Assembly (NCBI GenBank): GCA_903994455.1
Contig: CAJEXI010000018.1
Coordinates: 120 to 64,119, forward strand
DNA: 64,000 bases
Origin: an uncultured Chlorobiaceae bacterium
Lineage (GTDB): Bacteria; Bacteroidota; Chlorobiia; Chlorobiales; Chlorobiaceae
Direction of reading: 5' to 3'
Below, piece by piece: positions 1 through 64,000 of this stretch. The position numbers and the translations under genes are program-made. Within the stretch, counting starts at the first letter, position 1, and each line of letters opens with the position of its first letter. Below the pieces are notes generated by a model, which worked only from the letters and a program-made list of their open reading frames with translations, was not told where the DNA came from and did no database searches.

Positions 1-210
1 GGCATAACAGTTGCACCATGATAAAATCTGCCTACCTGATTCTGAAAATAGCACCGTATGAAACCGCAAGCATTTGATCGAAGTGAGCATGTTTATAGAA
101 ACGATGTCCGGCAACTTAAAGCGCTTCAGAGAAACAAGCTTGCCGAACTGACCGGCAGGATGCAGAGTCGTTCAACCAAAGATCATGCCCTGTAATTCCA
201 GATTCCGGGG

Positions 211-625
211 TTACACTATTCTAACAGGCACGTTATCGATGGTAGATGTGATCGGGAGATACATGGGGGCAAGCGAGATGACGCACCCCTGCCCGATCGG
301 TTGTTTCAGTGTTTGAAGTACCTCGAAATGGCCAGTGGCCTCTTTTCCCGGACTTGCCGATTTTTTATTTCTACCGGATAGAGTGTGCCGTTCTGATGAA
401 TGAGCAGATCAATCTCTTTGGCATCCTTATCGCGATAGTAGAAAATGGGGGCTCACTTGCCGTTGTGCCACCAGCTTTTGATGATCTCCGATACCACCCA
501 GCTTTCAAGAATGGCTCCTGACATCGCTCCCGCTTCCAGCGTTTCGGGTGATGTCCAATCGGTCAGCCAGGCTGCAAGTCCCGTATCGAGGAAGTACAGT
601 TTCGGGTTTTTCACCACTCTTTCAT
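211..625 (-). pseudogene. C-terminal fragment of an AAA_14/DUF4143 ATP-binding protein, with a nonsense codon and a frameshift
   Basis: Manual minus-strand translation: RVVKNPKLYFLDTGLAAWL...SGAILESWVVSEIIKSWWHNGK*(TGA 453-455)APIFYYRDKDAKEIDLLIHQNGTLYPVEIK, then a 1-nt loss in the A-run (361-366), then KSASPG...VPVRIV*(211-213). Same motifs as the intact paralogue at 3538-4779. Confidence 0.8.
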
Positions 626-1036
626 AATAAGAAAAAAACTTTTGATATGCAAATATTTTAGTGACTACATTTTTCGCGCATTTTCGCCTTAAAAGTACTG
701 CTTATAAGGAGTTAATGAAAAAGTCGGCTGGAACTTCCGCTCCATCAGGATACCGGGAACGATGGCCTCGGTGCAATTGCTGATGGATCGATATTACCCA
801 CTTTAACCGATACAGAGAGCATTGTTTCTGCGAATGGCGGATACCTGAAGCTTGCCGCTGGTGCTGCCTGGCAGACAAGGCAGTGGCCAAATCGTGCACT
901 TTACGCCACTTACTATGGAAATCAGGTAACCATTTTTCCCATTCGCTACGAAGATACCCCGGTCGAAAAGTGGACGCTTGATACCGGTATCTTTCCCTCG
1001 CCCTCATATACCCGGAGTTTCACGATACCGGGACGC

Positions 1037-3457
1037 ATGCCGCAGGGTTCAGCGGATGCAAGGGAGAGTATCGCGGATGATAACGATGCAGTTGAAAGCT
1101 ATCAGACCGCACTCAGAGAGGAGCTGGGCAAAATCAGCCTGCTCGGTACCCACGCTCTTGAGAATATTCCTGTAGGGTTAACCGAAACCTTTGTCTCTCT
1201 GCACATCTCCGAAACCTGGCGGAGCGACCGGCGGTTTAACGATGCCAACCTCCCCCATGAGGCACTCAAGGAGGAGCATATCCGCACTCCCGAAGAGGTG
1301 ATGCGGCTGGTTTTTGCGAAGAAACGCCTCTTACTGGTTATTGGCGACCCCGGTTCCAGCAAAACTACGCTGCTCAAACATTATGCACTGACCTGCCTCA
1401 AAAAAGAGGGGTATAAAAAACTTGGCTTTACGGAAGCGGTTCTCCCCTTTTTTCTCCCGCTGCGAGAACTGATAGAGCAAGGATCAACCTTTGCTCCGCT
1501 CTCTTGCCAACTCTTTGCCTGGTCTGAAACTCACTTTCTGGATATTGAGGAGAGCCGCTTTGCCGAGTGGCTTAAAAACCGCAAAACACTCATTCTTTTT
1601 GACGGCCTTGATGAAATCAGCGATCCAGAACAGCGCATCAGGGCCTGTGGCTGGATTGACCGGATAGCGTCCCGTTTTACCATGGCGCGTGTTGTGGTAA
1701 CCTCCCGCGCTACAGGCTACCGGAAAGGGGAGGGGATTGAGCTGGCCTCCCTCCATACAAGGGCCGATATTATGGACTTTACAGCGGAGCAGCAGGCAGA
1801 ATTTCTGGAGAATTGGTTCAGTGCAGCCCTTCTTGCTGAATTGCCACCAGCAAAAATAACAGCGGAAAGGTGGAAGGATCTCCAGAAGCAGAAGGCTCTG
1901 CAAAAAGCAAAAACAATCATCGAGTTTTTGGGGCGTGAGGGAAACAAAAGTTTACAGACCCTGGCAAGGGTGCCCATGCTGTTGCAGATTATGGCGATTC
2001 TCTGGAAAGAGCGGGAGTTTCTTCCGGGAACCCGAGTGGAGTTGTACGATGCCGCATTGAACTATATTCTCGATTATCGCGACCGGCAAAAAATGATAGA
2101 GCCTTTGCTTCCAGCCAGAGATGCCTTGCGCGTGCTGGCCCCGGTTTCGCTCTGGATGCAGGAGCTCCTTGGAAAAGATGAGGTTGCGCGGGAGGCTATG
2201 CAGCAGCAGATGCAAGTGCAGCTCAATACGCTCGATCATGCACCTTCCGCATCGGCTTTCTGTAAAAATCTTGTTGATCGTGCCGGGCTGCTGGTTGAGT
2301 ATGGCGACCGGGAGTATGTGTTCCGCCATAAATCATTCCGTGAGTATATGGCAGGCCATCAGCTTAACAACGATCTCAAGCATGAGGGCCGTATCACGAC
2401 GTTGGTGGAGTATTTCGGCAACGACTGGTGGGAAGAGCCACTCCGCTTTTTTATTGGCCAGGTTGATGCCGAAACCTTTGACTCTTTTATGCAGAGGCTT
2501 TTCGACTCGACGGTCAGCGCCGAGATGACGCAGAAGCAGCAGGATTTGCTGGATACACTCATCAGGGAGGCTCCGCAGAAGAAGATTGATGCACTGAAGA
2601 GTAAATTGCTTGACCCGGTGACCACGCCGAACCGGCAGCGATACCTGCTCAAGTCTCTGGAGGGGATCGGCCAGTTTGATACCCATGCTGCAAATGTCCG
2701 TAATCTGTTGCTGCAGTTCAGGGAATCGGGCCTTGGCAACAAGCTGGCAGTTGGCTCAGCAGTTTTAATGACGGACAAGCTTGGTGCCGACTATATCCTG
2801 ATACCGGGCGGAAGCTTCAACTACTCCCTTACGAAAAAGCCGGAAACAGTGCCAGACCTTTACGTTGCCAAATTCACGGTGACGAATCGTCTTTACCGCT
2901 GTTTCATCAGCTATCTCATGGGAAACAAGGTTGAATTTGCTAACAACCTGCCTGTCGCAGCCTATCTGGAAGTCCTGGATGAAAAGGCACGCCCAATCGA
3001 TGGATTCAGCGACTATCTCATCAAGGGTGAAAAAGATCCGGCAACGCTTTTTCGATCTCTTTATGATGACGACAAGCGATTCAACAAGGATGATCAGCCC
3101 GTGGTTGGGGTAAGCTGGTATGATGCCCGGGCCTACGCTCTCTGGCTTTCTCTCCTTGAGAACAATAGCGGTGCCCTTGAGCGCTATCGTTTGCCGGAAG
3201 AGAGGGAGTGGGAATATGCTGCGGCAGGCAAGGAGAGTCGTCTCTATCCTTGGGGAAATGAAGAGCCAACCCCAAAACTGGCAAATTATGATGGGAATGA
3301 AGGTGCCACGACCCCGGTTGGTCGTTATCCCGAAGGTGCCACACCCGAAGGGCTGTACGATATGGCAGGCAATGTGTGGGAGTGGTGCAGCGATTCAGTT
3401 GGTTTATCTTCCGAGCTTTACGGAGGACTCTTCGAACCACTTAAAAGACAAGCTTGA
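1037..3457 (+). CDS. NACHT NTPase + C-terminal FGE-sulfatase (SUMF1/CLec-fold) protein; probably a pseudogene (5' and 3' truncated, Walker A altered)
   Basis: LLLVIGDPGSSKTT (Walker A-like), LILFDGLDE (Walker B), VVVTSR, PMLL, FRHKSFREY; FGE motifs PVVGVSWYDA, RLPEEREWEYAA, YPWG, LYDMAGNVWEWC. The RGGSW..GFR end is absent. The frame is open upstream to 719 with no ATG/GTG/TTG start. Confidence 0.85.
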   Translation: MPQGSADARESIADDNDAVESYQTALREELGKISLLGTHALENIPVGLTETFVSLHISETWRSDRRFNDANLPHEALKEEHIRTPEEVMRLVFAKKRLLLVIGDPGSSKTTLLKHYALTCLKKEGYKKLGFTEAVLPFFLPLRELIEQGSTFAPLSCQLFAWSETHFLDIEESRFAEWLKNRKTLILFDGLDEISDPEQRIRACGWIDRIASRFTMARVVVTSRATGYRKGEGIELASLHTRADIMDFTAEQQAEFLENWFSAALLAELPPAKITAERWKDLQKQKALQKAKTIIEFLGREGNKSLQTLARVPMLLQIMAILWKEREFLPGTRVELYDAALNYILDYRDRQKMIEPLLPARDALRVLAPVSLWMQELLGKDEVAREAMQQQMQVQLNTLDHAPSASAFCKNLVDRAGLLVEYGDREYVFRHKSFREYMAGHQLNNDLKHEGRITTLVEYFGNDWWEEPLRFFIGQVDAETFDSFMQRLFDSTVSAEMTQKQQDLLDTLIREAPQKKIDALKSKLLDPVTTPNRQRYLLKSLEGIGQFDTHAANVRNLLLQFRESGLGNKLAVGSAVLMTDKLGADYILIPGGSFNYSLTKKPETVPDLYVAKFTVTNRLYRCFISYLMGNKVEFANNLPVAAYLEVLDEKARPIDGFSDYLIKGEKDPATLFRSLYDDDKRFNKDDQPVVGVSWYDARAYALWLSLLENNSGALERYRLPEEREWEYAAAGKESRLYPWGNEEPTPKLANYDGNEGATTPVGRYPEGATPEGLYDMAGNVWEWCSDSVGLSSELYGGLFEPLKRQA

Positions 3458-3537
3458 ACCGGGCTGGATTGCGCCGTTGGATTATCTCTCTGGCAGAGTC
3501 TGTTGGTAAAATCCCGCACGGTCTTCTCACCCATCCA

Positions 3538-4779
3538 TTATTGCCCCCATAACGTTGACAATGGAGCTGCCCACAGGCGGTCACCCAGCGGCATGGTTTC
3601 TGTGCCATCATACAGCAAAATGCCCATTTTGAACAGGTCACCAGCAACGCTTGCCAGTTTTTTCAGACCACGCAAATCGGCAGTATGCACAGTGGCAGAG
3701 GCTTTAACCTCAACACCAATCAGTTGCCCGGCGGTATTTTCGATCACCATATCCACTTCAAGCATGTCAAGGTCGCGGTAGTAGAGCAGGCTATAGTCGC
3801 CCTCCGCCGCAGAGCTGTGCTTGAGTAGCTCGCCATAGACGAAGGTTTCCAGAATTTTGCCAAACCTGTTGCGATCGTGCTGCACTTCGGCGGCACCAAC
3901 ATCAAGCAAAGTGGCCAGCAAACCGGAATCAATAAACTGCAATTTGGGCGTTTTGACCACACGCTTGATGCGATTTTTTGCCCAGACCTCAATTCGCTTC
4001 AGCAAATACATCTGTTCGAACACTCCGGTATAGCGCGAAGCTGTCTTGTTATCCAAACCGGCCTGACCACCCAGTTTGGTGTCATTACACATCTGCCCTG
4101 ATACTTCAGCCAGCATCCGTAAAAATCTGGGCAATTGATCGAGCTTGTCAATATTGGCCACATCACGAACATCGCGTTGAATGATGGCATTCATGTACTG
4201 ACGCGCCCATACCGTCCGCCTGCGTGCCTGATGGCGTGAAATTGCTTCAGGATAGCCGCCCCGTAACACAGCTTCGACCAACTTCTCTCCTGTTATTGGC
4301 ATAGTGACCTTGAGTAGCCTGCCTGCAAAAGCCGCATCAAGCCAATTCGAGGTACTTCCACACAACTCGCTTTGCGACAGCGGCAGCAAGGCAAGTGTCT
4401 CCATACGACCGGCCAGGGAATCTGCAACAGCAGGAAGTACCATCACGTTTGCCGATCCGGTCAGCAAGAACCGCCCCGGGCGCCGATCCTCATCAACACT
4501 TTTCTTAATCGCCAGCAGCAGTTGAGGCGCACGCTGAATTTCATCAATAACGGCACAATCAAGGCTGCGAATCATCCCTGTCGGATCATTCCGTGCCGAC
4601 AACAACGTCACCTCGTCATCAAGGGTGAAATAACGCCTTCCGTCGTTCGCCATCTGCCGCACCAGGGTCGTTTTGCCCGCCTGGCGCGGCCCTGCAACCA
4701 AAACGACGGGCGTATCAGCAAGTGCTTCAGCAATGCGTCTTTCTATCAGCCGATGGTAAAGAGAGGCTTTATGCATCAA
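3538..4779 (-). CDS. AAA_14 + DUF4143 ATP-binding protein
   Basis: GPRQAGKTT, IDEIQRAP, LLTGS, GGYPE, KTPKLQFIDSGL, EVDMVIE..GVEVKAS. Confidence 0.9.
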   Translation of the reverse strand: MMHKASLYHRLIERRIAEALADTPVVLVAGPRQAGKTTLVRQMANDGRRYFTLDDEVTLLSARNDPTGMIRSLDCAVIDEIQRAPQLLLAIKKSVDEDRRPGRFLLTGSANVMVLPAVADSLAGRMETLALLPLSQSELCGSTSNWLDAAFAGRLLKVTMPITGEKLVEAVLRGGYPEAISRHQARRRTVWARQYMNAIIQRDVRDVANIDKLDQLPRFLRMLAEVSGQMCNDTKLGGQAGLDNKTASRYTGVFEQMYLLKRIEVWAKNRIKRVVKTPKLQFIDSGLLATLLDVGAAEVQHDRNRFGKILETFVYGELLKHSSAAEGDYSLLYYRDLDMLEVDMVIENTAGQLIGVEVKASATVHTADLRGLKKLASVAGDLFKMGILLYDGTETMPLGDRLWAAPLSTLWGQ

Positions 4780-4785
4780 GGATTT

Positions 4786-4873
4786 GCTTCATAAAATATG
4801 GAATCTGAGGCCGTAAATTAAGGAATCTGCGCTCGTAAAATATGGAATCTGCGTTCATAAATCAAGGAATCAC
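4786..4873. repeat. Four tandem imperfect 22-bp direct repeats
   Basis: gcttcataaaatatggaatctg / aggccgtaaattaaggaatctg / cgctcgtaaaatatggaatctg / cgttcataaatcaaggaatcac, contiguous, ending 6 bp before the start of the minus-strand DUF4143 gene. Confidence 0.85.
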
Positions 4874-5189
4874 TGGCAATATATTGTTGATCAACCAGAA
4901 ACTCTCCACTGATGAAGTGGCACTATCCTGAAGTGATGGTGCAGGGAAATTGATTGCAAGGCATTGTATCTTCCATGAACAGGTAGATCAGGGATGTGTT
5001 CTTATTAACTATCACAGTGAGTTATTCCGTTGAACAACCCGGAAATCCTGGTGCCAGCCAGATGTGTTGTTCGATTGTCGCATAAATTCAGCCTTCCGCG
5101 GTTTGAAGGAGAGTGGGTTACGGAGCCACATCCCCGCAGGCAACGTGTCGGGGATGAAGCATGAATGAGGGATGTAAATGTTGCCGTCA

Positions 5190-5442
5190 GAAAAGTCACG
5201 TTGAAGCTTTAAATCTTTACCACCAAGTTCTGTTTTTAATGCTTCCTCTTTGCCTCGTATATAGTTTTCAACCATTCGATACAATTTCAGCGCGAGCTTC
5301 GGCCGTTGCTTTGTTGGATGCAAGCTGAAGATCTTGCGAAATATCAGTAGCTGAGGCAAAAAAGTAGTCGTTATTGGAGTTTGGTACGTTATACCATGCT
5401 GGTATAGCGCTAAGTTTGACATCCTTGGCGGAGGGTTGCTGG
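5190..5442 (-). pseudogene. Fragment of an LPP20-like lipoprotein gene (frameshifted)
   Basis: KLSAIPAWYNVP..YFFASATDISQDLQLASNKATAEARAEI, frameshift near 5280, then RMVENYIRGKEE. It resembles the LPP20 family from memory; no start or signal peptide is present. Confidence 0.4.
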
Positions 5443-5529
5443 GCGGGTTGTCGGTCGGCTAGTCGCGGGTTCGACGCGCCCGTCAATCGGGGCCGCGCTG
5501 TTGGCTTCCGCTTGGCCTTCGTCCCGTAG
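5443..5529 (+). pseudogene. Orphan 3' end of an FGE-sulfatase/CLec domain; putative DGR variable region (VR)
   Basis: Translates AGCRSASRGFDAPVNRGRAVGFRLAFVP*, the canonical CRSAxR...R....GFRL terminus. Most variable codons are NNC/NNT (agt, ttc, gac, gtc, ggc, cgc, gct), as expected from A-mutagenised AAC/AAT. Confidence 0.75.
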
Positions 5530-5583
5530 TCAGTTGGCTGCTCATTCCGGCTTTGCTTTTGAGCTAAAGCGGAGCAAAAACAA

Positions 5584-5630
5584 GGTTGAGGAGAGCGGCT
5601 GTGAGGGACGAACTGCCGCACTTCTCAACC
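5584..5630. repeat. Imperfect 19-bp inverted repeat (stem-loop) downstream of the putative VR
   Basis: ggttgaggagagcggctgt (5584-5602) pairs with actgccgcacttctcaacc (5612-5630): 16/19 complementary, 9-nt loop. Confidence 0.65.
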
Positions 5631-5666
5631 GGGCAGGTGGGCACCAGTCATCCACCAAAAAATGGT

Positions 5667-8600
5667 CTAAAACTCTATGTTGTATTGCTGGTTAATGAGT
5701 TGCTCCTGTTTTTCAAGCTTTGAGGTTTGCTTTTTGGCTCTTCTTGCCTGCTTTTCAAGAGCAAACTGCTTTTTTTGTTCCAGAGCCCTGCTATAAGCCG
5801 CAATGGCCTCCTGTTTTCTCTTTTCTTCCTGTTCTCGCTGTAGACGATAAAACTCTCGTGATCGTTCAAGCATCTTCTCAAGCTCTTTTACGCGAACAAT
5901 TCCCTGTTCACCACTGATAGAGGGTGCTGGCGACCTCATTCCCGCATCCACAACGCATTGATCAAGCAGGCGGAACGAAGCCTCATAGGCAAACTCGTGA
6001 ATCAGTGGAAGATTCAAAGCCTGAAAAACGGACATCCACCCCTGCTTGTTGTCGGGATCGGAAGAGCGCACCAGAAGTGCCGGATTGAACTGATACCATC
6101 CTTGGGAAAGGCGTTGAAATAATGCCCGGTTATAGGCATAATCGCGCGACACCTCATTCCTTGCAAGAACCGACGAGAGATACTGACGCCTGTTGCGCTC
6201 CGGAGTAACAACATTGGCAGGCAAATTGGCCCAGACTTCCAGAATGGTGCTGGTGTCAACAGCTCCATAGTGAGGACGGGACTCCCGGAGAAAACGTGAT
6301 TTGAAGAGCACCCAAAGCGTCTGGAAAAGGAAGTATTCAGAGAGATGGCGATCGAGGCGAACCATACGCTCCCCAGTGCTGACGTCAACACTGGCAGGAG
6401 CAAGCAGCTCATAGAGCGTACCAAAGTTTTTGCGCGCATAGTCTGGATGGTAAAAGGCTTTGCGCATGGCCCAGTGCAGGGCATTGTAACCATACTGATC
6501 GGTCTTTCCCCGGTCAGCGCCCCGTTCAAGCAATGCCTCCGTTAACGGCACATTGCTGGCAGCAGCGGCGGCCATAAGCGGAGTCTGGTTCATCGGCAAC
6601 CGATGATCAATACCATATTGCTCACACTGCTTCAGAATATTTTTTGTATGCAAGCTGAAATAGGGAACATAACTTTTCCGTCCGATGGTCTCCTTATGAT
6701 CGTCAAATGCGCCGCGAGCATCAAATTGCGCATCTTGTGAAAGCCTTTCCGCTAACACAGGCTCGTCATGGCAGGTAGCATACTCATAAAGTTGCTGCTT
6801 GGCCTTGCTCCCTGGCACCTTGTCGCGGAAAACTTTGACAAGAAGCTCTTGCAGACGAGATTCGTCAAATATCGGCCATGGCGGCGGAACCTCCTTCAGA
6901 ATGGTGCGTCGAATCGCCTCGGCCTGCTCCTGTTTGCCCTGAAGTTCAAGCTTTCTGGCCTCTTTCTGCCACTCTTCAAGGGATGATTCTGATGCGTCAA
7001 CACTCACCTTGCCATCGCTTGCCAAATCAAGGAGGGTAAACAACCGATGACCGGTATCAGATTCAATGATGTAGATGTTCTTGATCGCTCTCGTCAAGGC
7101 TACATAAATCGCATTGACAAAAAATTTATAGACTTCAAGCGATTTGTCGCCTTTGTCTTTTGCCCTTCGATACTCAAGCGTTTCAACAGAAAGTTCCTCT
7201 TTGGAGACACCGTCAACGATCTCATTAAACTCTGCCCGATAGCCCGAAACAAACTTGAAAAGGACGATATTGTCATACTCGAGCCCTTTGGCTTCATGAA
7301 TAGAGAACAGCAGAGGTGTTGCAAAATATTTTCGCGCCTCCAGTTTATCCTCTTCACGCATCACCAGCACCGCAAAACGGGTTGATTGTTTCGTTTTTTT
7401 GTCGAGATCACGTTTTGCCGCATCCTTGTCGGCCATCAGGACTACCTGTCCCTTTTCTCCACCCACTGCCTGAACCAGAAAGTTGCTCTCCCTGTCAATA
7501 GAACCAAAACGCTGATGCTTGATTTTGAGCAGTTGATTGGAAATCCTGGTCGCTTCGGTTCCATTACGAAAATTGGCCGTGAGCACACTCAACTGCTGCT
7601 GGCCAGCCAGTTTCGGATCATTCCAGAAGAGCGTTTTAACCTGACTCCAGGCGAAAAAGTTGGGATGCACAATCTGGTTGGAATCGCCACAGAGAAGGAA
7701 GTGTCCCCGTTTTTTCAGCATTTTCAGCACCAGTGAGAGCTGGGCGATGGTCAAATCCTGCACCTCGTCAATCACAATAAAATCGTATCGGGGAGTAGCA
7801 ACCCACTTATGGGCCACCAGATTCAGGTCGAACAGCCCTTCGTCAGCAAGCCACTGTCGATATTTTTCGAAGAGATCGTACAGTTTGTCGCGCTCATTTT
7901 CAGGAAAAATAGATTGGCGAATCCCGAGGAGCCGATAGTCATCGCGACTCAGTGCAGCTCCTTCACTGGCAGTAATGACACCACGAATCTCCTCAAATGC
8001 CTGATGAGCATCAATACCTTTAAAGGAGTTCTGCATCCTGATAAACCAGGCTGAAAAATCGCGCCATGTAGCCTCTCTGCCAGAAGGAACCCGAAGAGAC
8101 TCAATAAATTCAAGGTATGAAAGAAACTGCGCCTCTTGTCCGGAGTGCTCAAATCCATTGGCATAGTAGATGTTGCGGGCGTTCTGCGCAAGATAGACCG
8201 AGTGGGTCACATAGAGCACCTCGCCTTCGGCATCTTTCAGCTTCTCAAGCATCAGAGCGGTTTTTCCACTGCCGGCGCTGCCAACAATAATCAGTGGAGG
8301 TTTCTGTCGGTAAACGGATTCCTGTGCATCATCAAAGGAGATGGGTTTATCGAGGAGATGAATTGCGGTATGCTCGGGATGGAGGTAGCGTAAAGGCTCG
8401 GCCTCCTTTATCGCTTCAGTGGCATCGATATCAGGAATTTTCAGGTCATCAATCACTGCCCCCCGCAAAAAACGGGATTTATCATAATTATGGCTGGTAA
8501 TAACTTCCAGCATCAGGGCACAGATCTCGTCGCCATGACGCACAATGCTAAAAAGCAATCGGTTGGCCGCATCGAGCTTTGCCCTGTAAAACTTGCCATG

Positions 8601-8726
8601 GGTGAGATTGACCAGTTTTTTGACCTGGGCCGCACGAAAATCGTCACGGGCAAGCGCTTCCTTCACTTTGCGATAGCCTGCTTTGACGTTGGAGGTATCA
8701 AGACCTGTATATTCAAGAATTTTCAT
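5667..8726 (-). CDS. SF1 (UvrD-like) helicase with RelE-like N-terminus and C-terminal ankyrin repeat
   Basis: GSAGSGKT, IVIDEVQD, LCGDSNQ, NFRN, SIHEAKGLEY, YVALTRA; ankyrin QTPLMAAA..LLERGAD..GYNALHWA; N-terminal VKKL..YRAKL..RLLF..LEVI..HNY resembles RelE/ParE. Confidence 0.8.
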   Translation of the reverse strand: MKILEYTGLDTSNVKAGYRKVKEALARDDFRAAQVKKLVNLTHGKFYRAKLDAANRLLFSIVRHGDEICALMLEVITSHNYDKSRFLRGAVIDDLKIPDIDATEAIKEAEPLRYLHPEHTAIHLLDKPISFDDAQESVYRQKPPLIIVGSAGSGKTALMLEKLKDAEGEVLYVTHSVYLAQNARNIYYANGFEHSGQEAQFLSYLEFIESLRVPSGREATWRDFSAWFIRMQNSFKGIDAHQAFEEIRGVITASEGAALSRDDYRLLGIRQSIFPENERDKLYDLFEKYRQWLADEGLFDLNLVAHKWVATPRYDFIVIDEVQDLTIAQLSLVLKMLKKRGHFLLCGDSNQIVHPNFFAWSQVKTLFWNDPKLAGQQQLSVLTANFRNGTEATRISNQLLKIKHQRFGSIDRESNFLVQAVGGEKGQVVLMADKDAAKRDLDKKTKQSTRFAVLVMREEDKLEARKYFATPLLFSIHEAKGLEYDNIVLFKFVSGYRAEFNEIVDGVSKEELSVETLEYRRAKDKGDKSLEVYKFFVNAIYVALTRAIKNIYIIESDTGHRLFTLLDLASDGKVSVDASESSLEEWQKEARKLELQGKQEQAEAIRRTILKEVPPPWPIFDESRLQELLVKVFRDKVPGSKAKQQLYEYATCHDEPVLAERLSQDAQFDARGAFDDHKETIGRKSYVPYFSLHTKNILKQCEQYGIDHRLPMNQTPLMAAAAASNVPLTEALLERGADRGKTDQYGYNALHWAMRKAFYHPDYARKNFGTLYELLAPASVDVSTGERMVRLDRHLSEYFLFQTLWVLFKSRFLRESRPHYGAVDTSTILEVWANLPANVVTPERNRRQYLSSVLARNEVSRDYAYNRALFQRLSQGWYQFNPALLVRSSDPDNKQGWMSVFQALNLPLIHEFAYEASFRLLDQCVVDAGMRSPAPSISGEQGIVRVKELEKMLERSREFYRLQREQEEKRKQEAIAAYSRALEQKKQFALEKQARRAKKQTSKLEKQEQLINQQYNIEF

Positions 8727-8989
8727 GTGACGACGACTTCACTATACTCAGAACTCAAGCGATGCAAAAATATCATCGCGGAAAAATGTCTTTTAAGGTA
8801 ACTCTTTTCAGCAATAAAGCCGAAGCGATAAAATTGTCAAATATCCATTGCCGGATACCTTCATGAGGTTATATTGTGACCTGTGTCAATGAATATTTGG
8901 CTATAAAAATTGCTTTCTTTTGAAAGGGTAACTCTTAAATATAAAAAGGGTTGCCTTTTCATTTTCATATTTGACTTCGGAGAGTTCCC

Positions 8990-11900
8990 ATGAAAATTTC
9001 CCGCTTGTTCACCAGGCCCGGTGAAAATGTTTTTGACCGTTTCGATTATGCTTTTCGCAGCTCTGTTTTGAGGAATCCTGATGGGTCAAAGGTTTTTGAA
9101 ATGAATAATGTAGAGGTGCCGCAGCAGTGGTCGCAGGTTGCTGCCGATATTTTGGCACAGAAATATTTTCGTAAAACAGGCATTCTCCAGCGTGACGCAG
9201 AGGGGAACGTGATGACCGACAGCGAGGGCAAGCCGGTGACGGGCAGTGAGCATTCGATCAAACAGGTGGTGCATCGTATGGCTGGTTGCTGGAAGGAGTG
9301 GGGCGAAAAGAACCAGTATTTTGATACGCCTGATGATGCCCAGTCCTTTTATGATGAAGTTGCCTTCATGATTCTGGGGCAGATGGGCGCACCCAATTCG
9401 CCGCAGTGGTTTAATACGGGGCTCCATTATGCTTATGGAACAACCGGGCCAGCCCAGGGTCATTATTATGTTGATCCCGAGAGTGGCGAGGTGAAGGAGT
9501 CGGAGGATGCCTATTCCCGGCCACAAGCTCATGCCTGTTTTATCCAGTCGGTCAATGATGATCTGGTCAACGATGGCGGAATTTTTGATTTGGCGATGCG
9601 TGAGGCGAGGGTCTTCAAGTTCGGCAGTGGATCGGGCACCAACTACTCGAACCTTCGTTCGGGCGGGGAAAAGCTGAGCGGCGGGGGAAGCTCTTCGGGG
9701 CTGATGAGCTTTCTGAAAATTTTTGATTCGGCAGCAGGGGCTATAAAGTCGGGCGGCACCACCCGTCGGGCGGCCAAGATGGTGATTGTTGATATTGATC
9801 ATCCTGATGTCGAGAAATTTATTGAGTGGAAGGCGAAGGAGGAGGACAAGGTGGCCTCGCTGGTGGCCGGATCGAGAATCTGTTCCCGTTTCCTTCAGGC
9901 GATTGTTGAAGAGGCGCTTGCCAATGGCGTTGACCGCAAGATAAATCCTCGATTGAATCAGTTGATCCAGAATGCGTTGAGCCGTGCTGTACCGATGAGC
10001 TACATTATTCGTGTGCTTGCTCTTGTTGAGCAGGGGTACACCACGCTTGATTTTGCGGAGTACAACTCTAATTACGAATCGGAAGCTTATGCAACGGTTG
10101 GCGGGCAGAACTCCAACAATACGGTGCGGGTGACCAACGAGTTCATGAAGGCGGTTGAAAATGATGATGTCTGGCACCTTCGTCAGCGCACCACAGGCAA
10201 GACCGCAAAAGTTGTCAAGGCGCGTGACCTCTGGAAAAAAATTCTGCTCGGTGCCTGGAAGTGTGCCGATCCTGGTTTGCAGTTCGATACCACCATCAAC
10301 GAATGGCACACCTGCCCGAAGAGCGGCCGCATTAATGCGAGTAATCCCTGTTCGGAGTATATGTTTCTTGATGATACGGCCTGTAATCTTGCCAGTCTCA
10401 ACCTGATCCATTTTGTTGATGAAGCATCGGGCACCATGAAGGTGAAAGAGCTGCAGCACGCTTCGGCGTTATGGACGGTGGTGCTTGAAATTTCGGTGCT
10501 GATGGCCCATTTTCCTTCAAGGGATATTGCTCGTCTGAGCTATGAGTTCAGAACACTTGGCCTCGGGTTTGCCAATCTTGGCACCGTGCTGATGGTGCTC
10601 GGGATTCCTTACGATTCACCAAAAGCGCTGGCCCTTGCGGGTGCAATCTCCGCCTTGATGACCGGTCAGGCTTATGTCACCTCGGCTGATATGGCCCACG
10701 ATCTTGGCACGTTCAGCGGTTATGCCGCAAATGCCAATGAGATGCTTCGCGTGATTCGCAACCATCGTCGGGCGGCACGCAACCTCCCGGAAGAGGAGTA
10801 TGAGGGGTTGACGGTCAAGCCGCGTGGCATTGATTCGGAGTACTGCCCCAAAGAGCTTTTTGAGGCGGCAGGAACGGTGTGGGATAAAGCGTTACAGAAG
10901 GGCGAAAAGTATGGCTTCCGAAATGCCCAGGTGAGCGTTATTGCTCCGACCGGCACCATCGGGCTGGTTATGGATTGCGATACCACCGGAATTGAGCCGG
11001 AGTTTGCGATTGTCAAATTCAAGAAGCTTGCCGGGGGAGGCTATTTCAAGATTGTCAATCAGTCGGTGCATAAAGCCCTTGAACGGCTCGGTTATAGCAG
11101 TGTGCAGATTGATGCCATTGAACACTATTGCAAGGGTCATGGTACGCTTGCCGGTTCGCCCTCAATCAATCAGCAGTGGCTGAAGAGCAAAGGGTTTACG
11201 GACGAAAAGATTGAGGTGGTCGAGTCGCAGCTTCCGACGGTTTTTGATATTCGCTTCGCCTTCAACAAGTGGATTTTGGGCGAGGATTTCTGCATCGCAC
11301 TTGGCTTTACCAAAGAGCAGCTCGACGATTCTGATTTTGACATGCTTCTGGCTCTTGGCGCTACTGCTGCGGATGCCGAGGCCGCCAATGACTACGTTTG
11401 TGGCACCATGACCATCGAGGGGGCTCCTCACCTGAAGCTCGAACATTTAGCGGTATTCGACTGTGCCAGCAAGTGCGGCAGAAAAGGGCTCCGCTACATC
11501 AAGCATAAGGCCCATGTGTATATGATGTCAGCAGTTCAGCCCTTTATTTCAGGCGCGATTTCCAAAACGGTCAATATGCCCGGCACCGCCACAACCGCCG
11601 ATATTGGAGAGGTGTACCAGACGGCCTGGCTGCTTATGGTCAAGGCGGTCGCGATCTATCGTGATGGCTCAAAACTCTCCCAGCCGCTCAATATTTCAAG
11701 CTATCAGGATCTCGACGAGGTTATCATGCTTGGAACGGAGGAGAACCTTGATGAAACCAAAGGGCCGAGAGAGGTTCAGGAGCGGATTGTCGAGAAGGTC
11801 TATCATCGTTCCGAGCGCCGGATGCTGCCGAAACGGAGAAAGGGCTATATCCGCGAAGCCTATGTTGGCGGCCACAAGGTGTTTCTCAGAACAGGGGAGT

Positions 11901-12415
11901 ACGATGATGGCTCTCTTGGTGAAGTCTTTATTGACATGTACAAGGAGGGGGCTTCGTTCAAGGGGCTGCTGAACTGTTTTGCTGTGCTTGCCTCCAAGGC
12001 GCTGCAATATGGCATGCCGCTTGAAGAGCTGGTTGACAGCTTCACCTTTACCCGCTTTGAACCTGCGGGTGCCGTGCAGGGGCACAATGTTATCAAGAAT
12101 TCGACCTCCATTCTTGACTACGTCTTCCGCTCCATCGGCTACGACTATCTCGGGCGCAAGGATTTTGTGCACGTGAAGGCCGTTGACGAGTTGTTGGAGA
12201 GCAACGGAGAGAATGGTCATGCTACAGTTGTTGAGCCATCACTGGCCGTGCATGTTGAGCCCGCACACAAGGCAACACGTCAAAGCCAGGTCTATCAGGC
12301 CAAAGTGCAGGGCTATACCGGAGAGCAGTGCGAAAATTGTGGCTCCATGCGCGTCAAGCAAAATGGCACCTGCAAGGTTTGTGATGATTGCGGCATGACG
12401 ACGGGGTGCTCCTAA
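8990..12415 (+). CDS. nrdJ: Vitamin B12-dependent (class II) ribonucleotide reductase
   Basis: PNSPQWFN, HACFI, GGTTRRAAKM, NPCSEY, ACNLASLN, IAPTGTIG, ISKTVN; C-terminal CENC..CKVCDDCG. Confidence 0.95.
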   Translation: MKISRLFTRPGENVFDRFDYAFRSSVLRNPDGSKVFEMNNVEVPQQWSQVAADILAQKYFRKTGILQRDAEGNVMTDSEGKPVTGSEHSIKQVVHRMAGCWKEWGEKNQYFDTPDDAQSFYDEVAFMILGQMGAPNSPQWFNTGLHYAYGTTGPAQGHYYVDPESGEVKESEDAYSRPQAHACFIQSVNDDLVNDGGIFDLAMREARVFKFGSGSGTNYSNLRSGGEKLSGGGSSSGLMSFLKIFDSAAGAIKSGGTTRRAAKMVIVDIDHPDVEKFIEWKAKEEDKVASLVAGSRICSRFLQAIVEEALANGVDRKINPRLNQLIQNALSRAVPMSYIIRVLALVEQGYTTLDFAEYNSNYESEAYATVGGQNSNNTVRVTNEFMKAVENDDVWHLRQRTTGKTAKVVKARDLWKKILLGAWKCADPGLQFDTTINEWHTCPKSGRINASNPCSEYMFLDDTACNLASLNLIHFVDEASGTMKVKELQHASALWTVVLEISVLMAHFPSRDIARLSYEFRTLGLGFANLGTVLMVLGIPYDSPKALALAGAISALMTGQAYVTSADMAHDLGTFSGYAANANEMLRVIRNHRRAARNLPEEEYEGLTVKPRGIDSEYCPKELFEAAGTVWDKALQKGEKYGFRNAQVSVIAPTGTIGLVMDCDTTGIEPEFAIVKFKKLAGGGYFKIVNQSVHKALERLGYSSVQIDAIEHYCKGHGTLAGSPSINQQWLKSKGFTDEKIEVVESQLPTVFDIRFAFNKWILGEDFCIALGFTKEQLDDSDFDMLLALGATAADAEAANDYVCGTMTIEGAPHLKLEHLAVFDCASKCGRKGLRYIKHKAHVYMMSAVQPFISGAISKTVNMPGTATTADIGEVYQTAWLLMVKAVAIYRDGSKLSQPLNISSYQDLDEVIMLGTEENLDETKGPREVQERIVEKVYHRSERRMLPKRRKGYIREAYVGGHKVFLRTGEYDDGSLGEVFIDMYKEGASFKGLLNCFAVLASKALQYGMPLEELVDSFTFTRFEPAGAVQGHNVIKNSTSILDYVFRSIGYDYLGRKDFVHVKAVDELLESNGENGHATVVEPSLAVHVEPAHKATRQSQVYQAKVQGYTGEQCENCGSMRVKQNGTCKVCDDCGMTTGCS

Positions 12416-13110
12416 AGCGAAGCCGCCGGTCGAAACCCTGTTGCTGACTGTTCCATGGTGCTCTCCACCAGGTTCAGCCCGGCAATTTGCAGGGTACGGA
12501 AAGGGGAGTGGCGCACCAGCTCGTAGTCGTGGGTTCCGATCACCACGATGATGCCCTTCTGGTTGATTCGCTTCAGGTAGTCGAGAATTTCCAGTGACGT
12601 ATCGGGGTCGAGGTTGCCGGTTGGCTCGTCGGCGAGGATGACGAGCGGCTCGCGCACCAGCGCACGGGCGATGGAGATTCTCTGCTGCTCTCCTCCCGAG
12701 AGGCGCAGGGGCATCACTTTGGCGGCATGTTCCAGCCCGACGCTTTCGAGGGCGTGCATCACCAGCTCCTTGACGAGCTTCTCCTTCGTGCCGGTCACCT
12801 TCAGCACAAACGCCAGATTATCATAGACGTTACGATCTTCAAGCAGGCGGAAATCCTGGAAAACAATACCAAGCTTCCGGCGCAGCAGCGGGATCTGCCG
12901 CTTTTTGATGGTGAGGGAGCTGTATCCGGCAATGCGTATCTCCCCCTTTTTCGGTCGAATATCCATGTAGAGCGACTTGAGCAGTGTGGATTTGCCCGTG
13001 CCGCTTTTTCCGACAATATAGACAAGCTCGCCGGGCTGAATGGTAAGGTTCAGATTGGTGAATATCGGTTTTTTATCAAGTTCAAGGTTAACGTTGCTGA
13101 AGGAGATCAT
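12412..13110 (-). CDS. ftsE: Cell-division ABC ATPase FtsE
   Basis: [46 protein letters not shown]. Confidence 0.85.
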
Positions 13111-14114
13111 AGTAATGGTTCTGTTTGTTTTTTTCTGTTTTGGGCGATGGTTATGGCAAGCAGCGTCGCTTCATAACAACTTCTTTCGGAGGCGACTCCT
13201 TTCCCTGCAATATCGAAACCGGTGCCGTGATCGGGTGAGGTTCGCACTATCGGCAGCCCGAGAGTGACGTTTACCCCGGTGTCGAAGGCGAGCACCTTGA
13301 AGGGCAGCAGCCCCTGGTCGTGATACATTGCCACCACAATATCGTAATTGCGGTACATTTTTGAGCCAAAAAAGCCGTCGGCAGGAAAGGGGCCATCCAC
13401 CCTGAAGTGGGATGAGGCTCTTTCAATGCAGGGGCGGATAATATCCTGTTCTTCACTACCCATAATCCCGCCGTCGGAAGCGTGGGGGTTGAGCCCAAGC
13501 ACCGCTATGCGAGGCGAGGCAAGAGCAAAATCGGTGTTTATTGATTGAGCGAGTGATGCGAGAAAAGCATCCAGATTCATCGTGCGGATCAATCCTGAAA
13601 CCTTTTCGAGAGGTTCGTGGATGGTGGCAAGGGCGACTCTGAGATCCAGAAGGGGATCAAAAAACATCATGGTCGGTGAAGGTATCCCGAAAAGCCTGCC
13701 GAGATATCCTGTATGGCCGGTATCAGCACAGCCCGCTCTTACGATGGCTTCCTTGTGGATCGGAGCGGTGACCAGCGCATCGCAAAGGCCATCGCGGCAG
13801 AGTTCAGCGGCGGCATTGATTGACTTCACCGCCAGTTGACCAGCTTCAGCCGATATTGTGCCGGGTATAATGCTCTCCGGTTCAGCGATACTGAAAACAG
13901 GCAGCACGCCTTTCCGCATCGGAGCCATCCCGACGACACTCTCGATCAATTCCAGCGTTACCGGCAGATCCAGCGCTTTTCTGTAATAATCCATAACGGC
14001 ATACGACCCGGCTACCAGAAATGAATGACCGGAGCGCTCAAGCTTCAGAAAACTTTTCAGGATGATTTCCGGTCCGATGCCGTGAGGGTCACCGATTGAC
14101 CAGACAATGCGCAT
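13107..14114 (-). CDS. pdxA: 4-hydroxythreonine-4-phosphate dehydrogenase
   Basis: GDPHGIGPEI, TAPIHK, GHT, GLNPHA, AMYHDQGL, RTSPDHGT. Confidence 0.95.
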   Translation of the reverse strand: MRIVWSIGDPHGIGPEIILKSFLKLERSGHSFLVAGSYAVMDYYRKALDLPVTLELIESVVGMAPMRKGVLPVFSIAEPESIIPGTISAEAGQLAVKSINAAAELCRDGLCDALVTAPIHKEAIVRAGCADTGHTGYLGRLFGIPSPTMMFFDPLLDLRVALATIHEPLEKVSGLIRTMNLDAFLASLAQSINTDFALASPRIAVLGLNPHASDGGIMGSEEQDIIRPCIERASSHFRVDGPFPADGFFGSKMYRNYDIVVAMYHDQGLLPFKVLAFDTGVNVTLGLPIVRTSPDHGTGFDIAGKGVASERSCYEATLLAITIAQNRKKQTEPLL

Positions 14115-14116
14115 GT

Positions 14117-14581
14117 TCAGAGCCTTTTGTATGCATTGGCAATTTTGTCATCCGTTTTGACCCCTTTCAGGGCCAGCATAAGCAGGACCGGTTCCGGCAG
14201 AATAATGTAAAACCCCGCTTCGGGCCGATGTGTTATGAGAGCGTGAATGGTTTCGAAATGCTGGTTCATGAGGTGTGCCGCAGTAAGGCCGGAGAAAAGA
14301 TCAGCAACAAAGAGCATAATGGCCAGCAGAATAAACTTGCTCTGCAGGGTACGGCTTTTATAGAGAAAAATGGCGGCAATTGAGATGAGAGCGGTCATGA
14401 TCGAAAAGGTGCCTCCTGCAGCGCATGCAAGGGAATACTCTATTTCAGCAAACCCGGATGCCGAAAAATCGGAGACAAGAAAAAGGTGACCGGCGCTGAA
14501 ACTCCAGAAAGGGAGAAACATGCTCGCTACAGCAAGCAAACCGGCAAGAAACAGGTAAAGATTTTGAATTCTGGCTACCAT
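14117..14581 (-). CDS. DUF4293-family membrane protein
   Basis: RIQNLYL, hydrophobic helices, IFLYKSRTLQ, GVKTDDK..AYKRL end. Start set at the ATG at 14581. Confidence 0.7.
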   Translation of the reverse strand: MVARIQNLYLFLAGLLAVASMFLPFWSFSAGHLFLVSDFSASGFAEIEYSLACAAGGTFSIMTALISIAAIFLYKSRTLQSKFILLAIMLFVADLFSGLTAAHLMNQHFETIHALITHRPEAGFYIILPEPVLLMLALKGVKTDDKIANAYKRL

Positions 14582-14962
14582 GGCGGTGTGCGGTTTAGAG
14601 TCATAGAAACTGATACCGTCAATATACATAATCATGAGAAAAGAGTGCTGATGGAAGCGTCTGAACAGCAGAAAAAATGGTACAGATTCTCAGGCTCAGT
14701 TCAATTGTACGAGCTGACATTGTGGTGAAAGGGCTCGTCACCACTGGAATTTGTCATTGATGAAAAATTTTATCTGGTCTTTTCGCCAGCTTGCCAATAT
14801 GCTCAAAAAGAAGTAGAAAAGAAGTTTCGGGGGAAGGATTTTGATGATCGTTCCTTGAGGTTATATATTGAAGCCAAAGAGGCCCGGTGAGAAGATCGAT
14901 AAGCCGGGCTCACGAGTTGTTTTTGAGGATATAGCCCAAAGTTTCACGAGTTTTCACACAAT

Positions 14963-15550
14963 ATGGCCCATACTTCCATACATCGAGAACAGCAGCATGA
15001 GAGCGATCAGGAGCTGGTGGCCAGGGCGATTGCTAACAAAGAGGCATTTGCCGCAATTGTTCGCCGTTATGAAGCGCCTCTTTTGAGATATATCGTTCGT
15101 TTGGGATGTAAGGATTTATCAGCAGCGGAAGATCTGCTCCAGGAGATATTGATCAAAACATTTGTTCATCTCAATGATTACGACACCTCGCTCCAGTTTT
15201 CATCGTGGATTTACCGAATCGCACATAATGAAATCGTCAGTTATTTCCGAAAGGAAAAGAGTCGCCCAAGCGTATTAGTACAAGGCGATGGAAGTTTTCT
15301 TTTTGAAAATATGACTGATGATGCTGGCTTGACCGAACTGGAAGGCTCGCGGCATACCGCAGCGGAAATTCAGGGGGTTGTTGATCGGCTTGAAACGAAG
15401 TACCGGGAGGTCATTGTCCTTAAATTTTTTGAAGAAAAAAGCTATGAGGAGATATCAGATATTTTGCAGATCCCTCAAGGGACAGTAGCGACACTGATCA
15501 ATCGGGCCAAGAAAAAAATAAAGTTTCATTTAGAAAAGAGTAAGTGGTGA
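14963..15550 (+). CDS. ECF-family RNA polymerase sigma factor
   Basis: AEDLLQE, FSSWIYRIAHN, SYEEISDIL.IPQGTVATLINRAKK. Confidence 0.9.
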   Translation: MAHTSIHREQQHESDQELVARAIANKEAFAAIVRRYEAPLLRYIVRLGCKDLSAAEDLLQEILIKTFVHLNDYDTSLQFSSWIYRIAHNEIVSYFRKEKSRPSVLVQGDGSFLFENMTDDAGLTELEGSRHTAAEIQGVVDRLETKYREVIVLKFFEEKSYEEISDILQIPQGTVATLINRAKKKIKFHLEKSKW

Positions 15551-15556
15551 TGCCTC

Positions 15557-16345
15557 ATGCAGAAGGACAGATCGAAATTTATACTTGATGAAATTGAGAA
15601 AAGACATGCTGAGCTGATTCCACGTTGGCGCTTTCTTGTCAAACGACTTGGTTTTTGGTTGCTTGCCGCAATTTCGGTTGTAACGGGCGGCATGGCGATG
15701 GCAACGGCTATTTATGTTTTTATTGACAACGATTTCATTGCCGATCACGATTATATCGACCGTTTTTTTACTCAGCGTCCGCTTGTTGAGGATATCATCT
15801 CCAGTATACCCTATGTTTGGCTGGCGGCCCTTGCCTTGTTTACTTTGGTTGCATTTTTCGGCTTCCGTCACACCAAAAAAGGTTATCGGTATTCAGCGGC
15901 AAAGGTTATTGCGGCTTCACTCAGTGCAAGCCTTTTACTCAGCCTTTGCCTGAACACCGTTGATATTGGCGGATATATCCATCGCTACCTTATAGAAAAT
16001 GTTTATGTTTACAATAACCTGATCAATGCCAATGAGCAGCGCTGGAGCAATTCACAAAAAGGATTGCTTGGCGGCAAAGTCATTAAAACAGATAAGATAC
16101 AGCATCAGATTGTGTTAAGGGACTTTAACATGGGCATCTGGCGTGTTGACATCAATAAAGCCGAGGTGCGGCCAAAAACACAGATTGCGCCGGGCAGATA
16201 TCTGAAAATTACCGGGATAAAAACAGGTCGCCGAACGTTTCAGGCGCTGTCAATACAGAGCTGGGAAAAGAAGTATCATAAGCGTACGCCCGCTCCCGTA
16301 AAAATTTTGCCGCCAAAGAGCACTCAAGGATCGGATATCAAATGA
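15557..16345 (+). CDS. Membrane protein, probable anti-sigma partner
   Basis: Starts 6 bp after the ECF gene; three hydrophobic segments followed by a basic beta-rich domain. Confidence 0.6.
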   Translation: MQKDRSKFILDEIEKRHAELIPRWRFLVKRLGFWLLAAISVVTGGMAMATAIYVFIDNDFIADHDYIDRFFTQRPLVEDIISSIPYVWLAALALFTLVAFFGFRHTKKGYRYSAAKVIAASLSASLLLSLCLNTVDIGGYIHRYLIENVYVYNNLINANEQRWSNSQKGLLGGKVIKTDKIQHQIVLRDFNMGIWRVDINKAEVRPKTQIAPGRYLKITGIKTGRRTFQALSIQSWEKKYHKRTPAPVKILPPKSTQGSDIK

Positions 16346-16358
16346 TTTCAATCGGGCA

Positions 16359-17687
16359 TCAACTATGGTCTTTACCCGGGAACGCCGGGCTCCAGCCCGG
16401 CATATTTCGAAACTCAGGCGAGTAACGCTCTATACTTTCTGCGATGAGAGTCGTTGCGCCAGTCCTCTCCTGAACGAATCTTCCCGCAGCCTTTCCGCTT
16501 TTTCCCCTTTGCGAAGTATCAGTCGTCAGGGTTTTCAGGGCAGCACCCAGTTCCCTCACATCATGAATGATGACTGCGCCTCCTGCGGCAACAAGTTCTT
16601 CCGCTTCGGGGGAGTTGTGACAATTTGGGCCGAACAGTACCGGAATAGAATAAACGGCAGGTTCCAGCGTGTTATGCACATTAACGCCGAAACCTCCTCC
16701 CACATAAGCTATCGATGCCAGTGAATAAAGCTCAGCAAGATAGCCGGTCTGGTCAATGACCAGAATTTCCCGCTCAGGATCAAACGTTTCACTCAGGCTT
16801 GATACCGGTGTATAGGCCAGAGAGCGGTTTTGAAGCTCCTGATACAGTTTGGACATTGTTTCCGGGTTAACTTCATGTGGCACCAGTATCAGTGATGGCC
16901 GATGTTCAAGCTCAAGCCAGGCTGGAATGAGCAAGGTTTCGTCCTGTTCCCACACACTTCCTGCAACCAGTACCGTGCGGTTTTCAAAGAGAGGCTTGAG
17001 GTGATCAACCTTCGCACAGTTCCTGCTGCGCAAAAAAACCTGGTCAAACCTCGGGTCGCCTGCAGTTTCAGCCTGTTGGCAATTGAATATCTCCCTGAAC
17101 GCAATGGTATCCTTTGCTGAAACCGTATAGACATGATCGAAGAGGCGAAAAATGGCTCGGTAAAAGCCTTTCAGCATCGGGTTGAAGTACTGTGCATTCT
17201 TTTGGAGTACCGCTGCGGCAAGAATCAGCGTTGCTCCGCTTTTTTTTGCTTCCATGATATGGTTTGGCCAGAAGTCGTAGCGCATGAGCAGCAACAGATC
17301 CGGCTTGATTAGTGCAACCAGCTTTTTTGCATTGGCGCGAGTGTCTGCTGGCAGATAGAAGACCGCAGAAGCGTCAGGGAAGTTTTTTCGGGCGTTATAG
17401 CCGGAATCAGAGAGGAATGAGACAAAAAGAGTGAGCGCCGGGTGCTTTGCTTTCAGTGCAGCAATGATCGGGCGCGCCTGCTCAAACTCGCCGACCGAGG
17501 CAGCATGGACCCATAAGGTAAAAGGAGAGGGAGGAGGTTTTATAATTTTTTGTTCCAGCTCGTCAAACAGTCCTTTCCGCACCCTGAAAAAAGTTTTGAG
17601 CTTGGGGTGCAGAGGGCTGAAGAGCCTTGCAATGCCAAGAAAAATGGGAAGAAGTGTGGTATAGATTAATAGAGTCGGACTATTCAT
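16359..17687 (-). CDS. waaA: Kdo transferase
   Basis: LWVHAASVGEFEQ, YLPAD, GDPRFD, AGSVW, YVGGGF..HNTLEPA. Start set at the ATG at 17687. Confidence 0.93.
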   Translation of the reverse strand: MNSPTLLIYTTLLPIFLGIARLFSPLHPKLKTFFRVRKGLFDELEQKIIKPPPSPFTLWVHAASVGEFEQARPIIAALKAKHPALTLFVSFLSDSGYNARKNFPDASAVFYLPADTRANAKKLVALIKPDLLLLMRYDFWPNHIMEAKKSGATLILAAAVLQKNAQYFNPMLKGFYRAIFRLFDHVYTVSAKDTIAFREIFNCQQAETAGDPRFDQVFLRSRNCAKVDHLKPLFENRTVLVAGSVWEQDETLLIPAWLELEHRPSLILVPHEVNPETMSKLYQELQNRSLAYTPVSSLSETFDPEREILVIDQTGYLAELYSLASIAYVGGGFGVNVHNTLEPAVYSIPVLFGPNCHNSPEAEELVAAGGAVIIHDVRELGAALKTLTTDTSQRGKSGKAAGRFVQERTGATTLIAESIERYSPEFRNMPGWSPAFPGKDHS

Positions 17688-18044
17688 AAGGGCATTTTTC
17701 TTTGCACGCCAATGTTTGGATGACGCTGAAGGTAACAAAAAAGCTGAATGATTAGTAGATGAGTTGTGCCGGTCAACGGTTTTACGACCTTTAAAATAAA
17801 TTCGTCTTTGGCAATAAAAAATGGTATCATCCTGAAGTTTATAATGCGTGGTGAATATGCTAAGAAAGGACGCTGAAAAATTTCCGGCGTTTGTGACGAT
17901 TCGATGGCGCTTGGCTTTGTTTTGGGCTGCCCCGATGTTTTCGGTTGATGAGAACTCTTCTTCATTTTTTTCTTTCCTGCATTGCTGCCACTCGCGCCTC
18001 TTATGAGGCTTTTTTTTATCAATGATCCGGAAAAGAAGATAACA

Positions 18045-19838
18045 ATGAAAGAACAGCAATTATTGCCGACGGATTTTCACACCCTTCAGCTTGCCGAGCC
18101 CTTAATGAAAGCGCTTGAAGAGGTTGGCTACGAAAGCCCTACCCCGATTCAGGCACAGACCATTCCCCTGATTCTCGAAGGACGTGATGTTCTTGGGCAG
18201 GCACAGACAGGCACAGGAAAAACCGCAGCCTTTGCCCTGCCGATACTCTCCAATATCAATCTTGACCAGGCTGAACCGCAGGCGCTGGTGCTTGCCCCTA
18301 CACGGGAGCTTGCTATTCAAGTTGCTGAGGCATTTCAGCGTTATGCCGAATATCTCAAGGGTTTTCATGTTGTGCCTATTTATGGTGGGCAGGATTACGG
18401 GATTCAGCTTCGCATGTTAAGACGAGGTGTACATGTTATTGTTGGAACACCCGGTCGTGTTATGGATCATATACGGCGAGGCACACTGAATCTTTCATCG
18501 TTGAAGTGCCTGGTGCTTGATGAAGCTGACGAAATGCTTCGCATGGGATTTATTGATGATGTTGAATGGATTCTTGAGCAGACCCCAAAAGACCGGCAGA
18601 TCGCTCTTTTCTCGGCAACCATGCCTCCGGTGATCCGCCGTATTGCTCAAAAGTATCTTACCAATCCTGCTGAGGTAACGATTCAGACAAAAACTTCGAC
18701 GGTTGATACCACCCGGCAGCGCTACTGGATTGTCGGTGGAAGCCACAAAATCGACATTTTGACCAGAATTTTGGAAGTTGAGCCGTTTGATGGAATGCTT
18801 ATTTTTGTGCGTACCAAAACCATGACGATTGAACTTGCTGAAAAGCTTCAGGCCAGGGGATATGGTGCCGCTGCTCTCAACGGAGATATGCCGCAGAGTC
18901 AGCGTGAACGTACCGTCGAGCAACTGAAGAGCGGGGTGCTGAGTATTGTTATTGCCACCGATGTTGCGGCACGGGGACTTGATGTTGATCGTATCAGCCA
19001 TGTCATCAACTACGATATTCCCTCTGATACCGAATCTTATGTGCACCGTATTGGACGCACCGGTCGTGCTGGTCGTGCCGGTGATGCCATTCTTTTTGTC
19101 TCTCCGAGGGAGAAAAACATGCTGTACTCCATTGAACGGGCCACGCACAGCCGTATTGAGCTGATGGAGCTGCCAACGACGGAGGTCATCAACAACAAGA
19201 GGATTGCAAAGTTCAATCAGCGCATCACCGACAGGATTGCCGCTGAAGATCTTGGATTTTTTAGCAAGCTTATTGAGCAGTACTGCCATGAGCATGGTGT
19301 TTCGGAACTTGAAGCAGCGGCGGCGCTTGCCTCGATGGTTCAGGGTGAGACACCGCTTCTCTTATCCAACAAGCCCGAAAAGGCAAAGTTTCATGAAGAG
19401 AGAGAGGGGTCTGGCAGAGAGCGAGGGTCAGACAGGGATCGCGGAACGCTCAAAAGGCGAAGCAAGGGCGAGGCTTATGGCGAAGAGGGCAAGGAGAGGT
19501 ATCGACTTGAGGTAGGCAGTGAACATGGTGTGAAGGCGGGTAATATTCTCGGCGCAATTCTTAACGAGGTTGGGCTTGATCCGGAATCGGTCGGCCATAT
19601 TTCGATCAATGAGAGTTACAGTACGGTCGAACTGCCCCAGGGGATGCCGGATAATGTGTTTCATGAGCTGAGAAAGGTGAGAGTCTGCGGTCGTCAGTTG
19701 AGGCTGAGCAAAATGGAAGATCAGGAGCGTGAGTCACCTTACGCATCAAAAAAGAGTTTTAAAAAACCCTATAAACCAGCATCGGCAGGAAAAGAGAGTT
19801 CATTCTTTACCGGAAACAAAAAGAAGCGTAAAGGGTAA
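18045..19838 (+). CDS. deaD: DEAD-box RNA helicase DeaD/CsdA
   Basis: AQTGTGKT, PTRELA, DEAD, SAT, ARGLD, HRIGRTGRAG and a DbpA-type RNA-binding C-terminus. Confidence 0.93.
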   Translation: MKEQQLLPTDFHTLQLAEPLMKALEEVGYESPTPIQAQTIPLILEGRDVLGQAQTGTGKTAAFALPILSNINLDQAEPQALVLAPTRELAIQVAEAFQRYAEYLKGFHVVPIYGGQDYGIQLRMLRRGVHVIVGTPGRVMDHIRRGTLNLSSLKCLVLDEADEMLRMGFIDDVEWILEQTPKDRQIALFSATMPPVIRRIAQKYLTNPAEVTIQTKTSTVDTTRQRYWIVGGSHKIDILTRILEVEPFDGMLIFVRTKTMTIELAEKLQARGYGAAALNGDMPQSQRERTVEQLKSGVLSIVIATDVAARGLDVDRISHVINYDIPSDTESYVHRIGRTGRAGRAGDAILFVSPREKNMLYSIERATHSRIELMELPTTEVINNKRIAKFNQRITDRIAAEDLGFFSKLIEQYCHEHGVSELEAAAALASMVQGETPLLLSNKPEKAKFHEEREGSGRERGSDRDRGTLKRRSKGEAYGEEGKERYRLEVGSEHGVKAGNILGAILNEVGLDPESVGHISINESYSTVELPQGMPDNVFHELRKVRVCGRQLRLSKMEDQERESPYASKKSFKKPYKPASAGKESSFFTGNKKKRKG

Positions 19839-19856
19839 ATTCCGCAACACAATATT

Positions 19857-20342
19857 ATGTTAAATACTTCATTCAGGGAGCTTGTCCCTATTCTTCAAAC
19901 ATCCATTGGCCCGATGATTCTTATCTCGGGCCTCGGTCTGTTGTTTCTTACCATGACCAACCGGCTTGGTCGTGTTATTGACCGTTCACGCTCATTGCTT
20001 GATAATCTGGAATCCTATCCGGAATCCTATATTCTCCGAATCAATCAGGAGGTAGCTATTCTCTGGAAACGGGCACGCTATATCCGTACCTCGATTCTTC
20101 TGGCCTGCATGACCTGTATTGGTGCGAGCTGGCTGATTATCATGCTCTTTCTCAGCGCACTTGTCAATCTTGATTTGCCGCTGCTGTTGTCGGGGATTTT
20201 TATTTTCAGTATGCTTTGCCTGAGTTTTTCGTTGCTCTTTTTCTTTATTGATGTCAATATGACCCTTTCGGCTTTTAAAATTGAAATGGAGAGTCATGAC
20301 AAGAAAAGACTCATTATTGAAACAAAGGGATATTACAAGTAA
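19857..20342 (+). CDS. DUF2721-family membrane protein
   Basis: IGPMILISGLGLL..MTNRLGRVIDRSR and hydrophobic helices. Confidence 0.75.
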   Translation: MLNTSFRELVPILQTSIGPMILISGLGLLFLTMTNRLGRVIDRSRSLLDNLESYPESYILRINQEVAILWKRARYIRTSILLACMTCIGASWLIIMLFLSALVNLDLPLLLSGIFIFSMLCLSFSLLFFFIDVNMTLSAFKIEMESHDKKRLIIETKGYYK

Positions 20343-20349
20343 AGCGTTC

Positions 20350-21264
20350 TCATCCTCTCGGGTGAAAGGTTTTATGAACCTCCTTGATGAATGAGCGATC
20401 GATGTGGGTGTAGATCTGGGTGGTGACAATCGAGCTGTGGCCGAGCATCTCCTGGACTGCACGCAAATCAGCCCCTCCTTCGAGAAGATGGGTGGCGAAG
20501 GTATGGCGGAAGGTGTGCGGGCTGATACTTTTTTCTATACCAGCCATGACGGCATATTTTCGTACCATGGCAAAGAGCGCCATGCGTGTCAGTTTTATTC
20601 CCCGTGCATTGAGAAAGAGGTAGTCATCGGAATTCTGCTGTGCCAGTGACACGCGAAGCTCCGTCTGGTACTGTTTGACCCACCCGATGGCGGAGTTGCC
20701 AACGGGCACAAGCCTCTCTTTTGAGCCCTTGCCGAAAATCCGTATAAAACCAGCTTCGAAATAGAGATGCTGCTGCTGAATATTGATCAGTTCACTGACT
20801 CTGACCCCTGTCGCATACAGCAGTTCAAGCATCGCCTTGTCTCGCAGCACATATTTTCCGGGAGGCATGAGAGCTTGCGGGGCATCAAGCAGCCGCATGG
20901 TTTCGTCAATAGTCAGGACGTTTGGCAGGTATCGGGCCTGTTTTGGTTGATGGAGGTTCTCCGCCGGGTTCGCGCGGAGGGTTCGTTCGTTCACCAGAAA
21001 TTTATGGAATGAGCGGATCGCGGAGATGTTTCGGGCCATGGAACTTGCTTCGAGGCCGATGGTGTAGAGTTCGGTAATGAACTCTTCAATATGAGAGGTC
21101 GTTATGCTCTCCAGCGGCCTTGAGTTCTGTTGCATGAAAAGCAGGTAGCGCTTGAGATCGTTGTTGTACGACTCTCTGGTGTTTCCGGAAAAGTTGCGCT
21201 CGACAAGCATATAGCTCAGGAAGCTCTCAAGCGCTTTCTGGTAGTGGTTCTCCAGCCTGGTCAT
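20350..21264 (-). CDS. xerD: Tyrosine recombinase XerD
   Basis: RDKAMLELLYATGVRVSEL, GKGSKER, SPHTFRHTFATHLL.GGADLR.VQEMLGH, TTQIYTH, HPRG end. Confidence 0.93.
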   Translation of the reverse strand: MTRLENHYQKALESFLSYMLVERNFSGNTRESYNNDLKRYLLFMQQNSRPLESITTSHIEEFITELYTIGLEASSMARNISAIRSFHKFLVNERTLRANPAENLHQPKQARYLPNVLTIDETMRLLDAPQALMPPGKYVLRDKAMLELLYATGVRVSELINIQQQHLYFEAGFIRIFGKGSKERLVPVGNSAIGWVKQYQTELRVSLAQQNSDDYLFLNARGIKLTRMALFAMVRKYAVMAGIEKSISPHTFRHTFATHLLEGGADLRAVQEMLGHSSIVTTQIYTHIDRSFIKEVHKTFHPRG

Positions 21265-22547
21265 GCGATTTTTAGGAGTCGTTGGCAGAACCCGCCATCA
21301 AAGCCCTGGCGCTCACCAGGGAGCGTGAGAATGGTGCCTTCGGGGTCAGCCATAAACTCAGGGTGTCGCTGAAGAAATGCCTCAATCTGCAAGCTGTTTT
21401 CTTCAGGTTCAAGCGAGCATGTGGCATAGACCAGAACGCCCTTTGCATCAAGCAGTTCGGCTGCATGATCAAGAAGCTCAGCCTGCAGTGTCCTGAGCTC
21501 CAGAAGCATCTCCGGGCTCAGTTTCCAGCGAAGTTCTGCCCGTCGGCCAAGAACCCCGGTGCCCGAACAGGGAGCATCGAGCAGGATGGCTTTTGGTCGA
21601 ATGTCAGGCACAAAGCTCCGGGCATCGGCGGCTACGGTTTCGATGATGGTAATACCGAGCGCTGCAGCATGGGCCTCCATTCGCAGAAGTTTTTTTTCAT
21701 AGCGGTCAACGGCGATAATGTGGCCGCTGTTCAGCATCAATTCCGCCATGAAAGTGGCCTTTCCTCCTGGCGCTGAGCACAAATCAACCACGAAACTTCC
21801 GGGCGCAGGGTTCAGCAACAGGCAGGCAAGACCCTGCGTCGGGTTCTGGACGGTGAGTCGTCCATCGGTCACGGCTGGTTCAAAGCGCTTGAAATCTTTT
21901 GAAAGAAAGAAGTTTTCCATGCCGCACTCTTCGTGTCCGTCGGCAAATGCGGGGTCAGAAAAGAGCCGCTCCGAGGAAGTTTTCAGTCGGTTGATTCTGA
22001 AGCCAAACAGCGGGAACTGGTTATTATAGATGAGGATGGACTCGGTTTGTTCTTTTCCGAAAGCCTCAATCCATCGCTCAACCAGCCATTGCGGGTGCGA
22101 GTAGTGTATGGCAAGCTGCTCTTCAATGGTTTTATCCTTCAACCAAACATCAAGGGTGACGCTCTCTGGCGTGATTTTTCTCAACACACCGTTGACTAAT
22201 TTCGACAGGCGCTCTCCCTTGTATTTTCTGGCGAGCTTTACGCATTCATTGACGGCAGCCCAGTCGGGAACCTTGTTGAAAAAGAGAATCTGATAGACTC
22301 CGAGTCGAAGAATATTTTTCAGGACAGGGGCCGCTTTTTCATAGTTATGGTGATAAAAATGGCTGATGATACAGTCAATCTGAAGGCGGTAGCGCAGCAC
22401 TCCGTTGACCAACCCTGTAGAGAGGGCCCTGTCAATGCGGTTCAGGGTGGAGTGCTGCAAGAGCTTGTGCAGAATCTGGTCAGATCGCTGTTTGCCGGTT
22501 TCAAGTGACTGCAAAACATTCAAGGCAAGTTCTCGTGCGGTGGTCAT
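21261..22547 (-). CDS. rsmB: 16S rRNA m5C967 methyltransferase
   Basis: NusB-like N-terminus, DLCSAPGGK, LLDAPCSGTG, YATCSLEPEEN. Confidence 0.92.
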   Translation of the reverse strand: MTTARELALNVLQSLETGKQRSDQILHKLLQHSTLNRIDRALSTGLVNGVLRYRLQIDCIISHFYHHNYEKAAPVLKNILRLGVYQILFFNKVPDWAAVNECVKLARKYKGERLSKLVNGVLRKITPESVTLDVWLKDKTIEEQLAIHYSHPQWLVERWIEAFGKEQTESILIYNNQFPLFGFRINRLKTSSERLFSDPAFADGHEECGMENFFLSKDFKRFEPAVTDGRLTVQNPTQGLACLLLNPAPGSFVVDLCSAPGGKATFMAELMLNSGHIIAVDRYEKKLLRMEAHAAALGITIIETVAADARSFVPDIRPKAILLDAPCSGTGVLGRRAELRWKLSPEMLLELRTLQAELLDHAAELLDAKGVLVYATCSLEPEENSLQIEAFLQRHPEFMADPEGTILTLPGERQGFDGGFCQRLLKIA

Positions 22548-22654
22548 GGAATATTATTAAAAATCAGTTAAGTGCATTCGCTTCTCCGTGCAGTTTGTAA
22601 AATACTAATCCCTGTTGTAGATTAATCAGACTAAATGTTCTTTTCAAGATTTCA

Positions 22655-22767
22655 AGCTATCATCCAGAAAGGTGGAGGGACTGGCCCTGAGAAGCCTTGG
22701 CAACCGTCATTGCACGATGATCGGTGCCAATTCCATCCCGGAATATTGACCGGGAATGATGATGGTA
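22655..22767 (+). ncRNA. SAM-I (S-box) riboswitch
   Basis: atcatccagaaaggtggagggactggccctgagaagcc..ggcaacc..ggtgccaattcc..gatgat, with P1 atcatc/gatgat; lies upstream of metX. Confidence 0.93.
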
Positions 22768-22899
22768 TGTTTGCCTTTCTGCAGCTTCATACCTCTCTTC
22801 AGACATTTTCCTGTAACCCGTCACATCAGGGTTATTTTTGCACTCCGGGAGCGATAGCGCGACCCAAGGAGGATTTGAACAAGCTTTTGCTAAACGGTT

Positions 22900-23967
22900 A
22901 TGAAGCGCATGAGAGCATATACGGAGATTATTTCAGAAAAAACAGACTATTTCGATTTCAAAGAGCCGTTTACTACGGAGCTCGGTGCCGTTCTCCCCTC
23001 GGTTCGGGTAGCCTACAGGACATGGGGGACGTTAAATTCCAAAAAAGATAATGTGCTCCTTGTCTGTCAGGCTCTTACAGGTTCTGCTGACGCGGATGCC
23101 TGGTGGGAAGGGATGTTTTCCAGAGGTGGCGCATTCGATGAGAGCAGGGATTTTATTATCTGCACGAATGTGCTCGGGAGCTGTTATGGAACAACAGGCC
23201 CGATTTCAATGAATCCCCTTACCGGAAGCCATTATGGGCCGGATTTCCCCTTGATCACCATCAGGGATATGGTGCACGTGCAGCGCATTCTGCTCGCCGG
23301 TTTGGGTATTGAGCGGGTAAGGCTTGTGGTCGGGGCCTCTCTTGGCGGCATGCAGGTGCTTGAGTGGGGATTTCTCTATCCTGACGTTGTTCAGGCGCTG
23401 ATGCCGATGGGCGCTTCAGGTCGTCACTCTTCATGGTGTATTGGGCAGAGCGAGGCGCAGCGGCAGGCGATCTATGCGGATCGTGACTGGAACGATGGCT
23501 GGTATCAGGAGGGTCATCCCCCCGGAAAAGGTCTTGCGGCTGCCCGGATGATGGCCATGTGCACCTACCGCAGCTTCGAAAACTTTCAGTTGCGCTTTGG
23601 CCGTCAAGTTCAGGATGGGGGTATCTTCAAGGTCGAGAGCTACCTGCATCATCAGGGGCGGAAGCTGGTTGAACGGTTTGATGCCAACACCTATATTACA
23701 CTCACCAAAGCAATGGACTTGCACGATCTCTCCAGAGGCAGGGGAGAGTACGAAGAGGTGTTGCGCTCCTTCATGCTTCCTGTGGAGATTCTCTCGATCA
23801 ATTCCGATATTCTCTATCCAAAAGAGGAGCAGGAAGAGCTTGCCCGACTCATGCCAAATTCGAGTATTCTCTATCTGGATGAGCCCTATGGGCACGACGC
23901 TTTTCTTATTGATGTTGCAACGGTCAGCAGCATGGTGCGGAATTTCCTTGATCGTCTTGAACCATGA
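22900..23967 (+). CDS. metX: Homoserine O-acetyltransferase
   Basis: ALTGS, NVLGSCYGTTGP, GASLGGM, RFDANTY, GHDAFL. Confidence 0.93.
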   Translation: MKRMRAYTEIISEKTDYFDFKEPFTTELGAVLPSVRVAYRTWGTLNSKKDNVLLVCQALTGSADADAWWEGMFSRGGAFDESRDFIICTNVLGSCYGTTGPISMNPLTGSHYGPDFPLITIRDMVHVQRILLAGLGIERVRLVVGASLGGMQVLEWGFLYPDVVQALMPMGASGRHSSWCIGQSEAQRQAIYADRDWNDGWYQEGHPPGKGLAAARMMAMCTYRSFENFQLRFGRQVQDGGIFKVESYLHHQGRKLVERFDANTYITLTKAMDLHDLSRGRGEYEEVLRSFMLPVEILSINSDILYPKEEQEELARLMPNSSILYLDEPYGHDAFLIDVATVSSMVRNFLDRLEP

Positions 23968-23973
23968 ATTTTG

Positions 23974-24044
23974 CCTGGAGCGCCGAGCTCCAGCTCGGCA
24001 GAAAAAGAGGATACGATGCCGATCTGGAGCTCGGCGCTCCCAGG
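23974..24044. repeat. REP/REPIN-like inverted repeat between convergent metX and serS
   Basis: cctggagcgccgagctccagctcggca ... tgccgatctggagctcggcgctcccagg (1 mismatch, 1 indel); each arm is itself palindromic. Confidence 0.8.
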
Positions 24045-24046
24045 TT

Positions 24047-25327
24047 TTATATCTCCACAAATCCGGTATAGCGCTGCAATACTTCCGGCACCCTGATATG
24101 CCCATCAGGCATCTGGTAATGCTCCAGCAGGGAGACCATGAGTCGCGAGGTTGCCAAACCTGAGCCGTTCAGGGTGTGCACAAACTCCGGTTTGGACTTG
24201 TTGTCGGGCTTGAAGCGGATGTTCGATCTTCTTGCCTGGTAATCCTCAAAGTTGGAGCAGCTTGATGCCTCCAGATATTTCTGTTCTGCCGGTGACCAGA
24301 CCTCAATGTCGTAACATTTTGTCGCGTTGGCGCTGATGTCGCCGCTGCAGAGCAGCAGTACCCGGTAGGGGATCTTCAGGGCCACAAGGATTGCTTCGGC
24401 ATGGGAGCGAATCTCCTCAAGCGCTGCGTAAGACTCCTCTGGCCGGGTAAACTTCACCATCTCCACCTTGTTGAACTGGTGCACCCGGAGGAACCCTCGT
24501 GTATCCTTGCCATAACTTCCTGCTTCGCGTCGGAAACAGGCAGAATAGGCGGTGTAGGAGATGGGCAGACTTGCGGTCTCCAGCATCTCCCCCCGATGGA
24601 GGTTGGTGACCGGTACCTCTGCGGTCGGGATGGCATAGAGGTCATCTTCACCGATGTGGTAAACCTGGTCGGCAAATTTGGGCCACTGTCCGGTTCCTCG
24701 CAGCGACTCCTGGTTGACAAGAAATGGCGGAAAAACCTCAGTATAGCCATGACGTTCGCTATGCGTGTCGAGCATGAAGTTGATCAGGGCGCGTTCCAGA
24801 CGGGCACCTTTGCCAATGTAGGCAGGAAATCCTGCGCCGCTCACCTTGGCACCACGCTCGAAATCGAGAATACCGAGGGATTTGCCCAGTTCAAGGTGGT
24901 TTTTGACCGGGAAGTCAAGGTCGTGCACAAAGCTTGTTGGCTCACCAAACATCTGGTTGTCAGCCGCGCTTCGTCCGACTGGAACCGACTGATGCAGTTT
25001 GTTGGGAAGGGCAAGAAGGATATCCTCCATCTCTTTTTCAAGCTGGCTGAGCGCGGTATCCATTCCGGTGATCTCTTCGGAGACTGATTTCATCTGAATG
25101 ATCAGCTCTTCAGATGAGCCATTGCCGCTCTTTTTTATGTCGGCAATCTCTTTTGAAACTTTATTGCGCAGAGCTTTTTGTTCATCCGAGCGCTGTACCA
25201 GTTGCTTTCTCTCTTTGTCGCAGGCCAGCAATTGCTGGAGTTTCGGCTCTTCCACAGAGAGCTGCCGGTTGTGCAGCATGGCAACAACCTTGTCCGGGTT
25301 CTGGCGGATATAGTTGATATCAAGCAT
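24047..25327 (-). CDS. serS: Serine-tRNA ligase
   Basis: [45 protein letters not shown]. Confidence 0.97.
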
Positions 25328-25346
25328 GATGGTGAGTGAGAATGGG

Positions 25347-25805
25347 TTATGCTGAAAGCAGTGACTTGACGATTTGCTGAACTTTGGTGCCATCAGCCTT
25401 TCCCTTGAGCGCTTTCATCGCTTCAGTCATCACTTTGCCCATCTCTTTCATGGATGCAGCGCCTGTTTTTGTGATAATATCCTGTATGACGGACGTTACC
25501 TCCTCTTCGGAGACCGGCGCTGGAAGATACTCTTCAAGCACGGCCAACTCTGCCTGCTCGGTGGCAGCAAGGTCGAGACGATTGCCGGCAGTAAATTGTT
25601 CAATGGCATCACGCCGTTTTTTGGCGAGACTCACCAGCACCTCCAGCTCCTGCTCTTCTGTCAGTACGGCGGTGCCGCCAACACGGATGGAGACCTCTTT
25701 TTCCAGCAGTGCGGCGCGGATGGAGCGTATGGCATTCAGGCGGGTTTTATCACCGCTTTTCATCGAATTTTTCAGATCCGGATCTATTTTTTCCTTCAGA
25801 CTCAT
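25347..25805 (-). CDS. GatB/YqeY domain protein
   Basis: [39 protein letters not shown]. Confidence 0.9.
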
Positions 25806-25897
25806 GATGATGTCAACTCAAAATTTTTTTAAAGAAGAATCAGAAAGTACAGGAAAAAACGCTGCTTTCCCACAAGAAAAAGAGGGTGGGGCAGTTG

Positions 25898-26566
25898 TCA
25901 GAGCAGGGAGCTTTCCCGAAAGCTGAACCAATCTGTTTTTCCGATAATAATGTGGTCAAGCAGTTCGATCTGGATGACGGCGCTCGCCTTTTTCAGAAGT
26001 TCGGTAACCTGTTTGTCGGCATTGCTTGGTTCAACGTCTCCTGAAGGGTGGTTATGCACGAGTATTATGGCGTGAGAACTCTCCTTGATGGCGGCCTTGA
26101 AGACCTCACGGGGGTGAATAAGGGCGGCGTTGAGCGTTCCTACAGAAACGAGTTCAGTTTTGATGATCTGGTTTTTGGTGTTCAGGTGCAAGACGAAGAG
26201 GTGCTCCTTTGTTTCATCAGGAATACGGCCAGCCATGTATTCAAAAATATCTCTCGCCGCCTGGATTTTTCTATTGTTGTTGCGGCTGTAGTGCAACCGC
26301 TTGTTCAATTCAAAAATGGCGACAATTTGCATGGCTTTGGCCTCTCCGATTCCCTTGATCTCCTGAAGTTCCCCGATGGTTATATTGACAAGCTTCTCAA
26401 GAGTGAACCGGGCAATAATTTCGTTACAGGTATCAACAATGTTGAGTTTTCTGGAACCGAAGCGTAAAATGATTGCCAGCAGTTCGGCCGGGCTGAGTGA
26501 GGATGGGCCGCTGCTGAGAAATCTCTCTCTTGGCCGGTTTTCAGGATCCAAATCATGAAGTCGCAT
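25898..26566 (-). CDS. radC: RadC-family JAB protein
   Basis: RPRER, HPREVF, HNHPSG, LLDHIII. Confidence 0.92.
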
Positions 26567-26670
26567 TGGTTCTCTCTTTACAGACGTTGCCGAATAATTA
26601 CAATTTGCTTATGTAAAGTAAGTGTATTTTGTGAGTTTGCAAAGAAAAAGCGTAAAGAGAACGAGTTTTT

Positions 26671-27099
26671 TTAGTCGCCTTCATATTCTGCCCAATTGTT
26701 TGGTGTCTCATACCACCGAAGTTGTTTAAGCTTGACACCTTCAGGCAAATGGTGACAAATCTGGTTAAACGCCCATCTGGCAAGGCATTCAGCCGTTGGG
26801 GGTTCATCAGTGACCAGAACCCTGGAATTGCGTTTTATGATAAAGTCAAGATCCTCATGATCATCCTTCCATACAGCAAAACCGTGATCAAGCCTGTCGT
26901 GAATGTGTTCCACCATAACCTCTTTTAAAAACTTGAAATCCATCACCATCCCCTCTTCGCTGTCACCTTTGCGCTGAATCAGCTCACCTTCAACGGTGGC
27001 GACAACCACCCCGCGATGGCCGTGCAGTTGATTACAGAAAGAAAAGCTGTTTGGAAGTGTATGGCCGTAATCAATCTCTATTTTTCGTGAAATGCGCAT
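26671..27099 (-). CDS. queD: 6-carboxytetrahydropterin synthase (PTPS family)
   Basis: GH, C..LHGH, MVMDF, LDH, PTAE, ETP. Confidence 0.85.
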   Translation of the reverse strand: MRISRKIEIDYGHTLPNSFSFCNQLHGHRGVVVATVEGELIQRKGDSEEGMVMDFKFLKEVMVEHIHDRLDHGFAVWKDDHEDLDFIIKRNSRVLVTDEPPTAECLARWAFNQICHHLPEGVKLKQLRWYETPNNWAEYEGD

Positions 27100-27235
27100 G
27101 GTTACAATGATTGTCGGTTACCGGTTTCCCCTGTTGGCAGTGGCTGGCAAAGTGTACGCAAAAAATTATTGGTTCACGAATTTTCGCGTTCTTGTCTATC
27201 GCTCTGTCAGAAGCTCAACCAGATAAATATAACCG

Positions 27236-28945
27236 CTAAAAACTTTTTATTGCTTGGGCATAGACCATGGGACTCTCGGCGGGAGTGCTTGAGCCCGAAA
27301 TTTTCCATGCGGCTGTCGATTGCAGGCTGAAGTTTTTGGCATCAAACCATTTTATACCAAATCCTGCGCCGGTCAGGTTGCTGGTGTTCTTGCCAGCATC
27401 GGGAAGGGGGTTGTTATGAAGAGCGGCATAACCATGGTCAACAAAAGCGGAGAGTTCCAGTTTGCCTGGGAGTTCCCCGGTTGAATCAAAAAGATAGCGC
27501 AGTTCAGCCGTCGCTACAAAACCTTTATCGGCGCAGGACTCACTGGTTTGCCATGCACGTACTGCGCTGGGGCCTGTCAGTGAGAGTTGTTCCGAGCTGT
27601 TCAGATTTTTATTGCTCCACTGCCCGTAAGCGCCGGCATAAAGAGTCCAGCCACGCACAATCGTCTGGGTACGGGCAAGACTCATGTTCAGCTTGGCATA
27701 GCCGCCATTGGTGTGCAATCCTTGCGCGGACTGGTCTCTTGAGAGCGTTTCGGGATCATTGAGACACAATAGCCCTCTGATAGCACCGAGGGAGAGTAAG
27801 GTGGAACCACCCCCCAGCAGGTTATCCATCTGTATGCCGGTAAGCCCTGTCTGACAAGATGCCGAAAGTCGTTGATTGCTGGATTGTGCACTTTCAATTC
27901 GATCGTCCAGCATTTTGCCTTCTCCCGCAAAGGTTGCATTCAGGATTAGATTTCGGGTTCGTATGATTGGCTGGGTAAGGGAAAAAATCAGGTTGTGGGC
28001 ATCGCCGTGTGCATGTAATGCCTTGAATAATCCACCCATCTGATAGGTGACGTAGTTATAGTTACATCCGATTTTTGTTCCATAAGGTGTCACAGGTATC
28101 GAATAGCCGGTTTGCACATTCTGCAGGTTACCGATTGTTGAGGTCTGCAGGCGCAGGGTAAACTGGTCGCCAAGATGAAGAGGCGAATAAAGCTCCATAC
28201 TGCCGGTGAAATGATTGACTCCTGTTGCTTCGTTTCCATAGTTGTCAATGTTCACTGAAAAGCTGCCGGGCTTGCCTTCAATGACTTCAAGGGTTGCTTT
28301 TGTTGTGCCAGGTCTTGAGCCCGGTTCCAGCAGGATGCGTGAAGAGATATTGGGGAGTTCGTTGGTTCTCATCACCATGGAGGTAAGTGAGCCATTTTCA
28401 AGAGGCTTGTTTGAGGGTATCTGATTGGCATAATATTCCAGAAGAGATTTCTGTGTTCTCGTTATTGCAGGCTTTGTTTCAACACGGATCGTTTCCAGGA
28501 CACCTTCAAGAACCTCAATGACAAGAGGATTGCCAGGGGTCAGCGTTTGAGGGGGAAAAAAGGCTGATGCAAGAAAATACCCTTTTTTTCGGTAGGCGCT
28601 GGTGATTGTTGAGGCTGCGTTTTCCAGTTCGGCGATCGTCAGTTCCTTTCCTGTATATTCCGCCATGAGCGCAGAAAGTTCATTGGCTGAACAAAGGGTG
28701 TTGCCGGTAAAGGTAAAACCAGCAACCTTGATGCGGGGACTCTCCATGTTTCGTTTCCCCGTTCCAATTGGTTGCTGATGGTCAGGAGGAGCTTGCCGGG
28801 GCATAACAGAGGGCAATGCCGCACTTTCATTCAGAAGCCGGCCAGCATCAGGCAGATTGGCTGCAAAAGCGGTGCTGGCCGTAAAGGCTGAGATGAAGAG
28901 AAGTGTGTTCAATGACGCAGCCATAACTGATTCCATAAATGTCAA
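27236..28945 (-). CDS. Two-partner secretion outer-membrane transporter (ShlB/FhaC, TpsB)
   Basis: Signal peptide, POTRA (FTGNT..ITSAYRKKGY), DNYG, LNSSEQ..GPSAVRA, C-terminal F. Start codon uncertain. Confidence 0.88.
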   Translation of the reverse strand: MTFMESVMAASLNTLLFISAFTASTAFAANLPDAGRLLNESAALPSVMPRQAPPDHQQPIGTGKRNMESPRIKVAGFTFTGNTLCSANELSALMAEYTGKELTIAELENAASTITSAYRKKGYFLASAFFPPQTLTPGNPLVIEVLEGVLETIRVETKPAITRTQKSLLEYYANQIPSNKPLENGSLTSMVMRTNELPNISSRILLEPGSRPGTTKATLEVIEGKPGSFSVNIDNYGNEATGVNHFTGSMELYSPLHLGDQFTLRLQTSTIGNLQNVQTGYSIPVTPYGTKIGCNYNYVTYQMGGLFKALHAHGDAHNLIFSLTQPIIRTRNLILNATFAGEGKMLDDRIESAQSSNQRLSASCQTGLTGIQMDNLLGGGSTLLSLGAIRGLLCLNDPETLSRDQSAQGLHTNGGYAKLNMSLARTQTIVRGWTLYAGAYGQWSNKNLNSSEQLSLTGPSAVRAWQTSESCADKGFVATAELRYLFDSTGELPGKLELSAFVDHGYAALHNNPLPDAGKNTSNLTGAGFGIKWFDAKNFSLQSTAAWKISGSSTPAESPMVYAQAIKSF

Positions 28946-28983
28946 TGGACAAAAGCAATACCCTCAAACCTGGACAGAAATAG

Positions 28984-31900
28984 TTATCCGATTTTGACCA
29001 GTACGACGGTCAGTACTTCGCCACCAAACTGATCCCTGGCAATAATTTCAACCCGATATTCCCCTGCGGCATCTTTTGGAGGTGTTCCACTGATGACCTT
29101 CCGCTCTGGATCAAACGACATCCATGACGGTATTGATGAGCCATTAACCGATGCCACTTCAAGAGAGATAACTGCCTCCGGGTTGCTGTGATTGATCATG
29201 TTTTCCGGTAGTGAAAAGGCAAAGAATTGTTCCGCAGGTTCAGGCACCTCTATCGGGCTGCCAGCAGTAAAACCGCCACTTGAGGCGTTTTGCGACTGGC
29301 TTGCGAAAGCGAGTTCAGATCCTGTTGTTGACAGCTCTCCCTTGTTCTGATCGTTGATGGCGAGCAAATCGGGCGTGATTTGCGCAGGCTCAGATGTTTG
29401 GGAGGCCATGCCGGAAGTGTAGTCAGGATTGACAAATATCTCTTCGGCAGCATTGAATGTTTGTATCATACGGAGCGCCTGCTGTTGACCGCTGCTTTGA
29501 GCGTCAGCCTGCCAGGTCAACATTGGATCGACATCACCGTATATTTTGCTGAGCGCATTAGCCGAAATATTTATCGGGCGTTTGGTGATTAAGAACGCAT
29601 TATTGTCGGCCACAAAGGTAATGTTGTAGTTGCTGGCCTTGCTTCCAGAACCAAGGTTGATATCGTAACTGCCGACGTTGGATCCCGTCTGCCGACTCAG
29701 GATGCCGGTGATGTCGCTCAAGGCATCGCTCACCGTTACACTGCCGAGGCTGCCACTGGTGATGGTAACACCCAGCGCCGGATCCGCTTCGCCGTAGGTT
29801 GTGCCTGCGGCAGTAGCGCTCAACGTCATTGGACGCTGATTGATGGTCAGGTTGGCACCGGTGTAGTTGATTTGATAGTTACTGTTGTTCAGTGTGTTTT
29901 GAGCGATGGCGTAATTGCTCACATTTTCTCCATCTGCCCGGCTGAGTTCGCCGCTGAAGCTGTCACCCGAAAGAAGACCACGTCCACTGCTTTGCTCTTC
30001 GGCTGACCAGGTGAGTGTTGGATCGGAGTCACCATAGGTTTTGCTGAGAGCGCTGGCTGCAACAGTGACTGGCCGCTGGGTGACGGAAAAGGCGTTGTTG
30101 TCGGTAACAAAGGTAATATTGTAGTTATCAGCCTTGCTTCCAGTGCCGAGGTTGATGTCGTAACTCCCGACATTCGAACCGGTCTGCCGACTCAGTATGC
30201 CAGTGACATCGCTCAACGCATCACTGACGGTCACACTGCCGAGACTGCCATCGGTAATGGTGACCTCCAGTGCAGCATCCACCTCGCCATAGATTGTGCT
30301 TGCATTTTTGGAGCTCAAGGTAATCGGGCGCTGATTGATAGTCAGGTTGGCACCTGTGTAGTTGATCGCATAGTTGCTGTTGTTCAGCGTGTTCAGGGTG
30401 ATCGCATAGCTGCCGACGTTCTCGCCTGGCGCTCTTGCAAGTTCACCGGTGAAGATATCACCTGCGATGAGACCGCGTCCATTACTTTGAGTTTCAGCAT
30501 CCCAAGTGAGTGGCGGGTCGTTCTCATCATAGGTTTTGTCTTGATCATCAGCAGAAATATCAATCGGTTTGGGTTGAACGGTGTAAGCAAGTCCATTACC
30601 TGCGGCAAAGGTGAAACCGCTGCTGCTTGATAAACCACTGTCATAGTTAATCGTGTAATTGCCTGTGGTTGAGCTGGCTGTTGGAGCGCCACTCACCATC
30701 ATGGCACCTGTCAAGCCGATATTGTCAGCATTATCTTCATTATCTGCAAATCCGGTAAGGGTATAGCTGTACGTGGCATCTGGCTGATCTCCATAGTAAC
30801 TGCTTGCCTTGCCGCTCTCCAAAGTCGTGTTGACGGAAAGCGGGCCTGCAACACTGGTATAGATAAAGCCGTTGCCGGATTCACTGACGTTGAGTGGAGC
30901 ATAACTGGTATAGGTTGCGTTGTAGTGACGGAAGTTCGATGTCAGCATGCCTTTGAGGGTTGAACCGGGATTGGCCGAATAGACCAGCCATCGTGCGGTT
31001 CCGGCAGTTGCGAGTATGACACCGGCACTGTTGCTGAAATCTTTGCCTGCCAGAACGATGCTGTTGCCACTGGTTGCGCTTGCCGCAAGAGTGCCCGAAG
31101 CGAGGGTGATGCCTGATCCTGCCGTTGTCCCGTTGTTCACTGCGCTGATGTTGCCGGCAGAGATCGTGCGCAGAGTGATGTCACCACTCTCATTGTTGGT
31201 GCGTCCTGCTCCATCCCGAAGGTCGATGGTCACGTTACCTGTCCCGGCGTTGATTGATGTTCCGGCAGCCATGGTGATGACTGCGTTGCCTGCCGATCGC
31301 CAGGCATCAACGACACCGTTTGCCTGCGTATCATTGGAAACAAGTGTCAGGTTCCCGTTGTCGGTCGTGATACTGGCATTGATCAGGATGCTTTGTCCTG
31401 CATAGAGGTCAAGATTACCGCCATGACCAAGCAGGTTGTCGGTGATGATGGCCGAATTGACGGTGATGTTGTTGTTGGCCTTCAGGATGACATTGTCACC
31501 GGCATTGAGCAGCATTGTCATCTGGTTTGGAGTGAAGGTGTTGTCAGTGCCTGGATTGGAGCTGTAACCTTCTTGCAGCAAAGACTCCTGTACAGTTTGA
31601 GGGGTCAGAATCTCCACTTTGCCGGTATTGTTTGACCAGTTCATGGAACTGACAACAAAACTGCCGTTCATGTTGCCCACCGTGAGAGGTGTAATACCGC
31701 CGGAACTCAGTTGATCATCTTTACCGGAACCCATAAAGCTGTTGGCTGTGCTTACCGCACCGACGAGGCCGCCGTGTCCATTGCCCAGGGTTACAGATCC
31801 TGCATTGGAAAGAGAGCCATTGTCCATCGTTGAGGAGCCCGTCACATAAGATCCGTTGGTCAGCGCTACCGTTATGGCGCCTGCCTGATCACCGGTTTTG

Positions 31901-34900
31901 GAACCGACCAGACTGTTGGTAGTGCTTATCTCTCCCACCGTGCCAGTGGCTCCATTTCCCCAGGTTACGGCTCCTGCATTGACCGCAGATCCCTTGTCCC
32001 ATGCCATGGAGGATACGACGTAGTTGCCATTGGTCAGGGCGATTATTCTGTTTGAGGCGGAGTTATCTGATCCTGCAAAGTCATTTTTAATTGAGCCCAC
32101 CAGACTGTTGGTGCTGCTTATTGTTCCGATGGTTCCCCCTTCACCGTTTCCCCAGGTCACAGCGCCTGCTTCGGTGGCCACCCCGTTGTCCCAATTGGGA
32201 GAGCCGACCACGTAGTTGCCGTTTGAGAGAGCTATTATGTTGTAGACTGAGCCGTCATTGGTGGCAGAACCTATAAGGCTGTTGGTTTCGCTTATCGACC
32301 CAACGGTGCCACCAACTCCGCTTCCCCAGGTGACAGCACCCACGTCAAGGGTCGTTCCATTGTCCCAATGTGGAGAGCCGACGACGTAATTGCCGTTTGT
32401 CAGAGCTGCCATGGTGTACGATATTCCATCATTGGCTGACGAACCAACCAGGCTGTTGGTTGTGCTTATCGTCCCTACCGTGCCGGTTGTCCCATCTCCC
32501 CAGGTGATGGCACCCGCATTAACCACCGTGCCATTGTCCCAATTGGGAGAGCCGACCAGGTAGTTTCCATTTGTCAGGGCCATCACCGTCGACGACAAAC
32601 CGTCACTGGCGGCTGAACCGGTCAAACTGTTTTCTGTACTCACCAATCCGACAGAGCCAGTTGCTCCATTACCCCAGGTGACTGCACCGACATCGATGGT
32701 GGTTCCATTATCCCATGCTGGTGAGTTTACAACGTAATTGCCATTGGCCAAGGCGGTTACCGATGCGCCAACCTTGTCATTGGCTTTAGAACCGACCAGA
32801 CTGTTGGTTGCACTTATCGTTCCGACCGTGCCACCAAGCCCATTTCCCCAGGTCACCGCGCCAGCATCGGTAGTGCTGCCATTCCAGAGAGGCGAATATA
32901 CGACGTAGTTTCCGTTCGTCAAGGCGACGACGCTGCCAACATTATCTCCACTCTTGGAACCGATAAGGCTGTTGGTTGCGCTAATTGCCCCAACGGTGCC
33001 GCCGGTTCCATTTCCCCAGGTTACTGCGCCAACGTTGGTTGTAGAACCATTGTCCCATGACAATGACGAGACCACGTAGTTCCCGTTTGTCAATGCGGTT
33101 ACTTTCGATGAAACGCCATCACCTGCTTTGGAACCGACCAGACTGTTGGCGGCGCTTATCACGCCAGTTGTACCAGTGGCTCCATTTCCCCAGGTTACGG
33201 CACCGACATCAAGAACAGCGCCATTATTCCAGGATGGCGAGTTAACGACATAGTTTCCGTTGGTGAGCGTTGTCAGAGTAGCAAGAGTTCCATCATTGAG
33301 TGCTGAACCGATAAGGCTGTTTGTTGCTGAGACGCTTCCATTGACACCCGTTGTTCCATCAATCCAGGTTACGGCACCGACACCTGCCACACCCGCGTTC
33401 GACCATTTTTGTGTTATGGTGACGGCGTTGTTGTTGCCGTTCAGAGTGGTCACTTTTTCGCCAACCAGGTCATTGGATGTCGAACCGCTCAGCATTGAAA
33501 GCAGTGTACCGTCCGGTTTATAGAGTCTGACCGCTCCGGCATCGGTTGCGACAAAATCGTCCAGGGGGCTGGCAACAATAATATTGCCGTTCAGGAGTTC
33601 GACAACGTTGCCGGAACCATGCTGGTCACCTTCTGCCGGATTGGCATCAGGTAACGAAATATGGGAGAAGAGAGAGGTTGTGGTATTGGCATCGATGGTG
33701 ATGTTCCTCGGATCGATCAGCAACACTCCGTTTTTGCCGTATGGTGAGGCCATGGTGATTTGGCCGCTCATGGCAAGGTTTTCATGTCCCGACACCTCAA
33801 CCTTTCCGCCATCGCCGCTCTTTGTTCCTCCTTTGGCCTCAATGGTGCCTGCAAAATCGGTTGACTGATCCGACCAGACCACCACAGTGCCGCCGTTGCC
33901 GTTGTCAAGAGCGTTGGCGTTCAGCTTGCTGCTCTTGGTGATAACGGTTGTTGTTGCGTTGGCAAGCGAGGCATCGTTGCCTTGCCAGCCACCACCAATG
34001 AGGATGCTGCCTCCTCCTGACGGGCCGTCGGCCTCAACGCGGGTGCCTGCGAGAAGCGTTTGTGGCGCTGTGATGGAGATTTGGCCCCCTTGTGTCGTGC
34101 TGCCACTTGTGCTGATGATACCGGAGAGGTAGAGGTTTTCACCTGCCTGGATGCTGATGTTGCCGCCACTGCCTCCGTCAGCCGTCATAAGGCTGGTGGC
34201 CGTTTGTTCGATGCTGCCTGTTGCATGAATGCTTATGGCACCACCTTTCTTGATACCGTCGGCATTCCATGTTCCGGAATCGACAAGATTTTTAGCGTTG
34301 GCGTTGATCACTGAAGAGGTGAGCGTGCCGGTGTTGATGATGGCACTTCCTTCGATGACGATTTTGCCATCGCGCTCTGTGATGCTGTTTGCTCGTATCT
34401 TGCCACTGTTATTCACCACCGAGCCAAGCAGTTCATTGGCGGCAGAAGCGCTTATAATGACAGCACCACCGTCAGCTTCGATCACTCCGTTGTTTGTGAT
34501 CCGGGCGTTATATGCAGCCTGGTCAACTTTAATGGAGACAAGGCCGCAGGCATCCAGACCAAGAGTAATGCCGGATCCTGCCGCAAGGCCGGTTGAGCCT
34601 TTGGTCGTGATAATGCTTCCCGTGTTCGTCAGATTGTTCCCGAGCAGGGCGATGAAGTCGCCGCTCAACTGACCCTGGTTTACAACGGATGCTGTTTTGC
34701 CGTTCTGAAAAAATGTGTATTTTCCGGCAAGGAAGTCGCTGTTGTTGATGTTGAGCGAAGAGGCCACCAGTCCACCGACGTTTACGGTTGCGCCGGGGGC
34801 AAAGAGCATGCCGTTCGGGTTGACCAGAAAGACCCTGCCGTTTGCGGTAAGTGCCCCGATAATTGATGAAGGATCATTGCCCAATACCCGGTTGAGCAGG

Positions 34901-35169
34901 GTGGACTGGTTCCCGGGTTGAGTAATGTTGACGGCTTCTCCCTTGCCGATACCGAAAGAGTTCCAGTTGATGATAGCATGGTTGCTCTCCTGCCCTATCA
35001 GCATTGTTGTCGGTGATGGTGTGCTGATGGCGGCCTGTCCTGCAGCGACTTGTCCGTCGGCAGGTAAAGCAAAACCTCTGCTTCCGGCAAGCAATGATTG
35101 TGTGACAACGACGGCCATCATAAAGGAATCCCTGGCGTTGAACCAGATAAGGCGAAAAGTGGTTTTCAT
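28984..35169 (-). CDS. Filamentous haemagglutinin-family exoprotein (TpsA) with DUF5650-type repeats, MBG repeats and a C-terminal Ig/cadherin-like domain
   Basis: INWNSF, NGRVFLVNPNG (TPS motif), GGKVEVSG, LLIDP; about 9 repeats of ALTNGNYVV.SP.WDNG...GAVTWGNG..G.IS..NSLVGS; K.YG..DP repeats; PSWMSFD..ISGTP. Confidence 0.9.
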   Translation of the reverse strand: MKTTFRLIWFNARDSFMMAVVVTQSLLAGSRGFALPADGQVAAGQAAISTPSPTTMLIGQESNHAIINWNSFGIGKGEAVNITQPGNQSTLLNRVLGNDPSSIIGALTANGRVFLVNPNGMLFAPGATVNVGGLVASSLNINNSDFLAGKYTFFQNGKTASVVNQGQLSGDFIALLGNNLTNTGSIITTKGSTGLAAGSGITLGLDACGLVSIKVDQAAYNARITNNGVIEADGGAVIISASAANELLGSVVNNSGKIRANSITERDGKIVIEGSAIINTGTLTSSVINANAKNLVDSGTWNADGIKKGGAISIHATGSIEQTATSLMTADGGSGGNISIQAGENLYLSGIISTSGSTTQGGQISITAPQTLLAGTRVEADGPSGGGSILIGGGWQGNDASLANATTTVITKSSKLNANALDNGNGGTVVVWSDQSTDFAGTIEAKGGTKSGDGGKVEVSGHENLAMSGQITMASPYGKNGVLLIDPRNITIDANTTTSLFSHISLPDANPAEGDQHGSGNVVELLNGNIIVASPLDDFVATDAGAVRLYKPDGTLLSMLSGSTSNDLVGEKVTTLNGNNNAVTITQKWSNAGVAGVGAVTWIDGTTGVNGSVSATNSLIGSALNDGTLATLTTLTNGNYVVNSPSWNNGAVLDVGAVTWGNGATGTTGVISAANSLVGSKAGDGVSSKVTALTNGNYVVSSLSWDNGSTTNVGAVTWGNGTGGTVGAISATNSLIGSKSGDNVGSVVALTNGNYVVYSPLWNGSTTDAGAVTWGNGLGGTVGTISATNSLVGSKANDKVGASVTALANGNYVVNSPAWDNGTTIDVGAVTWGNGATGSVGLVSTENSLTGSAASDGLSSTVMALTNGNYLVGSPNWDNGTVVNAGAITWGDGTTGTVGTISTTNSLVGSSANDGISYTMAALTNGNYVVGSPHWDNGTTLDVGAVTWGSGVGGTVGSISETNSLIGSATNDGSVYNIIALSNGNYVVGSPNWDNGVATEAGAVTWGNGEGGTIGTISSTNSLVGSIKNDFAGSDNSASNRIIALTNGNYVVSSMAWDKGSAVNAGAVTWGNGATGTVGEISTTNSLVGSKTGDQAGAITVALTNGSYVTGSSTMDNGSLSNAGSVTLGNGHGGLVGAVSTANSFMGSGKDDQLSSGGITPLTVGNMNGSFVVSSMNWSNNTGKVEILTPQTVQESLLQEGYSSNPGTDNTFTPNQMTMLLNAGDNVILKANNNITVNSAIITDNLLGHGGNLDLYAGQSILINASITTDNGNLTLVSNDTQANGVVDAWRSAGNAVITMAAGTSINAGTGNVTIDLRDGAGRTNNESGDITLRTISAGNISAVNNGTTAGSGITLASGTLAASATSGNSIVLAGKDFSNSAGVILATAGTARWLVYSANPGSTLKGMLTSNFRHYNATYTSYAPLNVSESGNGFIYTSVAGPLSVNTTLESGKASSYYGDQPDATYSYTLTGFADNEDNADNIGLTGAMMVSGAPTASSTTGNYTINYDSGLSSSSGFTFAAGNGLAYTVQPKPIDISADDQDKTYDENDPPLTWDAETQSNGRGLIAGDIFTGELARAPGENVGSYAITLNTLNNSNYAINYTGANLTINQRPITLSSKNASTIYGEVDAALEVTITDGSLGSVTVSDALSDVTGILSRQTGSNVGSYDINLGTGSKADNYNITFVTDNNAFSVTQRPVTVAASALSKTYGDSDPTLTWSAEEQSSGRGLLSGDSFSGELSRADGENVSNYAIAQNTLNNSNYQINYTGANLTINQRPMTLSATAAGTTYGEADPALGVTITSGSLGSVTVSDALSDITGILSRQTGSNVGSYDINLGSGSKASNYNITFVADNNAFLITKRPINISANALSKIYGDVDPMLTWQADAQSSGQQQALRMIQTFNAAEEIFVNPDYTSGMASQTSEPAQITPDLLAINDQNKGELSTTGSELAFASQSQNASSGGFTAGSPIEVPEPAEQFFAFSLPENMINHSNPEAVISLEVASVNGSSIPSWMSFDPERKVISGTPPKDAAGEYRVEIIARDQFGGEVLTVVLVKIG

Positions 35170-35481
35170 TGCAATAAATGTTAAAATTTCGGTCAGACTT
35201 TTATAAGCACATTAATACCTCATTATTGCGTCCCGTCTCTTTGTTGTATTTACGCAAATCGGACGTAAAATAAAAATAATAAAAATGAATTTATTTTGCT
35301 GATTGATTGCAATACCACAGAGAGTGAAATTTTTAAGGTTTGTGCAGGTTCAGGTGAGTACTTTTTCAGGCAAGGATGGATTTGCGTCAGCGGTTTTATA
35401 GCAGACACAATAATTTTCGATATATTGTCCCTTCAGTTCTCAGGAATTCTGTAATGCTGGTTAATTTCCCATTTAGATTCA

Positions 35482-36852
35482 ATGAAGCATATTGTTATTG
35501 TCGGTGGCGGATTTGCAGGACTCAATGTTGCCAAAGAGCTTGGTAACAAAAAGGAGATTAAGGTTACTCTGATCGACAAAAATAATTTTCATCTTTTTCA
35601 GCCCCTCCTCTACCAGGTTGCGATGGCTGCGCTCAATGCGGGTGAAATTGCCTATCCGTTGCGCATGATGCTTTCGAAGTATAAGAATATCTCTGTTTTC
35701 AAGGGAGTTGTAAAAACAGTTGATCCTTATAATAAAATAGTTTATACGGATTTTGGCGAAATAGAGTACGACAATTTGGTCATGACCTGCGGAACAAAGC
35801 ATCATTATTTTGGTCATAATGAATGGGAGGAGTTTGCCCCTGGTCTGAAAACTATTGCCCAGGCGGCTGAAATCCGCAGAAGGGTTATGGAGGCTTATGA
35901 AAATGCCGAACGTTCTCAGAATCCTGAAGAAAAAAGAAAGCTTCTGACGTTTGTTATTGTTGGTGGCGGTCCGACCGGTGTTGAACTTGCAGGTTCAATC
36001 GGGGAGATGAACCGTTACTATCTGTCGAAATATTTCAGGAATATTGATCCAAAAGAGATTCGGATTTTTATTGCTCAATCGGCTCCAGCTCTTCTTCATA
36101 CGTTTTCAGCGGAACTTTCGGCCAAGGCCACCCTTGCCCTCGAAAAGCTGGGTGTCCAGATCTTGACCTGCTGCAAGGTTACCAATATTGATGCTGATGG
36201 TGTTGAGATTGGCGATGAGAGAATTGAGGCAGGAACGGTGCTGTGGGCCGCTGGTGTCAGGGCGACGAGTATAGGGAAAACTATCGGCTTTTCTACTGAT
36301 CAGTCGGGGAGAATTATTGTTGCTGAAGATCTCAGTGTCCCCGGCTATCCCGATGTCTTTGTTGGCGGTGATCAGGCATGTTTTGCCCTGCAGGGCGGCG
36401 GAACACTTCCTGGGCTTGCCTCTGTTGCTCTTCAGGAAGGGCAGTCTATTGGAAGGAATATCATGCTTGATCTTCAGGGGAAACGCAGAAAGCCGTTTGT
36501 CTACAACGACAAGGGTCAGATGGCGACCATCGGTAAAAACTCGGCAATTGCCGAACGGGGTAATGTTAAACTTTCGGGACTGCCAGCCTGGATTATCTGG
36601 CTCGGGGTTCATATCTACTATCTCAGCAGCGTCAAGCACCGTTTATTTGTGCTCATGCAGTGGGGATGGTCATACTTTACCTTTGGGCATGGTGCCCGTA
36701 TTGTCAACAAAGAGTGGAGGTTTTACCCCAATCTTCCTGAACCAGCCGAACCGGCGGAGGTGGAGGAGCTGATCGCCGATAATGCGTGTGTTTTAAATTC
36801 GAACGATCTGGCGCTCAAAGGGAGCCTCGATAACCCGGCGAAAAGTTTCTGA
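35482..36852 (+). CDS. ndh: Type II NADH dehydrogenase
   Basis: VGGGFAG, FQPLLYQVA, VGGGPTGVELAG, WAAGV, GD, DKGQMATIG. Confidence 0.9.
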   Translation: MKHIVIVGGGFAGLNVAKELGNKKEIKVTLIDKNNFHLFQPLLYQVAMAALNAGEIAYPLRMMLSKYKNISVFKGVVKTVDPYNKIVYTDFGEIEYDNLVMTCGTKHHYFGHNEWEEFAPGLKTIAQAAEIRRRVMEAYENAERSQNPEEKRKLLTFVIVGGGPTGVELAGSIGEMNRYYLSKYFRNIDPKEIRIFIAQSAPALLHTFSAELSAKATLALEKLGVQILTCCKVTNIDADGVEIGDERIEAGTVLWAAGVRATSIGKTIGFSTDQSGRIIVAEDLSVPGYPDVFVGGDQACFALQGGGTLPGLASVALQEGQSIGRNIMLDLQGKRRKPFVYNDKGQMATIGKNSAIAERGNVKLSGLPAWIIWLGVHIYYLSSVKHRLFVLMQWGWSYFTFGHGARIVNKEWRFYPNLPEPAEPAEVEELIADNACVLNSNDLALKGSLDNPAKSF

Positions 36853-36882
36853 TGCCCAAGAGGGTTTGGATTATTCAACAGG

Positions 36883-38076
36883 TCAGGCACAAAACGTGTT
36901 GAGGATGCTTTGCCGATAAAGGTTGAGCCTTTGTCGGATCTCATCCAGATGGTCGCCACCGAGCTTTTCAAGGATTGCATTGGCGATAACCGGAGCAACA
37001 ACAGCTTCAGCAACGATTCCTGCAGCGGGAACTGCGCAGGTATCGCTCCGCTCAAAGCGTGAGGGAAGTGGCTGCAGGATTTTGATGTCGAACGAGTGCA
37101 GGGGAGTGAGTAGCGAGGAGATCGGTTTCATGGCAGCCCGCAGGTGAATGGTCTGACCGCTTGACATGCTTCCTTCAAGACCGCCTGCCCGGTTCGTTTT
37201 TCGGATCACACCACCCTCAGCGGAGAGGTGGAGTTCATCATGAACCTCTGAACCCGGCTTTCGGGCATTTTCAAAGGCTGTTCCTATTTCAACGCCTTTG
37301 ATGGCCTGAATAGAGAGGATCGCTGAGGCGAGTGCTGCATCAAGCCGACGGTCGTGCTGGACATAGCTGCCAAAGCCAACGGGAACGCCTGTGATAAAGA
37401 GTTCGATAATGCCGCCGAGGGTATCGCCTCTTTTTTTTGCCTCATCAATGGCGGCTACAGCGTCAGTTTCTGTTGTTTTGCTGAGCATCCGAACGGGGGA
37501 GAGGTCGGCCTGCCGTGAGAGTGCTTCGGCCCCTTTGCTGAGAAGTCCGGCAACCTGCACCATGGCAGAGGGTTCTTCCGCCGCTCCAATAGCCGAAATA
37601 TAGCTCCCGATTTCAATGCCAAGCGCCTTCAGAAACACTTTTGACAGTGCTCCTGCAGCCACCCTTGCAGCCGTCTCCCTGGCCGATGAGCGTTCAATAA
37701 CCGGACGAATATCGTCAAAACCGTACTTGATCAGCCCAGCCAGGTCGGCATGGCCAGGTCTTGGAATCGTGATTTTCGGAACCTTCTCATCGTTATTTTC
37801 AAACTGGGCCATGGAGGTGATCCAGTTTGCCCAGTCGCGGTTTTTGATCATGAGCGAGATGGGCGACCCAATGGTTTTCCCAAACCGGATGCCGGAGAGC
37901 ACTTCCGCCTGATCGGTCTCAATTTTCATCCGTCCGCCTCGTCCATATCCCTGCTGACGGCGGGTTAACTGATGGTTGATCTCTTCCAGGGTTATGGAGA
38001 TGCCTGCTGGTATTCCTTCAACTATTGCCGAAAGAGCTGGACCATGGGACTCGCCGGCAGTAAAGTATCGTATCAT
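36883..38076 (-). CDS. aroC: Chorismate synthase
   Basis: TAGESHG, PRPGHADL, RSSARETA, NRAGGLEG, MKPIS, ERSD. Confidence 0.96.
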   Translation of the reverse strand: MIRYFTAGESHGPALSAIVEGIPAGISITLEEINHQLTRRQQGYGRGGRMKIETDQAEVLSGIRFGKTIGSPISLMIKNRDWANWITSMAQFENNDEKVPKITIPRPGHADLAGLIKYGFDDIRPVIERSSARETAARVAAGALSKVFLKALGIEIGSYISAIGAAEEPSAMVQVAGLLSKGAEALSRQADLSPVRMLSKTTETDAVAAIDEAKKRGDTLGGIIELFITGVPVGFGSYVQHDRRLDAALASAILSIQAIKGVEIGTAFENARKPGSEVHDELHLSAEGGVIRKTNRAGGLEGSMSSGQTIHLRAAMKPISSLLTPLHSFDIKILQPLPSRFERSDTCAVPAAGIVAEAVVAPVIANAILEKLGGDHLDEIRQRLNLYRQSILNTFCA

Positions 38077-38094
38077 GTGTTCTAATGACAATGT

Positions 38095-38126
38095 CCGGCG
38101 GCCTGAGGGTGCCGCCGGTTTTTTTT
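38095..38126. terminator. GC-rich hairpin between hemB and aroC, with the T-tract on the + strand
   Basis: ccggcggc-ctgagggt-gccgccgg followed by a T-run on +, the opposite strand to the flanking genes. Confidence 0.5.
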
Positions 38127-38132
38127 CAATGC

Positions 38133-40332
<2,200 letters not shown>

Positions 40333-40339
40333 AATGGTG

Positions 40340-40759
40340 TTATTCAATTTCTATCAGGATATCACCCTGCATGACTGTGTCGCCGACTCCTACCTTCACG
40401 GTTTTGACCGTTCCGGATTTTTCTGCAAAAATATTGTTTTCCATTTTCATCGCTTCCAGTACCAAAATGGGCTCTTCGCGTCTTACCTTTGAACCGGGCT
40501 GGACCATGAGGGCAATAATAGTACCCGGCAGTGGTGCCTTGACGATGCTCAGCCCCGGGGTGTTGAGTTGCTGTGGCGGTTTCAATGGAGTAGGCGGGGT
40601 ATAGCGGACCAGTTTCGGGGTCTGCGGCCTTTTGATCTCCTGACCAAGCTGAATCTGATAGGAGGTGCCGTTCACTTCGATCTCGGCGTTGTTCTCCTCA
40701 AAGGATTTTATCTCGACATTGTAGCGGTTTCCGCTGATTGTGAATTTATATTTTCTCAT
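40340..40759 (-). CDS. Biotin carboxyl carrier subunit (MmdC-like)
   Basis: KAPLPG, LEAMKMEN biotinylation motif. Confidence 0.92.
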   Translation of the reverse strand: MRKYKFTISGNRYNVEIKSFEENNAEIEVNGTSYQIQLGQEIKRPQTPKLVRYTPPTPLKPPQQLNTPGLSIVKAPLPGTIIALMVQPGSKVRREEPILVLEAMKMENNIFAEKSGTVKTVKVGVGDTVMQGDILIEIE

Positions 40760-41136
40760 CCTTGAAACCCTTTGAAATTAATGACATTGTAAATTTTTGA
40801 ATTCCAGGGTGAGTAGCTTTTGCCAACCTTCCTGATGGTCAGAATTGCTGTCTCCTGATCGTGAAGCTCATCAAGATAGAGCGAAATGGCCATACCGATG
40901 GCTGCGCTGACCTCTCCGGGAATCGTGTTTCCTGCAAGAGCTTTTTTGGTCTCGTCACCCTCATTGTCAAAGGTTCTTCTGACATTCCAGAAGAGGATCT
41001 TCGGTACTACGCTGAAGAGTAGCGCAAGCAGGAAGAATGACAGAAAGACGACACTGTATCCTGTGACAGCCAATGCCAGATGTTGACTCTGGATCGCAGA
41101 GAGATTGACCGGAAAATAGTGAATGATCGATGGCAT
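40756..41136 (-). CDS. OadG/MmdD-family membrane anchor subunit
   Basis: GYSVVF hydrophobic helix, EVSAAI.MAI, HD.E..LTI, YSPWNSKIY. Confidence 0.85.
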   Translation of the reverse strand: MPSIIHYFPVNLSAIQSQHLALAVTGYSVVFLSFFLLALLFSVVPKILFWNVRRTFDNEGDETKKALAGNTIPGEVSAAIGMAISLYLDELHDQETAILTIRKVGKSYSPWNSKIYNVINFKGFQG

Positions 41137-41152
41137 AGATTTGTTTTTCCGT

Positions 41153-42733
41153 TTACAATGGTATGGTCGAGTGCTTTTTGGGAGGATTGTTATCTTTTTT
41201 GGTCAAAAGCGTTTGCAGGGCGCGAATGATCCTGAAACGGGTATTGCGCGGTTCAATAATATCGTCGATATAGCCGAATTTTGCTGCCTCATAGGGATTG
41301 GAGAATTTTTCACGATACTCTGCTGCATTTTCAGCAACAAACCTGGCGCGTTCTTCCAGATCTTCGATGGCATTCAGATCCCTGTTGAAGAGTACCTCAA
41401 TAGCACCTATCGGGCCCATAACCGCAATTTCGGCTGTTGGCCATGCATAGTTGACATCACCGCGCAGTTGCTTGGAACTCATGACGATGTAGGCTCCACC
41501 ATAGGCTTTGCGCAGGATAATGGTGATCTTTGGCACCGTGGCCTCTGCATAAGCGAAAATCAGTTTGGCACCGTTGGTAATAATGCCGTCAAACTCCTGC
41601 GCACTGCCGGGAAGGAAGCCGGGAACGTCGACAAGGGTGACGAGGGGAATATTGAAAGCGTCGCAGAATCGGACAAACCTTGCTGCCTTGCACGATGCGT
41701 TGATATCCAGACAACCGGCAAGGTAGTTGGGCTGGTTGGCGACAATACCGGTTGAGATGCCATTGAAGGTGACAAAGCCGACAACAATGTTTCTTGCATA
41801 TTGACGCTGTACTTCGAGGAACTCGCCGTTATCGGCAATCGAATAGATAATATCCTTGACATCGTAGGGGATGGAAGGCTTTTCAGGGATGATGGAGTTC
41901 AGCTTGTCGTCAAGGCGGTCGGCCGGATCGTCACAGACAGCAAGAGGTGGTTCTTCAAGATTATTCTGCGGAAGATAACTGAGCAGCTTCTTGATCAGCA
42001 GGATTCCTTCGGTTTCGTCCGCGCCGACAAAATGGGTGACTCCTGATTTTGTAGCATGAACCGATGCGCCTCCAAGATCTTCGTCAGTTATGGTCTCTCC
42101 GGTAACGGTCTTCACAACTTTCGGGCCGGTGACAAACATGTGGCTCGTTTTTTCAACCATGACCACGAAATCAGTCAGCGCAGGGGAGTAGACAGCACCG
42201 CCCGCACACGGGCCGAAAATGGCCGATATCTGGGGAATGACCCCCGAAGCCATGACGTTTCTCTGGAAAATACTTGCATAGCCGGAAAGACTGCGAACGC
42301 CCTCCTGAATTCTTGCGCCGCCGCTGTCGTTGATGCCGATGAAGGGTGCGCCAACTTTCATGGCCTGATCCATCACCTTGCAGATTTTCAGCGCGTTGGT
42401 TTCTGACAGTGAACCGCCGAGAACGGTAAAATCCTGGGAGAAGAGATAGACAAGACGTCCGTCGATGGTCCCGTGGCCAGTAATGACTCCGTCTGAAAGA
42501 AAGTTTTGCTTGTCAAGGCCAAAATCAGTTGTCCGATGCGTGACAAACATATCGTACTCTTCAAAACTGCCTTCGTCAAGCAGCAAATTGAGGCGTTCAC
42601 GAGCCGTAAACTTGCCTTTTTTATGTTGTGAATCTATGCGCTTTTGTCCGCCTCCGAGGCGAGCTTTGTCGCGTTCCGCAATCAAGCGTTTCATTGTTTT
42701 TTGACGATTTTGATTAACTAACTTGCCGGGCAA
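41153..42733 (-). CDS. Acyl-CoA carboxyltransferase (methylmalonyl-CoA decarboxylase alpha / PccB-like)
   Basis: [60 protein letters not shown]. The start may be 42694. Confidence 0.93.
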
Positions 42734-42962
42734 CAGTGTCTTGTCTGAACAGCATTAATTTGTGAGCCATGTGCTGCCCCGGTTATGCAGGAATGCGGTC
42801 TATGCTGCTTCTGGGCCTTATTTCTGAGGCTTTTCTCCCTGTTTTGCTTTTGTTTGTGCTGAATATTGGAAAAAAAAAGGGAATAACCGCAGTTGTCGCT
42901 ATTCTGTTCTGAATAATGTTATATTTTGTTTCGTTATAAAGTCAAAAGAAAGTAAAATTATC

Positions 42963-43727
42963 ATGAATCCTGATCTTCAGCTTGCCGTTGAAATGGCCGA
43001 ACAGGCTGGCCGATTAACTCTTGCCTATTTTTCCCGTAAATCCCTGCAAATCTTCACTAAACGAGATGCGACTCCTGTTACCGATGCGGACAGGAAAGCC
43101 GAAGAGCTCATGAGCAGTGCCATCTTGTCACATCATCCTCAAGATGGAGTGCTTGGTGAAGAATTTGAAGAGCGCCCCTCCATGAATGGCCGTCGATGGA
43201 TTATTGATCCCATTGATGGCACCAAGGCTTTTATTCACGGGGTTCCCCTTTATGGCGTTATGATTGCGCTTGAGGTTGACGGGGTTGTGCAGCTTGGAGT
43301 TATCAATTTTCCGGCACTTGGTGATCTCTATTATGCTGAACGGGGATGTGGAGCTTTTCTCAACGGTTCACCCATAACGGTCTCTTCCGTTGCAAACATT
43401 GCAGAAGCAACAGTGCTCTTCACTGACAAGGAGTACCTGCTTGATTCGGTCACCCAGCATCCTGTGGATATGCTACGCCAGCAAGCTGGACTTGTGCGCG
43501 GATGGGGCGACTGTTACGGTCACATGCTGGTTGCGTCAGGCCGCGCCGAAGTTTCGGTCGATAAAATCATGAGCCCGTGGGACTGTGCCGCTCTCATACC
43601 TATAGTGACTGAGGCTGGAGGGTGTTGTTTCGACTACAGGGGAGTGACAACAATATCAGGGCAAGGACTTGTCAGTGCAAACAAGGCAATTGGCACTGCG
43701 CTGCTTGCATCAATTGAAAAGAGATAA
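42963..43727 (+). CDS. hisN: Histidinol-phosphatase (inositol monophosphatase family)
   Basis: K.D.TPVT.ADR.AE, GEE, WIIDPIDGT, RGWGDCYG, WDCAAL. Confidence 0.85.
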   Translation: MNPDLQLAVEMAEQAGRLTLAYFSRKSLQIFTKRDATPVTDADRKAEELMSSAILSHHPQDGVLGEEFEERPSMNGRRWIIDPIDGTKAFIHGVPLYGVMIALEVDGVVQLGVINFPALGDLYYAERGCGAFLNGSPITVSSVANIAEATVLFTDKEYLLDSVTQHPVDMLRQQAGLVRGWGDCYGHMLVASGRAEVSVDKIMSPWDCAALIPIVTEAGGCCFDYRGVTTISGQGLVSANKAIGTALLASIEKR

Positions 43728-43730
43728 TGA

Positions 43731-44474
43731 TCAAGAGTTCATTGCTTCCGCTATCGCCTTTGCAAACCCTGGCGCGTTGAATGATTCGGGGATGATGTCT
43801 ACCTGAAGACCAAGTTTCTTCAGGGCGGCAGCGGTTGTGGTTCCTATGGCGGCAACTTTTACGCCTTCAGGAATTGCGGTTGTTCCCATAGCCTCAAAAA
43901 AATTGACAGCCGTCGAAGGACTGGTAAAGGAGAGGCAGGAAAGCTCACCTCGCTCAAGCAGCGCTTTTATTTTTGTGCTCTCTTCAAGCGATGGCGGCAG
44001 ATTTTCGTAAACGGTCAACTCCGTGCAGGTTCCTCCCCGTTTGTTGATCACCTCCGGAATGGTTCCCAAAGAGAGGCTGCCTCTGAGAAAAAGAAAGCTA
44101 CGACCACTTATGGTGCCGGTATCGATCTCCTCCATCAGGGTGACGGCATCAGCAATTTTCGGTAGTGGTTCGGTTGTTACTCCGTGTGCCGCAAGATCAG
44201 AAGAGGTCGTTTTGCCTACAGCCCATACCTTGAGCTTTTGAAGGGCTTTCAGCTCATCAGGGCTCTCTTTCAGCAGCCTCTTCATAAAAAAGCTGACGCT
44301 GTTGGGGCTGGTGAAAAAAACTCCATCAAAGTGGCTGAGGTGGGGAACCTTCCAGCCGGAGACCGGTCTGATCTCGATTGTCGGAAAAACAATCGAATTC
44401 AGACCGTACTCTTCCAGTTTTTGTACAAATGATGCTGCCTGATCTTTCGGGCGGGTAACAAGAACGGTTTTCAT
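43731..44474 (-). CDS. hemD: Uroporphyrinogen-III synthase
   Basis: VLVTRP, FTSPNSV, AVG..T, VYE, FTSPSTA, AIG.TT. Confidence 0.92.
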
Positions 44475-45415
44475 CAGCGGGTTTTGCGGATTTCCGACAG
44501 GATTTTTTCTGCACCCTGCTTCAGGAGTTCTTCAGCCAGTGCAATACCAGCCTCTTCAGCCTGTTCGGGTGAAGTAAGACCTGTTTTTGTGATTTCGTTA
44601 TGTAATCCTACTTTGCCATCAACCGATCCGACATAGGCAAGCAGCTTGAGAGTGCCATTTTTAAACGAGCCGTAGGCACCGATAGGAATCTGACAGCCAC
44701 CCTGCAGATGACGCAGAAGAGCACGTTCAGCCCGGCAACAATATTCCGTTGTCGAGTGGTTGAGAATTCTCACGATCTCTCTTGTTTGCTCGTCATCAAC
44801 ACGGGTCTCAATGCCGAGCGCACCCTGCCCAACAGCAGGAAGCATCACTTCGTGAGGAAGGATTTCGGAGATGCGGTCGCTGAAATTCAGACGGAACACA
44901 CCGGCATAGGCAAGCATCATGGCATCGAATTCACCGTTGTCAAACTTCTGAAAACGGGTATTGAGATTGCCTCTGATATCGCGGATATCAAGGTCAGGGC
45001 GAAGACCCAGCAACTGTGACATACGGCGGAGACTGCTTGTTGCCACTTTGGCATTCTGCGGCAGATCTTTCAGCTTGACCCCGTTTTTGGAAATGATGAC
45101 ATCCCTTGTATCCTCGCGCTCTGTAAAGGAGGTAATAATAAGCCCTTCAGGAGTCGCCGTAGGCACATCTTTCAGGCTGTGAACGGCCAGGTCAATCTCT
45201 TTGGTAATCAGATGTTTTTCAATATCCTTGGTGAAAAGCCCCATATCCCCGATTTTGGAGAGAGGAGAGTCAAGAAGGACATCACCGGTCGTTTTAACCA
45301 GTTTCAGGGTGATATCAAGTTCAGGGTAATGCCTGGAGAGTTCCGCCTTAATGAATTCTGCCTGCCACAATGCGAGCGGGCTGGATCTGGTACCAATGAT
45401 AAGCTGTTTTTTCAA
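44474..45415 (-). CDS. hemC: Hydroxymethylbilane synthase
   Basis: [47 protein letters not shown]. Confidence 0.97.
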
Positions 45416-45433
45416 AGCGATTACGGATTTTAT

Positions 45434-46711
45434 TTAGTGTGACTGATTTGGTTCTTCAAGATCGAAAACGTTGCGCACAAGATTGACCCTGCTTGGTATG
45501 GAATCAGTTGTGTCAATAGGTGCCTTGAGCATTTTGATAGGATGATGCAGGATTTTTTTCAGAATCCTGTCTGTCAGGTGCTCCATTCTCTGGAGTTCCT
45601 CCTCGCTGACCTTGTAACGGTAACGTTCAAGCTCTTTTTCTTTGATTTCAATGAACTTCGACTGAAGATCAACAATAGTGGGTCTGACTTTCAGTGTATT
45701 GGTCCACTGTCCAAAACCGACAAGCTCCTCTTCAATGATGGCATTGACTTTCGGCAGTTCGCGACTTCGTTTTTCAAGGTTTTTATCGATGATATGCTTG
45801 AGCGCGTCAATATCCTTGAGGAACATGTTCTGCAACTTTCCAATATCAGGATCAACATTCCTCGGGAGTCCAAGATCAAGAATAATGACTGCTTTGAGCT
45901 TGCGTTTGAGCATACTCTGGTGCATTTCGGCCTCCGTGAGAATATACTCCTTGGTGCTGACGGCGGTCATAATGATATCGAACTCGTGGAGATGATTCTT
46001 GAACGATTCAAACGGCAGCACCTGGTTGGTGCCGAGTTCTTCAGCAAGAGCTTCAGCTTTGGAGAGAGTCCGGTTTGTTATAACAATATTGCGGGCGTTT
46101 TTTTGAAAGATATGTTTCGCAGCCAGTTCGCCGGTTTCACCCGCGCCGATAAGCAGAACCTTTTTGAGCGAAAGATTGGAAAATATCTTTTGGGCAAGCT
46201 CGACGGCTGCATAGCTGACCGAGACGGCACCCTCCATAATTTTGGTTTTTGTCTTGACCTTCTTTGCCACACTGAATGCCGTATGGCAGAGGCGGGTAAG
46301 CAGGATGCCTGCGGTCTGTGCCTCAGCGGCTATCCGATAGGCATTTTTAACCTGACCAAGAATCTGGCCTTCACCAAGGACAAGCGAATCAATGGCGCTT
46401 GCAACTTCAAAAATATGGCGAGCAGTTCCGCAGTAAAAACGGCTGAAAAAGTGCTCGGGGCGAACCTCCTTGCGGGCATCCTTGTAGGAGATGAGATACT
46501 CTTTGAGGAACTCTCCTGTGACTTCATTCATGGCAGGAACCACGTAGAGTTCTGTGCGGTTACAGGTGGAAATAACCATGGCTTCGTGAGCAAGACCGCT
46601 CGAAATAAGGCCGGTAATGAACTCCTTGTTCTGAACTTCTGAAAGGGAGATTCTTTCACGGATTTCAATAGGTGCAGTCTTGTGGTTAACACCAACTGAA
46701 ATGATGTTCAT
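45434..46711 (-). CDS. hemA: Glutamyl-tRNA reductase
   Basis: [43 protein letters not shown]. Confidence 0.97.
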
Positions 46712-46813
46712 GGCAAAGTTGTTTAAGTGATCAGATACCAAGTTCAATGCACAGGAAAACTAAGACAGGGAATATACCCTAAAAGCCGATATTTTCAAAT
46801 CCAGCTCGCCGTT

Positions 46814-47659
46814 TTAAAAGGTTGACCCATGGAACGTCGGTGAAAAAAACGTCATCAGGACAATCAGTATGGTGATGAAAAGAAACAGAAAAATAAAGAG
46901 ATAGGCCATGTGTTTAATGTCCCATCCAATGATTGGCTTAATGAGAATACCTGTGCCATAGATCAGCCAGATAAGAACCAGCGTGACAAGCTTGGGCTCA
47001 AATAGGGTTATAGCATCACCTGAAGCCCGTTGCTCCAGTATACCGGCTAAAATAGTAATAGTGAGAAAAAGAAAACCCAGCGAGACCGCGTGCATGGCGA
47101 GTTTTTCAAGAATCTCAAGATTCGGCAGGCGCTGGAAAAACAGTTCAAACCGGTTCTGCTGAATCTGGCGGAAGAGGAGCAGATAGAGGATACTGTAGAT
47201 GCCGGCAATTGCAATGGCGCTGAAACCAAAAATAGCAGCAATAAGGTGCACACCGATTCCAACTCCACTGAAGGTGATACCTGCGGTTTGTATTTGTGTT
47301 GTCAGAATTGATGAAATAAGTTGTGCCCCGGCAGCAAAAGAGATGATAAAAAAGCCGGTCTTGTCACTCTTGGTGGTAAACTCAGTGAACAGATAGGTTA
47401 TGGTGAGGGTAAGCCCTACCATGGTCATCAAATTCACTGTAGAGTAATTGATTTTATATCCTTCAAGAGAAGTAAGAAGTCCAAGATAGACAACATGGGT
47501 CAGAACCGTCACAACAAGAAGTGGCTGTTTATATTTTTTTGCGAGCGACATATCCCTGAAAAAATGGGCACCATACAAAAATGTTGTCACCAGGTAGAGC
47601 ATTGAAACAAGCTGATTGAGTGCCAGTAAAGGGAGATTGCTAAGTAATATATTATTCAT
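46814..47659 (-). CDS. Cytochrome c assembly (CcsA/HemX-like) membrane protein
   Basis: Multiple transmembrane helices, conserved His, RLPNLE.LE, EPK; directly upstream of hemA. Confidence 0.8.
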   Translation of the reverse strand: MNNILLSNLPLLALNQLVSMLYLVTTFLYGAHFFRDMSLAKKYKQPLLVVTVLTHVVYLGLLTSLEGYKINYSTVNLMTMVGLTLTITYLFTEFTTKSDKTGFFIISFAAGAQLISSILTTQIQTAGITFSGVGIGVHLIAAIFGFSAIAIAGIYSILYLLLFRQIQQNRFELFFQRLPNLEILEKLAMHAVSLGFLFLTITILAGILEQRASGDAITLFEPKLVTLVLIWLIYGTGILIKPIIGWDIKHMAYLFIFLFLFITILIVLMTFFSPTFHGSTF

Positions 47660-47830
47660 CTTGTTGTATTAAGAGAGCAGGTTTGTCTAAAAAAGCCACT
47701 TTAGAACAGGGCAACAGACCGACACGTCCCACGTCGCCAAGGGCCAAAGATTGTGGCAAGAGTTACTAATAAATAATGTATATTCCGGCCATCGCGGGAT
47801 ACAAATATACTTATATTACAAGGAAAAAAG

Positions 47831-49657
47831 ATGAGATCCACAAAGAATATCAGAAATATAGCCATTATTGCTCACGTTGACCATGGAAAAACAACTCTTG
47901 TTGATTCGATTTTTCAGAAGACCGGTGCCTTCAGGGATAACCAGCAGGTAAACGTCAGGGTGCTTGACTCCAATCCCCAGGAGAGAGAGCGGGGCATCAC
48001 CATATTTTCAAAAAATGCTGCAGCAGTCTATAACGATCACAAAATCAATATTGTCGACACACCGGGCCATGCCGATTTTGGTGGTGAGGTAGAGCGGATC
48101 CTTCAGATGGTTGACGGAGTGCTTCTGCTTGTCGATGCCTTTGAAGGCCCTATGCCGCAGACCAAGTTTGTGCTTCGTAAAGCTCTTGAGCTGCACTTGA
48201 AGCCGATTGTGGTTATCAACAAGATTGATCGCCCGCAGTCCGATCCCGTCAAGGTTCACGATCAGGTGCTTGATCTTTTCATTGCCCTTGGTGCCGAAGA
48301 GCATCAGCTTGATTTTCCCTATATCTTTACCTCGGCCAAACATGGTGTTGCCAAATACAGTATGGACGACGAGGATGGCGATATGAGCCTGCTTCTGGAC
48401 ATGATTGTCAAGGAGATTCCGCCACCGGTCGCACATGACGACGGAGGTTTCCAGATGCTGGTGACGACGCTTGACTACAGCGATTATATCGGAAAGATCG
48501 CCATCGGGCGTATCCAGCGAGGCAAGGTCAGCCCTGGCAGCCAGCTTGCAGTCGTCGGCCCTGATGGTGTGATGGGCAAGGGAACAGTGACCAAAGTCTT
48601 CCTTTTTGACAAACTTCAGAAAATCGAGTCCAAAGAGGCGACCTCGGGTGATATTATTGCTATCGCCGGTATTTCAGATGCCACTGTAGGAATGACCCTG
48701 GCCTCGGTTGATGATCCAGTCTCCCTTGCCTCGTTTGACATCAGCAAGCCGACACTCTCCATGCTTTTTTCGGTGAATGATTCCCCTTTTGCAGGGCTGG
48801 AGGGTAAAGAGGTTACCAGCCGCAAAATTCGCGAACGCCTGATGAAAGAGAAGATGACCAATGTTGCACTCAACGTCGAAGAGACCGACAGTGCTGATAC
48901 CTTCCGCGTTTCAGGAAGGGGAGAGCTTCACCTTTCGGTACTCATTGAGACGATGAGGCGTGAAGGCTATGAACTTGCTATTTCAAGGCCCGAGGTTATC
49001 ATGCACGACGATGAAGACGGCAACCTGCTTGAACCGATTGAGCATGTCACCATAGATATTCCTGAAGAGTATACCGGCGTGATTATCGAAAAAATGGGAC
49101 GCAGAAAGGCTGAAATGACCCACATGGGCACGCTTCGCGGGGGAATGGTCAGGGTTGAGTTTGAAATTCCTACAAGGGGTCTTATTGGTTATAACCTTGA
49201 GTTTACCACCGATACCAAAGGTGAAGGCATGCTTTCACATGTCTTTTATAACTATCAGCCCTTCAAGGGCAAACTGCCATCGCGTGAGACCGGGGCGCTT
49301 GTTGTCTCTGAAGCAGGGCTTTGTGTTGCCTATGCCCTGAGTGCTCTTGAAGATCGCGGCACCTTTTTTGTGTCGCCAAATACAAAGGTTTATGCCGGAA
49401 TGATTGTTGGTGAATCAACACGAGGTCTCGATATTACCCTCAATGTCTGCAAAACGAAAAAGCTGAGCAACATGCGCTCTTCGGGCACGGATGAGTCGCT
49501 TCGCCTTACTCCTCCAAAAATTCTTTCGCTTGAACAGGCGCTTGAATTTATCAATGATGATGAGTTGCTGGAGGTAACACCCCAGAGCATCAGGCTCAGA
49601 AAGAAGATTCTTGACGTGAACCTCCGGGCAAAAGCCACCAAAAAGGCAAACGCCTGA
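47831..49657 (+). CDS. typA: Translational GTPase TypA/BipA
   Basis: [50 protein letters not shown]. Confidence 0.97.
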
Positions 49658-49662
49658 TTCCT

Positions 49663-49725
49663 TTCGAAGAAAAGTCGTTTCAGTTCTCTCCGGGTGCTCG
49701 CAAGCAGCTCCCGGATGGCTGATTT
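49663..49725 (-). pseudogene. Diverged remnant of the bchX 3' end
   Basis: Minus strand KSAIRELLASTRRELKRLFFE versus bchX ESSVRELLASARKELKRLFFE (62679-62741): 16/21 aa and 45/63 nt identical by manual count. Confidence 0.8.
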
Positions 49726-49858
49726 CCTCCCCTCGCCAGTGAACGAAAATCTCCTGATTGCTGATCATCTCATTTTTCTGCGACAGGCTTGCCTCTGCAG
49801 TCGATTCAGTCAATCAATTTTTGGGGGATTACTTTTTCATTGCGTGTCTCTGCGAAAT

Positions 49859-50328
49859 AACGACTTTTTTTGTTGATGAGCACCTTGTTCCATACCCGGA
49901 TCAATGGGAATATCTTGCATCGATTCAGAAAATCTCCAGCATTGAATGGAGAAAACCTCACCAATATCTTTCTGTTGCATGGGCGGTTAACAAAAAAACA
50001 GCGTTCAGCGACTCTTTCTGAGCTGGCAGAACTGGATGGTGCAACTCCACGCATCATTCTGGCGACTGGGCACCTGATTGGCGAGGGTTTTGATCATCCG
50101 CCTCTTGATACCATGGTGCTCGCCATGCCGATCTCGTGGAAAGGAACATTACAGCAATATGCCGGGTGCCTGCACCGGGAACATGCCTCCAAGCAGGATG
50201 TGCGCATTTACGATTACATTGAGCACGATAATGTGCTGCTTGCGAGAATGTGGCAAAAACGCTATCATGGTTATCAGGCAATGGGGTATCGGGTCAGACC
50301 CCGTCATGAAGAGCTTAAACCATCATAA
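49859..50328 (+). pseudogene. Internally deleted remnant of a primase-SF2 helicase (TOTE-like) gene
   Basis: FVDEHLVPYPDQWEYLASIQKIS (one frame) joined to the helicase C-terminus LATGHLIGEGFDHPPLDT..ISWKGTLQQYAGCLHR..IYDY (another frame). The ATPase domain is missing. Confidence 0.7.
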
Positions 50329-50332
50329 ACCT

Positions 50333-50710
50333 ATGGCAGAATACGGTGAGTGGAATCGTAAGGGCGCGACTCTCAGCGATGTTACGGCGAAGAAGGAGTA
50401 CGGTGTAGACTATACTTTTATTGTCAATGGTATTTCTGCAGGCAAGCTGGAATACCGTGAAGGCAATATGCAGGGTAATCCCTGGTTGAGGGTATTGAGA
50501 GGGCAGTTGGAACAGCTAATCACCGAAAAGTTTGGCGCTGATTATTTGGTGGAGCAAAACCGCCAGACTGAATTGCGGGTGATCAAAAACGAAATGACGG
50601 TAATGAAGAAGAGACTGAAAGAACTGGAGGCCAGAAAAGCAGAGCTTGAAGTGGCTTTGATGAAGGCGGATATATCGCCAGATGAAGGTAAAATGGGTTT
50701 ATCGGTATAA
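50333..50710 (+). CDS. Hypothetical protein with a C-terminal coiled coil
   Basis: ATG at 50333, 125 aa, MAEYGEWNRKGATLSDVTAKKEYG...; heptad-rich tail. Confidence 0.65.
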   Translation: MAEYGEWNRKGATLSDVTAKKEYGVDYTFIVNGISAGKLEYREGNMQGNPWLRVLRGQLEQLITEKFGADYLVEQNRQTELRVIKNEMTVMKKRLKELEARKAELEVALMKADISPDEGKMGLSV

Positions 50711-50899
50711 TTTTGATTGTACCATATTTTTGTCTCCAGAACTTCTTCTGTATCAATCACAAAAAAATGTAAGTTTCGTCTACTACGGTATTGAATGCAA
50801 CCCAAGAACGATCGGGCGATGAACAGAGTCACTGTCATGAAACGCATCAACTGGGTAGAATAAGTTGTATCAAATCTATTAGGCAAATGGAGACCGAGT

Positions 50900-52849
50900 A
50901 TGGCACTGCATGTGTTTGTCGTCATGCCCTTCGGTGTTAAGGGTGGGATTGATTTCGATAAGGTCTACAGCGATTATCTTAAACCCGCATTGGAAGGAGA
51001 AGGGTACGAGGTTTTTCGGGCTGATGAAGAGCGGTGCGGTGGAAATATTCTGGAGGATATGTTTCAGGAGCTGCTTCTGGCTGATCTGGTCATTGCCGAT
51101 CTCTCCATCGATAACCCGAATGTCTGGTATGAACTGGGTGTACGGCATGCCCTGAGATCAAGTGGTATTGTTCTTGTTCAGAGCAAGCGGGACTATCAGC
51201 CATTTGATCTTGCTCCTGTCCGTAAGTGCAATTACAATATTAAGGACGGCCTCCCTGACCCTGCGTTCATAGATAAAGACAAGGCAGCACTTGCCACAAT
51301 GGCCAGAATGACAATGGCCACCTGGCATGGGCACAGGATAAGTCCGGTCTATCACATGCTTCCCTATTTGCGGGAACCCGAATGGAAGTTACTGCGAGTA
51401 GGCAATGTGCGCAAGTTCTGGCAAAAGCATGAAGCTTGGGAAATGTGCATCAAAATAGCAGAGCGAAAGCGATATCCGGGAGATATTATAGTGTTGGCAG
51501 CAGAAGCGCCTGTTCAAGCACTTCAGCTTGAAGCGTACAGAATTGCTGGTAAATCTCTTGTCAAGTTGGGTCAATTTGCTTTTGCCTTTGAACAATACAA
51601 AAAAGCATTGGGTATAGATTCCGAAGATCTTGAAAGCAAGCAGCAAACAGGGGTTATACTTGGTCGATTACAGAAGTATGTTGAGGCTCGGATACACCTG
51701 GAGAAATTGGTTAAAGATAATCCCGGAAACGCAGAGTCGGTTGCACTTCTGGGACGGGTAGAAAAAGATGCTTGGACATGGGAGTGGAGAAGGGATGGAT
51801 GGTCAGTAGCGGATATGCAACATAAGGCTGTCAGTGCCGATGCACTTCTTCGAGAGTCGATCAAAGCGTATGCAAGGGGTTTTGTAATGGAACCCGCACA
51901 TTATTATTCAGGAATTAATGCAGTAACCCTTATCAGGCTGTTGCATCACTTGACTGGAGACGAGAGCCTGCTTTCTCAATGCAAAGAGATGGAGGGAGGT
52001 ATTCGCTGGGCTCTTAAAAGTGCGCTCTCAAAAGAGACAATCCATAACAAGGACTACTGGGCAAGGGTTACACTTGGAGATCTTGATCTGCTTGCTTCTG
52101 AACAGAGTATTGTTGAGCGATCATACCGTGATGCTGTTATTGCTGCTGATAACTGGTTCTCCCTCGACTCATCCCGCCAGCAACTCCATCTTCTGCGTGA
52201 TTTGGGATTTCGACCCGAAGTGGTTACTTCCGTACTTGATATTTTCGATCACGCCATCGAAAAATTTGAAGCTCCGATAACTCCTCGCCAGGTGTTCCTG
52301 TTCAGTGGTCATCTCATCGATGCGCCGGATCGAGCGACTCCGCGTTTTCCGGCAGAAAAGGAGTCCGTAGCGGCACAAAAAATTGCCGAAGCACTTGATC
52401 AACTTGGAGCCGGGCCGGGTGACCTTGCCCTGACCCAGGGAGCCTGTGGAGGTGATCTTCTTTTTACGGAAGCTTGTTTGAATCGAGGGGTGAAGGTGAA
52501 CTGGTTGCAACCGTTTCTTGAACCGGAATTCATCCAGAACTCCGTTGTCTGTTGCGCGGAAGAGTGGCGCAAACGCTATTTTGATGCAAAGTCCGGACGT
52601 GAAGATTCCATTCGATCTGCTCCAGACGCACTTGGTGATATGCCGTCAGGAGCCAGGGAGGGTTACCCCTACGAGCGCTGCAACCTCTGGCTGCTTTACA
52701 CAGCACTCTCTTACGGTATCGACAAGGTGCGCTTTATCTGTTTGTGGAATGGTGGTGGAGGCGATGGCCCTGGCGGGACCGCGCACATGTATAATGAAGT
52801 AAAACAAAGGACAGGGCAGGTAACATGGATAGACACCCGGGCGTTGTAG
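50900..52849 (+). CDS. Deoxyribohydrolase/TIR-like + TPR (DUF4071/MAP3K TRAFs-binding-like) + SLOG-like protein
   Basis: FVVMPFG..FRADEE..MFQELLLADLVIADLS..NPNVWYELGVRHA; TPRs with LLGRVEKD.W, YSGINA, DYW...TLG; C-terminal FSGH..PRFP..GACGGDLLF.E..WNG..GDGPGGTAHM. Confidence 0.75.
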   Translation: MALHVFVVMPFGVKGGIDFDKVYSDYLKPALEGEGYEVFRADEERCGGNILEDMFQELLLADLVIADLSIDNPNVWYELGVRHALRSSGIVLVQSKRDYQPFDLAPVRKCNYNIKDGLPDPAFIDKDKAALATMARMTMATWHGHRISPVYHMLPYLREPEWKLLRVGNVRKFWQKHEAWEMCIKIAERKRYPGDIIVLAAEAPVQALQLEAYRIAGKSLVKLGQFAFAFEQYKKALGIDSEDLESKQQTGVILGRLQKYVEARIHLEKLVKDNPGNAESVALLGRVEKDAWTWEWRRDGWSVADMQHKAVSADALLRESIKAYARGFVMEPAHYYSGINAVTLIRLLHHLTGDESLLSQCKEMEGGIRWALKSALSKETIHNKDYWARVTLGDLDLLASEQSIVERSYRDAVIAADNWFSLDSSRQQLHLLRDLGFRPEVVTSVLDIFDHAIEKFEAPITPRQVFLFSGHLIDAPDRATPRFPAEKESVAAQKIAEALDQLGAGPGDLALTQGACGGDLLFTEACLNRGVKVNWLQPFLEPEFIQNSVVCCAEEWRKRYFDAKSGREDSIRSAPDALGDMPSGAREGYPYERCNLWLLYTALSYGIDKVRFICLWNGGGGDGPGGTAHMYNEVKQRTGQVTWIDTRAL

Positions 52850-52903
52850 TGGCTTCTGATTAAGAGGCATCCGAACAAATAACCGCATAACCGCTGATAA
52901 ACC

Positions 52904-54070
52904 ATGAACGAAAAACTTGCTGCACGCTTGCAATCTCCAGGCCCTAAACGCTTGCTTGCTCTTGACGGAGGAGGAATACGCGGGGTATTGACACTCGAAT
53001 TTCTCGAACGCATCGAGGCAATTCTTGCAAACCGAAGCGGGAATCCTGAACAATTTCGTCTCAGCGATTACTTTGACCTTATTGGTGGAACTTCTACTGG
53101 TTCTATTATTGCAGCAATGCTTGCCTTTGGATACAGTGTGGCTGAAATCAAGGATCTGTATGACGTGTTGGGTAAAAAAGTGTTCAAGCACCACCTCTGG
53201 AGAAGGAGAGGTATTTTTGTTTCAAAATTTCCTGCAAAGCCACTTCGTGATGCATTGGAGTTTTATCTTGGAGAGAAGACTACTCTGGGAAGTGAGATGA
53301 TTTTGACAGGCCTCATGGTCATGACCAAACGTCTTGATACCGGAAGCCCCTGGCCTCTGCACAATTGTCCCAACGGCCCATACTATGATCCAGATCCATG
53401 GAATTCCGATGCCACTGCCAACAAGGATTATCTGCTTGCTGCCATTGTTCGTGCAAGTACCGCCGCGCCCAGCTTTTTCAAGCCAGAGCGTATCATCGTT
53501 GCAAACAAGCCGAATGGAGAAAAGGTGGAGGGTATTTTTGTCGATGGTGGTGTCAGTCCCTCGAATAATCCTGCACTCCAGTTACTCATGCTTGCAGCTC
53601 TCAAAGGCTATGGGTTTCGCTGGCCTCTTGGAGCTGACAAGCTCTTGCTTGTCTCTGTTGGTACGGGATCATTTTTTTCAAATTACAACCATGCCAAGTG
53701 GTTGCACAAACTTCCAGCCAATGTGGCACTCTACTCGTTGAAGGGGCTTATGGACGACAGTGATAACCTTGCTCAGACCATGCTCCAGTGGATGGCACGC
53801 ACCTCAACCCCTTGGATGATCGATAGTGAAATCGGCAATCTGCGCAGTGATCAACTTGGTCGAGAAGAGTTGCTAACCTACTTGCGCTATAATGTGAAAT
53901 TTGATGAACAATGGCAGAAAGAGAATTTAAAAATGGGTTTCACCACAGCTAAAATCAAGGAGCTTGAAGCGATGGATAATTCTAAAAACATTGATGAACT
54001 CGCAGATGTGGGTCGAAGGTATGCACAGGTACAGGTACGTGAAAGCCACTTTCCGAGATCTTTTGACTAA
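52904..54070 (+). CDS. Patatin-like phospholipase
   Basis: LALDGGGIRG, GTSTG, ASTAAP..F, FVDGGV; catalytic Ser/Asp dyad intact. Confidence 0.92.
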   Translation: MNEKLAARLQSPGPKRLLALDGGGIRGVLTLEFLERIEAILANRSGNPEQFRLSDYFDLIGGTSTGSIIAAMLAFGYSVAEIKDLYDVLGKKVFKHHLWRRRGIFVSKFPAKPLRDALEFYLGEKTTLGSEMILTGLMVMTKRLDTGSPWPLHNCPNGPYYDPDPWNSDATANKDYLLAAIVRASTAAPSFFKPERIIVANKPNGEKVEGIFVDGGVSPSNNPALQLLMLAALKGYGFRWPLGADKLLLVSVGTGSFFSNYNHAKWLHKLPANVALYSLKGLMDDSDNLAQTMLQWMARTSTPWMIDSEIGNLRSDQLGREELLTYLRYNVKFDEQWQKENLKMGFTTAKIKELEAMDNSKNIDELADVGRRYAQVQVRESHFPRSFD

Positions 54071-54105
54071 TCGTAGACTCTATTTGCTCGAACAAAAAGA
54101 CGATT

Positions 54106-54843
54106 ATGACACCACTTGTTCTGAACGACGTTTCGATTTATGTTGAAGCGAGCATCGGCACCTTGAGCCAGAAAAGAGTAACTGCTCTTGAAGCATTGAG
54201 CCTGCCCGAGCTGCTGAAACAGCAAAATCCTTAACTCTTGAGTTTAGAACCTGCTCAGACTATCACAGATATTGTCAAAAAGCTGGTTGATGCCCATATC
54301 TCATCAAACGAGGAGACTGTTTTTGGTGACTGGCTGGGGGGGCTGGCCATTTTTATCAACGGCAAGGTGTATGATGGCTGGAAATCAGGCATTCCAGGAA
54401 TTGATCTTGAGTTTGACAACGATGGGAAGCGCTTCATTGTTAACATCAAATCAGGCCCGAATTGGGGTAACAGCAGCCAGATTGCCAAGATGAAGTCCGA
54501 CTTCAAAACAGCGGCAAAAACTCTGCGCACCAGTAATTCAGGGATTCAGGTTGTTGCAGTCAATGGATGCTGTTACGGAAAGAGCAATACCCCCGATCAG
54601 GGTGACTATTTCAAATACTGTGGTCAGACCTTTTGGGAGTTCATCTCGTCAGATCCAAATCTTTACACCGACTTTATCGATCCATTGGGGCACACAGCAA
54701 AAGAGAGAAATGATGAATTTTGTCACTCTTATGCGCATATGATCAACAAGTTTACTCAGCAATTTGGTGTGGAGTATTGTGAGGCCAACGGAGCAATTAA
54801 CTGGAAAAAGCTGGTAGAGTTCAACTCGTCAGCGGGAAGGTAG
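54106..54843 (+). pseudogene. PmeII-family type II restriction endonuclease with a nonsense codon
   Basis: ATG 54106 is in frame: MTPLVLNDVS.YVE..IG...QNP*(TAA 54232-54234)L...DAHISSNEETVFG..GIDLEF..IKSGPNWGNSSQ..NGCCYG..YCGQ.FW. Confidence 0.8.
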
Positions 54844-54991
54844 GCTTAGGCTTGCCCGCACAGATTTCTTCAGTACCCTTTATTGCTGAGTAAAAGGGGA
54901 CTGGCAAAAAAGAAGAAATCTTGAGCTTTTTATGTATGTTTTTGCTCAGAGGTACTTCCCTATGAGGAAAGATTAAGATGAGAATTTATCA

Positions 54992-55180
54992 GTGATGATT
55001 CATGAGCCTGAGTGCGTCATGTTGAAGCGGCGAGGTGCTGAACATGTTGCAAAATTAATAGCGAGTATGTCTCAACAAGAGCAGTTGGAGTTTTGGCAGA
55101 AACGTACAGTTGCTATGATAGTACGACAAAAGGAGTCTCAACAGAAGAAAACCGCTCTTCAGGACTCCGAAAAACCTTGA
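54992..55180 (+). CDS. Small hypothetical protein, possibly an orphan antitoxin
   Basis: CVMLKRRGAE..MSQQEQLEFW resembles short proteins found beside PIN toxins (from memory); no toxin gene is seen. Confidence 0.4.
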   Translation: MMIHEPECVMLKRRGAEHVAKLIASMSQQEQLEFWQKRTVAMIVRQKESQQKKTALQDSEKP

Positions 55181-55370
55181 TTGTTGATCTGTGTTCAACG
55201 GGTGCGAACATTAGCACATACTGTAGAATTTTTCATGCAGAATTTACTACTTGTGGAAATACCCGTCAAATGCACTCTCAAGAGGAGTAAACATAAAAAG
55301 CATTGTATTTCTGATTCAGAAAATGATAATTTGCCTTGTAAAATTATTCAGGCACATAATCAGATAAACA

Positions 55371-56669
55371 ATGCGTCGATTTATTGACGACGAACTTCTG
55401 AGCTGGCAGGTGAGTACAAGGCGAAAACCGCTGATTCTGCAAGGGGCACGCCAGGTTGGTAAAACATGGTCGCTCAAGGATTTTGGGAAAAACCGGTTTG
55501 AATCGCTTGCTCTGGTTGATCTGGAGCGCAACCATTCTCTGCGGCGGGTGTTTGATGGCGATCTTCATGCAGCGCGTATCTGTTCTGACCTTGAGGTACT
55601 GCTTCGGCAGAAGATTACTCCGGGAAAAACCCTGCTCTTTTTTGATGAAATCCAGGCTGCTCCTCGAGCCATAACCGCCTTGCGCTACTTTTATGAGGAG
55701 ATGCCGGAGCTGCATGTTGTGGCGGCAGGGTCACTCCTTGAATTTGCGTTTAAGGAGGCTTCGTTTCCTGTCGGCAGAATTCAGTTTCTTAACCTCTATC
55801 CGCTCTGTTTTGCAGAATATCTGGAGGCAATTGGGAACACTCCTGCGGCTTCGGCTCTGCTTGGCAATCCGGCTGAAATCTCACCTGTTGTGCATGAACT
55901 GCTCCACGATGAGCTGAAGCGCTATTTTTTTATTGGAGGTATGCCTTCGGCGGTCAATGCTTATGTGGAACATGGTTCGATGAGGGATGCGTTTGAAGTG
56001 CAGGGGGAGATTGTCGAATCATACCGAATGGATTTTGCCAAATATACGCCACAGGTAGACCGTTACTGCCTCGACTCGGTCTTCATCTCACTTGCGCAAC
56101 GTGTTGGAGATCAGATAAAATATGCACGGCTGGGAGAGGGATACAGCAATCTGACGTTGAAAAAGGCTTTTGATGCGCTATGTCTGGCTCAGCTTGGCCG
56201 AAGGATTCCGTCGGCTGATCCATCAGCTCTCCCTCTGGGGGCGAGCGCTTCGGCCAAGGTGTTCAAGGCGCTCATGCTTGATCTTGGATTAATGCGTTAT
56301 CTCTCTGGTATGCCTGACGATATTGAGTATGCCAAGGGGAACCTGCTCACCATGTATCGAGGTGCCATGGCCGAGCAATTTGTGGGTCAGGAGATGCTGG
56401 TGTCGCAAAAAGGGGCTCTCTATTACTGGGATCGGCAGGCGAAAAGCAGCTCCGCCGAGGTTGATTATCTGGCTGTTCTTGATGGCAGAATTCATCCGGT
56501 AGAGGTAAAAAGCGGCGCCACAGGCAGCTTGAGAAGTTTGCATCTTTTTCTGGCCTCATATCCCGAGTGTGGCAAGGCGTTTGTCTTTTCTGATCGCCCT
56601 TATGCAGATCTTCCTGAGCAGAAGGTCACGTTTTTACCGCTCTATGCTGCTTATGCTGCTACGAAGTGA
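55371..56669 (+). CDS. AAA_14 + DUF4143 ATP-binding protein
   Basis: GARQVGKT, FFDEIQ, AGSLL, GGMP, DLGL, YYW..EVDY..PVEVKSG. Confidence 0.9.
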   Translation: MRRFIDDELLSWQVSTRRKPLILQGARQVGKTWSLKDFGKNRFESLALVDLERNHSLRRVFDGDLHAARICSDLEVLLRQKITPGKTLLFFDEIQAAPRAITALRYFYEEMPELHVVAAGSLLEFAFKEASFPVGRIQFLNLYPLCFAEYLEAIGNTPAASALLGNPAEISPVVHELLHDELKRYFFIGGMPSAVNAYVEHGSMRDAFEVQGEIVESYRMDFAKYTPQVDRYCLDSVFISLAQRVGDQIKYARLGEGYSNLTLKKAFDALCLAQLGRRIPSADPSALPLGASASAKVFKALMLDLGLMRYLSGMPDDIEYAKGNLLTMYRGAMAEQFVGQEMLVSQKGALYYWDRQAKSSSAEVDYLAVLDGRIHPVEVKSGATGSLRSLHLFLASYPECGKAFVFSDRPYADLPEQKVTFLPLYAAYAATK

Positions 56670-56853
56670 GTGGAATGCGGGGAATTCTGGAACTCCTTTG
56701 ATTATCTCCCGGAATTCCAGGTGGTGCTGTAATAATCAGAAAAAAATGTAAGTTAGAACCGGTATGGGATTGGACTCTCATCTCTGCAAAAAAGAACGGA
56801 TTTCCTTTTTGGGGTGCTTCACAGAAGAACCGAACGCCAACGTAAACGAATAA

Positions 56854-59800
56854 ATGATTCAACTCGAACAACTCCAACCCAACGCCGCACTGCGAGGCAT
56901 TGTACCGGGCTCCTCGGTTACGGTCGTCAGTGTGCAATGGTTTGGTTCGGAGGCGCTTGAGCTGACCTACAAAACGCCGGATGGCAAAGTGGCCAATGAG
57001 CTGGTCTATCGCCACGATGAACCGCGCCTGGAGATTGTTGAGCAGGGACGACCCTGGAGTTTTGACGGTGATGGCGCACTCTTCCGTCTGGTCTCTGAAG
57101 CGCAGCGCATTCGGTTGGCTCACCTGTTCGATCCGGTGCTGGCGGTCCATACTTCCAATATTGAGCCACTGCCACACCAGATTACGGCGGTCTATGAAGC
57201 CATGCTGCCTCGCCAGCCCTTACGCTTTCTTTTGGCGGACGACCCCGGCGCAGGCAAAACCATTATGGCTGGCTTGCTCATCAAGGAGCTGATTGCCCGT
57301 GGTGACCTGCAACGATGTCTGATTGTTTGCCCCGGAAGTTTGGCGGAGCAGTGGCAGGATGAACTCAAGCGCCGTTTTCATCTCCCCTTTGAGATTCTCA
57401 CCAACGATAAACTGGAAGCAGCCCGTACCGGAAACTGGTTCCTTGAAACCAATCTTGTCATTGCCCGCCTCGATAAACTCTCGCGGAATGAAGAGGTTCA
57501 GTTAAAGCTGCAAGCTCCGGATTGTCGTTGGGATCTGGTTATCTGTGATGAAGCCCACAAAATGTCGGCCACGGTTTTTGGCGGTGAAACCAAATACACC
57601 AAACGCTACCGCCTTGGGCAACTGCTCTCGACTTTGACGCGTCATTTTCTGTTAATGACGGCCACACCGCATAACGGCAAGGAGGCTGACTTTCAGCTTT
57701 TTATGGCACTGCTCGATGGCGATCGCTTCGAGGGCAAGTTCCGAGACGGCGTGCATTCATCCGACGTTTCCGACTTGATGCGTCGCATGGTCAAGGAGAA
57801 TTTGCGGAAGTTCGATGGCACACCTCTCTTCCCTGAGCGTATTGCCTACACACTTCCTTACCATCTGTCGCCCCAGGAGGAAGCACTCTACAAAGCCGTC
57901 ACAAGCTATGTTCGTGAAGAGTTCAATCGCGCTGAGGCGCTGGAAAATAACAAGCGAGCAGGTACGGTAGGATTTGCCTTAACCATCCTGCAACGGAGGC
58001 TTGCTTCATCCCCGGAAGCCATTTACCAGTCGCTGCGCCGCCGCAAAGAAAAACTTGAGAGCCGACTGCGTGAACTTGAGCTGCTCCAGCGTGCCGGTCA
58101 GGTTGCACCGAACCCGTCGTTTGGTGCACCAACGATTGACAGCGACGATATTGAGGACCTCGATGAGGCCCCGGAGAACGAAGTTGAAGCAATCGAAGAA
58201 GAGATCCTCGATCAGGCCACCGCCGCACGCTCAATTGCTGAGCTGTACAGTGAGATTGCAACCCTGAAGAACCTCGAAGCGACCGCCTTGCTTGTCCGAA
58301 GCAGTGGCGCTGATACCAAATGGGCGGAACTCTCAGGCCTGCTTGGTGAAATATTTACCACCGCAGCGCGGCAGCAATTGGTTGAAGCGGAAGTGCCCTA
58401 TGGTTCCGGTCCTATTCCGCCTCCAAAACCTTCGCCGCATCAGAAGCTGGTTGTTTTCACCGAGCATCGCGATACACTCAACTATCTGGAAGAACGCATC
58501 ACCCGATTTCTTGGACGCAAGGATGCTGTGGTCATTATCCACGGAGGCACAGGCCGGGAACATCGTCTCAAGGTACAGGAATCTTTCAAACACGACCCAG
58601 CCGTTCAGGTGCTGCTGGCAACCGACGCTGCCGGTGAAGGAATCAACCTCCAGCGCGCCCACCTGATGGTCAACTATGACCTGCCCTGGAACCCCAACCG
58701 TCTTGAACAGCGCTTCGGACGTATCCACCGGATTGGCCAGACTGAGGTCTGCTACCTCTGGAATCTGGTGGCCGACGACACCCGTGAAGGCGATGTCTAT
58801 CGTCGACTGCTTGAAAAGCTGGAACAGGCTCGACAGGCTTTGGGCGGTCAGGTTTTCGATGTGCTGGGCAAACTCGCCTTTGAAGCCGATGGGCATCTCA
58901 TGTCGCTGCGTGACCTGCTCATCGAGGCAATCCGTTATGGCGAAAAACCCGAAACCAAAGCATTTCTCACCACGGTACTTGATACCGCTCTCGACAGCAG
59001 CCACCTGCAAATCCTGCTTGAAGAGAGGATGCTGGTTCATGATGCCATGGATGCCAGCAACGTGCAGCGCATCCGTGCGGATATGGAGCGTGCCGATGCT
59101 CGCAGGCTGCAACCACATTACGTCGAGTCATTTTTCCTGGAAGCATTCAAGCGACTTGGCGGCAATGCCCGACAGCGTGAACCCCGCCGATTCGAGATCA
59201 CCCATGTGCCCGCTCCGATCAGGAACCGTGACCGCCTCATTGGCATCGGAGAGCCCGTGCTGCCACGCTATGAGCGAATCGTTTTCGAGAAAACCCTGAT
59301 TGCCCCGCAGGGAGAGCCCCTGGCCGCATTTGTCTGCCCCGGTCATCCACTGCTCGATTCCGTTATTGACCTGACCCTCGAACGGCATCGCGATTTGCTG
59401 AAACGTGGTACTGTGCTGGTTGATGAACGAGACACTGGAACCAGACCAAGAGTGCTCTTCTATCTGGAACACGCCATTCAGGATGCCAGTCTTACCCGTG
59501 ACGGCAACCGCCGCATAGTCTCCCGTCGCCTGATGTATGTCGAACTGGACGACCAGGGAACAGTCCGTCACGTTCAATACGCACCCTATCTCGATTTTCG
59601 GCCTCTGGCTACAGAGGAACCCGGTGTTGAAGCCCTGCTCGATCGCCCGGAATGCCAGTGGATCACCCGTGAACTGGAGCAGAGTGCCCAGACTTATGCC
59701 ATCACCCGCGTCGTGCCAGAGCATCTTGCAGAAATCAAAGGGCGCAAACTTGAACTGATAGCCAAAACCGAGGCCGCAGTAAAAGAACGGCTAACAAAGG

Positions 59801-60444
59801 AGATTACCTACTGGGATCATCGGGCCGAAGAGCTGAAGCTGCAAGAGCGGGCAGGAAAACCCAATGCCCGACTCAACTCCGGCGAAGCACGAAAGCGTGC
59901 CGATTTGTTGCAGGGTCGCTTGCAAAAAAGGCTCGAAGAGTTACGGCTTGAAGCGCAGCTTTCGCCACTCCCGCCATTGGTGCTTGGTGGCTTGCTCGTT
60001 GTGCCGATTGGGCTCATAAATGCCATGACGGGCCGACCTGAGACAATGATGGGTTCTCCGACCGATACCCAGGTGAGCGCAGCTCGTGCCAGGGCAATCA
60101 TCATGGATATTGAGCGCACTCTCGGCTTCGACCCCACTGACCGGGAACTTGAAAAGCTTGGCTACGACATTGAAAGCCGCATTCCCGATACAGGGAAATT
60201 GCGTTTCATTGAAGTGAAGGGGCGTGTTTCAGGCGCCCCAACCATCACCGTTACCCGCAACGAGATTCTCTACTCGCTCAATAAGCCTGATGACTTTATT
60301 CTCGCCATTGTCGAGTTTCTTGATGCCGAAACGCACAAGGTGCATTACCTTAAAAGACACTTCAATCGTGAACCCGATTTTTGGGTCTGTAGCGTCAATT
60401 ATATTTTTACCGATCTTCTTGCCAAAGGAGAGCTTCCATCATGA
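56854..60444 (+). CDS. SNF2-family helicase with a C-terminal DUF3883 (PD-(D/E)XK) nuclease domain
   Basis: LPHQ, LADDPGAGKT, DEAH, TATPH, ATDAAGEGINLQ, EQRFGRIHRIGQ, GYDIES..FIEVKGR. Confidence 0.9.
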   Translation: MIQLEQLQPNAALRGIVPGSSVTVVSVQWFGSEALELTYKTPDGKVANELVYRHDEPRLEIVEQGRPWSFDGDGALFRLVSEAQRIRLAHLFDPVLAVHTSNIEPLPHQITAVYEAMLPRQPLRFLLADDPGAGKTIMAGLLIKELIARGDLQRCLIVCPGSLAEQWQDELKRRFHLPFEILTNDKLEAARTGNWFLETNLVIARLDKLSRNEEVQLKLQAPDCRWDLVICDEAHKMSATVFGGETKYTKRYRLGQLLSTLTRHFLLMTATPHNGKEADFQLFMALLDGDRFEGKFRDGVHSSDVSDLMRRMVKENLRKFDGTPLFPERIAYTLPYHLSPQEEALYKAVTSYVREEFNRAEALENNKRAGTVGFALTILQRRLASSPEAIYQSLRRRKEKLESRLRELELLQRAGQVAPNPSFGAPTIDSDDIEDLDEAPENEVEAIEEEILDQATAARSIAELYSEIATLKNLEATALLVRSSGADTKWAELSGLLGEIFTTAARQQLVEAEVPYGSGPIPPPKPSPHQKLVVFTEHRDTLNYLEERITRFLGRKDAVVIIHGGTGREHRLKVQESFKHDPAVQVLLATDAAGEGINLQRAHLMVNYDLPWNPNRLEQRFGRIHRIGQTEVCYLWNLVADDTREGDVYRRLLEKLEQARQALGGQVFDVLGKLAFEADGHLMSLRDLLIEAIRYGEKPETKAFLTTVLDTALDSSHLQILLEERMLVHDAMDASNVQRIRADMERADARRLQPHYVESFFLEAFKRLGGNARQREPRRFEITHVPAPIRNRDRLIGIGEPVLPRYERIVFEKTLIAPQGEPLAAFVCPGHPLLDSVIDLTLERHRDLLKRGTVLVDERDTGTRPRVLFYLEHAIQDASLTRDGNRRIVSRRLMYVELDDQGTVRHVQYAPYLDFRPLATEEPGVEALLDRPECQWITRELEQSAQTYAITRVVPEHLAEIKGRKLELIAKTEAAVKERLTKEITYWDHRAEELKLQERAGKPNARLNSGEARKRADLLQGRLQKRLEELRLEAQLSPLPPLVLGGLLVVPIGLINAMTGRPETMMGSPTDTQVSAARARAIIMDIERTLGFDPTDRELEKLGYDIESRIPDTGKLRFIEVKGRVSGAPTITVTRNEILYSLNKPDDFILAIVEFLDAETHKVHYLKRHFNREPDFWVCSVNYIFTDLLAKGELPS

Positions 60445-60466
60445 ACCTGCTTGTGAGGATACACCT

Positions 60467-61063
60467 ATGAGTGATTACGACAATCTGCCAGATTTGTCTG
60501 TCTCTGAGCCAGCAGGCTTCAATGAAATTGCGCAACTCATTCGTTCGGCACGTGAACGCACACTTTCAGCCGTCAATTCATCCTTGATTGAACTCTATTG
60601 GGAGATTGGCAGAATGCTCAGCGCTCGAATCACTAGCGATGGCTGGGGAAAAGGCACTGTAGAACAGCTTGCAATCTATATTCAAAAGCAGCATCCAAGC
60701 CTGCGAGGCTTTACCCGGGCAAACCTGTTTCGAATGCGTAAATTTTCGAAACCTGGTTGGCTAATGAAAAAGTCGCAACGCTGTTGCGACAATTACCCTG
60801 GTCATCTCATCTGCACATCATGGCCAAAACAAAACGGCCGGAAGAGCAGGAGTTTTATCTGCGCATGGCTATCCAGCAACGTTGGCCAGTGCGCGAAGTT
60901 GCCAGACAGATCGACAGCGCTTTGTTTGAGCGAGCCGTGCTCAATCCGCCAAAACTCTCAACAGCGTTGAGAGAATTGCATCCAGGCGCAGAAAGCCTTT
61001 TTCGCGATGCTTATGTTGTTGAATTTCTCAACCTGCCTGACGACCATCGCGAGACGGACTTAA
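60467..61063 (+). pseudogene. DUF1016 (YhcG-like) protein, frameshifted and lacking its C-terminal nuclease domain
   Basis: AVN..LIELYWEIG, GWGKG, RGFTRANLFRMRKF; a 1-nt loss in the T-run 60743-60746; then QLPWS.HL, EQEFY, FRDAYVVEFL, ETDL, after which homology stops. Confidence 0.85.
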
Positions 61064-61145
61064 GTAATCTTTGCCATCCCGATTTTGCTTTCTGTAGTGT
61101 AAATTGCAATTTTGCTGATCTCTTCGTCCGTGCTGAGGTACCACA

Positions 61146-62543
61146 ATGAAACTTGCTAAAATTGACATCACCTACTTTCGCTGCTTTGAATCGCTTGCAG
61201 TCAAACTTCACCCCGACATCAATGTCATCATTGGTGCCAATGGCGCAGGGAAAAGTAGCATCCTTGATGCCATCGCCATTGCGCTGTACGAAATAATAGC
61301 AGCAAATGGTGCGGGGGGCAAGAGCCAGCGGAAGATGCAGGGTGCTGCACTTTTGCCTACTGATATTTACGTTGACCCTTCAGAGAAAGATCCCCTTCTT
61401 AGGCGAAAGTCTTTTGTTCAGCTTAGCGCAATGGCCTCAGATTACTACTACATCGATGAAAATTCTCTCAAACCACCTCTTGACGAAGAATCGGTGCTGG
61501 ATTGGACAGAACATATTGCCTATCGACCGCCGACAAGTTTCTCATACGATACCAGTACATCAGAAAGAGTATCCGAACTTCACCGATATATAACGCACCT
61601 TTGGGAGGAAATCCGCAAAAGTCCGCAAGCATTGATTCCATTGCCTGTTGTGGCGTATTACCGTGCCACTCGGAGAATGGGGGGGATGCCGGAATTTGGA
61701 GATATTTTCAAACTCGACCTTGACAGAGACAAGGCATTCGTCAGTGCCCTTAATGCTGGCGCAAATTTTACGGCGATGTGCCAGTGGTTCTACCTGCGAG
61801 AGAACGCCGAGCTCCGTGCCAATGTAAACGCCCAGAGTGGCGACAGGAAGGAGTTTGCTGACTTGCGTGCTGTACGACAGGCATTGAAACTTACAATCGA
61901 AGGTTTGGAGCGAGTCTATTTTGATGGCAGCCCGCCACGACTGATGGTTGAAATCAGGGAGTTCGATGGCAGCACCCGAGCATTCGAGTTGGCGCAACTG
62001 AGTGACGGCTACCGGAATCTGCTTGCCTTGGTGCTCGACTTCGCTCGTCGGCTTGCACAGGCCAATCCGAACTGGCCAAATCCGCTTGAAGCTCCGGGTA
62101 TTCTGATGATTGACGAGATTGAGCTGCATCTTCACCCTCGCTGGCAACAGAAGGTCATTCCCGCTCTCCGGGCAGTTTTTCCTAACACCCAGCTCATTGT
62201 ATCAACACACAGCCCGGCGGTGCTCACCACCGTACGCCGCGAACATATCAAACTGCTTGGCGCTGACCATCAGTTTGAGCAGATTCCTAATGATGTAGGT
62301 ACCTACGGCGCGGACAACTCCCGTGTTCTTGCCGAGGTGTTTGGTGCTTACCCACGACCTCAAAATATTCATTCAGTCCAACAATTAGCTGAATACTGGC
62401 AGGCAGTGGAAGCTCAAGAACACGATACCGATCAAGCAAAAGCTCTACGTCAAGAACTTGAATCAGCATTGGGCACAAGCGATCCCGATCTTCTTCGCGC
62501 CGATCTTAGGATAAAGCAGTTACAATTTCAGAAGCAACGATGA
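61146..62543 (+). CDS. ABC/AAA_21 ATPase, PtuA (Septu/retron)-like
   Basis: FRCF, GANGAGKSS, YY..R, QLSDG, LMIDEIELHLHPRWQQ, STHSP. Confidence 0.85.
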   Translation: MKLAKIDITYFRCFESLAVKLHPDINVIIGANGAGKSSILDAIAIALYEIIAANGAGGKSQRKMQGAALLPTDIYVDPSEKDPLLRRKSFVQLSAMASDYYYIDENSLKPPLDEESVLDWTEHIAYRPPTSFSYDTSTSERVSELHRYITHLWEEIRKSPQALIPLPVVAYYRATRRMGGMPEFGDIFKLDLDRDKAFVSALNAGANFTAMCQWFYLRENAELRANVNAQSGDRKEFADLRAVRQALKLTIEGLERVYFDGSPPRLMVEIREFDGSTRAFELAQLSDGYRNLLALVLDFARRLAQANPNWPNPLEAPGILMIDEIELHLHPRWQQKVIPALRAVFPNTQLIVSTHSPAVLTTVRREHIKLLGADHQFEQIPNDVGTYGADNSRVLAEVFGAYPRPQNIHSVQQLAEYWQAVEAQEHDTDQAKALRQELESALGTSDPDLLRADLRIKQLQFQKQR

Positions 62544-62668
62544 AAAGCATTCAAACCAATGAACCTCCGGCACGGCCCTGGCAAGCAACCGAAAAGTCAG
62601 TCTTGGATGATGTTAAAAATAGTGAGTGTCATCCTGGTTTACATGCAGGCTTGCGACAGCCCAAATAA
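62540..62668 (+). pseudogene. Probable N-terminal stub of an HNH partner gene (PtuB/TIGR02646-like)
   Basis: ATGA overlap with the ATPase stop; MKSIQTNEPP..W start, then no CxxC or HNH motifs (42 aa). Confidence 0.4.
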
Positions 62669-62672
62669 ATCG

Positions 62673-63776
62673 TCACACCTCAAAAAAAAGCCTTTTCAGC
62701 TCTTTCCGTGCGCTCGCAAGCAACTCTCTGACCGACGACTCATCCAGATTGATGAGCGCAGCAACCTCGCCGATAGCTCTCTTCTCCTGCTCCATCATCC
62801 GGTAAACCTCCTGCTCTTGAGCTCCAAGCTTTTTGATACATTGGAGCATCTTCAGGTTGTCGCTTCCAGATGAGCTGTTTTTTTCTGAAACAGCAACACC
62901 TTTCTTATGCCCGAACAACTCCTCAGCCGTTGCCGCAAGTGGGGCATCATTACTCACCTCCCCAAAAATCCGCACAAACCCCATAAAGTCAAGCCCGACA
63001 GCTTCGCAGGGGGTGATACGGTTTTCAAGAATATCGCGGGCAAGTGTCTGAAATTTTTCCCGAAGTTCAGGCAGACGGACGGCAAAGTCGAAGCTGTCAT
63101 CCTTGTCGCGGGCATCAGCAAGGTATGGCACCTTCATCAGGATGGTGATACCGGCAGCCTCGGCATACTTTTCAGCAATACCGCTCCCGTCATCGCGGTT
63201 GATGATCAGGCCGAGCAGCCGTGATTTGCCGCCGATGGTTCTGAAATAGTTGTTCGCCTTGCAGATATTGTTGGCCGTAAAGATAGACTGGCGATCGTTG
63301 TTGGTGACAAGAATAACCTCCTCACTGAGCGAGCGGGCGAGTGGCGTGGCGAATCCTCCGCAGACAACGTCGCCAAGAAAGTCCATGAGGATAACATCGA
63401 GTTCCCACTTGAAGATGCCAAGTTTTTCAAGCACATCGAATCCAGAGATGATGCCCCTGCCGCCGCAACCCCGGCCAACCTGTGGCCCGCCAAGCTCAAT
63501 ACCATAAATGGGCTGCGGAAAATCAGCGATATCACGACGGAAGACAATGTCGCTGATGGCGACCTGCTGGTTCAGTGCGTTTTTTTCTGCAAAGACATCG
63601 GTCACCGTCGGCAGTGAAATGCCTCCAAAAAGCGAGGTGGTGGAGTCGTGCTTCGGGTCGCAGCCAAGCTGCAGCACCCGTTTGTTCATCATGGCAAAGG
63701 TGGCGCTCAGGTTCGTGGTCGTGAAACTTTTGCCAATGCCTCCCTTGCCGTAAATAGCGATGGTTCTTGCTGTCAT
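62673..63776 (-). CDS. bchX: Chlorophyllide a reductase iron-protein subunit X
   Basis: IYGKGGIGKSFT, GCDPKHDST, ELGGPQVGRGCGGRGII, MDFLGDVVCGGF; next to bchC. Confidence 0.92.
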   Translation of the reverse strand: MTARTIAIYGKGGIGKSFTTTNLSATFAMMNKRVLQLGCDPKHDSTTSLFGGISLPTVTDVFAEKNALNQQVAISDIVFRRDIADFPQPIYGIELGGPQVGRGCGGRGIISGFDVLEKLGIFKWELDVILMDFLGDVVCGGFATPLARSLSEEVILVTNNDRQSIFTANNICKANNYFRTIGGKSRLLGLIINRDDGSGIAEKYAEAAGITILMKVPYLADARDKDDSFDFAVRLPELREKFQTLARDILENRITPCEAVGLDFMGFVRIFGEVSNDAPLAATAEELFGHKKGVAVSEKNSSSGSDNLKMLQCIKKLGAQEQEVYRMMEQEKRAIGEVAALINLDESSVRELLASARKELKRLFFEV

Positions 63777-63786
63777 CTTGCGCTGC

Positions 63787-64000
63787 TTATGGTTGTGCTG
63801 TGACAGGAGGTTCCGTTCCCTCCTGTGCTGTGCCGGTTTTCCAGAGCAAGACCATTTTCATGCAGTCCGGATCGGTGAAGGCCTGCACATAAGCTTCGGT
63901 GATATCCTTCTCTACGGTATGCTGGTGGGTGAAAATCCTTTCAGCATTAAGTTTGTGTTGTCCGATGAGTTCCCTGACCCGCTCCAGATCACCCTTGGCC
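63787..64000 (-). CDS. bchC: 3' end of bacteriochlorophyllide dehydrogenase BchC (partial)
   Basis: Manual translation AKGDLERVREL..IFTH..AY.QAFTDPDCMKMVLLW, a Zn-dependent dehydrogenase C-terminus; upstream of bchX. Confidence 0.75.
   Translation of the reverse strand, partial: AKGDLERVRELIGQHKLNAERIFTHQHTVEKDITEAYVQAFTDPDCMKMVLLWKTGTAQEGTEPPVTAQP

Follow-up and report, generated by a model that had tools for sequence, protein, structure and literature searches.

Burroughs and Aravind predicted in 2020 a bacterial 'Tpr core' in which a DRHyd domain is combined with a TPR-S domain (cited in 10.1101/2023.05.26.542521, 10.64898/2025.12.03.692087 and PMC8195603). Of the 78 Tpr assemblies in that prediction, five are given as YspA-Tpr and four as Patatin-Tpr in the accessible text of one citing paper, which also mentions fusions and rearrangements (10.1101/2023.05.26.542521). 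The components of the ASK signalosome are described as deriving from bacterial conflict systems (PMC8195603).

According to the accessible parts of two preprints, phage tests exist for two relatives of the glycosidase-TPR core: the BcTir/BcTpr pair of Bacillus cereus and Thoeris type VIII. BcTpr combines a MilB-like head with TPRs and converts NAD+ to an isomer of cADPR via Asn82 and Glu86, residues required for NAD depletion, production of the isomer and defence. It also binds cADPR, and gives anti-phage defence only with a catalytically dead TIR partner, BcTir; the two act as a complex, and ROS was lowered (10.1101/2023.05.26.542521). In Thoeris type VIII, cADPR from a TIR protein activates ThsI (CMP hydrolase plus TPR), whose operon may include a second effector; the prediction of its TPR is credited to Burroughs and Aravind 2020, and the word 'patatin' is absent from the accessible text of this survey (10.64898/2025.12.03.692087).

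We analysed 64,000 nucleotides from a contig of an uncultured Chlorobiaceae bacterium, called the window here. Two of its genes had been proposed to form an undescribed nucleotide-signalling immune system. Both are intact and co-oriented, with open forward-strand frames 54 bp apart as originally described, and contain all the motifs named for them. The features of the locus are:

49863..50328, forward strand: left island edge after typA, with what remains of a TOTE primase-helicase gene, which has two deletions relative to the related locus L002
50900..52849, forward strand: gene 1, three-domain hub (DRHyd, TPR-S and YpsA-type SLOG), 649 aa, open frame
50900..51328, forward strand: N-terminal DRHyd/NDT/MilB-like domain, aa 1-143, with Met9, Asn72-Pro73-Asn74 and Glu78 (codon 51131-51133)
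51425..52276, forward strand: TPR-S / MAP3K_TRAF_bd scaffold, aa 176-459, above Pfam cut-off and with a structural match to ASK1
52283..52846, forward strand: C-terminal YpsA-type SLOG, aa 462-649, with Gly470, His471, Asp474, Arg482, Gly517, Asp519, Arg593, Asn595 and Trp616
52850..52903, forward strand: spacer of 54 bp, likely the scar of a deleted TIR gene
52904..54070, forward strand: gene 2, patatin-like phospholipase, 388 aa, with DGGGIRG, Ser64 and Asp214, open frame
54106..54843, forward strand: EcoO109I-type restriction endonuclease gene, next after gene 2, broken by a premature stop
55371..62543, forward strand: remaining defence island, with AAA_14/DUF4143, an HmaA-like helicase, a split DUF1016 gene and a PtuA-like ATPase

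The island extends over about 49.8-62.6 kb, after typA, and its earlier description as decaying agrees with the TOTE remnant, the interrupted endonuclease and the split DUF1016 gene. Promoter and terminator scans gave counts near those of shuffled sequence (12 versus 7.4 and 10 versus 5.4). PADLOC, which lacks a hub model, returned a weak TIR match alone.

The hub has the sequence features of the predicted class: a PF20308 scaffold, a MilB-type head with the NPN...E motif, and linked partners that vary among TIR, SLOG, patatin and protease. We call this class 'TPR-S systems' after the Pfam entry. The glycosidase head, the TPR-S scaffold and kinship to the ASK signalosome are common to the class and the window, as far as the citing papers describe the former; the form seen here, DRHyd-TPR-S-YpsA with a patatin, would stand there as a prediction at most. 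The term 'undescribed' does not hold, as the glycosidase and TPR-S core, the ASK kinship and the YpsA and patatin partners are, according to those papers, already in print. The pair is likely a member of this predicted and partly tested anti-phage class. A literature search that covered few subscription journals found no experimental study of the form with SLOG and patatin.

Comparison with the tested relatives, as described in the accessible texts, gives both likeness and difference. The head of gene 1 has the Met, NPN and Glu spacing of BcTpr (Asn80-Pro81-Asn82...Glu86); BcTpr, however, is 415 aa long without a SLOG domain, needs a TIR partner and has no lipase, whereas gene 1 has a SLOG domain and a patatin neighbour. 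ThsI is described with a like set of a CMP-hydrolase-type domain and TPR, but type VIII requires a neighbouring TIR (ThsB), which the window locus lacks, and neither SLOG nor patatin is described for ThsI. For want of a TIR gene in its operon, the pair does not qualify as Thoeris type VIII, and it differs from BcTir/BcTpr in the same way. Gene 1 is 26% identical over 419 columns to a Firmicutes TIR-linked homologue of 423 aa, and 25-29% identical to the TIR-linked short homologues. A Lactiplantibacillus TIR gave no match to the BcTir PDB entry.

The original prediction had also set the pair apart from CBASS and type I Thoeris, and we agree: the locus has no CD-NTase and no SIR2-SLOG effector. 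Gene 2 has the patatin fold and catalytic dyad of CBASS CapV/CapE, but no CD-NTase lies nearby, CapV is matched no better than plant patatin, and the score against the CapV equivalog model (NF041079) is 104.3 bits, below its cut-off of 200; CBASS is therefore ruled out. SMODS gave no match in the host genome (89% complete). Type I Thoeris is ruled out, since neither gene 1 nor the rest of the window has a SIR2 and PADLOC gave no ThsA match; the single SIR2_2 match of the genome is on another contig (C31).

In our preferred reading, to which we give a probability of about 50%, the lipase is switched on by an ADP-ribose signal for which the hub is the maker or the relay. An anti-phage, NAD-linked function in the general sense is quite probable.

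Domain architecture of the hub and the patatin

The hub scores above the cut-offs of the Pfam families TPR-S (PF20308; 57.7 bits, cut-off 27.6) and MAP3K_TRAF_bd/DUF4071 (PF13281; 33.3 bits, cut-off 24.1). Its AlphaFold2 model (pLDDT 88.3, pTM 0.86) was aligned in three parts. Residues 1-143 of the model align with NDT (6evs) at a VIA-align Z of 13.8 and with MilB (4ohr) at 13.6, tied with TIR domains at Z 12-13.8; the Rossmann-like domain originally proposed here, with its putative catalytic glutamate, is a DRHyd by structural alignment with MilB and NDT. Within the motif NPNVWYELG (residues 72-80), Asn72, Pro73 and Asn74 are invariant and Glu78 is at least 90% conserved in the best 111 of 2543 homologues. 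Conservation of residues 72-78 was taken from this set, the 79-locus set described below having used that peptide as a search pattern, which would make the argument circular.

For residues 176-459 the top structural match is the central regulatory region of ASK1 (MAP3K5; 5ulm), with Z 16.5, rmsd 3.7 and 261 residues aligned. Together with the PF13281 score this bears out the proposed DUF4071/ASK1-type TPRs, but gene 1 has no kinase and carries a SLOG domain after the TPRs. The latter (residues 462-649), foreseen as a second nucleotide-binding-like domain, aligns with YpsA (2nx2) with Z 15.7, rmsd 3.0 and 157 residues aligned, and has no Pfam match. It contains the motifs SGH (469-471), GACGGD (514-519) and GDGPGGT (621-627), and its nine residues listed above are kept in 72 of 72. 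Against PDB sequences, the hub alignment gave TPR matches alone in the best 60 of 135. For YpsA-type SLOGs, ADPR derivatives may be sensed or may be degraded, according to the accessible text of PMC9503650 (sections 3.3.3 and 3.4.4).

Gene 2 scores 103.9 bits against Pfam Patatin (cut-off 27.7) and is soluble, without a membrane helix. With DGGGIRG (21-27), GTSTG (62-66) and DGG (214-216) all present, it is predicted to be catalytically intact, as had been supposed; among patatin partners of related hubs, Ser64 is kept in 47/47 and Asp214 in 46/47. Among proteins of solved structure its sequence is nearest to CapV, a lipase activated by cGAMP (E 5e-34, TM about 0.7), tied with plant patatin, and gene 2 is also below the DS2 equivalog cut-off. 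The activation of CapV by cGAMP gives ligand-activated patatins a precedent; no case of an ADPR-type signal activating a patatin was found in the literature.

Partners of the hub at related loci

A GTDB search gave 584 confirmed stretches, the best 80 of which were kept and yielded 79 loci. Partners were called within each locus, on either strand, with our own HMMs. A subset of 51 loci has wide flanks, 28 having been dropped. Kin are not independent in the counts, and the host-family and GTDB sets overlap. The nearest relatives with titles among the best 80 are Chlorobiaceae, at 82-84% identity, which points to a green sulfur bacterium as the probable host.

A patatin is present in 42 of these 79 loci from the best 80 stretches, adjacent to the hub in 37 and across many phyla; one further locus has a TPR-S-patatin fusion missed by the patatin HMM. 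Other partners in the same 79 are TIR (35), CHAT (9), SLATT (8), nSTAND1 (5) and SIR2 (2), and TIR-STAND proteins are among those replacing patatin at related loci. The 51 well-flanked loci, again from the best 80 of 584, include 30 with patatin and 27 with TIR, 21 of them with both; patatin occurs without TIR at nine, and seven have none of the partners searched for. In this subset CHAT is found at 7/21 loci lacking patatin versus 1/30 bearing it. In a quick tree, patatin partners are scattered over the hubs and many phyla. Viral contigs gave one partial match.

In the host family, 11 of 122 genomes carry the SLOG-bearing hub, and ten of these have a patatin at the same locus; the contig of the eleventh ends at the patatin start. 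The pairing is therefore not due to chance. A strong patatin match (E < 1e-50; next best 7e-20) occurs in 11 of the 122 genomes, ten times beside the hub and once beside a NACHT-FGS protein, and in none of the eight host-family genomes with only the SLOG-less form. In the host family this patatin type thus tracks the SLOG-bearing hub and not the SLOG-less form. Outside the family, five of 401 sampled genomes have this patatin type: one with a full hub next to it (this locus duplicates one already counted), one with a short form, one with the patatin alone and one truncated by a contig end. In the fifth, the neighbours are presumably other SLOG/DUF4062-like proteins, judging by motif. A metagenome scan with the patatin found four loci, two with the hub and two too short to judge. 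The claim of a conserved pairing thus stands in its positive part (42/79 loci, 10/11 host-family genomes), but the pairing is not obligate.

The partners of the hub look exchangeable, and such interchange among unrelated effectors agrees with a diffusible signal. Such a signal may come from elsewhere: there is a real but minor chance that hub (through TPR-S or SLOG) and patatin are parallel effectors, much as in Thoeris VIII, both receiving cADPR made by TIR proteins, here from unlinked genes. ThsI behaves in this way and can have a second effector in its operon, as far as described; TIR is found at the 27 of 51 loci counted above, and on visual inspection many of these TIRs have an apparent catalytic Glu; all four of the inspected plasmid records of shorter homologues have annotated TIR genes nearby; and the host genome has 15 TIR_2 matches above cut-off. 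The order originally suggested, from sensing by the TPRs through nucleotide processing to the lipase, is a candidate one: the tested relatives bind or respond to cADPR in the published descriptions, and what the TPR reads may therefore be a signal made by TIR instead of the phage. Against parallel effectors are the nine of 30 patatin loci (best 80 of 584) from which TIR is absent, and the published account of BcTir/BcTpr, in which the signal is made by the Tpr, the TIR lacking catalytic activity.

It is improbable that the hub acts by direct contact, binding the patatin to restrain or activate it, with the nucleotide domains as a switch. BcTir and BcTpr are reported to work as a complex, and at 43 loci the identity of the hub correlates with that of its patatin (Spearman 0.41, permutation p 0.001, uncorrected for shared ancestry). 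The coupling is nevertheless loose, hubs 55-61% identical to that of the window having patatins 33-63% identical; structurally unrelated partners replace the patatin; and none of the 24 longer homologues among the matches listed is a hub-patatin fusion. In those 24 the hub is fused to TIR and AAA_35 in ten and to SLATT in others (six with the DUF4231 label, seven with SLATT_1), with ParA-type NTPase fusions as well.

The intergenic spacer and selection on the cassette

The related locus L002 occupies the same site after typA, with 86-91% DNA identity, and its hub and patatin genes are separated by a gene for a TIR protein of 466 aa. At L081 (90-91% DNA identity) a spacer of about 245 bp is found, without the middle of the TIR gene: it matches the start of the L002 TIR gene (23/27, E 8e-5) and its downstream flank (56/64, E 2e-19). 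In the window, the left part of the spacer resembles the start of the L002 TIR gene and the right part the downstream flank, both weakly, and L003 and L082 are alike in this; no TIR open reading frame is present at the window locus. Deletion of a TIR gene from between hub and patatin is the simplest reading of these alignments, and likely the correct one. The probable loss is a point missing from the original prediction. The L002 TIR protein has no tblastn match in the host genome (89% complete), which argues against the supply of cADPR from an unlinked copy.

The cassette has likely remained under purifying selection despite the loss of the TIR gene, judging from codon comparisons. Gene 1 has dN/dS values of 0.12-0.20 versus four relatives and gene 2 of 0.15-0.23 versus three; the overall range of 0.12-0.23 also holds between relatives that lack the TIR gene (dS 0.3-0.44). 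The patatin dS ranges from 0.27 to 1.37, a spread that hints at recombination, and recombination or independent recent losses could blur the estimate. The likely loss of a TIR gene from between hub and patatin, with purifying selection retained, is what is new here.

These values weigh on whether the pair is an orphaned remnant, non-working since the TIR loss and decaying with its island. The deletion scar, the broken neighbouring genes, the frameshifted L002 patatin and the split or shortened hub or patatin genes of several other relatives would fit this. The reading is quite improbable: the frames are intact, the dN/dS values are low even between TIR-less relatives, subject to the same blurring, and hub and patatin are directly adjacent in other clades (37/79 loci, best 80 of 584). 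The module is real and conserved, and its sequence suggests that it is probably working. Highly unlikely is a role outside phage defence, as an ASK1-like redox or envelope-stress sensor coupled to lipid remodelling; the structural kinship to ASK1, the PASTA or CHASE2 domains on some partner TIR proteins and the lowered ROS reported for BcTir/Tpr speak for it, and the patchy distribution (11/122 host-family genomes), the defence-island location and the cell-killing types among the partners against it.

Possible signalling route and its meaning

Taking together the observed folds and motifs, the gene linkage, the range of alternative partners and the signs of purifying selection, we infer the following biochemical steps for the preferred reading, a hub that makes or relays an ADP-ribose signal. 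In the resting state, TPR-S would hold the Glu78 head off. A trigger, either a cADPR-type molecule made by a TIR protein or a phage or stress cue, would free the head. Glu78 would then cleave NAD+ to a cyclic ADPR isomer, with a drain on NAD+, as reported for BcTpr in the accessible text. The SLOG tail would bind the product, setting a threshold, or convert it. Finally the patatin would be activated and the membrane broken down, the cell dying before phage release.

TIR in cis, a possible source of the cADPR trigger, occurs at about half of the related loci and has likely been deleted in the window.

Several points weigh against the ADP-ribose signal made or relayed by the hub. ThsI, as described, is an effector activated by TIR-made cADPR, which would reverse the NAD+ cleavage step. 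The pairing is not obligate, and the reciprocal link from patatin to hub is weaker outside the host family. TIR lies within the locus at 21 of 30 patatin loci (best 80 of 584) and is absent in the window. A bolder form of the same reading is rather doubtful, and we put it forward tentatively: after the TIR loss the cassette may be a self-contained, TIR-independent system, in which an ASK1-related hub senses infection and, as a non-TIR glycosidase, makes an ADP-ribose-type messenger, the YpsA SLOG tunes the response, and the patatin would be the first NAD-signal lipase.

The surprise is modest, because the class had been predicted and, according to the preprints, its core already tested. The form with SLOG and patatin is widespread in poorly sampled phyla. 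The two preprints, in their accessible parts, give the glycosidase-TPR protein different roles: BcTpr is a producer of the NAD-derived signal, ThsI a receiver. The three-gene version of the L002 type and the TIR-less version of the window, which occur naturally at one genomic site, bear directly on this point. The same comparison bears on the switching of patatins by ADPR-type messengers and on the ligands of YpsA-type SLOGs. If the TIR-independent reading is true, it would point to an ancestral form of the ASK1 regulatory region that had a site for an NAD-derived ligand.

Probable loss of a TIR gene between hub and patatin

Comparison of the close relatives suggests that a TIR gene once separating the hub and patatin genes was likely lost in steps, from the complete gene in L002, through its two ends in L081, to the mere junction in the window, L003 and L082.

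L002:7926-9326, complete TIR gene
L081:1624-1868, remnant with both ends of the TIR gene, without its middle

The L002 TIR protein includes a hydrophobic segment; its C-terminus resembles OmpA on visual inspection and has no match in Pfam. The whole source genome (G000) contains 15 TIR_2 matches above cut-off over 11 contigs, about nine of them resembling, by eye, a single expanded paralogous group.

Neighbouring genes in the window

50333-50710, ORF of 125 aa that ends in a coiled coil and immediately precedes the hub gene
56854-62543, HmaA-like helicase and PtuA-like ATPase

The ORF was not confidently assigned to any family, and its L002 counterpart is interrupted by stops. The helicase scored 1661 bits in PADLOC; the usual partner genes of helicase and ATPase were absent among the window ORFs scanned.

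Other arrangements of patatin and hub

L148:3997-9023, patatin of the window's type, with an additional N-terminal domain (~170 aa), adjoined by a NACHT-FGS protein in place of the hub
L027:4133-6973, hub followed by a 946-aa TPR-S and patatin fusion protein
L147:6010-12642, Rhizobium plasmid, rearranged set of the same parts as separate genes (SLOG, DRHyd, double SLATT, patatin, DUF4071)
L069:8829-10493 and L074/L075:8008-9585, recurrent, unassigned membrane-like protein (525-554 aa; no Pfam match) downstream of the hub

An alternative hub partner is a protein of 1600-2000 aa combining DUF7379, lipase-like and CHAT domains (+ TPR-S), present at L039, L005, L034, L045, L046, L065, L066, L072 and L080. 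The hub also occurs in archaea-titled records (L004, L007, L021), partnered by SLATT, or by SIR2 and nSTAND1.
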